The translations under genes were made by a program, and so were the position numbers. Below are positions 1-64,000 of a stretch of 64,000 nucleotides of DNA, piece by piece. The DNA comes from Octopus vulgaris. Taxonomy: Eukaryota. Each line of letters begins with the position of its first letter. Position 1 is the stretch's first letter. The stretch lies in NCBI GenBank assembly GCA_951406725.2, contig OX597834.1, positions 1,116,001 through 1,180,000 on the forward strand, written 5' to 3'. The notes beneath the pieces were generated by a model. The model did no database searches and was not told the DNA's origin. It saw only the letters and a program-made list of their open reading frames with translations.

Positions 1-96
1 GAGTATACCGTGGACATTTGTATATTATTATTGTGTAGTCCTCTTGCACTCTTTCTCTCTCCCTTCTTTCTTCTTGTATTTCTCTCTCTCCCTCTA

Positions 97-166
<70 letters not shown>

Positions 167-454
167 TTATATTTATATTTATGTGTGTGTATGTGTGTGT
201 GTGCGTGTGCGTGTATATCAGTCGTATTATGTTAAACTGTCGTATGTCCAAATATGGTCAAGTGCCTTTTTTTTTGTTTCAATATTTATTTCTGCTTGCA
301 ATAGCCGGTTCTTTGGTCAAGCTGTCGTATCTCCAGCTGCTTCAGACACCAAGATACCAAATATTGTCAAAGTATAATGCAATGGCTTTGCTATGCGATT
401 GTTTTCTGAAAATGCAACGTTTTGGACTTACGACACTTTTGCATAAAGCAATGG

Positions 455-694
<240 letters not shown>

Positions 695-1205
695 AAAGTT
701 TAATAATGAGTGTAGAAATATCAATTTATTTTTAAAATCCCCAGATTAAGAAACTTTTATTACATCGATATAAATTCATGATTCTATACTTAAATCTTAA
801 TTTTACTGATATGGCCACGAGTAAAATCATGTTTAATGATTATGTTCTCAGTTGATACGCATGTGTAATTTGGAGTTCTCTGGTCATTATATTTACTCCG
901 GTACTATTCTAACAATAATCACACTGCTGAGATGCGCGATTATATATGATGTATACGTGGGAAATGTATGTATATATTGGTATCTGTACGCAAGTATTTA
1001 TCGGTATGTATATATATTTTTCACATCTTAACATACAGAGTTATCCGAAATTTTACAAATCTTCTTGTCCATTTCCTAGCATTCAGCTTTGTGCAAAAAG
1101 GGAGAACAAATTTAGAGTGGCTTGTAGACATTCGACATCTACTTGTAGAGTATTAGCGTTAACCCTACAGCGCCGTTAATTATAATTATAAATTCATTAT
1201 CATAT

Positions 1206-1276
<71 letters not shown>

Positions 1277-1277
<1 letters not shown>

Positions 1278-2028
1278 CAATTTAATTAGGTGTTAAATAA
1301 CTACCTGAGGGATATTAGATATCCGAAGAATTTACTCGGATCTTTTTACCTATATTAATAACAATGTTATGAACTATCGCGCTTAAGAAATAGGTAAATA
1401 AATGATATAAATTTATCAATATATAAATATATATTAGAAATGGAAACCAAATTAATAAATTGAACAATTAATTAATTTAATAATTAAATGATAAATTAAA
1501 TTTTATTTTATACAAATGACACATCTCATAAATTACAGCTGTTTCCACACAATTAATAAAAAAATGTCTTTCAGGAATAATAAAATGTCGTTAAAATATA
1601 ATGAAGTTTCATCAGATAGACATATCTTTTTAAATATCTCACGAAAAAAATCCGGAGAGGGTGGTGTCCTCCAGTTTGAATTTACTAAAAGTTTCGCATT
1701 TGGAAGTACGTAGTGTAGTTGATTTTTTTCGTGAGATATTTAAGAAGATATGTCTATCTGATGAAACCTCATTATATTTAAACGATATTTTATTATTCTT
1801 GAAAAACTTGTTTTTATTAATGGTGTTGAAATATCCGTAATTTATGAAATGTGTCATTTGTTTGTATAAATAATAAAATTGAATTGAATTTATCATTTAT
1901 TGGTTAAATTATTTAATTGTTCAATTTATTATTTTGGTTACCATTTCTAATTTATATTTATATATTTATAAACTGTATGTATGTATTATTTATTTACCTA
2001 TTTGTTAAGAACGATAGTTAGAAACATT
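1277..2028 (-). mobile_element. Decayed PLE 3' end with inverted pseudo-LTR, adjoining a (TA)n tract
   Basis: Imperfect inverted repeat ~1363-1652 / 1721-2028 with a 68-bp spacer; both arms carry a hammerhead-like motif; a tail 1277-1360 outside the repeat abuts (TA)n, the same layout as the 56-59 kb element. Confidence 0.7.
1532..1617 (-). ncRNA. Hammerhead ribozyme-like motif, intact core, weak stem I
   Basis: Minus strand: CTGATGA, 63-nt stem II region, GAAA, palindrome CAGCTG, TA. Stem I is only ~2 bp. The inverted copy at ~1756-1841 (+) has stem III decayed to TATCCG. Confidence 0.55.
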
Positions 2029-2947
2029 TAACCAATGCACAAACAAACGGGAAACAGACACTGAAGGTCTCCAAATCCTCATACATATAATCATGATCGT
2101 AAGTGTCGGGATTTCGATTCCTCGTGACGTGCTGCGTTCTTGAGCAAGCCATTATTTCACATTGCTCCACTCTACTAGGTTGGCAAGAATGAATAATACG
2201 AGTATTTCAAAGAGATTTTGGCAAAAAGGAGGGAGGTGCATTGGGCTTTTATCTATGTGTGTATGTATGTATTTATGTATGTATCTATCTATCTGTCTAT
2301 CTATCTTCATATATACATCAATACATATATCTATATACTCCTACATACATATATCCATATGCAAACACTCAAATGTTTGCGTGCGTGTTTATGTCTCTCT
2401 CTCCATCCTCTCTCTCTCCATCCATCCCCTCTTTCTCTCCATCATGTCTCTCCGTCTCTCTCCCTCTCTCCCCCTTCTCTCTCTGCCTGTATCTGTAATC
2501 TTTCATCTTAATGCTTCTCTTAAATACGAAATATCCATCCGAATTTGTATATTCTTTGATTTCCCTCAAGTCCACAGATCGATATGTGTTTTTCCTATCG
2601 ATATTCCAGTTAAAGTGCGTCATGTACCTCTGCACTTTCATAATCTCCCAATTCCACAGTATGCTTCCTTTCCAAACATGCCCACGCCACTGACCAAACA
2701 CGACGACCAGGTTCTTCTCTATCATTGATTCGCCTAATATTTGTTAGATCGATAATGTTCTATTTACTTCCACTATGTGTATTTAACAGAGCAATCTACA
2801 GAAAAAAATCAATCACTTCTTCTCTGCTACTCATAATCGATATAAAGCAACCAAAAAAATCCCAAACATATAAATTCTTGGAATGTTTTTTCTTCTCGTC
2901 GTTATTATTGATGATCAATTAATTAAAAAAATATTATTAGTATTGTG

Positions 2948-3003
<56 letters not shown>

Positions 3004-3281
3004 ATATTCAGTTACGGTTGAAATGTTAGGTCGTATGTCGGATCCGATTTCTTGTCATACAGGGGCAACTGTCTTTTATATTCCCCTATTCAAAGCCATC
3101 GCAAGTTTCTTTCTCTCCCTCTCTCGCACTTGACAGAAACTGGGGATGTACCAGTAATTCCTTCGTTTACCTTCCGCCCACACACTGGGTCACGTTGACT
3201 CAATAAGAATCCTTCTTTCTTTAAAGGGATTCATGGAGTATTAAGAAAAACACATGCTAATTCATATTCCGGTGGTCCAGA

Positions 3282-3387
<106 letters not shown>

Positions 3388-3454
3388 ATACATATATAAA
3401 TGTGCATGTATGCATGTACTTTTACATATATGCACTTACACATATCTATATATC

Positions 3455-3505
<51 letters not shown>

Positions 3506-3558
3506 TGTATATATATGTATATATATATATATGTATATATATGTATATATATATATGT

Positions 3559-3844
3559 GGAGGCGCAATGGCCCAGTGGTTAGGGCAGCGGACTCGCGGT
3601 CATAGGATCGCGGTTTCGATTCCCAGACCGGGCGTTGTGAGTGCTTATTGAGCGAAAACACCTAAAAGCTCCACGAGGCTCCGGCAGGGGGTGGTCCCAC
3701 AACTTTCTCTCACTCTTTCTTCTGTTGGCCTGCTCGCTTAGCCAGCGGGGTGGCGTCATTCGAAGGCTAAAACAATGCGAACGCATTGTGACCAGCGATG
3801 TGTAGCAACATCTGATGGTCTGGTCGGTCACATGATCACGTGAT
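3559..3844 (+). mobile_element. tRNA-derived SINE
   Basis: A box TGGCCCAGTGG and B box GGTTTCGATTCC, GC-rich body, TGATCACG-type tail, embedded in (TA)n. Confidence 0.85.
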
Positions 3845-3849
3845 ATATG

Positions 3850-3884
<35 letters not shown>

Positions 3885-4218
3885 GTATGTATACGCATGC
3901 TTGTATGTAAGTATTTATAAATCTTTACAAGGACTTACTTACCTTGTTAAGTTGAAAGTGCACTCTTGAGTTGAGGCGGAGGTAATGATTGTGTGGAAGA
4001 CGGCGATAGTCGTGGAGACAGGGATGATGCGATGGAAATGGTGATCAATGAATGGGAAAACCCCATCTTCACTCCACCGATCATCCAAGTATTTTGATAC
4101 GGAAAAAGTGGACCGTTCCTTAAACCTTTCTGCTGTCTCTATTTCCAGAGATTCGCCATTTATATTTACACACACATACACAAACGCACACACACACGAC
4201 TGCGCATATATATATATA

Positions 4219-4283
<65 letters not shown>

Positions 4284-4373
4284 TGTTTAGATGCAGCTGT
4301 ATAAACACTGATGTAGACACTTATATGTAGATATGACTACATATACATCTGTATAAATACATCAGTATATGTA

Positions 4374-4419
<46 letters not shown>

Positions 4420-4498
4420 CATACTGGCCACAAACATATATATGCAAGCATACACCTATACATGCATATGTGGATAAAGACATTAATAAATATACATA

Positions 4499-4534
<36 letters not shown>

Positions 4535-4881
4535 TGTATGTATGTATGTATGTATGTATGTATGTATGTATGTATGTGTATATATATATGTATGTTTGTA
4601 TGTATTTGTATGTATGTATGTCTACACACATATACATATCGATCTGCCGGTTCTTTGGCTCCGATTGCCCATAATATGTACAGCAGTAATGGTGTTAGTT
4701 TGGCACGTAAACAGGATAGAATCAGTGGAGCGAAACGAGTCGCTGTTTATCGCTCACCATCGGCAAAACAATTCCAATAAAGACCTATTTTCGAGGAACT
4801 GATCAAAGACACAGAAGATAATAAAATTATGGCATCGGTATACTTTTTTACACATACACGGACATACACACACACACATAT

Positions 4882-4932
<51 letters not shown>

Positions 4933-4940
4933 AGTTCACT

Positions 4941-4992
<52 letters not shown>

Positions 4993-6464
4993 CTATATAT
5001 ATTCACACATCTAAAAACATATGCATATATATAAATATATGTGTATGTATAAATATATATGCATATACATATGTATATGTATATATATTGTACATATATA
5101 TGTATATATGTATGTATATATATATATATGTCTATATATATGTATATATATACATATGTGTATATATATATATATATACACATATATATAAACATAGATG
5201 TATATATATGGATATACATATGTATATACACACATATACATATATATACAGACGCACATACATATGTATATTCATATATGTATGGGTATATATATATATA
5301 TATGTTTGTGTGTGTAAGTATGTGTGCGTAGAATCTAAAGATAATAAGAGCTGCTCATTTTAGTTTTTTGAATTTCTCTTTCACTTTCCTCACACGTCCA
5401 TATATGCATACAGAGACACGCATATACACACACACATACACGTATATAGACACGCATTCATATATATATATATATATACATATATATAAACATATACATA
5501 TACATATAGAGATACAGATAACGTAACGTACACGTACTTATATACACAGGCACACGTCCATATTTACATACATCGACAAACGTAGACATTTACTCACACA
5601 GACGCATACCCACTCCTCTTTATTACGAAAAGCAGCTAAGTGTGTTAGCGGAATTGGTAAACATGTAAGATGCTTAGAACAGATGAAGGTGATATTTCCA
5701 ATTCTTGGATCAATTTTGGAATCAGATTACGAAAGAAAGTTCTCTTGTTAAAGAGTTAAATAGAAATCGACGAACGCACGGTTTGGCAGAAAATTGGCAG
5801 CAGGGTGGAAATCGGGTAGTACAGGCGTTTTATTATTGTTTTACTTTCTTCTTTCTGTCAATAGACTACGGCCATGCTGGAGTAGTACTTTTAAGGCTTA
5901 CAACCAAGCTAGTGCTTATTTGAATTTCCGATGGTTATTTTATTGATCTGCCTCCTGAGAAATCGCTGTTTGGCACAACACCAGTTTTGCACTGGTAGGC
6001 ATAAACATAAAGACAGATACACACAGACACATACGAATTTGTAGACGTATATGTGTGTGAGCGTGTGTATGAGAGTGTGGGTGGGTGTTCATACACATAT
6101 ATACATTAGACCTGCTCTGTGAACAGGCATTGTAAACACAATATCGTTTCTATTTCTTTTTCTCTTATGCTTCTTATTACTTTTCCTTCAATTTGAAACT
6201 TTAAATTTATTTTTATTTCTTTTATCATTGGAGGTATTTTCCATCTACACGTTTTCCCCATTGTTGCTGTTACGTTTTGTATTTCTGCCTTTTAACGTGT
6301 TTTGATCGCCTCTTTTAGTGTAATATGTTTAATTTATCCTTGCCTCATATTATTGTTTATTTCTGTGATTTTATATACGTATAAACTTTGGTCAGCTTTG
6401 AGAAAATCGACTGTGATGCGCAGATTGATCATAGGGATAGTATGTACGTATATCTCTCTATATA

Positions 6465-6790
6465 TAATAAAATACAAAATGGGACAAGAACGCAAAGCAT
6501 CCGGTCAACTAGGTGATACAAAGAGGAACAACAAAACATCCAGATAGGCTATACAAAAAAAACACGGACGGGTCATTCGAAGCCTTTTATCTTCAGTCAA
6601 GAACCGGATCATCTTCGTAATTTCGGCAGATTAATCTTGAGACTGCTCCAAACTGGCCAGCCCAAAGGAAAAACTAAGCTAAGAGCATTAGATTACTTGG
6701 AAAAAAGCATCGAATGTATATGAAACAAGGACAGAAAAACGGACGATGTTACACAAATATATATACAAAAATAATACAAAAAAAATAATA
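6465..6790. repeat. Unclassified ~300-bp interspersed repeat, copy 1
   Basis: Homologous to 27547-27835 (ggacaagaacgcaaa...cttcagtcaagaac...ttaatcttgaga...ctggccagccc...gcattagatt...cgaatgtata). Confidence 0.8.
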
Positions 6791-7451
6791 ATAAGGGTGA
6801 ACTTGGCGTCCTAAAACCTTGATCGGCAACCATTTTAGAGTTGGTGTTGTATTTGGGGTAACCCTTTAAATGAAAATCTCAAATAAACACACCCGGGGAG
6901 AAAATCCAAATATCGGCCTGAATGGGAAGACTCCCCTGGATGTCCAAGACACCAGAACACCCGTGCCTGCCAGGGGGCCCTCACAAGGCAATGGAGTGGA
7001 AGACCAGACCCCCATCTAGTTGTAATCCTTTTATTGTGCAACGTACTCGCAGATGCAAGTGATCTGTTATGAACAAAAAGGCGATCCAGTGCCATAAACA
7101 AGTCTTGCTAATCAAGAACAATGGCAAATGTAAAACTGTTGGGAGAAAAATCATCAGAACTTTAGAACCAGCTTCAGATGACTGAAAATGGGCTCATGAT
7201 CAGATAAGACTAATTCGGGATAGAGGCTTTCTTAATGAGACCCAGATTGAGACAATCAGGAAAAGCCTCTGTAGCGGTGACAACCTCGAGGAGTAGGTAA
7301 AGATCAGCGAATGCGTAGGCAAGATGAAGTTGTAGTAGAGGAGAGTCCGCCCAATCAATATAATGTAGAAAACCCTGTCTCGCGAGAAGATATGACTGAG
7401 GAAGAGAGAAACCTCAGGAGACTCGAGAATTGAGATGGCAGCTAGGAGAGT

Positions 7452-7730
7452 CAAACAAAGTTTGTCTCCGCTGTCATCAGAACATTGGGTTCAATACCAT
7501 TTAAGCTGAAGAAACATCTGGAAACTTTAAAAATACCCAAATCGTCATTACTTGGAACTGCACTTATGTTGCGTAAAGAACCGTCAGTCTGAGGTGGTTG
7601 TTGTGACTTGACAGAAAGTGCAAACCACGGCAGACACAATATCTTCAATCAACGACATTACGATATCGCACACTGTGCGACGTCCTGCTATTACTGTTGT
7701 AATAATAATGACAACAATAATAATACCAAG
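7452..7730 (+). mobile_element. 3' end of a Dong/R4-type non-LTR retrotransposon
   Basis: Translates as VSAVIRTLGSIPFKLKKHLETLKIPKSSLLGTALMLRKEPSV*, matching the R4/Dong C-terminal pattern P.V.GALG.IP..L...L....QK..LLGTA.ILR; followed by an (AAT/AAC)n tail. Confidence 0.65.
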
Positions 7731-8771
7731 AAGGAGAAGCAGAAGAAGAACAACAACAACAATAACGACAGCTATAATCACAAACATTTATTCTACAGAC
7801 TTCAGTGAAGTGACTGACATTGTGCTTAGCATATTAAATAATTAGAAAGGAGACAACTGAAGCAATTTATTTCATTTGCAAAATCTCTTTTTCATTCATC
7901 AAAGTTATAAATTATCTTCTTGATCCCTCCTCCCCTCACTTACTCTCTCTCTCCCTCTTTCTCCCCCTCCATCTCTCCCCTGTGTCTCTCTCTAGAACCA
8001 ATTCCTCGAAAAAATTTTCGCTTTACATCCCAGGTGTATCTTTGTGTATTCGGATCTTTACCTCTGTCGGAGACATTCTGAAACCACTAAAATATAACGT
8101 GTATTCTCTTTCATTCTCGGTCTTCTTGCAATCACTCTAAAAATGGCACAATTCAAAGGAAATATTTTAATATTTATAGTTGATGAAAAAATATATCTAA
8201 CAGAATCCAAATAATCATGGATATTTAATTTTTTAATATTATTTCCCATGGTTTAGAAGAAAACTTTTAAAATTTATTATAATTGAAATAAGAATAAGTG
8301 ATATTTATGCCTTTCCCAAGAGTATTAACGTAAGATAAGAATAAAATGTTCTTCAGCAGAAGACAGCAATCTCTTCATCAAGATGTAAACACTGCCGTTG
8401 GTGGGAGCGACCAGGGTAAAAACCACGATGTATTATCACGAGAGTTTTATCATGGGAGTGAGTTCCTTTATTCTATGACTCCGGTTAATATTCTTCTATA
8501 ATATACACAAACACACTGGGACACGATACTCTACAAACATTTCGATACAGATTATTTAATTTGTCTGAGATTACGGAAAGAAAATGAATGGGTTTTATTA
8601 ATGTAGTTCTTATATTATTTGGCGATTTTCCCCTGGTGTGTGTCACAACACAGAAATATAAAACCAATAGAAAAAGATTTATTAACTTAATATAGATCTT
8701 TCCTCCTAATGATTCATACACATCACAATTTGCTGAATTTTCTATCAAGGAACGGTACATTTTAACGTATG

Positions 8772-8803
<32 letters not shown>

Positions 8804-8942
8804 TGTATGTATGTATGTATGTATGCATGCATGCATGTATGTATGTGTGTGTGTGTATGTATGTATGTATGTATGTATGTATGTATGCATGCATGTATGT
8901 ATGTGTGTGTGTGTGTATGTATGTATCTATGTATGTATGTAT

Positions 8943-9495
8943 GTCAGGTAACTTTCGAGTGCTACTGGTAACATGTAACCAAGTACAACCTGTTGCAAGG
9001 TCGGGTCGTCGGCGACTAAACCGGCAACTCCATCAAGCTTGCTTGGTAAGGAGGGTGATTATTGGACACCCTGCAGAATGAAATACAAAATCCGTCAAAG
9101 GGGGGGGGAAGAACTCTTGAGAGTCAACGGCCATCCAGTAAATGGCTTAAGGCTGTATCATGCGTGGGGACATAGAAATAATCGGACTGAATACTCGATC
9201 GCGCGGTTAAACCATTGGGAGTGAAGGACTCCTAGCCTTTGTTAGGGCATCCTTCTAGGAGAAGGTAACTCAGGTAACTGGGATAACTCCGACATAAAAC
9301 CTGCGGCTCAGTGGTTACCGATGATGTTGACTTGTTCTTCTTTTCGGTTATGGCTGCTGTTGCTTAGTGAGTAGGACTGACTCAGTGCACAGCCTTTCCT
9401 CACTTAAAACTAAATCTTCTTGCACAGGCATTGCACAATAACAACATTGATTAAGCTTCGTGCAATGGCCACACTCGATAACGAGAGTGCAGCCA
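8943..9495 (+). mobile_element. Interspersed repeat, probably RTE-LINE 5' UTR-related non-autonomous element
   Basis: GC-richer island between microsatellites; contains CTAGGAGAAGGTAACTC, which resembles the RTE 5'-UTR motif; no ORF. Confidence 0.35.
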
Positions 9496-9715
9496 CCATG
9501 TATGTACGTGTTTGTGTGTATGTGTGTGTGTGTTAAAATAATATCATCCATATTAACATCTAATCTCCATTTACGTAATTATGAATTTTTTGAATTCTGT
9601 TTAATTAGTTAAATCATATAATTTATATATATAATGCATATATACATGTATGAATACATATATATACATATAATCTATACATACACAGTGAGCACATTAT
9701 ATATATATACACACA

Positions 9716-9939
9716 CAGTAATCCCTCGACTATCGCGGGTGTTACGTTCCCAAATCCCCCGCGATAGGCGAAAATACGCGAAGTAGAAACGGGTCTGTAC
9801 TGTATATTTTATTATAATTACTTTTATAATTTGTACATATTTATTTTATTATAAATGCAAAACAATTCCGCGGAGGAACCGACGTAAGCTTAAATAATAA
9901 ACTGGGATAGGTGAATCGTGATATGTCGAGGCATTAGAG
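9716..9939. mobile_element. pogo/Tigger-like MITE
   Basis: Left TIR CAGTAATCCCTCGACTATCGCG and a degenerate reverse complement CGTGATATGTCGAGGCATTA near 9917-9936. Confidence 0.65.
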
Positions 9940-10039
9940 TACACTGAACCGCAAAAGAAATGCGAGAGGTGTGTGAATACGAAATCGTTTTAATTTCATT
10001 ATGCCAGAGATAAATTTTGATAAATCTGATAAAGTCAAA

Positions 10040-10849
10040 TTCTTGGATGCACTTTGACCACAGTCAACGGATCGTTGTCATGTGCATGTGAACTAAGTTT
10101 CAACGTTCTGCTGTTTACAGCAGTGCTTGGAAGGAACGTGTGTAGTGTGTGATCGTCACATTGACCATGACAGAGAAAGTTGAGCAGAGAATCTGCATCA
10201 AAGTTTTGCCAAAAGCTTGGAAATACACGCGTAGAGGCCTACGCAAAGTTTTCAAAAAGTTTCCATCATTCTCAACACAATCAATATCATGTGCAACTCC
10301 AGTATCCTTTTGGGCAGCTGAAAGCAGTTTTGGTACAAACTTGGCAGACTCGCATCTCATACCCAAATCTTCGGTGATTATGGACTGAACTGAACTGAAA
10401 CTAATCTGCACATCCTCCGATAACTCACGGATGGTGATTCGACGATTTCCCCTCACTGCTGCACACAAAACGTAACAGCAACAAACTGCGATGCTTTTCT
10501 CAGTTCTGCTGGTTGCGGGTCTCCCTGAACGTTCGTCAATATCGAAATTTGTCTCTGCCATCTTGGAAACGCCTGAACCAATCGTACACTCCTCTCCATA
10601 CACTTTCTACAACTTTGTGTCAGCCTCTGGGCAGATATCGTCATGCCAACTTTCTCTGTCATGGTCAATGTGACAATCACATGCTACACGGTTCCTCGCA
10701 CTGCTGTAAACAGAGAGAAGTGAGATACAACATTAAAACATAGTATGCACGAACATCAGAGGTCAATATATGCCAAGCGTCTATACTCTGCATGCTATAG
10801 CTTCGTTACTATGGCAACAGGCCGGATACTTATTGATCAGACGTCGTAT
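10040..10849 (-). mobile_element. Rearranged mariner relic, two 5' ends facing each other
   Basis: Minus ORF 10115..10603 encodes a mariner HTH region (DERSGRP...RRITIRELSEDVQISFSSVQSIITEDLGMR..SAKFVPKLLS); plus strand from ~10168 reads MTEKVEQRICIK(F)CQKLG; TIR-like TACGACGTCTGATCAATAAGTATCCGG on minus at ~10822-10848. Confidence 0.85.
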
Positions 10850-10987
10850 TGGGTATTTGCTTCTTTTTGTATCTTTGTCATAGATCACAAATATAAGAAA
10901 GAAGCTGTATCCCTTAATTTGCCTTTCTTTATACGAAGACTAAGAAGAAATCTTGCGAAACACTATTTTAACGAGATACCTCTTGAA

Positions 10988-11093
10988 ATCACCCGAGGAA
11001 ACACATCTACACCGAAGGAAACATCGAAACCTATTGTATAGTAACCCGACCGCGAGAGATCGATACTGGATATGTTGAAACGATTGTATTGAT
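10988..11093 (+). ncRNA. Decayed hammerhead with extended stem II (PLE end)
   Basis: atcac CCGAGGA aacacatct...ggatatgtt GAAA cgattg TA ttgat; one core substitution; homologous over ~150 bp to 59825-59975 (minus). Confidence 0.6.
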
Positions 11094-11215
11094 CAATAAA
11101 GATTCTCCTACATTTCATCTTCCATCTCTCATTGATTACACACTCTCTTTCTGTTTATCTTTCACATACATCACACACGCACACACACACACACACACTC
11201 ACACACACACACACT

Positions 11216-11257
<42 letters not shown>

Positions 11258-11313
11258 CACATACACAGACACACATATACATGTATTTATATGTGTATAT
11301 GTAGAGAAAAATA

Positions 11314-11465
<152 letters not shown>

Positions 11466-12043
11466 TTGTCAGTAATACTTTATGATAAGAGATGTTTGTT
11501 AATTTTTCTCATGGAGAGCCTGTTCTCTAAACGTCAGCATATCGTTTACATTACACCATTGTAAGATTTTCTTCCGCCTGAAGGTTTTTATACCTTTCCT
11601 CTGAACTGGCAACACAAATGGTGAACGTAAAATGCGGAAGCAGTTTGTTTTATTTTTGGAATATATTATCGAAACGTGCGTAAAGAATGAAGATTTAAAT
11701 ATTAATTGATTTCATCTCTTCCTGGTTTACATAGATATATATATTTATATATATATCTGTGTGTGTGTGTGTGTGTGTATTATATTTGGGGATACATTCA
11801 TGACTGCATGTATGTATGTGTACATGTGTGTAGTTGTGTGTGTGTGCTTGTGTAAATATTATGTATATATATATTACACACACATGTAAATATATATATG
11901 CAATCTGCCAGATTAATCTGCCGATATGGAGATTAAAAATGTGTTCCCTCGCTGTGAATAAAATATAATTTAATTGTAATTTTCCTCTCCGCTAGAAAAA
12001 GTTAATAAGAAATTAACTCACAGAAAAAAAGAACAACAATTTC

Positions 12044-12097
<54 letters not shown>

Positions 12098-12241
12098 CAC
12101 ACACACGCACGCGCACACACACACACGCGCACACGAACACACACGAACACAACACACACCGTAAGCTACAGTCCAAAACATTTCGCACATACATGTACAC
12201 AAATGTATATTCATACATATACATATGCATATGCCTATGTA

Positions 12242-12244
<3 letters not shown>

Positions 12245-12282
<38 letters not shown>

Positions 12283-12305
12283 GCGTATATATGTCTAAAC
12301 AGCTT

Positions 12306-12356
<51 letters not shown>

Positions 12357-12397
12357 TTTGATTTTGATTTTGATTTTTTTCAGTTTCAGCTTATGAG

Positions 12398-12433
<36 letters not shown>

Positions 12434-12476
12434 CTCATAAGCTGAAACTGAAAAAATCAAAATCAAAATCAAAATC

Positions 12477-12527
<51 letters not shown>

Positions 12528-12553
12528 CAAGCTGTTTAGACACATATATACGC

Positions 12554-12600
<47 letters not shown>
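12245..12600. repeat. Foldback palindrome centred on a (TA)n tract
   Basis: gtctaaacagctt...(CA)n...ttttgattttgatttttttcagtttcagcttatgagctg-(AT)n-cagctcataagctgaaactgaaaaaatcaaaatcaaaa...(TG)n...aagctgtttagac; centre ~12415. Confidence 0.9.
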
Positions 12601-12613
<13 letters not shown>

Positions 12614-12633
12614 GTATTTATATGTATATGTAT

Positions 12634-12670
<37 letters not shown>

Positions 12671-13136
12671 CACATACACCCTCTCACATGTGCATATACA
12701 GTATATGTACTTATTTACACATAAATAAATACAAACACCTCAACAGCGTAGTTTTTTTTTTTTTCCTGTTTATCGCTCTCCAAGATTAAAAAAGTAAAAC
12801 TATCCATTTGTTAAATTGCCTCCCCAATATTTCCATTGTAATTCTTTTCTTGTAGAAACTCGGCCTGATAGAAAGAGGGTGTGCGTGCGCATTTAGGTAT
12901 TGGGTAACGGATGGATGAGAAGGTGAAACGGTTGCTGAAAGATTGCGAATCTTGTTCTTTGGTTTGGCATCGAATTAAAGATTATAAACCTTGGCGCAGC
13001 AATATCCTAATAGAATTTACAGATTTTTAATTTGGGGAAATTGATTTCAATCGCCAAATTTGTGAGAATATGATATTTTCGTTAGAAGCTGTAATGAATA
13101 TATAAGTGTGTTTGAGTATGTATATATGTATATATC

Positions 13137-13198
<62 letters not shown>

Positions 13199-13466
13199 CA
13201 TAATTATACACACATGCACATATGTATACTTACGTATTTATATATAAGTATAAATATAAATAGATATACGTGTGTGCTTACGTGCACGCGTGTTCGTGTG
13301 TGTGTATGTGTGTGTGCGTAAACAACTACATATATACATGTATGGTTATGCATGCGATGAATTGTGGTTATTTTAAGGCACTTTTAAGAATAGCAATTGA
13401 ATATTTACTGATGTTGGACAATCTAAATTTTGACAGGTTTGACTTGATAACGAATATATATATATA

Positions 13467-15128
13467 CTAGCAGTATCGCCCGGCGTTGCTCGGGTTTGTT
13501 TCGACCCGCTGGAATTGTAATTTTGAAAAGTAAAAATTTTGTGAACATTTTTCTGGTCGAAATACACCGAAAAGTGGCGACACAGCAGTGAAAAAATCGT
13601 AAAAAATAGGGATTTTCATAGAAAAAAGCATCTTTTTGATGTAAATAATTTTTGGTGTTAACATGGTCCGATTTGAATTTTATGTTCTATGGAAGGAAGA
13701 GCAACCCTTCTTCTACCATACTCTCAATTTTGGTCAACTTGCGCCGCAGGGTCTCGGAGGAGATAGTGTTAGTTGAAGGTTACCATTCTAGGTGCCTGAG
13801 TAACAACCTCGCGGATTTACAGATAAATGAATTAATTACTATTTTACAGAATAAAATTAAATAATTCTTGAAAATTAATTAATATTAATATTTTTTGAAC
13901 AAAGTAAATAATTTTTAAAACTTAAATAATAATTTTTTTTACACAAACGCGAACGGGGAAAAGGGGTGGCGAATTCGATTTACATACCTAAATTTTTTCT
14001 TTTTCATGACATTGTAGCAAAATAGTAGTGAATTATATAAATACCAGCAGTACATTTTTTTCTGGGGTATTTTTTTTCAACCTCGTCACATATTTGCCCC
14101 TTTCAATTTAAACAAAGTCTTAATTAAGCAATTACGGCAGCTTAGCAATGGTTTCAATACAGGCGTGACATGTGTATCTCAATTGTTCAAAACCCTTCGA
14201 ATTTTTTCGCACGTGATGATATCATAGTGAAAACTTTCAATTACGCGCGCTTAGAAGTACGCTCGCAAATTAATACTACCAAAATTTTGGAGTTCGTTCT
14301 CCGCTTGTGTGTGTGTGTGTGTGCGTGCTTTAGGTGTACGTAGGTATGTGTTTTTGTGTGTGTGTGTCACTGAAGCCATACATACATATATACATACATA
14401 ACCTCTCTCTCTCTTTTCTCTCTCAGTCACTCACTACAAAAAGTGAATAAAAAAAGTTCAGTTATTTCTGTCTTTCACTCTGTCTGTCTCTTTACACACA
14501 CTAACAAAAGCACTTCACTTACACACCACACTTTCTGTGTCGCACAACCCATCAAACACACACACACACACACACACTCACGCACGCACACATGTACATC
14601 AATGCTTTCGGAGTGAAATGTTAAAATATTGAGTTTTCTCGAATTTTGTCCTAATTGGGGGTGAAATTGAAAGAAATATATTATGGCATGACCGAATGGA
14701 GTACTTTGAAAAATCTTAGGTAAACTCTAATTGAAGAAATTGTGTGAGGAGTAAATCGTTATGTATTTATTTGTTTCTGTTTGCTGTGTTTTTTTATTTT
14801 TTGAGTAGTGGTTTAAATACTTTCAGTTTAGTCTTCCTCAAATCACTCTGTCGCTATTTACTTTCATTTTATTCGTTGCACACTGTGTGTGTGCGTGTGC
14901 GTGTGGTGTAAACCACATTAAGAAAAGCATTTGACATACACACCAGAATGTGAGTTTTCTGTAAATTTTGCTTAATTGGAGTTTAAATTTTAAAAACTGG
15001 ACCTGGCATGACCCGATGCATTCTACTCTTAAAAATGCTAGGTAAATTGTAATTGAAGAAATCCTATATTGTAGATTTCTATAAGTTACAAAGGGAGGCA
15101 GATAAAATCTGCCTTTTATAATAAGAGA
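13467..15128 (-). mobile_element. Non-autonomous Helitron, 1.66 kb
   Basis: Minus strand begins TC, ends with hairpin CCCGAGCAACGCCGGG then ATACTGCTAG, sits between A and T; internal diverged duplication ~14630-14745 / ~14950-15065. Confidence 0.85.
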
Positions 15129-15130
15129 TA

Positions 15131-15163
<33 letters not shown>

Positions 15164-15535
15164 TACTCTTTTTACTCTTTTACTTGTTTCAGTCATTTGA
15201 CTGCGGCCATGCTGGAGCACCACCTTTTTTAGTACTTATTCTATCGGTCTCTTTTTGCCGAACCGCTAAGTGACGGGGACCTAAACACACCAGCATCGGT
15301 TGTCAAGCAATGCTAGGGGGACAAACACAGACACACAAACACACGCATACATATATATATATACATATATACGACAGGCTTCTTTCAGTTTCCGTCTACC
15401 AAATCCACTCACAAGGCATTGGTCGGCCCGGGGCTATAGCAGAAGACACTTGCCCAAGATGCCACGCAGTGGGACTGAACCCGCAACCGTGTGGTTGGTT
15501 AGCAAGCTACTTACCACACAGCCACTCCTGCGCCT
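15164..15535 (-). mobile_element. tRNA-derived SINE, near full length (dominant family in window)
   Basis: Reverse complement of the 61765-62192 copy: GGCGCAGGAGTGGCTGTGTGGTAAG head, B box GGTTCAGTCCC, internal microsatellite, AAAGAGT tail. Confidence 0.9.
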
Positions 15536-15622
15536 ATATATATATATAATTAGACAAAATGAGATAACAAAGCCAAGGCTATGAGTTTGCAGGATATTTA
15601 TAAAGAAAAAGATATAGATATG

Positions 15623-15670
15623 ATCTTACAGCTGTTTCTGGAATATTATGGATATCCCTTCATCAGAGAT
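15623..15670 (-). ncRNA. Type I hammerhead ribozyme, intact
   Basis: Minus: atct CTGATGA agggatatccataatattcca GAAA cagctg TA agat. Stem I atct/agat, stem II ggatat/atattc, palindromic stem III, GUA cleavage triplet. Lies in a ~280-bp segment (15548-15830) between (TA)n and (CA)n. Confidence 0.85.
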
Positions 15671-15831
15671 GTTGTGAGATACTTATTTAGAGGTAAATAT
15701 TTGATTTCGAAATAAGGAATTATTATGGAAAAGGCTGAAATAAGGAATATAGAAGGAAATATGAGAATGAAAGTAGAAATAGAATATAAAATATATAAAG
15801 ATATTGTAGTTGCAGTTCCATTATATACACA

Positions 15832-15904
<73 letters not shown>

Positions 15905-15931
15905 CACACACACGCACATACACACACACAC

Positions 15932-16206
15932 ATTGAATTTGATTATGGGAAATATTTTGAATATGCAAATAAAGGTCCTATTATGCCGGCCACAATCTAA
16001 TGAGATAAACGCCCTTCTGTTAAACATTCACTGATATTTTATCACCTGAAGAAATGAATCTATGAAGATGATCAACCCGATGCCTACGGATACTACGGAC
16101 TACACTGTAACCGTCCTAGTAATACGGTCCGTCATCTGAAGAGACATACTATTGGTGGAAACGTGCATAGCTATACATTAAATGTTTCCAAATGCCATCT
16201 AGGGAT
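15932..16206 (+). mobile_element. Decayed PLE 3' end with broken hammerhead
   Basis: CTGAAGA...GAAA cgtgca TA at 16136-16169 (CpG-decayed cgcgcg); downstream cattaaatgttt..aaatgccatc is shared with 32372-32425 (minus); ends in (TA)n. Confidence 0.5.
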
Positions 16207-16453
16207 TATATATATGTATATGTATGTATCGGACCCGCTAGCAAGGACCTTGAACTAAGACTGAGAAAAGAAAAATAAAGAAGGTAATGTTGGCACCTGC
16301 AGCGAGCGAATATTATGTCTTGGCCGGGATCATAGCAAACGCTACAAGATTGGGTTCTGTGTTGTTGAGAGATGGTTACCGACATATAGAAATACATCTA
16401 CGCATTCAGAAAACATGTATAATATTCAGGAAGCTTGAAAAGAGAATCTAGGC

Positions 16454-16803
16454 CAGGGTGTCTCAACCATTTTTTTTATCTATGGACCCCTTTGATTATT
16501 ATTTTGCTCTGGTGGACACCCTTAGCTATTTGATGGTTAAAACTAGTTTTATAGAAACTTTTTTGAAAATTCCTATTCTGCTTTTCACCACATTAACCTG
16601 TGCTGGTTGAACTATGTCGTCAGACGTTCGAGACAGGAACCAACTGTTTCTTGCTATACATACCAATACATACAGCTAAAACAAATTTCTTTCAGGGGCC
16701 TTTAAAACTCTATTGTAGGCAATTTACTATTTTGTTCCGTGGACCCCACAAAACCTTTATGGAATCTCAGGGGTCACATGACTCTCGGATGGAGAATTTT
16801 GGG
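16454..16803. mobile_element. Degenerate hAT/Charlie-like MITE
   Basis: Starts CAGGGTGTCTCAACC, has repeated GGACCCC subterminal motifs, right end decayed. Confidence 0.45.
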
Positions 16804-17217
16804 AATATCTTACTGTGTCATTGATAGATTGGATTTGGAGAATCTGCGCCAGATTCTTTTGCTGTCTTTTGCTGGTTTTTGTGCAAATTTCTTGGTACAT
16901 AATCTAATGCATCCATGATGATAGATTCGAATGAGAATTCAAAATCAGCGCACAAGAGCAGTATGTTCCACACTAATTCCCCACAAATGTTCTCCTGGAC
17001 TTTTCATTGTCCTCCATTCACATTTGCTGGGCAGCAGCTGACCTCTACATCAGTGCAGGATGTTTCTTCCCCTGTCCCACAGAACAATATCAGGTCTGTT
17101 ATGTTTGCAACAAATTGAATGATTTCTTTGGGTCATTCTATTATTATTCCTTGTTTTTAAAGGTGTGAATACCTGCTGGTTCTGACATGCCTTTGATGTA
17201 CACACCAGGGCATTTGC

Positions 17218-17220
<3 letters not shown>

Positions 17221-17250
<30 letters not shown>

Positions 17251-17360
17251 TGTATGTATGTATGTATGTATGTATGTATGTATGTATGTATGTATGTATG
17301 TATGTATGTATGTATGTATGCATGCATGTATGTATGTATGTATGTATGTATGTATGTATG

Positions 17361-17394
<34 letters not shown>

Positions 17395-17502
17395 TGTATG
17401 TATGTATGTATGTATGTATGTATGTATGTATGTATGTATGTGTGTATGTGTGTATGTATGTATGTATGTATGTGTGTATGTATGTATGTCTGTATGTATG
17501 TA
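17221..17502. repeat. (TATG)n microsatellite
   Basis: Directly visible. Confidence 0.97.
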
Positions 17503-18445
17503 CCGATCTACCTACCTACCCATCCATCCGTGAGTTCTATAGAACAAACATCAGATTTAAAACGAAAATCAGAAAATATCTTCTAAGATAAACATTTTGT
17601 ACTCAGCGTTCATATCCATGGCTGTCTTTTGAAAGAAGATGAAACGAGTATTTCCTTCCTGTTAAAAATATAATTATGACGATACAGTTATCATCTTCCG
17701 TTTGCTTACAGCCATAAAAAAGACACTATATAGTACTGTTATTTGTAGGTGTGTTGTTTACTTACAATAATTCCTGTGTTGGGGCAGGGCTTTAAAGCCA
17801 CCTCTGCCTCTCCATAGCCATTTATGTATCAATGTTTCTCGGCATTTATTGTAAACAAAACATAGTTTTCGGCGATATATCAATTAATATGGAGAAAAAT
17901 TTGAAGTATCTAAGTATGGAAAAATCTTTGTGCTGAACGACTTGAAGGAACAGACATACACCTAACACACACACACACACACACACACTTACATACATAA
18001 GTATGTGTATGTGTATTTGTAATATTCTCACACAAAACATACTCACACTCACACAAAGAACCGACCACCAAATTCTGCTATCCTAGTATATTTTTGTCTT
18101 AAATCAGTTATACATTCATATGCATATATTTGTATGAATGTATGTGCGTGTGTATATATATATATATATACACACACAATAGATTTATTTACGATTGTTT
18201 TATAATAGCTATTTATTGTAAATGGAAGTCGCAAACAGCTTCATTGAAGGGCAGTGAACTGCAACGAAACAGTTGATTAGGAATCTCTCTCTCTCTTTCT
18301 CTCTCTCTCTCATTTGCTCATCAATATCATAGAAAGAATGTGTATTTAATCAATAATGAAACCTTGTAATGCTTGAATTTATTTCAGTTCTTCTTACTTA
18401 CTCTGCGATGCGCATCACACACATACGCACACACACACACACACA

Positions 18446-18489
<44 letters not shown>

Positions 18490-18491
<2 letters not shown>

Positions 18492-18900
18492 TAAAGAAAT
18501 TGGAGTCAAGAAGGAGTACAGTTGGACATTTATTCATCATTCGCGACAATTGTTTCGACGCAACGTAGTTCTCCAAGAATACAAGTATGCCATTATGCAA
18601 CTGGTTGTTTGCAAAATGAGATTCCGTTGTGTTTCCTCAGGCGATATACGAGAGTTGTCTGAGCTACTTTAAAATCTCCGACTTCAAAGCCATCTCTTTT
18701 CATTGTGGTTTGAATTTAGTAACGGCTGAAAGACCCGTGGTGTTTGCCGCGGCATTGCATTTGTCGGACTGCTATGAACCGTAGTAGGTTGTACCAGTTG
18801 GCATTTAAATGCGATTGGTCTTCTATTTGTTTGTATCTCTAGTCTGTTCTTCATGGTTGACTACTCATGTGAATCTCTTTGGGTGACCTTTAGTATTCAG
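18490..18900 (-). mobile_element. PLE 3' remnant between (CA)n tracts
   Basis: Contains the hammerhead at 18541-18644 followed by AATAAA; upstream frameshifted KFKPQ / MKRDGFEV resembles the PLE GIY-YIG C-terminal P.MNRD.G motif. Confidence 0.6.
18541..18644 (-). ncRNA. Type I hammerhead ribozyme with 77-nt stem II
   Basis: Minus: tcgc CTGAGGA aacacaacg...cgttgcgtc GAAA caattg TC gcga. Stem I tcgc/gcga, palindromic stem III, GUC triplet; two mismatches in stem II including its first pair. Confidence 0.8.
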
Positions 18901-19126
18901 TTATCGGATACACACACACACACACACACACCTATGTGTATATGCTTATACACATATATGCACTCACATATACATACACACATACATTCCCGTACATACG
19001 CGTATATACATACCTATATTTAGGCAATTGTATATACATATATACACATATGCGTACATATATACATACATCGGTTAACATATACACTAATATATATATA
19101 TATAGATATATATATCCTTTCGCATT

Positions 19127-19170
<44 letters not shown>

Positions 19171-21309
19171 CACCTTCATACACTTTGGTAAGTATGTAAA
19201 CCTTCTTGACTCCAAATTCTTCGATTTTACATTCACACTCGACGAATGGCCAAACTTAAACTTGGAAGAATATTATAATGCTGCCGATAGAACTGGGTAA
19301 GTCTAAAGGTGGACGAGCTTTATTCTAACTCGTTCCTCACTGAATAACTTTTTACCCATTTGTAGAAATATTCTTGGAATATTTTTTGTGCCACTCTGTC
19401 TCTTTCTTCTACTTTGCTTCTCTTAATTTCCTTTCTCCTCTCTCTCTCTCTCGTCCTACTATCACGTGACCCGTGACAACCTAAGGCGGTGTCAGTCTTT
19501 CTCGTGTTTCCTTCAACCCCCCTGGACACGGTTTTCTCACCTCCTCCTCACACTACCTCTTCCGTGTATTGTCCTTTAGCGCAGTTTTCAGTTCTCCTTC
19601 ACGTTACCCATTTTTGTCTTGTCTTGCAGTCCTAAGGCTTTACGTCGAATATTCATTATCATTATAAATGCTTGTCTTCGTGTGGCCCTAAGCCTTTATT
19701 CTGTTTATTGTTTTGTGCCCCGTCCGTCCCCTAACGGTCCTCGTCTCGAGCCCGTTTCGTCTTGTTATGTTTAGGTCCCATTTCCGGCAAGTTTCTTGTC
19801 GGTGCCTGCAGAGTAGAAGCAACATTATCGATAATGGCTGAAGTGGCGTTTGACTCCTTTGGCCAGAAACTGATGAAGAACTTGTGACCTTCTGTTTTCT
19901 TTACCACACGATTTTTTTTTAATGTATACAGGTAGGTCATATTTTTCCGTTTGTTGTTTCTTTAATTAATCCTGAACAGATATGTATACATATATATATA
20001 TTCATAACAACCTGAAAATTGGAGTGAATGGTATTAAACTTATACCATGGTTTACAATCATATCGTTAACGTGTAACAAATCAAATTTCATTCATGAACA
20101 CAAACAGTTATGAAGTCGTGATCGTTATGTAACATACTTTCTATGAGAACCGTCTCAGAGCCATTTTGTCTTAATCGAAAGAACGAATGTAACAGTTGAC
20201 ATCAGATATTTCCCTTAAATAATACATCCACAGAATGGTTTCGAGTGACTTCATTGATGATGTTTCTCGTTATTAGAAGACGTCCGTTTTCTTAATTCAG
20301 ACGAATTTGAAGAGGAATTCAGTGTTTTGTTCTTTGCCCATTGTTACGAAGGGATTTATATGTTGGTAAGTACCAACACGTGAAAGAATGCACAGTAAGT
20401 CCCTGCAACTCATTTCGACACCTTCTTGACTAGATATCGGAATGGACGGGTAGTGGGAATTCAAAATTATATGTTTCTGTATGGTTAAGAATTTTCAGAA
20501 ATTCTTTAAGACGATGTAGTCTAAGATATACGCGCGTGTAACAACAATTGTGCCATCTTAATGCTGGTGCAAAACGCCTTTGTGTGTCGCACCTCAAAAT
20601 GTATAATAGTCTGCTAGTTGTTAGCGGAAATAATTTCTGTCTTCGAAGAGCAAGGCCAGGTTTGTAGCTTTTGTGGTATTTTGGCTCTGGTGACCATGTA
20701 TGCGCAACTGTAAGTCCTAGCATTTAGGAATCCAACATCGTTTCGAGTTGTGTTGCGCTCTGTTATGTGGCTGAGTTAGTGATGTCTGTAGAGAGTTCGA
20801 TAAGGATTAGACATTTCTTCATATGTTCAAACGTAGTATTTTTCATACTATAAATTTCTTTACAAAATGTTTCCCCCATAAACATACAGAAAAACATACA
20901 TAGACGCACAAAAACAAACAACGAGACACATACATTTATATATAAACGGTAAACGATTGTGAAATGCGAAAACATTAAAGAAACCACTTAGATGAATAAA
21001 GGAATAAAATCAAGTTTCAATTTTAGATAACTTAGTATTTTTCTTAGTTTAATTATACATAAGTATTGGTATACACACACACACACTCATACACAAGAGC
21101 GTACAAATATACGTACATATATTTAGTACATATATAGGTGTGTGCATGTGTATATATGTATGTGAGTGTTCATGCATATTTGTATGTGTATATATGTATA
21201 CGCACACACATATAAATATATCTATGTATGTGTGTATGCTTTATATTCAAATACATATACATTTATTGGAAAATAAATAAAATACATATATATTCATATA
21301 TTCAATAAC

Positions 21310-21368
<59 letters not shown>

Positions 21369-21463
21369 CAAACATATATATATATGTGTGTGTGTGTGCA
21401 TGCGTGCATGTGTATGTATATATATATATATATGTGTGTGTTTGTGTATATATATATATGTAT

Positions 21464-21511
<48 letters not shown>

Positions 21512-22036
21512 AATATATATATATATATATGTTTACATATATGCCTATATATATGTGTGTGTCTAGAGAGAGAGAGGGGGGAGAGAGAGAGAGAGCTATC
21601 GTGGTCTAGTGTGCATATAAGGTAAAGTGAATATTTCTAAAATTATCATGAAGTTAATTGGATTTTAAAGACGGCATCGCTTTATTAGAAACGAAATGTG
21701 GAGGGAGGGTGGGGATGGGGGCGAAGTTGAATTAAAGGAAACGTGTGTGGTTGGGTGTGTGAGTGTGGATAGGCATGTATGGAGACCAAAGAGATTATGT
21801 AACATAATATATATATAAACGTATATATATATATAATACACATACACGCACACATATATATATGTGAATATATATACACACACAAAAAAACATTGTTTTA
21901 TGTATAAATTTACACACACACACATGTATGTACATACACTAACACATTCGGTCACACCCACTCATTCATATATGAATATACAAATACATATAGAGAGATA
22001 GGGAAATGATAGATTTATAGACAGATAGACTTACAA

Positions 22037-22079
<43 letters not shown>

Positions 22080-22839
22080 CAACCAAACATACATACATAC
22101 ATAGATACATACATACATATCATATATGTATGCTTATGCCTCTCCAAATACCTACCTACCAACATACATTCATGTAGACACACACGCATATAAATAGGCA
22201 CATGTATACACGCATCCGTATGTACATGTATTAAAAAAGAGAGAGGGAGAGAGAGAAAAGAAGGAAGGAAAGAAAAACAGAAGGAAAGAAAGAAAGAAAA
22301 AAGTAAAGACGAGTGTAAGTGTGAGGTTGAGAGAAGTAAATAGAGAGACGTGCACATAATCCACTTTGTTGTCAAAGTCGGGGTGGACATAGAAGCGGTG
22401 AAGAAAGAAGCCGGATGATAGCAAGTGGTTTGTGAATGACACTAGTAAATGGTTGATGTAAAATTTGTCGGTTAATTACGTCTACTTAACCAGAAAATAT
22501 AGATTGGAAATCATCTGTCTGTTCTGAGATCAAAGAACGTCAAAGATATCTTTGCTCCAAGACAATTCCTTGACATATTCTTTAGTTTAGCTTTGATTTT
22601 AATGAGATTTTTGTTTTTGGAATAATTTCTTTGTCATTTCGATAGCAATAACATCATTCAAATTTTTATAGCATTCGTAGAAATTTGGGATTGGCAGTTT
22701 GAGCTCTAAGTCCACCGAGGGCTTTCATTCTTCCAGGCACCAACGTAATATAAAAGCCAATGATGTATTTTGTCGTATTTTTAATGAATCCTATAAATTA
22801 GCCTAAAAAACTGTCAAGCCCACAGTGATGAGAGACAAA

Positions 22840-23046
22840 ATGACCCTCGCCGGGATTTGAACTCAAAGCGTAGAGAGTCCGAGGGAAAACTTGCTTTACG
22901 TTCTGACTTCAAATCCTGTCGGAGTCAACTTTGCCACCATCACTCCAAGGTCGATAAAATAAGTATCGGTTGAGCACTGGGGTGGACGTCATCTACCAGC
23001 CCTTTCCGCCACGATTTTAGTCCTTGTGGCCTATAGTAGAAAGGTG

Positions 23047-23050
<4 letters not shown>
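22840..23050. mobile_element. Degenerate SINE fragments (second family)
   Basis: ttcaaatcctgtcggagtcaactttgcc...ggtcgataaaataagta motif, shared with 35520-36270, 41770-42212 and 52335-52470. Confidence 0.6.
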
Positions 23051-23100
<50 letters not shown>

Positions 23101-24419
23101 GACTCTCATAGAATGAAGCTTGTTTATGATTTTGTTCTGAAAAACCATTACATTTCAAGCAGAACGAAGTTAAATTTTCATTGGATTACTGCAAAAAGCA
23201 TTGCAACTGGCTAAAGAAATGCTGTCCTCGATACTCGAAGGTAGACAACACACACAAAAAAAAAAAAAATAGGTTCGTTGCACCAGAAACGTTTAAATTA
23301 TAAATTCCTCATATTGCTTTTTCCACATCTCTAATGGATACCAGACGTAACAATGCCAGACGATAAAAGACTAAAACGGCTGAAAGAAGGAACAGAATAA
23401 AAAAAAAAAAAACTAAACTAAATGAAGAGGAATAAGAAATGAGCAGTTTGAGGAAGATTTGACTGAAGAGATTATTCCAAAGAAACAAATAAGCAACAGT
23501 ATCAACAATAACAACAACAACATCACTAGCAGGAACGTCTCTCACACGGTTCCAAATACTCCGGTTCGTTTCTATAATGGCCTTCTCTCGATACAAAATG
23601 GACGAACGGAATTTTTAGATTTATCCACTGTTAAAAGAAAAATATGTTTGTGGGAAAATTTGTAAAATCCGAAACAAAGAACAAAGAAGTCATTCGAAAA
23701 CAAGGCGAGAGAAATGCGTGATGTGGTGGCGTTCGTCTTTGTCTGGGGCAAAATATTGTTCAGAGTTCTTTGTAAAGATTGCTAAGCCCGATAGAAGTGT
23801 GAAGGGAACTAAGGAAGGCGAATGGAGTAACAATGTGTTGATCGAGGGAGAAATGGGTCTGGAGTTTTCAGGCCCCCCACCCCAGACAATAAACAGTGAA
23901 ATAATAGAAACAACAAAAACACACGGCCAGTCTTTGAACTAAGACTAGACTACACTTTCGCACAGGATGTAACCAGTTTCCTGCCTAGTATTACATTGGG
24001 GTTTTCAAGGGTACCTTCGAGTGTCCTAATTTTAATAAATGGTAGGAGGGTAGAATCCTTCTGACCAAATTTAACCATAAGTGTCAAGCGTGGGAGCGCT
24101 GTGGTAGGGTGTGGGGATTCGGTTGGGCTGTGTCATGCGGTGTTCTGACCAAAGTTGTGTCTTCTCACTTGCATCGGGGGTGGGCGATATCCTAAACTAT
24201 TTTCACCTTCAAGCAAATCACTTATGTTGTTATAATTATTGTTTTCTTTATATAATTTTATAATTATCTGTTCTCTTTTCATGATCGTATTTAATAAATA
24301 CACTTTAAACTCCCTTCCAAATTCGTTTCTCTCTCAATAATTTTGCTATGACGATCCCTATATGTTGTCGAACGACCTGGAGTTAACGCTTAGTGTATTG
24401 TTAGATCCCTTGTGGCTAA

Positions 24420-24720
24420 TCTTCTTATATAAAAGTGAAGTTGTGTGTATGTCTCCTACGATTTAGATTCCTAACTACTCCCACATTTTGCGGTGCAGTG
24501 TAACCAAAAGCGGGTATCTTATAGTCGTGATTCATATTGAGCCCTTCTGGGTATTAGCGCGCGTCTACGATGAGTCAACGATTTAAAAAACAAATTTACC
24601 ATAATTTTTTTTTCCATTTTTTAATGCATTTTTTTGGCTATTTTTTGGCTATAACTCTCTAAAAATGCTTATATAGTTATTTCCCTTACAAACCCGAGCA
24701 ACGCCGGGCAATACTGCTAG
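24420..24720 (+). mobile_element. Non-autonomous Helitron, 301 bp
   Basis: A|TCTTCTTATATAAAAG...ACAAACCCGAGCAACGCCGGGCAATACTGCTAG|T; 3' end nearly identical to the 13467 element. Confidence 0.85.
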
Positions 24721-25612
24721 TAAAATATAAAACTCGCCCACCTTCCCAGAAGCAGGAGAATGGTTTGGAGGAAGATCCACTAAGCATAGCCACCTGAATG
24801 CCCCTATGGCAAATAAATGAAATTCTCCCCATTATTATTAGTCTCTCTGCAATTCTAGTTGGGGTCTTTATTCTATATTCCTGTATGCACCCTACATTCA
24901 CGTAAAGCCATCACATCCCAAACCCAGCGTCTTGTTCCGTACCAATTGTCTGCACCAATCCTCTTTCTCCTTTTAGACGCTCCACTGTCTTTTCACAATC
25001 AGACCTATATCCGGTTTCTATTCTCTTCCTTTTCCTTTTTCTTTTCTCAATTAACTTTCTACAAACAAATAACTCTTTCTGCATCATTTACCAACTCTTT
25101 CGTTTCGTCTTATGCAGATTTTCTAGTTCCATTTCTATTTTTAAATACACATATTTCATCATTTATATTTTGTCTAATTTCTTTTCTTCTTTAAAATTCC
25201 CGTTCTATTTTTGTCCTCTATTCGTTTTTCAGTCTTCTTTTATAACAATAGGCAAATGCGGGATCGATTTTTCTTTCCTCCAACGCCGTTCGTTATTTTC
25301 TATACAACACTATCAGCTATTTTATCGACGTCCTCTTTCTTATCTTCGTCAAGATATTTACATCAGACAACTTAATACAGCAATTACGGAGAATATCTTT
25401 AGTGTTTTGTTTGTTTCTAAACATGGTCGTTTGTCCAAAAGTCCGGTGGGGATAGCCGCAGCAAAGGGCAAAAAGGGACAAAGTATAAAAAAACAACAAC
25501 GAACGAAACAATAAATAAATACAACAAAAGGAAACAAAACATGTTAAAACAGAAATGTTTAGTTTATTTCTGGCAAAATATTGAGATGCTTACATACCTA
25601 CATGTATGTATG

Positions 25613-25800
25613 TACGAGGGACGTTCAATAAGTAATGCCTCTAACCCACTTGCAGTTGTTTGATCTAGCTGAAATTTTGCATGTGCAATTATTTATATCT
25701 CTATAGAGTAAGTAGCAAATTACAGCTCTGAATTAATTGTGGTTTCTGATTTACAGGTGTTTGAACCGAGTCAAGTGTGAAATGGAGCCTGTTGAGTACC
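25613..25800 (+). mobile_element. mariner 5' end fragment
   Basis: TACGAGGGACGTTCAATAAGTAATGC TIR-like start, 5' UTR, then ATG GAG CCT GTT GAG TAC (MEPVEY) before truncation. Confidence 0.6.
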
Positions 25801-26324
25801 ACAATTTGACCATTTCATAGTGTTATTGAATGTGTAGTGGTGGGGAGGGACATAAGACAATACAAGAGGGTGATGAATGGGGAGAAAGTGAGAGAGAGCA
25901 TGTGCGTGTTTTTTTGTATCTGAAAGGGATGTTGGAAAAGAAGAAGGAAAGGAAGAAAGGGGAGGGAAAGAAGACCATAAATTATATTTCCTTTTTATCA
26001 TTGTCTTGTAAAAGTGTGTGTGTGTATGTGTGTTTAAGGAAGAATGGCCAAGTTGTTAAGAGCAATCAGTGCCACTTTTGTTTTTAACTTTTTGCAACTG
26101 TAAATGGTTTTTGGCTTTTAGAAATTGGCCATTTGAAATAAGAATTGTCTGGATTTCTTTTTATTATTGTTTTGTGAAGGTGTGTGTGTGTGTGTGTGTG
26201 CGTGCGTGTGCGTATGTGTGTGTGTGTGGAGTGCTTGTGAGTCTGGAAGGAGAGTCGTTGGAGAAGGGAAGAAAGAAGAAAAAGAGGAAGAAGAAATAAT
26301 TGTCTTGAGATTTATACCACTATA

Positions 26325-26359
<35 letters not shown>

Positions 26360-26690
26360 TAAATGCTACACTATGATTGTTAAATTATAAATTGAAAGAT
26401 TTGTCCTTCAATGCATGCTGAGCAAAATTTCGTAAGGTCCATACTTGAAAAAGAGACTCTCTTGTGTTGAAGTTACAGATGACAGAATACAAATTGTCAA
26501 CTACTGAGTCTGTTGTCTGATCTTCAATTGATTTACTCTAATATCTCACTGATTGACAGATAAATAAATATTAAGTTTTATCATACAGGAGCAACTGCTT
26601 CAACAAATTAAAGTAAAATGGTTGCATTAAAATATTAGAATATCCTTTGTTCAATGTTGTATTTTCAAAAACCATATATATATGTATATA

Positions 26691-26760
<70 letters not shown>

Positions 26761-26763
<3 letters not shown>

Positions 26764-26911
26764 GACAGGTTTCTTTTCAGTTTCCCTCTACCAAATCTAC
26801 TCACAAGGCTTTGGTCAACCCATAGCTATAGTAGAAGACATGCAGTGGGACTGAACCCGGAACCATGTGGTTTGTAAGCAAGCTTCTTACCGCACAGCCA
26901 CTCCTGCGCCT
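26761..26911 (-). mobile_element. SINE 5' half (dominant family)
   Basis: Matches the head of 61765-62192; stops at the internal (TA)n. Confidence 0.85.
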
Positions 26912-27546
26912 ATACAACAGTCGAACGTCTTTCATTTCGTCTTAGATTAAGCCTGCCAATTTCATTATTGCTGTGGAGATTTCCAGTTGATGTCCGTGTC
27001 TTGCACCGTTTAATATCTGTAGAGTAATTTCCTTCTACAGACCAGTCAAGAACCTCAAATAATGGAATTAGGACTAGTACAAAAATGCATTGTGGGATAT
27101 TGTCCTGTAAGAGGAGAGTTCCGAATGCCATATTGTTCTAAGTCTGGTGTAATATTCTAAGGTCACACTTCCTTTATTCACAATGTCTTCTTCTGACGTT
27201 TTCACCAATTTCTAGATACCTGCAGCATTATAAATGTATATATGCATGCACGTTTGTATGTATGTATACATGTACGTATATATTTATATAAATGTATGCA
27301 TCTTTGTATGTGTGTATGGGCGCTCATATTTATGCATGCCGTATACATACATGCATACATACATACATACATACATACATACATACATACATACATACAT
27401 ACATACATACATACGTGTGCGTGTGTGTTTGTGCGTATATATATATGTCATAGGGTCGATTTTCCGACTAAAGCCCTGCAAGGCAGGCTCCAACATGACC
27501 GCAGTGAAATGAGCGAAACAAGTAAAAGATAATATATATACATATG

Positions 27547-27835
27547 TAAAAAAATACAAACTGGGACAAGAACGCAAAACATTTAGAAGACGATACAAAA
27601 AACACGGACCTTCAATCTTCAGTCAAGAACAGGATCATCCTCGCAATTTCGGCTGATTAATCTTGAGATTGCTCCGACCTGGCCAGCCCCAAAGGAAAAT
27701 CTAAGCCAAGCGCATTAGATTCCTGGGAAGAAAGCCTCGAATGTATACAAAACAAGGACGGGAACGAATAAGAATATGAAAATACGTAAAAACAATAATG
27801 ATAATAATAATAACAAAAACAGGACGTCACAGACG
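27547..27835. repeat. Unclassified ~300-bp interspersed repeat, copy 2
   Basis: Homologous to 6465-6790, same orientation. Confidence 0.8.
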
Positions 27836-28081
27836 TGTATATATATATATACACGCGCGCGCACACACACATATGCCTAAGTGTACATTAATCAAGGCAG
27901 TATAATTTTAGTGTATCTAAATGTGATATTTTAATCGGCGACTGTGTAAAAGTACTCGCCTGGTTGTCGTGCCTATGTCTATGTATCTATGGGAATCAAA
28001 CGGGTGGGAAGGATCTATCCTACACATACCCGAAATGGGTATGCCCACAATCAGTAGTAGAAATAGCAGTATTTTAACAAA

Positions 28082-28354
<273 letters not shown>

Positions 28355-29165
28355 AGCAACAAAGTAACAAAGCAAGACTTTGGGCCGGACTAGAGATTGG
28401 TGTGTGTGTGCGTGTGTGTGTAAGTATCTGCTTTATTTTTTTTTTGTTCAGCATTTGCAGATCTGTCCATCTTTTGTTATTTATTAGCTTTCAAGCTGTT
28501 TTCCGCTGATAGAATGCTGACTCATGTAACCAAAGCAGATCTTCTGATGAAGCGATAGGACGGCATCTAGGGCCACCTGACACTAGATCGGCTTCGCAAC
28601 GACATGGAACCGGGCTGTCTTTCTCCGCTGTCATCGCAATATGTGTGCTACGGCCTACCTTATAAATCTTCATCCATTCAGACAAATACTTGTCCAGAGA
28701 TCGGCCTCAAGTGGCTCATGTCACGCAAGATTTGTTGTTTTAAAACATTACAGTAATAAAGATAATTGTTATTGGCTGACCTTGGCCAACGGGAAGAGAG
28801 AAAGCCAACTGATGTTTATGATAGAATCTCACAATATGGCGATTGGATACCATGCAATGCGATATACGATATGGTATTTCTAGTGATAGCGTATCCATAT
28901 ATCGATATATCATACTATTAATGACAATTTATGAGGTCATTATTAACATATATGTACGTGTGTGTATGTATATGTGTGTGTGTATGTGTCTGTGTATGTG
29001 TGTGTGTGTGTGTGTGTGTGTTTACGTCTCTGGAACTATGTGTCTAAGATATCTGAATATAAGTGTGAGGATGTTCAAGCGCGTGTGAAAGAAAATGTAT
29101 ACGAAGCATATACATCGCACGTACACACACACACACGCACGCACACACACACACACATGTGTAAC

Positions 29166-29198
<33 letters not shown>

Positions 29199-29238
29199 CA
29201 CAATAAGCAATATATATGTATGTATTTATATGTATGTG

Positions 29239-29281
<43 letters not shown>

Positions 29282-29546
29282 TTATATGTATATATATGTA
29301 TGTATTTATATATACATGTGTGTGTGTGTGTGTGTGTATGTGTGTATATATTTATATGTATATACGTATATATTAATATTTGTATTTATGTTCAGTTGTA
29401 ATCCAGGTGGGTAACTCTATACTTTTGTAGTATACCAACTTATTAATCTTCAACAAGAATGTTGTTGACAGCGACTTCAATGTTGCGGCCTGCTAGGCCA
29501 TCGTCGGACTGCATATACACGCACACCTATACGTGTGTAAGTACCT

Positions 29547-29577
<31 letters not shown>

Positions 29578-30307
29578 ATTAAGACTAAATTAACAGTAAG
29601 TCCAGACACAAACCACCGGCAGTTTGCGAAGTAGATCCTCTCAGAGTAACAGCTCAACTCCATGGAGAGGCTGAATGTATTAAAACATTCCCGGAGGAAG
29701 AAATGCAGTAATTTATAAATGTAAAATCCGTAAAGGGTTCGCTCTAAACTTCGGCATTAAGAAATATGGCGATCTTTGAAATGGTCGCCACAGCAAACCC
29801 CCCCCCCCCAGTCCCATCCTCTCATCAAATATGAGGACCCCATACTGCAGCAGTTTAGGATTCACTGATCCACTGCTTATCAATCTCGCCAAAGACGTTG
29901 AAATATCTGAATGGTACAGAGACAAGGATTACCTGGATATTCCCTTACCTGCTTATTAGAAATTCTTTAGACATAGAATCAAGTAACCTAGGAGATATTT
30001 TACATGTTTTTCCTACATAGAAAATTTTGTAAATCTTATTAGCAAATGAAACACGTGTAATGGGAAATAGACACTACCAAAAAAATGTCCATCTCCAGTT
30101 TTTATATGTAATTACTCTGCAAAAGATATTTTTTCAAATGTTTTTCCACACCTCGCCCAAATATAACATCTACGTAGAAGTTTGGAGAACAGGACGAAGC
30201 AGATGCCCTCCACGAGGACATTTTCCTCCAATTCTGGCTGAAACGTATTTAAGTAACTAAGTATGTAAAATATATATATATATATGTTTGTGTGTGTGTG
30301 TGTGTAT

Positions 30308-30355
<48 letters not shown>

Positions 30356-30696
30356 GGTGTGTGTGTGTGAATGATCTTATTCCGGGACTCTTAGGACATC
30401 GCCACAGATATTTCTCCGGACCACATCAACTGGACTTCAGAATATCTCACCGCCTCCTTCAAGACTTCCTAATTCGAAACAAAAGTCGAATTAAGCAAGA
30501 AATTATTTTACATTTGTATACCGTACTTAAAACTTATTAATTATCAGTAATTAACTCATTATCATAACAGGACTGTAATTAAGACTAATTCATAATAAAC
30601 TGTAATTTGTTCAAGAGAGATAGCTTATATAAATATATTTGTTAAACTTGGATAAATGATAGAGTTGATTTCTTTTCACACACAATCACGTGCATT

Positions 30697-30853
<157 letters not shown>

Positions 30854-31050
30854 TATGTGTGTATACATATATATTTGTGCACATATACATAAGCAAAATA
30901 GCTAATTGTAAAATCACAAGAGATCAGAGTAGTAATTATACTAAAAACTAAAGCCTGTCTGCACATCAAAGTAACCAGACGGTGGAAGATCTGCCTGGGG
31001 TTAAACTAGTCGTAACATGGAACAATCACTTTCATGTGGCGAACTGACAT

Positions 31051-31107
<57 letters not shown>

Positions 31108-32031
31108 TATATACATATATATATATATAAAACTGGACGTCTTCCTGTCCCAGATTAACCTATTTCGCGGCAATAGTTGCGAATGAGTGTAGCGACATCA
31201 AACTCACTGTTTCACCAAATGTCAGACATAAAGTATAATAAAATAAAGTAATATAAAATGAAAGGGATTCAAAGAGGATATAAAGACGATGCCAGGGGTT
31301 AGGGCAGGAAGTCAAGTAATAAGTGTTTGTGTCCGTTTTGTGGCTAAGGTGAGTGGCTATAGAAATATTTCTATCTAGGGGGGTATGAGTCACATAAAGG
31401 GTGAATGTGTAAGTGAGCGTGAATGGAAAAAAAACGAGTTAAATGTTAAATTATAGGGAATAAAGTTTACAACTAAGGATTAGGGCAAGGTTGACCTCGA
31501 CGGAATTTGAACTCCACCCGTCGCTACGAAACATCGCTAAGCATCTTGCCCGGCGTGCTAACGATTCTGCCAGCTAGCCGCTTTATGTTCGTCTGTCGTT
31601 GTCGACAATGGCCATGGCATCATTTGGCAGAAGAAAATGGGTCGCTGTTCGACTGGGTGTTGCCGATGTGTTCGCGGAAGATTCTGCCACAGATCGGACG
31701 GTGGGGGTCTGCTGGGAATGAAGGCAACAAGTTACCTCTGGACTTGTGCAGCCCACGTTTTCTTTTTGCGATCGTATTCTGTTCGTAGGAGGAAGCACCA
31801 CTTTTGGTCTAGCTTTGCTAGGGAACGCGACACTGTGCTTGCGTCTCCTAGCTGTTGGGGGTGGATTTGGAAGTCCTTTAGTGAGGCTTTGAGTGTATCT
31901 TTGAAGCACTTTTCCAGCTTATCTTGTGTTCACCTGCCTTCTGCAAATTCACTGCAAAAAGGATTCCTTTGAGTATTCGTGTGTCAGGCATTCGAAGAAG
32001 GAGAATAAATTGAAAATGCACTCAGTTTCGA

Positions 32032-32072
<41 letters not shown>

Positions 32073-32359
32073 ATAAAATGAGTTTTATTGTTTGGCATCG
32101 AATTCTCAGTATACTTACCTCTGTATATGAGAATAAATATATAAATTTATGTTTCCACATGGCCCAACGTTTACATAAACTCACCTTGGGAAAACATACT
32201 CTCATATTTTTACAGTAAAAGTTATATATGAAAGCATTTGTTACATGAAAATATAATTTTGGATGTTTATTTTCAAATATTGATACGGAAACATGATAGA
32301 AATATTTCCCTCCTATGTGAGAAAAGCAGATCTAGTTTTATTGAAATATATATATTTAT

Positions 32360-32465
32360 GGTAATAATATATTGGATGGCATTTACAAACATTTAATGCA
32401 TTGCTACGCGCGTTTCCACAAATCACGATGCATTAAATGTTTATAAATCCCACCAAAGGATTACC
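32360..32465 (-). mobile_element. Miniature PLE end: half hammerhead inside a short inverted repeat
   Basis: Arms 32372-32401 / 32428-32456; the loop reads GAAACGCGCGTAGC on minus; same family as 16150-16205. Confidence 0.6.
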
Positions 32466-33116
32466 GTTATTCTTACTATATTATTCCTACATTATATCGG
32501 TACCAATCGATGCAACCCCCAAAACTACTTCCCCAGTCATCATCGTTAGACTGTGGCCGGCATAATGGAATAGTAGCTTTATTTGCACATTCAAAACGTT
32601 TCCCGTTTACAAATTGAAAATATAGATATAAGATGGTTGTGTACTCCTTAAACAGAGTCTGAGCACCTCTGGTGCTTACATCTTAGATCTATCATGGCGT
32701 CTGATCTGGCTTTTAAACCAGACAATGTTTTGAAAAGACACTTGCAGAAATTGATATCTGCTTTGGACCACCAAGAGTTCCAGTTGAGCTCTGATCTTAG
32801 TGGATCTTAAAATGTCTTTTGAGGCTTCTGTTAGATTTGCAGACCTTATGGCATCCACACGGCATAGACAGGTGTGCAAGGCTAGATAGGCAGAGTAGGT
32901 GATGGAGGTTGGTTTCTCATAGGTCCGCAAATGAGATTTGAGCAGCTCAGCAAAAGAAAGGCATGGTCTGTCACAAATGTATGTATGTATGTATGTATGT
33001 ATGCATGTATGTATGTATGTATATATATATATATATAAAATATATATACGTATATATATATATACATATATAAATATATATATATGTATATATGTATATA
33101 CTTGTTTATATATATG

Positions 33117-33149
<33 letters not shown>

Positions 33150-33150
<1 letters not shown>

Positions 33151-33703
33151 CAATAAAGGGTGGAATATAATTAATTTAATAAAATTAATCAATTTCACCT
33201 AGTAGATTTGTCGGTATGGAAAAGACCATATTTGGTAAAGGTAATAATAATTATAATAAAGGGTTAAAAGCAACAAGTTGCTCAAAACCACATACCGAAA
33301 ATATTAGAAATAGCAGCCAAAATTGGTCAGTATTTCATCTACTAGTAAAAAGTCTCCACAAACAAACAGAATTTGTAAGCTGTATATGGCAAAGAAAGGC
33401 AGAAAATAACGAAAACCCAGCCTCTGGATTAATTATAGACGACTCGTTTCTGGATTAGAACCGAAGGTTCATTTCCTTGTCAATATAATATTTCCTATAA
33501 ATCTAGAAATGCTAGGGGAAAAACAGAGGCTGGGTTTTCGTTATTTTCTGCCTTTTCTTTGCCATATACAGCTTACAAATTCTGTTTGTTTGTGGAGACT
33601 TTTTACTAGTAGAGGAAATACTGACCAATTTTGGCTGCTATTTCTAATATTTTCGGTATGTGGTTTTGAGCAACTTGTTGCTTTTAACCCTTTATTATAA
33701 TTA
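33150..33703 (-). mobile_element. (TA)n-inserted element with ~180-bp inverted repeat and decayed hammerhead in the spacer
   Basis: Arms 33248-33426 / 33524-33703 nearly identical; spacer on minus: attata TTGACAA gga..gaaccttcggttc..tcca GAAA cgagtc GTC tataat (33432-33489); both flanks (TA)n. Confidence 0.7.
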
Positions 33704-33740
33704 TATATATATATATATATATACATGTATATTTGTGTGT

Positions 33741-33799
<59 letters not shown>

Positions 33800-33976
33800 A
33801 ATAAATATTAGGGAATAAATCCAAATTTACAGGGAAAAAATCAGATTTAGGATTAAATCCAATTTTATAGTAAAATATTATATAATATTAATTCGAGACA
33901 AAACCACTATTAGGCAAATCAAACAAGGAAAGACTTAATCAATACATAAACATTTTTAATATAAAGAAATAAACCG

Positions 33977-34019
33977 CCACTACAATCGTTTCATGTCTTC
34001 AATGACATTCGTCAGGTGG
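33977..34019 (-). ncRNA. Minimal type I hammerhead ribozyme, intact
   Basis: Minus: ccac CTGACGA atgtc-attgaa-gacat GAAA cgattg TA gtgg. Perfect stems I and II; lies in a ~265-bp segment (33797-34060) flanked by TA-rich tracts. Confidence 0.88.
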
Positions 34020-35341
34020 ATTTTCGATCTCCTAATCTGTTTTAATTTATGAAATGAATATATAATATATATATATAATGTGTGTTTGTGTGTGTGTGTG
34101 CGCGCGCATGAACACACGTACATATATAAATAAAGACCGTTTTCTATTATCTTTTATATTTTTCAACCAATTCGACTGCGACTATGCTGGGGCACGGCCC
34201 TTAAGGATTTAGTCGATAAAGTCGACCCCAGCGCTTGCTTTTCTGCCTGATACGTATTCTATCGTCTGTTTTTGCTGAACTGCCAGGTTACAGAGACGTA
34301 AATAAACCAACTCTGGTTGTGAAGCACACACACACACACACACACGACAGGTTCTGACCCCGCTTAGTCTCGACTTTCTCTGAAAAAATATTTTTTGAGT
34401 TTTTCCACCATATTCCATCGATTAGTTGTGCTTCCCTCCTGTGAGATACCTATAGGTTATATCCTTTACTCCACGTTACGTACCGTAGTTATGCTTTCTA
34501 CTTTATTCACATCACATATCCGACAGTGAATGTTCTGCCATTGTTATATGCCTTCGTCACGTCTCTCATCGGCTCTATCGTTCAATTATGTCTTCCTTCC
34601 ATGTGATATCCATTAATTCTGTTTTTTTTATCCCCTGTTATATACGTTAGGCGTGTCTTTGCTATATGATATCATTTAATACTTTCGCTATCAGATATTC
34701 TCAATAAATATCGAGTTAGAGTTATTTAATATCCAGAACTTTGATGACAATAAATACGATCTTTTAGTCGATCGTCGATTCGAGAATTATTCACTGCGGA
34801 TTATTAATTTACAAGCAATACACACACACACACACACGTGTATATACGTATGTGTGTGTTATATAATTTTATATAAATTACATATATGTTTGTGAGTATA
34901 AGTATTCACGCTCACAGACGCATATGTATATATATATTGAGATACGCTTACAAACCATGCGCTTTTTTTGTACTGAAAGTATAAAAGTATATTTTATTAA
35001 CAAGAATCTTTGAAATAGATTTTATAGAATTTTTTAATGAAAATAATATTGTCAAAGAAATAATGAGAAAAAATGTAGGAAGTCTCTTTGCTTCTGAGAT
35101 TAAATTAAGAAGATTTTGCGAAGATTCAATCGGTGAGATGCGAAAACAATGGCTTTGTTAATATTTATTGTAGAAACGTCAGCATACTGGAGCTGATTGT
35201 TAAGAAAGATGTCAGATATATTTTATTATTTCACGTCTGTAACAAATATCACCATTATATTTGAAATCTTGCAACAAGAATAACAACAAGAAGATTGAAG
35301 AATCTGGTTGTGAGAATGGAAAGAATATTGAAAGATTGAAA

Positions 35342-35441
35342 NNNNNNNNNNNNNNNNNNNNNNNNNNNNNNNNNNNNNNNNNNNNNNNNNNNNNNNNNNN
35401 NNNNNNNNNNNNNNNNNNNNNNNNNNNNNNNNNNNNNNNNN
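35342..35441. other. Assembly gap (100 N)
   Basis: Run of exactly 100 N, typical of a scaffold join of unknown size. Confidence 0.99.
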
Positions 35442-35519
35442 TCATATTTCAATCCGTGCCGTGGCCAACTCAGTAAAAAGGCCTGAGAAAACATCTTCAA
35501 GTGTCCTGTTCATGTTCCA

Positions 35520-36270
35520 CTGTGCTTTGAGTTCAAGCCCAACTGGTGTGGCCTTCCAATTTCATCGTCCCGGAATCGATAAGAAACGTTCACACCATGG
35601 GCTGCGTTAATCGAGCAATTAGAAACCGAAACATCCAAATGGTAGAACCGTTAAACGTCGCAAAAAGAAATTACCGTTCTTAACGTTCAGAGATCAAATC
35701 CTGTCCGTGTCCAAGTAATAATCAAATACTACGGAGGATGTAATCGAAGAATCCCTTCTTTACTAAATTACTGACCTTACTATTGCGCCTTAACTAGAAA
35801 TAATTTATATAAAGAAATTCATAATTACTTTTATTATGGAAGATTAAGAGAGGGGTCAGCATAGGACAAAATGGCTTGCAGTATGTATTGTGATCCTTAG
35901 GTCCTGAGTTCAAATTACACTGAGGTTAACTTTGTCTTCCATCATTCAGAAACCGATGAAATAAATTTTAAGAATCAGTCAAAAATTGATTCCGGATATC
36001 TGATGCAAATACCGAAAATTTCCTGGCGTTATGCTTCTTAAGGAAATCGTTATTAAAAGCAGCATGCCGGCAGAATCATTACTACGCCGGAAAAAAAATG
36101 GTCAACAAGATTTCATCCGTCTTTACGGTCTAAGTTCGAATTCCGCCGAGGTCGACCTTACCTCTCAACTCTTTTGGAGTTGAGTAAGAGTCAAGCACAG
36201 GAGTCGGCGAAATCGACAAGACATTTTCCCTACTTCCGCCAAAATGTCAGGCTTTGTGCCTATACTGGAA
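35520..36270 (+). mobile_element. Cluster of about four decayed tandem SINE copies
   Basis: Repeated (ga)gttc(a/g)aat...gaggtcgac/gttaac...tcgat..aa motif near 35530, 35690, 35905 and 36130. Confidence 0.6.
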
Positions 36271-36343
36271 AGGATATATTGTCATCATTGTTATTATCAT
36301 TAATAACAATTGCACCATCATAGGATGTACAACTTGTATATAT

Positions 36344-36416
<73 letters not shown>

Positions 36417-36421
36417 ATAGA

Positions 36422-37609
36422 TAGGGTGCGGCGAATGAATTGTCGTCTAAATTACGCAAAAATGAAAATAACACTGATATATCATTTTAACAGATATATT
36501 TACCAAAATTACTTTTAAATATCTTGAAATTCTGAAGAGTAAATTTATTCAATAAAATCGCGATTGGCTTCAACCACGTCCTCCACACGACTTTGGAATC
36601 TCCTGCAACTCTTCTGGACGGTTTCCTTGTTTAAGTTGGTGAATGCTGCCATAAGCCTTGCTTTCAGTCATCTTCGGTGTTAAAAAGGAGTTTTGTTGCT
36701 CCCTTACTCAACTGCGCTCCACACATAATAATCAAGGGGGTTGCAGTCTGGGAAGTTAGGTAACCAGATGTTAGGGGTGATGTGGTCGAAGAAATTGTCT
36801 GACAGCCATTACTGAGTTATCCTGCTTGTGTGGCATGGTGCAGAGTCCTGTTGCCAGATATAGGGTCTTCCAGTAGCCATCCTGTTGACCCAGGGCAGCA
36901 CAACCTCTTCCAGGCACTTGATGTAGGCCTCCGTGTTGAGTCTAGGACCGTGAAGGAAGATGAATGGAGGCATAATGTTGACATCACTGGTGATCACTCC
37001 AAACTCCATGATGTTGATTGGCTGTTTGATTTTTATCACTCTCGGTACATTTTTTGGGGACACGGCAAGCCAACGGTTGTTCTGCGCTTTACCCATCTGA
37101 TCATGGCAGACATTTCTCTCATCTAAGAAAAACCAAAGCATTTTCGGTTGAGTTTCTTCAAAAGCTTCAAAACCCAGGCTTTCCTCTTGTCCTTGATGGC
37201 TTGATATAAAAATTGGCTCTAATGTCCCTGACGATGAACCTGATTGTCTTGGAGGTGATCGTTGTCAATCATGGCCTGGATCGCACCAACAAATTCAGGA
37301 ATTTTCCGAGCTGCCGTACCTCCGTAATAACAATTAGACTCATCCAACTCTTTCCGAATGCTCTACACTGTCCTCAGATTGTCACCTAAATACTCTGAAA
37401 TGTTCGTATTGGTGCTTCCGGTGCGAATGCCGAGAAGTACAGCATGTTGTTTCCAAATTTCTGGTAGAGTGGATTGCGTCATGGTGCTGGTTTTCTCACA
37501 GACGGTGCTCAACTGACTCTACGTTACTGTGTAGTCGACAAAATCAAAAACAATTCGTATACGCGAAATTAAAATCATAAAATATTGACGATTTACTCAT
37601 CGTACCCTG
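36422..37609 (-). mobile_element. Full-length inactive Tc1/mariner DD37D (maT) transposon
   Basis: Diverged TIRs (c/t)AGGGTGCGGCGAATGAATTGTC and CAGGGTACGATGAGTAAATCGTC, TA flank on the right. Confidence 0.88.
36545..37482 (-). pseudogene. DD37D transposase pseudogene
   Basis: WFFLDE...WQQDSAPCHTSRITQ*WLSDNFFDHITPNIWLPNFPDCNPLDYYV: 37 residues between the second and third catalytic D; stop codons, frameshifts and deletions. Confidence 0.88.
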
Positions 37610-37802
37610 TATTTATATATACATACATACATATATACATGTATATATCTATATATATAATATACATAAAAAATATATATGCATATATACGTACACATAT
37701 ATATGTATGTACGTACATATATGTACGTATATATGCATATATATTATTTATATTACTATATGATTGAACACCACGCATCCATTCCCAAGTATATATACAC
37801 AC

Positions 37803-37845
<43 letters not shown>

Positions 37846-37849
37846 AACA

Positions 37850-38815
37850 CATACATACATATACACACATACATACAAACACATACATATACACACATAC
37901 ATAATACATACATGCATACATGCATACATACATACATACATACATATATACATACATACAAACACATACATATACACACATATATACATACACACATACA
38001 TACACACATACATACATACTCACACACATACATATATACACACACACATACATACATACATAATACATACATGCATACATGCATACATACATACATGCAT
38101 ACATACATACATACATACATACATACATACATACATGCATACATACATACATACATACATACATACATACATACATGCATACATACATGCATACATACAT
38201 GCATACATACATACATACATACATGCATACATACATGCATACATACATACATACATACATACATACATACATGCATACATACATACATACATACATACAT
38301 ACATACATACATACATGCATACATACATACATACATGCATACATACATACATACATACATACATACATACATACATACATGCATACATACATACATACAT
38401 ACATGCATACATACATACATACATACATACATACATACATGCATACATACATACATACATACATACATACATACATACATACATACATACATACATACAT
38501 ACATACATACATACATACATACATACATACATACATACATACATACATACATACATACATACATACATGCATACATACATGCATACATACATACATACAT
38601 ACATACATACATACATACATACATGCATACATACATGCATACATACATGCATACATACATGCATACATACATACATACATACATACATGCATACATACAT
38701 ACATACATACATGCATACATACATGCATACATACATGCATACATACATACATACATACATGCATACATACATGCATACATACATGCATACATACATACAT
38801 ACATGCATACACACA
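37850..38815. repeat. ~1-kb (CATA)n array with interspersed CATG variants
   Basis: Directly visible; source of the 250-420 aa spurious ORFs. Confidence 0.97.
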
Positions 38816-39099
38816 CATGCAGACACCAGCCACATAATTTTCTGAAGATCTTGATCACTTGTCAGGTACTTTGAAATTATCTTAAATTTTCTTAACTGTT
38901 GTGTTTTGTCAGCCCAAAGCTGTATAAAGACGTGGCAAGTGAGAGGAGTCAATCACTTCCTCCAACTGATAATAATAAACGACGTGATGTTAAACAAGGA
39001 GGAAAACATGGCGTGTGTTCGGTCTAAATTTCACGAGTTTCTTTTTGTATGTCTCCTTTTTCAAGAATAGCGTTGATGAATCGTTGTACAGTCAATGGC

Positions 39100-39873
39100 G
39101 TTGGAGAGCATAAAGATTAAAGTTGTAGTTGACATGGAGACCTGGAAATCATCTGAATATTGGAAAAGAGTTACTTTACCATGATGATTCGCAACGGCCA
39201 TGAAAAGGCTGTTCACTGCTTGTTAACATTGTAAAGTCTCTCAGGTGCGACATGGACAGCTGCAACAATTTACGAAGCCATGGTCTGCAGCAAGGGACAC
39301 AGCAGGTGTTTTGATTGTGTCTGTGCGCCGAAATTCCTCCAGCAACTTATGAACAAAGCACCAGGCTCAATTCAAACGATTAAGTATAGCTGTTGGAGAG
39401 TATGGTCACACATTGCATGGGGAAAAGGTTGCTGCTGGGAAACCATACGACTAGGAGCAGCATTCGCTTACTTGGCATACCTCCGGACAGAGTTAAAAGG
39501 CAATGTCGGGTATTTCTACGATTTCACCCCCACCCCCATCACCTAGCCTCCTAATTCCTCCGATTGAATTCGGGGCACGGTTGAGACAGACATCGACCGC
39601 TCTAACTCCAACAGTAAGGCCGAACTGGTTGCCAAGATCAAGGAGCTGTTCGAAAATCTTCCTGGGACACAGTGAGGGAAGTATGCAGAAGGATCCGAAG
39701 CTCTCCTCACAACTTAGTGGAAACTGGGGGCAGCTACTTTGCGTTAACTATTACCTCTGAGCTAAAATCGATTGGATAGGTTTTGATTTTTTTTTTTTAA
39801 TATATAGTTTTTTGGAAAGCGAAATTGTATTTTCTTTTCTTTTTAAGCAGGCAAATTTAGCCCAGACACCCTG
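39100..39873 (+). mobile_element. Second, more decayed maT-like relic
   Basis: PPNSSD...NSKAELVAKIKELFENLP transposase C-terminus; terminal CCCAGACACCCTG (TIR starts CAGGGTGTC on minus). Left boundary uncertain. Confidence 0.65.
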
Positions 39874-39881
39874 TGTGTGTA

Positions 39882-40103
<222 letters not shown>

Positions 40104-40248
40104 TGTGTATGTGTATGTACCTATATAACAAGAATAAGAAAGGAGAAAAATCCCATCTTTAATCGGTGATTACACCATACATTACCAGCAACAATCACTT
40201 CTATTCTACCTGGATTTGGTAATCCGTTTTAGTTTATACACTCACACA

Positions 40249-40312
<64 letters not shown>

Positions 40313-40313
<1 letters not shown>

Positions 40314-40502
40314 ACGCGGGGATGCTGAAAAGTTTCTAGCTTTAAGGGTATCACGAAAGACCTTGTTGGAGGCTAACATTCCGAGTTCTTCTAGAAGGCT
40401 TAGAAAAACTGAACGACCTCAGCAATAAATGCATGAATCTGAGAGGGGAATATGTTGAAGAAAATCATACCCGAACCCAAGAACGTTTTAGCACACCCTT
40501 GT
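40313..40502 (+). mobile_element. Internally deleted mariner (MITE-like)
   Basis: Ends CACGCGGGGATGCTGAAAAGTT and AACGTTTTAGCACACCCTTGTG; interior GLEKL...NKCMNLRGEYVE matches a mariner C-terminus. Confidence 0.65.
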
Positions 40503-40709
40503 GTGCATTTGTGGGGTGGAGGTTAGGCAATCCACCGTTCCTAGCAGGAGATTAGTGGAACTGTTAAAGAATGTGAGGCTGAGGTATGGCAGTACCAATT
40601 CCAGCTAGGAGCTTTCAGAGTTCAAGTCCGGCCCAATCACCAATAAGTCAGTGACACATCTGTGTGGAGTTGCGATTGTGTTCTATGGATGTGTGTGTGT
40701 GTGTGTGTA

Positions 40710-40874
40710 AAGGAGCAGGAATAACTGTCTTAAGAAGTCTGCTTTCTAAAAAAAGATCCAGGTTCATTCTCAGTGTGTGGCACCTGTGGAAAGTGTCTCC
40801 TATAGCTGCGAGCGCCCAAAGCCTTGTGAGCAGATTTCGTTGGCGGAAACTGAAAGAAACCCATCATGTACTCT

Positions 40875-40905
<31 letters not shown>

Positions 40906-41100
40906 CGTGTGTTTCTCCCCCACCATCGTTTGACAACCGGTGTTGGGGTGTTTACGTCTCCGTAAGATAGTGAATAAAGACAGGGAATAAATAAAACAAA
41001 AATTAATAACTAAATAAATATACTGGGGTTCCTGTGTAAAATAAAAGTACTGCGTTGCCCCAGTATGGCCACAGTGTAATGACCGAAACCCGTAAAACAA
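40710..41100 (+). mobile_element. Decayed SINE (dominant family)
   Basis: ccaaagccttgtgag...cggaaactgaaagaa, internal (TG)n, ttgacaaccggtgttgg, ccagtatggccacag. Confidence 0.75.
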
Positions 41101-41483
41101 GGCATCTCTATACCTGTATATATAAACCTTTGGACGCTGAAACAGCTTCTTGCGATCCATCCATGGACATTAATTCACCAAAGGAGACACGGAAAGACAC
41201 ACACACACACACACAGAAAGAGTGGTATATGTAACGGGTGAGCGTGCATGCCACCACAACCACTTGGTCTGCTGGCGCCAACCGGGGAAGTCCAGTGTGT
41301 TGCATGGCTTCAGGCCGGTTCTCTGGTTTCAGTGTAGCTTGCCTCCCACCACCACCACCACCAGGGCCAGCGGTGCAGCGAAACAATCAGAACAGAAATA
41401 GAAAATACGTCTTACTATCAACCACATAAACGTGTGTGTGTGTGTGCGCGCGCTGCTTGTTTGTGTGTGTGTGGTTAAAGGAC

Positions 41484-41535
<52 letters not shown>

Positions 41536-41658
41536 TGGATCGCCAAAATACACACACACATAAATATGCATACACACATACACTCAAATAAACACACAGC
41601 TGTTTCTTTTCATCGCTCTTCCTTTTTCCGCCACCGATATTAACATTATTGATATCAT

Positions 41659-41718
<60 letters not shown>

Positions 41719-41769
41719 CAGTAGTAGTAGTAGTAGTAGTAGTAGTTTCAAATTTTGGAACAGGGCCAT

Positions 41770-42212
41770 CTAAATCGCGGGAGAGGTACCAAGTCGATTA
41801 CATCCCTCTTCCCACCCAGTATGCAACTGGTATTTTATTTTACCGACCTCCGAAAGGATGGAAGGCAAAGTCGACCTCAGCGGAATTCGAACTCAGAACG
41901 GAAGTACGGACGAAATGTTGCAAAGCATTTTGCCCGTCCTGCCAGCTCGACGCCTTCATAATAATCGTTTGTAAATATAGGCACAAGGTGCGGAAATTGT
42001 GCGGAGAATCCTTTCTACTGGAGGCACAAATTTGTGGGGTGGGTGCTAGTCGATTATATCGACCCCAGTGTTTCACTGGTACTTAATTTATCGACCTCGA
42101 AAGGATAAAAGCAAAGTCGATCTTGGCGGAATTTGAACTCAGAACGTAGCGACCAGCGAAATACCGCTTAGCATTTCGTCCACCGTGCTAACGATTCTGC
42201 CAGCTTGCAGCC
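41770..42212 (-). mobile_element. Two tandem SINE copies (second family)
   Basis: Repeated ggtacttaatttatcgacc.cgaaaggat..aaggcaaagtcga..tc.gcggaatt.gaactcagaacg. Confidence 0.75.
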
Positions 42213-42299
42213 TTAATTATAATCAAAATAATAAAAATGATAGTAATAATCCCTTCTAATATTGGCACAAGGCCTGGATTTGTGGGAATGGGGATAATA

Positions 42300-42360
<61 letters not shown>

Positions 42361-42363
<3 letters not shown>

Positions 42364-42690
42364 TGGCTCAGTGGTTAGAGCGTCGAGCTTACGATCATGA
42401 GGTTGTGAGCTCGAATCCCGGACCGGGCTGCGTGTTGTGTTCTTGAGCAAGGCACTTTATTTCACGTTGCTCCAGTTCACTCAGCTGTAGAAATGAGTTG
42501 CGACGTCACGGGTGCCAAGCTGTATCGACCTTTGTCTTTCCCTTGGATAACACTGGTGGCGTGCAGAGGGGAGGCTGGTATGAATGGGCAACTGCTGGTC
42601 TTCCATAAACAACCTCGCCCGGACTTGTGTGTAGGAGGGTAACTTTCTAGGTGCAATCCCATGGTCTGTGTCGTGACCGAAGGGGGTCTC
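42361..42690 (+). mobile_element. tRNA-derived SINE (third family)
   Basis: A box TGGCTCAGTGG, B box GCTCGAATCCC, then gtgttcttgagcaaggcactttatttcac; related fragments at ~2090-2170, ~48600-48690 and ~54560-54640. Confidence 0.85.
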
Positions 42691-43110
42691 CGAATAACAA
42701 TAATAATAGCGTTATCAATAATATATTGTGGATCTTAACATGTATCGAAACATCAGAAATGGAACTGAAATATTGCACAGTTATATAGATCGGTGGACGT
42801 ATATATGTGCCAATGTGTGTATTTGTATGTAAGTAGGTATACATGCATGTGTATATGCATACATGTATCATACATCTACAAATATATATGAATATATGTA
42901 TTTACATGTATACATGCGGAAACACCCACGGAAAAGCAGATACATATACATAGATATACCGATAGAGAGAGAGAGAGAGAGAGCATTTTATATACATACA
43001 TTCATTTATATTGCAACTATTATCCATAGCAGCAATATGTTTGTGCACACGTTTTGTATGTGAATTATTCAAATATTTCTGTATGTTTATGCGTGTCTTT
43101 TTACGTGTGT

Positions 43111-43222
<112 letters not shown>

Positions 43223-43481
43223 GTGTTGCTTGTTCACAAATTCATAACTTCCCACCCACCAATCCAAACTCACTTTCGCTCGCTGCTGAGAAACTTGTAA
43301 AAGTTTATAAGATCGATACACGCACAGGTGTATACAGGTAGGCACCCCTGCATTGCATATTTCAGTAGTCTAGTAGTTTGTGTATACACCGGTTCATATA
43401 TACCTGTATGAACTTATATGGGAATGTAATATGTATGTACGTATGCATAAACAAATATTTACTCGCCTCCGTAAGTGTGTA

Positions 43482-43543
<62 letters not shown>

Positions 43544-44027
43544 CGTATATATATTCTAACGCAAGCATACTTCAACAGATTTTGTACTCGCCATACGAGC
43601 GAATATACGCTCGAACAATATGCATCTCCCAACCCGTATATAATATCTACCTGCGCAAACTCCACACAGCTCGGCCCATGCGGCCCAGATCGTGGTTCAT
43701 CACACAACTCCATCTCAATCAATATCTACATATATGTATATATATATATGTGTGTGTGCATGTTTGTATATGCGTATATATATAAACACACACATGCACA
43801 CACACACACACGTCCATAAGGTATATGCATACGTATGCACCTGTAAGCTAAGCATATTGTCAGAGGAAAACTACGAAAAGTTTGACTTACCTTGAGAAGA
43901 TCTATTGCATGTTTATCAAGTATTCCAGGTGAGAATATATTCGTTACTGTCGAAAACTATGATCCATGAAACGGAATCCAAGAATCCAATCACGTTCGCA
44001 ATAAATGGGGCTGTGGATTGTGTGTTT

Positions 44028-44090
<63 letters not shown>

Positions 44091-44214
44091 TATATATGCA
44101 GGTAGGAATATATATAATTTTTTTGTGATTTTTTTTTGTTTATATAAGTAAATGTTCCAATTTATACTCTAATATATAGAAATATATATAATATATATTT
44201 ACATATATACATAT

Positions 44215-44263
<49 letters not shown>

Positions 44264-44943
44264 CACCGCTCACAACACAGAATGCACAAGTATACGCTTA
44301 GGCACGTATTAAACAAGACGCGCAAGATCAAAGCAATCTGGCTTTCTTTAAGCCCTCGAAATAGTTGTATAGTTGAGTTCTACTTCCTTATTCAAAGTTG
44401 TCACAGAATTTCTATGTATGCTTCTTTAGTTTTCCGCTGCCAACTATAAATTCTTTCCTTTATTAACGGCCAAATTGAGTGAATATGTCCTTCAGACGGT
44501 GGACTGAATCTAAGGAGTGAAACTCTGGTTGTTTTCCTGGGCGAGAACAAGCAGCTTCTAACGGATTACCTTTACCTGGGAACTACGCTGGATTTCGCCA
44601 CTGAACTTTCCGCTACACCTCCTCCTCCCCTCTTCGATAGATTCGCGCGAACCAAGCAAATCCAACAGGTGCGTACATAACTCATGGAACTGGTGATACT
44701 AAGCCAGTGCGTAGAAATATGCATACAGCTATGTGTGCAAATGTGGGTGTATTCTTATATACATACATACATGTGTGTGTGTGTGTGTGTGTAAATAAAG
44801 TGCCTCTTCTAATGAGTATCATTTAATATACGCAAAAAACTTTACCCAACACAGCTGCACGAAAAGCACGCAGTTCGGTATCTACACTCCTATATGCACA
44901 CTTGTATATGAAATCGTCTCATATACATATATATATATACATA

Positions 44944-45081
<138 letters not shown>

Positions 45082-45105
45082 AGTTTGGATTTATTCCCTA
45101 ATATT

Positions 45106-45147
<42 letters not shown>

Positions 45148-45360
45148 GTATATATATATTGTGTGTGTGTGTGTGTGTATGAATGAATGAATGTATGTAT
45201 ATATATATATATGAAGTATTAGCTGTTTTTACATTTCTTTTCTTTTGTAAAAATACTTTTATTTCTTTTTTTTGCCAGTGGTTAATAAAATATCAATTTA
45301 GCTGTTATAACAAACAATCAAATGTTTACACCTGCTTATCCACATAAAGCTGCTGCGCAC

Positions 45361-45414
<54 letters not shown>

Positions 45415-45620
45415 TTAGGTGTAAAATTCCGAGATGCGTATCAATCAAACTTATCAATGAATACAGGTAGAGAAATATAGATTTAGGGAAATATTTGAAA
45501 TATTTTGCGAAATTTTGTAAAAAAGATATAGAGATTTCTTTTCTTTTACTTTCGTTTTTAGTTCTACCTTTAGTTTTTTGGGGGTTTTTTTTGTCGAAAA
45601 CAATGTTGCCTTTCTTCCCC

Positions 45621-45706
<86 letters not shown>

Positions 45707-46847
45707 CACGCGCGCACACAAGTAGATAGATATAAATCCAATGACAACAGAGAATGTAATATTTACAACAATATCTCAGAATAATATAATCCAGCAAATT
45801 AACGAGTTTCTTTTTTTTTTCCTTTTCTTTTGTTTTCTTTTTCTGAAGAGATTTTCGTTTTGCTTTGTTTTTGTTTTTGGTGCTTTTCTTCTTTTTTAGT
45901 TCTTCATTCCTCCTTTTCTTCCTTCATTCGTTCTCCCTGTCCTTCTTCTCTCTCTTCTTCTTTCATTCTTTATCTCTGCTATCGTTCATAGAACTTTGCC
46001 CATCAAAAATAATTTCCTTTAACCTCTCTCTCTCTTCCTCTTTTCCTTTCTTCGAAACTCTTCTTTTTCTTCCTTTCCTGCTGCTGCTGTTGCTACTGTT
46101 ACAGCCGCTGCTGCTGCTGCTGCTGTGCTTCCTCCCCTCTCCTCCCTCCTACCCCCGCCTTCTGTATCCAATCCATATCTAATCTATAATCTCTGTCAAT
46201 CCTGGATGACGGACTCGTCTCTATTTCATTCCTTCCTTCCTTTCATGTTTCCTCTCTCTCTCTCCTACTTTTCACACTTTCTCCTTATCTCTTTCTCTCT
46301 CCCTCTCTCTTTCTTCTTTCTCTCTTTCTTCATTTCTTCTGCTAATCAATTCCTCCCGTCTCTGCCACCTGCCAGACTAAACTTACCTGTTGTTATTACT
46401 ATTTTCTCGTTGTTGTTGTTGCTATTGTCCTCGCTTTTGTTGGTATTGTAGGTACTGTTGTTGTTGTTGTTGTTCTTGTTCTTGTTTTCTTTGTTTATAC
46501 TGAGTGCTTCCTGCCTTTTGTCTCCAGTTTGCATTTCTTTCGCGCTATCTACCCGTTCCTTCTCTATACTATCCACCCGGAATATTCCTAAAGTCATCCA
46601 CACGGATTTCTCATACTCTCTCCTGCATTGTGCTGGCCCCACGGCTCGGTCTTCACACGTCTACCCTGATCTAACTCGTGTCTGGCATCGGCCGGTTCTA
46701 TCCTATAAAATCCACCCGTCCACCTGGATCCACTCTTATCAACTAGCGTCAATCATTTAATTCGCCCAAATAAACACATCAATGTACACTCATGCAATCA
46801 GAGCCATTCATACACACACGCACACACACACGCACACACACACGCAC

Positions 46848-46907
<60 letters not shown>

Positions 46908-47289
46908 TCCGTGTATGTTAAGAAACGCTGACGTGTTAAAGTTAGCAACTGTAATTGCAAGCTTTCTTCGCGTATTTCGTGCATTGACAATAGAAAGTAT
47001 TCTAATGTTGAAGGTACATAACAGCCCTTACCCCTTACCCGAAGGGAAAAACATGGGCATTGGATGGCATGTATGTATTTTTGAATGTATTCATATGTAT
47101 GAAAGTACGTGCGTATGTACACATGTGTATATATGTATGTATGTGCCTGTTTATATGTATGTATCTATGTGTGCATGTTTTTATATATTTATATATGTAT
47201 GTGTATATATGTATATGAGTGTGCATATATGTATGTGTGTGTGTATGTATGTATGTAAGTATGTATGTGTAACATGAGGCACAGATTAG

Positions 47290-47900
47290 CCTAGGGCTAG
47301 GAGAATTGGATGGAATGTCTGGTAATATTTATTCCGTTTGCCTGCTAGGAAAGTAACGTTCGGCTTCCAGAAACAGACCCTGAGTCTACTGTACGGACTG
47401 TGCAATCTTGTTGTCAGTTTAGCTGACCAGTTAAAATTTCGGATCGCCAACAGTACTTCTACGCAATGACCACGGGACACCTCTATCTATGTGTGATCTG
47501 ATAGAGCCACTCTGCATGCTCTATGTCCATGTGAGAGACCGGCTACATATCTGTTAGACAGCTGGAAGCGTCCGAGTAAACATTTAGTTCCCTTTTATTT
47601 TCATAGTCGCTGCCTCACTGAGCGGCTAAAATGCAATTCCAGTCGCTCGTTGTTATTTATAAGTGAGAGATTTTTTTTTATTTCTAGAAAGTTTATCGAC
47701 GCCTAAAGAACTCAAGCTGCCCTTCCGTCCGCAGGACACAGACGGCTATCCGACTTAATGCAATGCCTTCTCTGCTGCTCGTCTCCAGCACGACCGACTT
47801 ATAAACTTGTCACCCTACCGTTCCATCTTCACACAAGGTGAAACTGGTTATTCGTTATCACAAAAAACATGAACTGACCCAGGGCTAATCAACAACAGTA
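47290..47900 (-). pseudogene. Decayed L1/Tx1-type APE endonuclease fragment
   Basis: Frameshifted minus-strand motifs RIAVCVL..EGQLEFFR, SDWNCIL (GDWN), TDNK (TDH) and FWKPN..FL (YWKLN..LL) in the expected order. Confidence 0.55.
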
Positions 47901-49329
47901 ATTATTCAATAAAGAGAACTTGAAAGGCGTTTTCATATGCTCATTCTCTCTGCTAGAAAGGCTAGCCAAACTCCCATTAATCCCCTGCTGCTTAGGAAAG
48001 TAAGGGCACATTAGATCCACTTTTCCTATAGAAACTCGAACTGCCATAATTAGGGTTTGGGTTAGGATAGAGGTCTGGTGGATCACAGTAAACCTGGGGT
48101 TAACAACAACAGGAAAGAGGAAGACATTTGATAATGTAGTCCTAGATACACTATAGCTAAAATGAAATAGGCTATTCTGCAGAAAGCCGGGCAAATTTGC
48201 GGTTGAGCAAATATATCTGGGGATCACACAAGGCAACAGAGAAAAGCCACGTTATGGATCAGTGTGTGCAATATTTTAATCGATACTGTAACAACCCGTA
48301 ATCCTATAATCGATGAAATGACGACCACAAGCTCTTCTGAAATATTGCAGGCAGAGTTGAGAGGTATCGGAGCCTACACGGCCGGGTGCTCGGGAGGCTC
48401 GCTTTGCCCCTCACCGGGTTTCCATTCAGTTTTACAGTGACGTGGCACTTTGGGCAAGTGCCTTCTACTATGAAAAGGGGTCAAGTTACCTTCTGGAGTC
48501 ATATCATCTCATAAGGGCTGGTTTCCCGGTTTCCATGGCATATATATTCTCCACCTGGATGGGACCGTCGCAGGATTAACTCATTTTTGCCCCCTGGGTG
48601 GACTGAAGCAACGTGAAATGAAGGGTTTTTCTCAAGAACACAACGTGTCACCCGGTCATCAGTCTAACACCCTAGCCACTAAGCCACGCGCCTACCCTTC
48701 TACCATATCGCTGGGCAGACCAATGCTTTGATTTAGATTGTTAGAGGGGAAACTGTGTGGAAGCTCATCGTAAATGAGTGCGTGAGTATGTTTTTGTGTA
48801 TGTGTGTGTGGTGTGTGAGTGCGTGTGCGTGCATGTGCGTGTGTGTATGCGTGCATGTATGCGTATAAATGCATGTTTTTGTATTTGTTGCTTCAGCGTC
48901 GCTTGACAACTGGGGTTGGTTTGGTTACGTCCTCACAATTTCGCAGTTCGATCAGGTACCGATGGAATACCCGATTTAATACCAAGTCCTGGGCTCCATT
49001 TGGTCGACTAAACACTTCAAGGCGTTGCCCGTGCCCCAGCATGGCCGTAATCCAACGAATGAAACAAGTAAAAGATAATATTCTCGTCTTTTCTTTTAAA
49101 ATGGAACAAATGGCGTTTTATGATCACCAGGTATGGACAGACAGACAGACAGGTGACCGGAAGTAAGATTGTATGTTGACAACTTGAATTGTAATGGTCG
49201 ATAAGGACTGGACACACGTTCCTCTGGGCCAACAATAGAAAGAAACTCTATGGTTGCTACTACTAACTGTGGGACTAACTGGTTATGTTGAACTACTACT
49301 ACTACTACTTCTACTACTACTACTACTAG

Positions 49330-50980
49330 GTAAATAACAACACCAAAATATTCAAACAGCCACTACTAGAAGAACAACAGCGACGGAAGCTGTTGATGGC
49401 AGCCAAACGTGCAAGACATAACAGTCTTTCACAAATCACAAGCGACCAAGCAGAAGGACATATTGGGCATTGTAGTGGTAGATAAACAATTAGAGGACAG
49501 TGGTTGTGTTAGGAGTGCTTTTGATTAAACGTCAGTTGGTTTGTTAACTACGATGAACAACAGTGAATAGAGATGAACCACCGTGAACAACACTTCAAAG
49601 CAGTTAAAGACAAGCATAAATGACCGACAGTAAACACGTGGCAGGAAACAACAGTTAACACACATTGATGGATGTTATATGCCGGTGGAAAACAGTGGAT
49701 AATGGTGAACACGAGTCAATACCATTAAACAGAAGTGAACTATAAAAGTGTTAGATGAACAATGAACAGACGATTAATCGCCAGGGAACAAAGTCAAACT
49801 TCAAACACTCGTGTAAACGGAAGAACAAGCGAGACAAAAGTTGACAAAATATTAACAAGGATTAACATTAACGATAAATGAACAACCATGAACATGATGA
49901 AAGACAAAGATCAAGGAACAGCTGTCGTAAAAAGAAGGGTTAAACGACAGGTGATGAAGTTCAAAAAGCAAATTCGAACAAAATGGTGAACAAATATTGA
50001 ATTATTTCATGAACGACAGTTAATGGTAATTTATGTAAAATAACAACAGTGAATAACAAAAACAATTTGCAAGCGTGAATAGCATAGTGAACGCTAAATA
50101 TAAATGAACAGCAATAAACCAAGATATCAACTGTGAGCAACGATGAACGCTGAAGATCAATAAACAACAAGCAAGAAGGATCTTTTCTGGGAGTTTTCTT
50201 TAAAGTTTGATCATTTTTACCTAGTCAGACAACAGGATTTGGAAACTGTTATTTTGTGTGTGACAGCAAATGTTGTCAACTTAAAACAAATGAAATATTG
50301 GCGGAATTCCGCTTTACGCCATATAAACCCCTCGTAATATTTTCATGTTTTGGAATTTTCAGAAAATCTTTTCCGATCTATACTCCACACACAGGAATTC
50401 ATTCGATTAAGCAAAAACCAAGGCAAAATATTTGGGGGTGAGTGATTTAAGGTGTATTTAGCTGTTATTTTTAGCACATTTCACGATAAGTTAACACGTG
50501 CTTTCTCGCAGACAAAATAGTTCTTATGCTTGGCTTGTTACTATGGAAACAGGCATGAATGTGTCTAGCTTACGACTGGCTAATATTACCCAAGATTTGC
50601 AAACTTTAAAAGCTAGCTACTTTTTATTTATTGATTTATTGCAAAAATGAATTTTATGTCGATTATTAGCATACAAAACTACATCATTACACCAAGTATG
50701 AAGTTAATTGGAACAGAAATTGAAGAAATTGAAAAGTAGCGGCCAAACAGAATAGATCCAACAATAAAATGAACAAATGTTGTTTATCAATGAACAACGT
50801 CAAGTGGTGAACAAACAGAAACAAACAGTGAACAATATCGAAAGCTGTAGATTGATAAAATCATCGATCATTCACGAAGGAGCTTTAATGAACAATAAAA
50901 ACATCGAACAATATCGAGAACAATGAACAAACGAAAGAAGCAGTGAACAAACAGCTGATAAACACAATAAGAGAGGAAAC
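49330..50980. repeat. Highly diverged A-rich minisatellite-like tract (gtgaacaa/aacag units), interrupted at ~50180-50750
   Basis: Dozens of tgaac/aacag/taaac words with strong strand asymmetry and no long ORF. Confidence 0.6.
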
Positions 50981-51232
50981 ACACGGTCTGCTAAATCGTC
51001 GCTAGAGCTGCTAGAAAGAGCAGCCAAATTTCCAGTCAAATCATGCCCTGTTGCGTTAAACACAGGAGAAAGAATGCAGTTTCTGATATAGAGTGGATGG
51101 TCATGGCAGGAATGGCTTTGATCATAGTACTGCGTTAGACAAAGATGAAGGCTGGCTAAACCATAACCATGTAGGAAGTACAAAGCCTTCGGAACTGAGG
51201 ACAACAACAGCAGTAGTAGCAGGGGCGGCGTC

Positions 51233-51267
<35 letters not shown>

Positions 51268-51343
51268 CAATAGCAGTAGTAGCAGTAGCTACAGAAATAA
51301 TGCTAACTACAGCGAGATGAATACCAAGTGAGATATTCATCTC

Positions 51344-51408
<65 letters not shown>

Positions 51409-51561
51409 GGGGGGATCGACAGCAGTAGTAGAATCAGCTGTTGTAGTGCAGTACAGTAAGAACTGTAGAAGACGGATCAGCAGTAGAAGTAGTAGCGGTA
51501 GCAACGGCAGCAGTAGACAGAGGAGAGCAGCAGTGATTGAAGTAAGAATTATAGAGATTGC

Positions 51562-51651
<90 letters not shown>

Positions 51652-52740
51652 GCGGCGTGTGTGTGTGTGTCTGTGTGTATAATTTGATAATGTATAATAT
51701 GTGTGTGCGTGTGTGTGTAGAGGTTAAATTCTCGCCGATGCAATTACGTGAGATGAACATTTCAATTGTTATTGTTCTCTGGTTGGAAGACAACACTTCC
51801 TATATTTAGCAACAGCAGATCCACAGAGAATGAGAGAAGAATCTGTCTTGTGAAATGATTGGTTCTTCTTAATTGGTCTTGGTATCATCTGTAAAACATC
51901 TCTACCTCATGATGCTAAAAAAAGATTTTTCTCTGCTACATTGGGATCGGTGCTATGCTTCCGCTTGTTGGACACTCACCAAACTCCAGGAGATGAAGCT
52001 CGATGGCGGTTACATCATTGTATGTTAGGGGCCTTTCTCATGATCTACTGGGAAATACGTTGGACCTAAAATATGATTTTATGGCAGGTTTGGGGTACTG
52101 TCGCGTAGATGAGATGCAAATTTTGTACAAGTATTTGGGGCAAAGGAGTAAGTCGGCAGGGGTTTATATTTTCCATCTTATTTCCTATGTGTAAATTATT
52201 TCTTAAATATCAATAAATGAAAGAACTTTTTGGATATTCCAAATAGTATTTTGACGGCAACAAGATATTATGGTGTATATATATATTTGAGGTGTATATA
52301 ATTATAGTTTATACATAATTGTGCTAAGTCAGAGAGCCGGTAGAATCATTGGCGCATCGAACAAAATGCTTAGTGGCATTTTACTGGATCATTAGGTTCT
52401 GAGTTCAAATTCCGCCTTCGGAGTCGATAAAATAATGCACCAGTGAAGAACTGACTTTAGCCTCCCATTAAAATTGCTGCCCTTCGAACCCTGTGTCCTT
52501 TCAACCGGCGTCCCGTTCAGCGGGCGATATTGTAATCACAGGTTATTGGTTAGGGGTCAAGAAAAATAATATAGTTGCATTGAATAATAACCAGCGAGAA
52601 GATTCGTGAAAAAGTATTTGTAAAAGTAAAGGACGAGATTATTTGAACAAGTTGGGAATCTGTATGAAAATAGAACTTACGGAGAGCTTATGAGTTATTA
52701 TTTGATAACTCATTAGTGATCTATACATGTAGATCCGATT

Positions 52741-52888
52741 GGTTTCCATCTACCAAATTCACTTACAAAGCTTTGGTCGCCCGAGGCAAGAATAGAAGAC
52801 TCTTGGCCAAGGTGCCTCGCAGTGGGACTGAACCCGGAACCATACGATAGGGATGCAAGCTCCTTACCACACAGACATGCCTGCACCT
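52741..52888 (-). mobile_element. SINE 5' half (dominant family)
   Basis: ccaaggtgcctcgcagtgggactgaacccggaacca...ttaccacacag. Confidence 0.8.
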
Positions 52889-53719
52889 ACATATGTGTGT
52901 GTATGTGCGTGCGTGTGTACATACAGACAGAAAATACAAATCCTTAATTCATACGCTACAAAGGATTACGATATCTGAGACAATAAAAATCTGCAAGACC
53001 TTCTTAAGACTTCAAGAATGACAGTTAAAACAAGATGCTTTCCTTCAAATCCTTGCTACTAAATATGTGGCCGCTTAAAATTTGCTCTAAATTAAAAAGA
53101 AAAAGAGAACATCGTTACATAGGTTGCTTTAGAGGAGTTGAAGCTCAAATCAAATATTTCTTTCCCAAAAGAAGGAAGGAATGGTAATTACCAAAAGTTA
53201 TATCAGAGATAACGGTGGAACAGTTCAGCTGCTATTCCAACGTTATCGTCGTTCAGTCGTAAAATATTAGTTCTTACCATGAGCTTCCATGACGATAGAA
53301 CCCTTAAATAGATTAATCAATGAAGTAAAATTTTGGCCATAAACGGTATTTGACGAAATGAGAGTTCCTGTTATTTGGCACCGTTGGCCATAAAATTAGT
53401 AGCTGTTCCTTCTTTACTGCACCCCCGTCGGCTGGACGTAAAAACATAATTGATGAAAGAGAAGTCATATTGTGAAGAGAAAGTTATCCTATTAAATATC
53501 TCTAGCTTACAAGTAAAGTCTACGAGATTATAACTTCAGCTTTCATATTGCGCAACGACGGCTGTAATGTCCTGATGGCGACACTGGAGGCTCACTGTTT
53601 ATAGATCCGCCTTCGACGTCGCCATCTTCTTTGTTCCTGATTTCTCTGTGACTTTTTATAAAACTTGGAGGCATGCATAAATAACTAGCTTTACCCATAT
53701 GCAGCACAATTATCTGTGT

Positions 53720-54115
53720 GTGTGAATGCGTGTATGTGTGTTTGTTCCCCCACCACTGTTTGACAACCGGTGTCGGTGTGAACGGAAATTAGCGGTTCGA
53801 CAAAAGACGCCGATAGAATAAGTACCGAGCTTTAAAGATATAAATACTGAGGTCGATTCATTCGACTACAAATTCTTCAAGGTGCTGCTGTGGCATGGCC
53901 TCAGTCTAATGACTGAAACGGGAAAGATTAAAGATAATAACTGCTGCTATGTGGTAAGACGCTTGCTTCTCGACCACATGGTTCCGAGTTCAGTCCAACT
54001 CTGTGGCACCTTGGGCAAGTATCTTCTATTATAGCCACGGGTCGACATAAGCCTTCTAAGTCGATTCGGTAGACAGAAACGGAAAGAAGCTCGTCCTAAA
54101 CATACATACATACGT

Positions 54116-54174
<59 letters not shown>

Positions 54175-54445
54175 TACATACATACATACATACATACATA
54201 CATACATACATGTATCAATGTGTGAGCGTCATTATGCTTTTGTTTGTCCCCGCCTCACCGCTTGACAACCGGTGTGGGTGTATTTACGTCCCCGTAGCTT
54301 AGAGCTTCGACAAAAGAGGTCAATAGAATAAGCACCAGACTTTAAATAAAAGTAAGTCCTGGGATCGACTTGTTCGACTAAGACCCCTAAAAAGCGGTGC
54401 CCCAGCATGGCCGCAGTCAAATGAATGACACAAATAAAAATAATA
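53720..54445 (+). mobile_element. SINE 3' half followed by a full SINE copy (dominant family)
   Basis: Tail at 53740-53935, then head-to-tail copy 53945-54445 with internal (CA)n/(CATA)n. Confidence 0.8.
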
Positions 54446-54711
54446 ATAATGGACTTCCTATTATGATGATGTGTTCACAGTGATCACATGTTTGCGTGCA
54501 CATCAGCTCACTCCCTCCATCAAATCGACATTACCTGCACAGGTGCACCGTGTGCCAAATGATCGCAGATCAACGAGAAAAAAGTGCTTTGCTCAAGAAA
54601 GAAACGCAACGCCCTGTCTGGGAATCGAAACGACGATCTCGCAATGCACCTTCATATATATACATATATACATATATATATACATATATACATATATATA
54701 TACATATATAC

Positions 54712-54787
<76 letters not shown>

Positions 54788-54874
54788 TACTTTGCTTTGT
54801 TTATATATATTGTTATTATTTTTTATTTTGCTGCCTTCATAGGCGTGGTTGTGTGGTAAATAGCTTGCTTACTT

Positions 54875-55779
54875 CCGGTTGGTCTGGACTGTTGTGAGAA
54901 GATGTGATTTTCGGCTCCGTAAACAGAAAAAAAGAACAAAAAGAATAATTGTCAATTATGGCTCGCTATGGCGAGCAAAATACTGGTTCTCATCACCGTA
55001 ACGGTGAGTTGAGAATTTTTTCTTGAAATTCTTTTTGTAAATTCTAGTGGGCGTATCTCACCAGAAAAATAAGAATAAGCCATTTGGATTACCTTTTTGG
55101 ATTACCATTTTTGGAGTATTATACAAAGGATTCCTTGTCTGTGTTATTTGTGAGGTTTTTCTATTACTTTTCCCTTCTTTTATTTTTTCTTTCTTTCTAA
55201 ATTTTGGTTCATTCTTTTCATTACTTTAATTTCAGTTTCCTCCCCTCCTCTTTTATTTTGTTTTATTTTTATTCGGTTAAATTTTTTGGCGGATTGTCTT
55301 TTGAACTACTTTTGAACTGTTTTTTGACATGGCAGAGAAGGAACTTAAAAAGAAAAACTCTGTCTTAGAGTGGGTTAAAAGATATGGAGGAGAAGACTGT
55401 GGTACTTAGAACTTATTCTAAAGTTCTTAATTCCATCACCGTCTTTCCAAAACAAGTCATAAAAAATGAACTTAAAGAATATTTGTCCTCTTTAAAATAT
55501 ATATCTCGTGGTGTCAAACATGCAACTATATGGTTGCTGTTTGACGACGGGGAAAAAGCTCGCCAGTTTGCGAGTCAGCCTTTAGAAGGCAAGGAAATTC
55601 TGTTCCTTCCGTCATATTGTGGAAGAAAATTAATACGAGCCTGGGTATGTGGGTTATCCCAGGCACCGAAGCGGATTGGATTGAAAATACCATCCGACGG
55701 GACTGGGAGATGGCGGGCTCAGGATCTTAAATGTAAGGGTATTGCCGGCGGTCGATTGGGATGGGACAATACTTCGTGA
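54875..55779 (+). mobile_element. 5' UTR and truncated ORF1 of an L1/Tx1-like LINE
   Basis: T-rich leader, ATG at 55329 (MAEKELKKKN) frameshifting into the non-repetitive ORF 55384..55779 (KTVVLRTYS...LKYISRGVKHATIWLLFDDGEKARQF...LFLPSYCGRK), RRM-like pattern; interrupts a SINE head at 54840-54875. Confidence 0.55.
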
Positions 55780-56065
55780 ATGCTATTTGATCGACAGTAA
55801 CTTTGCGGAAACACGGTGGACATATGAGCATGCAAGCATACATACATACATACATACATACATACATACATACATACATACATACATACATACATACACA
55901 CATACTATACATAAACACTAATAAATGCAAGTAGAATAACGTATTTTCGGATATTCTAAAATTGTTGACACAACAGAAACAATTGTTTCTCTTAGAAGAA
56001 GAATTCTACAATTAAAGAAGTGATTTCGTCTATACGTAATTTTGTTTATATATACATATATATAC

Positions 56066-56142
<77 letters not shown>

Positions 56143-56257
56143 TATAAATTCGGGGTGAGTACTTGATAATTATAAGCACCTGTGTATACCGTTTGGTGGT
56201 GTAGGTGGTGGAGTAAATTGATCAAAATAAAAATAAAAACATGAGGCGAAGGATTCA

Positions 56258-56335
56258 GCGGTACATATGTTTCGGGCCTTTATTAGACAGATTTATAACA
56301 AAGCATAATGTATGTCTGTGGCCTTCTTCAGCCGC
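56258..56335 (-). ncRNA. Type I hammerhead ribozyme in the 3' pseudo-LTR
   Basis: gcgg CTGAAGA aggccacagac...gtctaataaaggccc GAAA catatg TA ccgc; stem I gcgg/ccgc, 51-nt stem II region, palindromic stem III, GUA triplet. Confidence 0.88.
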
Positions 56336-57924
56336 GCACAACAGCTTCCACAAGGACATGTGTTACATCAAAAATTCTTGGTTGGGAATGCAAATCCTCT
56401 CGTTCACGTACGACATAATGCGGCAGCAGCATAGAATTGAAGCGTCCATCTCTTTCTTCTCTCAATGTAGAATAGAGGAAACTTGGATGTTGAGGTAATG
56501 TAAATAAATAAGTACGTATATAGAGGTGAAGATGGAGGGGCGAGAGTTCGGGACGAGGGATAAAAAATATATATAAGAAATGTACGTATAGAATAATATA
56601 AAAATGTAGAGGATAAAGATATAAAGAGTTGTAAGGAGATGTAAAGGGGGTATAAAGAAATATAAAGAAATATAAATAAATGTAAAGGCATAAGGTTGTA
56701 AAGTAAAAATAGAAATGGAAATAATAGTAAAAGAAGTAAAAGAACCTGATAAAAACATGATAAAAGTGTAAAAGAATGTAAAGATAAGGGATGTATAGAG
56801 GTCGCGGACCAAGCATGGTGGTCAGGAGATTGATAAAACTTAGTTGTAGAACTGTCAGTAAATTAACAGTTTCGTCGTAAATCAGAGCTGATGAGAATTT
56901 AATCTGGTTCCTTGAATTAAATGGACTTCCAGTACATACATATCATCATGGGTACATACACCCACATACACGCGTACATATACGTCTCCAAGCCTATAAG
57001 CATACACACGCACTCGCGTGTAAACACGTACATAAACACACACGCACCCACACGCACGCGCGCACACACACATACATACAACAGAATATCCGCATATATA
57101 GACGGACATTACGCGCGTACACGCTCACATGTATATACGCGCGCCCCTCACTACATACACACACGTATATGCCCACGCCTCTAGGTCTAGGTATAAGATA
57201 TTAAAGGATGTGTATAAGAACGTATGTAAAGAATCCCGTACTCATGTTAATACGCGCACGCACACACGGCTGTGTGTCCGTATGTGCGTGCACATATACA
57301 CTCACATACACACACAGAGACACACGCGCACATGGGTATAGCATATGTATGTATGCGCATACACACGTACGCGGACGCTCGCATACTCAAAAGGCGGATC
57401 CATAGGTAAGTAAATAAACATATATAGAGGTGTAAAGCGATAAATTAGGGGTAAGAATGAGGGTAAGGGTAAAGATTAGAAATAAAAAATACAGTATAAA
57501 ATAAGAAATACAATGTAATAGTTAGAAATGAAATATAAGAATTATAAGGGTTATAAGAGTTAAGGTAAGGGATGAAAATGAAAATGAGAGTAAATGGAAG
57601 TAGAATAAAAGTAAAAATAAAATTAAAAATAAAAATAAATGGAAGTAGGATAAAAGTAAAAATAAAAATAAAAATAAAAATAAAATAAAATAAAATAAAA
57701 AAATAAGGTAAAAATATAATTTTGTAAAGTTTAACATGAGATGGAGGTGGCACACATATATATATATATATGTATATGTACACATACGTACACGTATGTG
57801 CACATACACACGCACACACACACACACACACACATACACACGCACATATAGGAAAGCGGGATGTGCTGGAGCCGACAGGTTGCACCGGGTGGGAGGAAAT
57901 AGCATGGGGGAGTTGGTATAAGAC

Positions 57925-58791
57925 CTAAGCATTGTAGTATTTGAAAGTATTAATAAGTTTATGTATACAGGATGGTTTGAACTCTGACCTTTTGTTAATA
58001 AGATTGTGTTTGTCTTTGAATTTCAAGATGTTCAGGAGTTCTACACAGCATAATTGGCATCCTGCTCTATTATTTAAATAAGGTGCAGCTGATCCGATGA
58101 TGGACCATCTGAGTTTGAAGCCTATGCATTTGTCTTTTAATTCCCAAATTCTTTTAGAGAGGGAGGTGCTGTTAGCCTTATGTCTATGTCTCAGCGAGGA
58201 CCGGTGGTTGTAGTATCTGGATTTCCAGGAGGTTGAGCAACCAATATAGGTGAGTGTGTTAAACTGAGTACTCACCTCACATGAGTATATTACGTTTTTC
58301 GCCCTGCATGCGCCCTGCAGCGGGCACTCTGATGCACATCTGCAGTTGCATTGCATTGCATTATTCGGGCGGAGGTGTTGCAATACGAGTGGGGGCGTTG
58401 GTATCCTCCTGGTTGTTGATGGGTGTAGTATTTCCTCTGTTGTGTTGGCGGGTGTTATTACTAACTGCTTGGGTAGTATGGCTGCCAGTCTGGTTATGTT
58501 GCCTACTGTCTAGATGAGGGGGTTCTGTTGGTCGCTATGGTTTGCTCTTGATCTAGCTGTTCTAATATTAATATAGTTATGTTTAGCTAAGAGGCAGCTC
58601 ATGTTGGGCAGGGTAGAGTAGGAAATCCTAATAGTTTTGTTGGAGAAGATACTTCTATATTTGTGGGTGGGTGGGAAGTTGTTGGAAATTATAGAGAATA
58701 TTCTCTTACATAACTTACCTCTAACTGCTAAGTTGAAAGGTATGTTGAACCATATATATTTGCGTAATCTACTATTATCCCTTCTATTTCT
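57925..58791 (-). pseudogene. PLE RT thumb + Cys-rich linker + GIY-YIG endonuclease (5'-truncated, one in-frame TAG at 58510-58512)
   Basis: YIWFNIPFN...FPPTHKYRSIFSNKTIRISYSTLPNM (thumb); CNCRCASECPLQGAC; VIY...YIG...R..NH...LSKRIW...CQLC..E...N. ORFs 58510..58854 and 57925..58383 are in the same frame with no other stop between them. Confidence 0.92.
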
Positions 58792-59646
58792 CCTAGACCT
58801 AGAGGCGTGGGCATATACGTGTGTGTATGTAGTGAGGGGCGCGCGTATATACATGTGAGCGTGTACGCGCGTAATGTCCGTCTATATATGCGGATATTCT
58901 GTTGTATGTATGTGTGTGTGCGCGCGTGCGTGTGGGTGCGTGTGTGTTTATGTACGTGTTTACACGCGAGTGCGTGTGTATGCTTATAGGCTTGGAGACG
59001 TATATGTACGCGTGTATGTGGGTGTATGTACCCATGATGATATGTATGTACTGGAAGTCCATTTAATTCAAGGAACCAGATTAAATTCTCATCAGCTCTG
59101 ATTTACGACGAAACTGTTAATTTACTGACAGTTCTACAACTAAGTTTTATCAATCTCCTGACCACCATGCTTGGTCCGCGACCTCTATACATCCCTTATC
59201 TTTACATTCTTTTACACTTTTATCATGTTTTTATCAGGTTCTTTTACTTCTTTTACTATTATTTCCATTTCTATTTTTACTTTACAACCTTATGCCTTTA
59301 CATTTATTTATATTTCTTTATATTTCTTTATACCCCCTTTACATCTCCTTACAACTCTTTATATCTTTATCCTCTACATTTTTATATTATTCTATACGTA
59401 CATTTTTTATATATATTTTTTATCCCTCGTCCCGAACTCTCGCCCCTCCATCTTCACCTCTATATACGTATTTATTTATTTACATTACCTCAACATCCAA
59501 GTTTCCTCATTCTACATTGAGAGAAGAAAGAGATGGACGCTTCAATTCTATGCTGCTGCCGCATTATGTCGTACGTGAACGAGAGGATTTGCATTCCCAA
59601 CCAAGAATTTTTGATGTAACACATGTCCTTGTGGAAGCTGTTGTGC

Positions 59647-59724
59647 GCGGCTGAAGAAGGCCACAGACATACATTATGCTTTGTTATAAATCTGTCTAAT
59701 AAAGGCCCGAAACATATGTACCGC
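59647..59724 (+). ncRNA. Type I hammerhead ribozyme in the inverted 5' pseudo-LTR
   Basis: Exact reverse complement of 56258-56335. Confidence 0.88.
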
Positions 59725-59763
59725 TGAATCCTTCGCCTCATGTTTTTATTTTTATTTTGATCA

Positions 59764-59824
<61 letters not shown>

Positions 59825-59825
<1 letters not shown>

Positions 59826-59975
59826 CAAATGAAAGACAGAAGATGGAATATACGCGAATGTATTATTAATCACAATTGTTTAGACATATCTAGCATCGAT
59901 TCCTCTTGTGGGTCACACAACAACTGGTTCAGGAGTATCCGGTGGTGCAGACATATCTCGTTGGGTGATATATGT
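59825..59975 (-). mobile_element. Decayed PLE end with extended-stem-II hammerhead relic (59869-59969)
   Basis: atcac CCAACGA gatatgtct...agatatgtc TAAA caattg tgat; homologous to 10985-11135; shares the (TA)n tract with the large PLE. Confidence 0.55.
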
Positions 59976-59979
59976 GAGT

Positions 59980-60026
<47 letters not shown>

Positions 60027-60191
60027 CATGGATGGATGTATGGATAGGTAGATAGATAGATACATAGGCTTAAAAAGGATTTAGATAATTCTATCAGGTG
60101 GTGCTGTAAAGTTAGACATGGCCTGGACCAGTCTTTGGTCAAAGCATGTCTAAGTTTATCTAAGTTTATATGCGTGGCTGTGGACACTCAC

Positions 60192-60279
60192 ATACAAAAT
60201 ATGGGCGTTTAGTTCACAGGTGATTTAACGTATATGACTGGAGATGTTTATCTTGCCTTAACATATGTTGTCCAACAAT

Positions 60280-60342
<63 letters not shown>

Positions 60343-60444
60343 ATGTATGTAATTATTTAACAGGACAACAAACGTTCAGGCAAGACAAACATCTCAAGTC
60401 ATATACGTTGAATCACCTGTGAACTAAACGCCCATATTTTGTAT
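60192..60444. repeat. Foldback inverted repeat centred on (TA)n
   Basis: ~94-bp arms 60192-60285 / 60346-60444 (atacaaaatatgggcgtttagttcacaggtgatt... and its reverse complement). Confidence 0.9.
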
Positions 60445-60841
60445 ATATATACAGATATATATATGTATATGTGCCTATATACATACATACGCATGCGCGC
60501 ACAAAGGAGGAGAGATAGAAAGAGAAGAGATAAGAATGAGATAAGCATTTATGCATTACTTGACGTCGCATACGTATACATACACAGATACGCATGTGCG
60601 CCTGAAGAGAAAGAGAGAAAGAGAGGACTGTTATTTAATGCCAAACACAACTTCCAGATTTACACTCTCACTTCTTTCCATGATATTCTTGATATAACAA
60701 CCTGGCTGATATCTGTCTATCGTCTTGGTGATATCCGTGCGTATATCCTGGCTGGAATTTCTTTATAACCTGACTGATATCTGACAATTGTCTTGGTGAT
60801 ATTGATGTCTATCCATCCGCCTATCTACCTCTTCGTCTATG

Positions 60842-60911
<70 letters not shown>

Positions 60912-60969
60912 CATGTATGTATATAAATATAAATAAATAAATATATATATATATATGCATGCATGTATG

Positions 60970-61018
<49 letters not shown>

Positions 61019-61146
61019 GTATGTATGCATGTATGTATATAAATATAAATATATATATATATGTGTATGTATGTATGCATGCTTGTATATATTTTGCATT
61101 CATGTATATATATAGATATACATATATATATGCATACATCCATATA

Positions 61147-61179
<33 letters not shown>

Positions 61180-61188
61180 GCATATATA

Positions 61189-61242
<54 letters not shown>

Positions 61243-61246
<4 letters not shown>

Positions 61247-61760
61247 AAAGTAAGAAAGGGGTTATGAGTGTAACCCACTATGGGATATCAGTTACCCAAT
61301 ATACTGCTGGTGAAGCACCCAAATGCCAAATACATAAATGCTTATAATTGCAATGCAATTAATTCATTTATTGTATCGGATGGGCGAAGGTAAAATATTT
61401 TACCTCAAATTCATAATACAAATAAGAAAGTGGAGGAACAGATTCATTTCAATCATAAACTTACAGATATTACCAATTCATATTATTTATTAACTATATA
61501 AATATGAACATCCAAATCGAACAAAACAATATACATCAATATGCAAGATAATCATACCATAAGAATAATACACGTAAAATGGTCCTTACAGCTGTTTAAG
61601 CCTATAGATAAAAGTATCTCATTCTGCCTATATTAGTAAGATGTATTGAGGTAATATGCAGTTAAAAATGAGGTACTTATATATATATATCTCAAGGATT
61701 CGTCAGAGATTATAAAGTACAATTATGAAAATGTAAATATAAATATGAAACAAAACACAC
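61243..61760 (-). mobile_element. (TA)n-adjacent PLE-like 3' end with decayed long-stem-II hammerhead (61584-61709)
   Basis: Minus: tct CTGACGA, ~100 nt, TAAA cagctg TA agg (GAAA mutated to TAAA); hairpin-rich tail next to (TA)n. Confidence 0.5.
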
Positions 61761-61764
61761 ATAT

Positions 61765-62192
61765 AGGCGCAGGAGTGGCTGTGTGGTAAGTAGCTTGCTA
61801 ATCAACCACATGGTGCCGGGTTCAGTTCCACTGCGTGGTACCTTGGGCAAGTGTCTTCTGCTAAAGCCTCGGGCCGACCAAAGCCTTGTGAGTGGATTTG
61901 GTAGACGGAAACTTAAAGAAGCCTGTCGTATATATGTATATATATATATATATATGTATGTGTGTTTGTTTGTGTGTCTGTGTTTGTCCCCCTTAGCATT
62001 GCTTGACAACCGATGCTGGTGTGTTTACGTCCCCGTCACTTAGCGGTTCGGCAAAAAGAGACCGATAGTATAAGTACTGGGCTTACAAAAAAAGAATAAG
62101 TCCCGGGGTCGAGTTGCTCGACTAAAGGCGGTGCTCCAGCATGGCCGCAGTCAAATGACTGAAACAAGTAAAAGAGTAAAGAGTAAAGAGTA
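61765..62192 (+). mobile_element. Full-length young tRNA-derived SINE (dominant family)
   Basis: GGCGCAGGAGTGGCTGTGTGGTAAG head, GGTTCAGTTCC B box, CORE-like ccttgggcaagtgtctt, internal (TA)/(TG) tract, (AAAGAGT)n tail. Confidence 0.92.
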
Positions 62193-62449
62193 TACATTTG
62201 GAGATATCTCTCTATATAAACATTAGTGTATATACATATATACATATATATAAGTATGTATATAAAAATATACATACACATATAATTAATTATATATACT
62301 GGAATATACATATATATCCATATCCATGGGTACATATACAATGTTCATTACATTACCAATATTATTATTAATAATAATATTAATATTAGATTATGTGCAT
62401 TCTGCTATTCACAATACATAGTAAATGAAAAATACAACATAGATTATAG

Positions 62450-62562
62450 TATAATATAATATAATATAATATAATATAATATAATATAATATAATATAAT
62501 ATAATATAATATAATATAATATAATATAATATAATATAATATAATATAATATTATATAATAT
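62450..62562. repeat. (ATATA)n pentanucleotide repeat
   Basis: Directly visible. Confidence 0.95.
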
Positions 62563-62794
62563 ATAGACAGATGTTTATGAAAGATGCAAGCACATTAATT
62601 CAACAAACAATGTCATTATATTCATATATCATACAGTCAAAATCGAGACTTCAGTCTTATTCTGCAGACATAAATATATATATATACACACAGGTAACAA
62701 ACACATGCATAATGCACAATGAATTTGCTCCTCCATTTTCTTATTTGTATATTATATATATATATATAATAAAGGGCTCCCAAATAAGGATTAT

Positions 62795-62868
<74 letters not shown>

Positions 62869-62932
62869 GCATATATATATGGATGTATGCATATGTATAT
62901 ATACGTGTGTGTGTGTGATTATGTATGCACAC

Positions 62933-62995
<63 letters not shown>

Positions 62996-63515
62996 TGTGT
63001 GTGTGTGTATTGATATATATATATAAATTGACTGATATCTGTCTGTCGCCTTGGTGATATCTTGCTAATATTTCGATAATCTATATGTTGACTTAGTAGA
63101 AGTTTATTGGAGCCAGTTTACCTTAGTTTACATATTTTCTTCCGTAAGGTAGAAGGTGAGGCATTTTCCGTAAGTACAGAATATAGAAGTCAAAGCTTGT
63201 GCGGTGCTTAATCAACAGGTTTCGAACTACGGAAGCTAAAGAGGACAATAATATTATTCGAAATCAATGAGTAAGGACCGTACCTCAAACAGCTCATGTT
63301 CCTGCTAGGAATTGTATTTAATAGTCTTCTTTTTATTTGAGGTACAGGTAATGGAATGCGTGGGTGGGATGCTCGTCTGAGAATTATGCCGAATTGGGTT
63401 CAATCCTTCATTGTAGACCCTTGTGACACTGCATCTTCTGCTGCTAAATTCAAGAGTCAAACAATATTTTGTGAACGAAATTTGATTGACGGAAACACGC
63501 TGGACATATGAGTAT

Positions 63516-64000
63516 ACACACACACATACATACATACATACATACATACATACATACATACATACATACATACACACATACATACATACATACATACATG
63601 CATACATACATACATACATACACACATACATACATACATATATACATACATACATGCTTACATACATACATACACACATACATACATACATACATACATA
63701 CATACATACATACATACACACATACATACATACATACATACATACATACACACATACATACATACACACATACATAATACATACAAACATACATACACAC
63801 ATACATGCATACATGCATACATACATACATACATACATACATACATACATACATACATACATACATACATACACACATACATAATACATACATACATACA
63901 TACATACATACATACATACACATATACATACACACATACATAATACATACATACATACATACATACACATATACATACATACATACATACATACACACAC
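63516..64000. repeat. (CATA)n array running off the window end
   Basis: Directly visible; preceded by a decayed SINE 5' half (~63370-63510). Confidence 0.97.

Follow-up and report, generated by a model that had tools for sequence, protein, structure and literature searches.

The element at 56146-59768 of the window, the whole 64,000-nucleotide stretch of Octopus vulgaris DNA analyzed here, is a 5′-truncated, frameshifted copy of a young 4.4-kb Hydra-clade PLE family inserted in (TA)n, with both arms probably made in one event of two nicks and two-site priming. The locus itself is ordinary, because the clade has already been reported in octopus and the copy is dead. Its family is a useful data set on PLE inverted repeats and one-sided tails, whose formation is called undefined in the consulted parts of PMC8557442.

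Structure and lesions of the inserted copy

The 3′ end of the main copy abuts a (TA)n target microsatellite (56047-56145). Next to it lies a 68-bp tail (56146-56213, minus strand), which is the start of the family 5′ UTR read after the pseudo-LTR end. It is followed by the main (3′) pseudo-LTR arm of 978 bp (56214-57191, minus strand). The tail is present on this arm only and aligns to the sibling copy L033 from about position 2731. The inverted, 5′-truncated arm of 977 bp (58792-59768, plus strand), read as the second cDNA, stops at the pseudo-LTR end without a tail and borders a second (TA)n microsatellite (59769-59824). It meets the truncated main copy in a 4-bp microhomology (58792-58795), and the 5′ truncation points of the two arms differ, at unit positions 3442 and 1779. 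The first-pass annotation had described (TA)n on both sides and inverted arms of about 977 bp with about three differences, and both descriptions hold: the arms differ by two substitutions and one indel and are 99.7% alike. All three differences sit in the main arm and are private among the copies examined. A private extra base at 56473-56474 (minus strand; 1 of 127 sequences) sits right on the main arm's putative transcription start. The 3′ UTR (56214-57924, minus strand) is about 1.75 kb long in intact siblings and carries a private 40-bp deletion at about 57343 in the window copy. From stop codon to element end we measured 1,779 bp (57924-56146), matching the 3′ region of roughly 1.8 kb reported earlier. 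The 68-bp 5′ UTR tail and the 40-bp deletion had been overlooked in that reading.

The inverted structure might also be an assembly artefact. No contig of four public runs spans the element, although these contigs are too short to be a test, and the sibling locus L109 shows fold-back duplications in this assembly. We regard an artefact as very improbable, since the arms have different ends, different flanks and three differences, and 48 loci share this design, a trait already published for PLEs. The suggestion of a recent insertion stands in relative terms only: the arms show 3 differences over 977 sites, and over 622 nt one of them departs from the sibling copy L038 by a single difference, but several other inverted copies have 0-1 arm differences. 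An empty paralogous site was sought on C21, where the duplication spans only 29879-35341 of the window.

Each arm contains a predicted type I hammerhead, in agreement with the earlier description of hammerhead pseudo-LTRs. The hammerhead of the main arm (56258-56335, minus strand) is in sense orientation, with its predicted cut after GUA at 56262, and has a long 41-nt insert in stem II. That of the inverted arm (59647-59724, plus strand) has its predicted cut after 59720. The core and stems I-III of this ribozyme, predicted from sequence, lie near the 3′ end, and the core is nearly invariant among sampled copies. Rfam gave 0 matches in the window at the gathering threshold. The hammerhead fold was the MFE structure for the bare 78 nt only and was not with 9 nt of flank (z 0.19). 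A stretch antisense to the element (56888-56926, plus strand) contains CUGAUGA and a 7-8-bp hairpin and is missing GAAA and stem I; it may be the vestige of a decayed hammerhead. Another stretch, CUGAUUUA...CGAAAC at 59088-59140, is not a hammerhead in any sampled subfamily, and no outside source of it was found in all fetched loci.

The coding part is a 5′-truncated ORF remnant (57925-58795, minus strand) comprising the post-RT spacer, the thumb-associated WFNIP block, the linker and the endonuclease, with RT absent. By tblastn, it covers only residues 552-836 of the 836-aa family protein. The GIY-YIG endonuclease (EN; 57928-58299, minus strand) has VIY...YIG, the conserved R, E and N, CxxC and CxH, without CCHH. 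The previously noted CxCx5C linker motif CNCRCASEC was located at 58350-58324 (minus strand). Compared with intact siblings, an out-of-frame segment (58369-58523, minus strand) lies between two deletions, one of 1 bp in a C run at about 58523 and one of 20 bp at about 58369. The net loss of 21 bp restores the frame, so the apparent TAG (58512-58510) and about 50 codons are out-of-frame text. The "one frame with a single TAG" of the first-pass annotation is thus an accident of two deletions. Were the copy an autonomous driver, almost intact but for one premature stop, this would account for the thumb block, linker and EN being readable in a single frame and for arms 99.7% alike. We give this reading almost no weight: RT is missing from the window, the frame is accidental, and the 20-bp and 40-bp deletions occur in none of the other 54 loci tested. 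Being 5′-truncated, without RT and frameshifted, the window copy cannot be autonomous, and this claim is refuted for the present assembly. A complete open RT-EN frame is absent at the locus; intact ORFs of the family occur only at other loci.

A new family, probably of the Hydra clade

The family unit measures about 4.42 kb. Its single RT-EN ORF, 836 aa long, has low-complexity sequence inserted at two places around the WFNxP block. Among 54 ORF-picked loci, 10 keep the start-codon context, and the 836-aa ORF is open at 5 of these siblings. L033 is an exact monomer of the unit and shows the domain order, with a C-terminal EN, no N-terminal EN and no CxC-type Naiad architecture, while L038, L042, L105 and L117 are longer than one unit and reach upstream of the initiator-like site. 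The siblings have the make-up of EN+ PLEs: one ORF combines a PLE-type RT with a GIY-YIG endonuclease, and the pseudo-LTRs are direct or inverted with an optional tail. Exact 28-mer counts in the genome gave 1,547 hammerhead ends, 92 EN matches and 63 RT matches, making the hammerhead about 17-25 times commoner than the ORF. In public sequencing runs, the family was found in 20 of 24 rows under three organism labels, with no RNA holder listed.

Pfam returned no RT or GIY-YIG match (nothing for the remnant and only a sub-cutoff desmoplakin for the full ORF), and a PDB sequence search gave 0 matches. The EN model (pLDDT 89) best matched the structure of I-TevI (Z 9.2, rmsd 2.4 Å over 90 residues), with further matches to EndoII (Z 7.3) and UvrC (Z 6.5). 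Foldseek found nothing at E ≤ 0.001, and GIY-YIG proteins ranked top.

Motifs, (TA)n targeting and a partial tree lacking named references support placement in the Hydra clade, as had been proposed from the linker, the C-terminal EN and the TA preference. The ORF carries LYRDD and ADKT (DKT in place of DKG, with GxKF/Y absent), and CCHH is absent from the EN. Among the best 120 homologs, DK[TS] was found in 117 and DKG and GxKF/Y in 0. Residues C2, C4 and C10, C99, C102 and E105, N120, and C129 and H131 are invariant in 41 sequences; these linker and EN residues were matched by eye to the Fig. S7 text of PMC8557442. The N-terminal motif reads RIRWAA, not the RWK present in sister families B and C. 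In a quick tree of 70 RTs, without a named Hydra, Poseidon, Nematis or Naiad row, the family fell within a set of DKT/CxCx5C proteins that was separate from the 22 Neptune-type RTs (SH-aLRT 100), and it formed a group with two Argonauta proteins and sister family B (SH-aLRT 100). Identity to L179, a Neptune-type element of the same genome, was only 26% over 318 aa. DKG, a Cx2-5CxxC linker and CCHH in the EN, which mark Neptune and Nematis, were not found. Penelope/Poseidon elements have DKG and CCHH and no linker Zn-finger, whereas the family has the linker, DKT and no CCHH.

With the Hydra clade as described in the consulted parts of Craig et al. (2021, PMC8557442), the family has in common the single RT-EN ORF, DKT without GxKF, LYRDD, the WFNxP block, the CxCx5C linker, a CCHH-free EN with CxxC and CxH around E and N, a canonical type I hammerhead near the 3′ end, and (TA)n targets. 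Its inverted 5′-truncated arm resembles Penelope-13_HM, with a tail at one end there too. The 4.42-kb unit exceeds the 1.1-3.0 kb of the Hydra consensi listed there, shortness (<3 kb) being a tendency and not diagnostic. Other differences are the 836-aa length, the two low-complexity inserts, the 1.75-kb 3′ UTR, RWAA for RWK, the 41-nt stem II insert against listed loops of 3-10 nt, and a tail of about 70-80 nt against 30-40. Hydra-1_Obim of Octopus bimaculoides was described in the same paper and differs from the family, as judged by eye. The family is new; its clade had been recorded from octopus before.

One tail per inverted insertion and proposed paired priming

Tabulated insertion flanks bore out the (TA)n targeting: 170 of 182 family termini lie in (TA)n, 5 in (TC)n, 1 in (TAGA)n and 6 elsewhere. 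The 3′ ends form two clusters, the tail end and the pseudo-LTR end. Of 49 inverted pairs, 48 carry the tail on one arm and one arm only (p about 1e-13 in a binomial test against 0.5), and in the exception, L109, at least 400 bp of flank are duplicated as well. Sister family B follows the same rule in 10 of 10 inverted insertions. No sampled hammerhead end stops at the ribozyme cut site, a result that is unbiased only in the 54 ORF-picked loci and the window, because the locus sets B and C were picked with cut-site-spanning sequence; pieces beginning at the cut site were outside the reach of the search. One tailed arm per pair and no end at the cut site together suggest paired two-site priming on uncut RNA. 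Arms of one insertion have a common subfamily state along with private variants; those of L047 show 1 difference between them against 13 to the nearest other copy. In 8 of 23 arm comparisons, including that of the window, one arm was nearer another locus than its partner, with 2 of the 8 coming from the compound locus L064.

What we observed is the structure and its lesions, the family, its targets and the end classes; the mechanism is read from genomic end patterns. In this reading, the TA repeat would be nicked on both strands by the endonuclease, and the two nicks would serve as primers for reverse transcription from two different internal sites of the same, likely uncut, RNA. At the window locus, synthesis of one cDNA would have begun at the tail end (about +116 nt beyond the ribozyme cut site) and extended for 2.65 kb. 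The other would have started at the pseudo-LTR end (about +48) and run 977 nt. The two would then have been joined head to head via the 4-bp microhomology, with the RT-EN protein supplied by an intact sibling. Copies that exceed one unit would imply either a template jump or a template in circular or tandem form. At TA-flanked ends, 2.0 nt can pair on average (n = 141), compared with 0.9 under a simple null, a pattern indistinguishable from that of a fixed nick phase. Tails fold no better than shuffles (z −0.23 and −0.12).

Published models explain such arms differently. Self-priming by fold-back on an antisense template was proposed in PMC3846280, and PMC8557442 words the tail as the product of endonuclease resolution of an intermediate. 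Fold-back would likewise be expected to give identical arms, resolution could leave a one-sided tail, and many short pairs are near-palindromic at the junction. Even so, this route is quite unlikely here: long copies join arms of very different 5′ ends through microhomology, a simple fold-back would not give unit positions 3442 and 1779, and the tail is on the long arm at some loci and on the short arm at others. In vitro, moreover, the tail equals the interval between two RT start sites (PMC11167929).

The template might instead be a circular monomer, cut by the ribozyme, re-ligated and copied by rolling-circle RT, with the two start sites just past the ligation point. This is possible but doubtful. 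The nearly invariant hammerhead core, the ends downstream of the cut site, the four over-unit copies and the exact monomer L033 are in keeping with a circle, which for long copies is compatible with two-site priming. A circle has no 5′ end, however, and so cannot alone explain the sharp pile-up of short-copy ends 212 nt upstream of the cut site. Ribozyme mutants of a Poseidon PLE also left insertion in vitro unaffected (PMC11167929).

Short hammerhead pieces and comparison with known systems

Most sampled ends are short pseudo-LTR pieces, and their 5′ ends pile up at TCATTC (59506-59511, plus strand), which we take to be initiator-like on the Inr consensus. Short family copies most often begin at its A (59509), a putative transcription start that precedes the cut site by about 212 nt. 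Within 23 nt around this A fell 14 of 64 5′ ends, counted by hand in a near-list-order sample, against 2 and 0 in neighboring 23-nt windows. Family B shows a fainter pile-up, with 4 of 30 ends falling within 5 nt, and its site is not a TCAKTY word. Incompatible site pairs showed no excess across the putative start (5% against 12% upstream), so strand transfer between molecules there was rejected as unsupported.

These patterns fit paired priming that includes the transcript end. The transcript would start at the initiator, and priming near its 5′ end would run off the RNA, giving many hammerhead pieces of 60-340 bp. Paired priming may even be obligate, with one RNP (probably a dimer) using one start site per strand and run-off of the 5′ pseudo-LTR at the cap site yielding short promoter-keeping hammerhead elements; we put this at slightly less than an even chance. 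If true, every two-armed insertion would have exactly one tail, and run-off would lead directly from coding PLEs to retrozyme-like parasites. The one-tail rule (48/49; 10/10 in the sister family) and the sharp 5′ boundary offer yes/no predictions for 5′ RACE and for the in vitro system of PMC11167929. Although one-sided tails are known in print, counts of the pairing rule or the run-off boundary did not turn up in a literature search of limited reach.

Alternatively, the short pieces could be an independent non-autonomous lineage, retrozyme- or SINE-like, copying itself from its own internal promoter. Their fixed 5′ boundary keeps the initiator-like word and, 27 nt downstream, a GGACG word that we take as a candidate motif. 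The 17- to 25-fold excess of hammerhead over ORF matches would fit as well, and non-autonomous PLE derivatives are described. Such a lineage is nonetheless unlikely, since the haplotypes of short copies match long-copy subfamilies, at least five in succession, and not a subfamily of their own, and a tail-less short copy could not template tailed progeny.

The element had been put forward as the best candidate for a driver of small hammerhead elements. For about 1,500 short pieces of the family's own pseudo-LTR across the genome this holds; for the small elements of the window it is not supported, as no DNA is shared between the family and the elements at 15.6 kb, 34 kb or 1.5-1.9 kb. The 15.6-kb element belongs to another, older Hydra-type family, of which it forms the 3′ end. 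Nor is the family of the 56146-59768 copy an obvious first choice for action in trans, because the genome holds at least two further Hydra families whose ORFs are open, including one present at about 60 loci.

Among known systems, consulted in part, a Poseidon PLE nicks and extends both strands in vitro and is a predicted dimer (PMC11167929). This element, PAc of Anolis carolinensis (Frangieh et al. 2024), is like the family in its two internal RT starts bounding the tail, in starting downstream of the hammerhead in an AC-rich stretch and in its AT-rich targets; extension of both strands and use of uncut RNA agree with our reading of the family. PAc belongs to another clade and shows no strand difference in start site, whereas the family ends differ in 48 of 49 pairs; it also works without primer homology, unlike the 2.0 nt against 0.9 at TA-flanked ends. 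The Adineta vaga Penelope (Arkhipova et al. 2013, PMC3846280) has inverted pLTRs with an optional tail on one arm, TATA/Inr-like pLTR motifs, 5′-junction microhomology and N-rich in-frame inserts near the thumb and before the EN, all as in the family. It differs in its low copy number, visible TSDs and pLTRs of about 200 bp, and in that study self-priming on antisense RNA was invoked for the inverted arms. Non-LTR retrozymes (Li, Clavereau and Pollet, bioRxiv 10.64898/2026.07.22.740005) are, like the family pieces, short, hammerhead-bearing and related to PLE pseudo-LTRs, and are likely moved by PLE enzymes. They form head-to-tail arrays. The short pieces of our sample instead lie in (TA)n as inverted pairs or dispersed monomers and, unlike those retrozymes, follow the subfamilies of their coding family.

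Structure, coding capacity and age of the window copy

The window copy (56146..59768), a Penelope-like element (PLE), has two arms, 56214-57191 (−) and 58792-59768 (+), that are reverse complements two substitutions and one indel apart, and (TA)n adjoins both outer ends. Its minus strand codes for a WFNIP block, a CNCRCASEC linker and a VIY...YIG domain. The first-pass annotation, which had described the linker, ~977-bp arms with about three differences and (TA)n on both sides, was borne out on these points. Pfam and Rfam searches of the copy returned no match. In both arms, a structure-aware scan located a type I hammerhead that has a full core, stems I and II of 4 bp each, a palindromic stem III and a 41-nt stem II insert. 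This shape is the MFE structure for the bare 78 nt; with 9 nt of flank added, the MFE structure differs. The C-terminal 142 residues gave an AlphaFold model of pLDDT 89 that aligned best with I-TevI (Z 9.2, rmsd 2.4 Å, 90 residues), followed by EndoII and UvrC; Foldseek alone reached no significant E-value with this model. Each arm also holds a decayed antisense hammerhead-like vestige, at 56888-56926 (+) and 59057-59095 (−), where older subfamilies keep a perfect 8-bp hairpin. Capture of an inverted pseudo-LTR piece may have produced this vestige and made the 3′ UTR longer.

Searching the species' own genome (2.8 Gb) yielded many family copies (90-97%). The start-codon context was kept in 10 of 54 ORF-match loci, five of which have an open 836-aa RT-EN frame. 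Compared with two open-frame siblings, the window copy lacks about the first 1,780 nt of the 4.42-kb unit, RT included, and is missing 1 bp of a C run (~58523), 20 bp at ~58369 and 40 bp of the 3′ UTR. Because the 1-bp and 20-bp deletions add to 21 bp, the copy had been read as one frame with a single TAG, an appearance that is thereby explained away. The shortened C run, seen in 6 of the 43 copies having that context, may reflect slippage or an error of assembly; no other of the 54 loci has the 20-bp or the 40-bp deletion. Truncated past the RT and bearing these deletions, the copy is almost certainly non-autonomous and loses the role of autonomous driver once proposed for it, the open frames of the family lying at other loci.

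The suggestion of a recent insertion holds in relative terms. The window copy falls in the youngest of the sampled subfamilies, and one arm differs from another locus (L038) at a single position in 622 nt. Yet it is not among the most pristine copies: its arms differ at 3/977, all three being private changes of the main arm, against 0-1 arm differences at several other inverted loci. Public contigs carry the family under three organism labels; these contigs cannot span the window locus. Elsewhere in the window, 29879-35341 has a 99% identical inverted duplicate at G000:C21 ~784.4-789.9 kb, and 55330-55800, by the left flank, holds a 136-aa open frame (no Pfam match) in another high-copy repeat. 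Two partially matching copies of one dispersed repeat, presumably resembling an octopus SINE, lie at 53870-54440 and 61765-62180.

Termini, arm pairing and putative priming

(TA)n targeting was confirmed by tabulating flanks: of 182 hammerhead-bearing termini at 131 non-overlapping loci, 170 lie in (TA)n, 5 in (TC)n, 1 in (TAGA)n and 6 in other sequence. Relative to the predicted cut site, the termini cluster at two downstream positions: ~+22 to +49 for the pseudo-LTR end and mostly +114 to +128 for the tail end. The tail corresponds to the beginning of the 5′ UTR. None of the 182 termini at 131 loci is a hammerhead 3′ half ending at the cut site; 76 loci had been chosen with sequence across that site, and the fair test is the remaining 55, among which a few ends (L051, L066, L106) are interrupted or halt inside the loop.

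Exactly one arm is tailed in 48 of 49 simple inverted pairs (tail left in 26, right in 22; two loci that are not simple pairs were excluded), and in 10 of 10 inverted pairs of the sister family B. Single insertions have the tail in 31 of 78 cases. At the sole exception, L109 (G000:C10:27035000-27044999), the flank is duplicated too; the mirroring takes in the element plus 400 bp or more of flank on both sides, a fold-back duplication or an assembly artefact. The partner arm was at least as close as any other locus in 15 of 23 arm comparisons, and subfamily and private variants are usually common to both arms of one insertion.

For a Poseidon PLE, PMC11167929 describes nicking and extension of both strands, with two internal starts bounding the tail, use of unprocessed RNA, and predicted dimerisation. 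For the present family, we lean slightly toward paired priming. Each strand's nick would prime at a different site on one RNA, and the two cDNAs would be joined via microhomology (4 bp at 58792-58795 in the window copy). Rival accounts of the paired arms are self-priming on antisense RNA, resolved by the endonuclease, and a circular template. One sibling locus (L033, 2723-7141) is an exact one-unit copy with both ends at the pseudo-LTR/5′ UTR junction and ~10 bp of terminal overlap; this single case would be the product expected from a full turn round such a circle.

Under paired priming, short elements would arise by priming at the 5′ pseudo-LTR and run-off at the cap site. A hammerhead 28-mer has 1,547 exact matches, compared with 92 for one from the linker and 63 for one from the RT, and the 60 loci fetched out of the first 100 listed hammerhead matches were mostly pseudo-LTR pieces of 60-600 bp, frequently inverted pairs. 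By hand count, 14 of 64 5′ ends (50 loci in list order, some already sampled or known-long loci skipped) fall within 23 nt near unit position 4159, with 2 and 0 in the neighboring intervals; an internal deletion accounts for one of the 14. In ten pairs chosen for short spacing, 11 of 20 ends fall there. The modal end is the A of TCATTC, which we take to be an initiator-like word, 212 nt upstream of the cut site (window 59509). Of 127 sequences, 126 keep TCATTC intact; the window main arm alone has an extra base at this point, perhaps, speculatively and from one case, a template-jump scar. The pile-up is weaker in family B (4 of 30 ends within 5 nt). Four copies reach upstream of the putative start, and therefore a template longer than the simple transcript is needed; recombination across this start was tested with a negative result. 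The short copies might, less probably, form an independent non-autonomous lineage; against this, haplotypes of at least five long-copy subfamilies are present among them. The end-pairing rule and the run-off boundary are the main value of this family, and both are directly testable.

Small hammerhead elements of the window

The family had also been put forward as the kind of driver behind the window's small hammerhead elements, a role that the elements at 15.6 kb, 34 kb and 1.5-1.9 kb do not bear out, sharing no DNA with it. The first (15550-15800, −) belongs to an older Hydra-type family (copies 85-89%), distinct from the window family, and forms its 3′ end. In L264 this element is continuous with a long 3′ UTR, ~1.3 kb of which links it to that family's decayed Hydra-type endonuclease. 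The second (33790-34075, −) is a ~260-bp non-coding element with 1,528 first-look candidates. Its best matches are mostly inverted pairs with ends at query 281-286 versus near 201 and 5′ ends at query 23-29, the same long-end/short-end inverted design as the window family with no common DNA. This design points to a PLE enzyme, but not that of the window family. The third (1450-1900) is an inverted pair of degenerate hammerhead-like motifs, with CUGAUGA at +1758 and −1615.

Placement among Penelope-like elements

PMC8557442 defines Hydra PLEs by DKT, RWK, no GxKF, a CxCx5C linker, no CCHH, CxxC plus CxH, canonical hammerheads and (TA)n targets; the family shows all of these except RWK, reading RWAA instead. 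By eye, its RT4-5 and thumb regions fit the Hydra rows of Fig. S7 in that paper, unlike the Penelope, Nematis and Neptune rows. Database searches with the family ORF gave 1,377 hits out of 7,989 scored (30-44% identity). In the best 120, DK[TS] occurred in 117, DKG in none and CxCx5C in 111, and DKG occurred in all 120 homologs of a same-genome Neptune-type ORF. A quick tree without named references, built from 70 RTs (five own-genome ORFs, 45 of the 120 Hydra-side matches and 20 of the 120 Neptune-side ones), set the family within DKT proteins and split it from Neptune-type RTs with SH-aLRT 100; its subclade also holds family B and two Argonauta proteins. The Hydra placement first suggested is upheld by the motifs, RWK apart, and in part by this tree, and membership in that clade is very probable.

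At least three Hydra families in the genome have open ORFs. Family B, at L099 (G000:C19:23214700-23224699), has a 957-aa ORF (+, 2677-5550) with long asparagine-rich inserts, a hammerhead whose stem II insert is long (953 exact 28-mer matches) and a tail of ~115-120 nt. Family C (L199-L228; 711-aa ORF) looks very young, with ~60 near-identical copies, mostly open, among the matches listed. The Neptune-type family (L179-L183; 765 aa from the first Met, DKG, CCHH, second ORF upstream) is young, with many copies open. The known Hydra clade gains a new, long family here, of which the window copy is a dead, truncated member. Hydra-1_Obim from Octopus bimaculoides is already listed in PMC8557442; compared by eye, it and the window family are different families.
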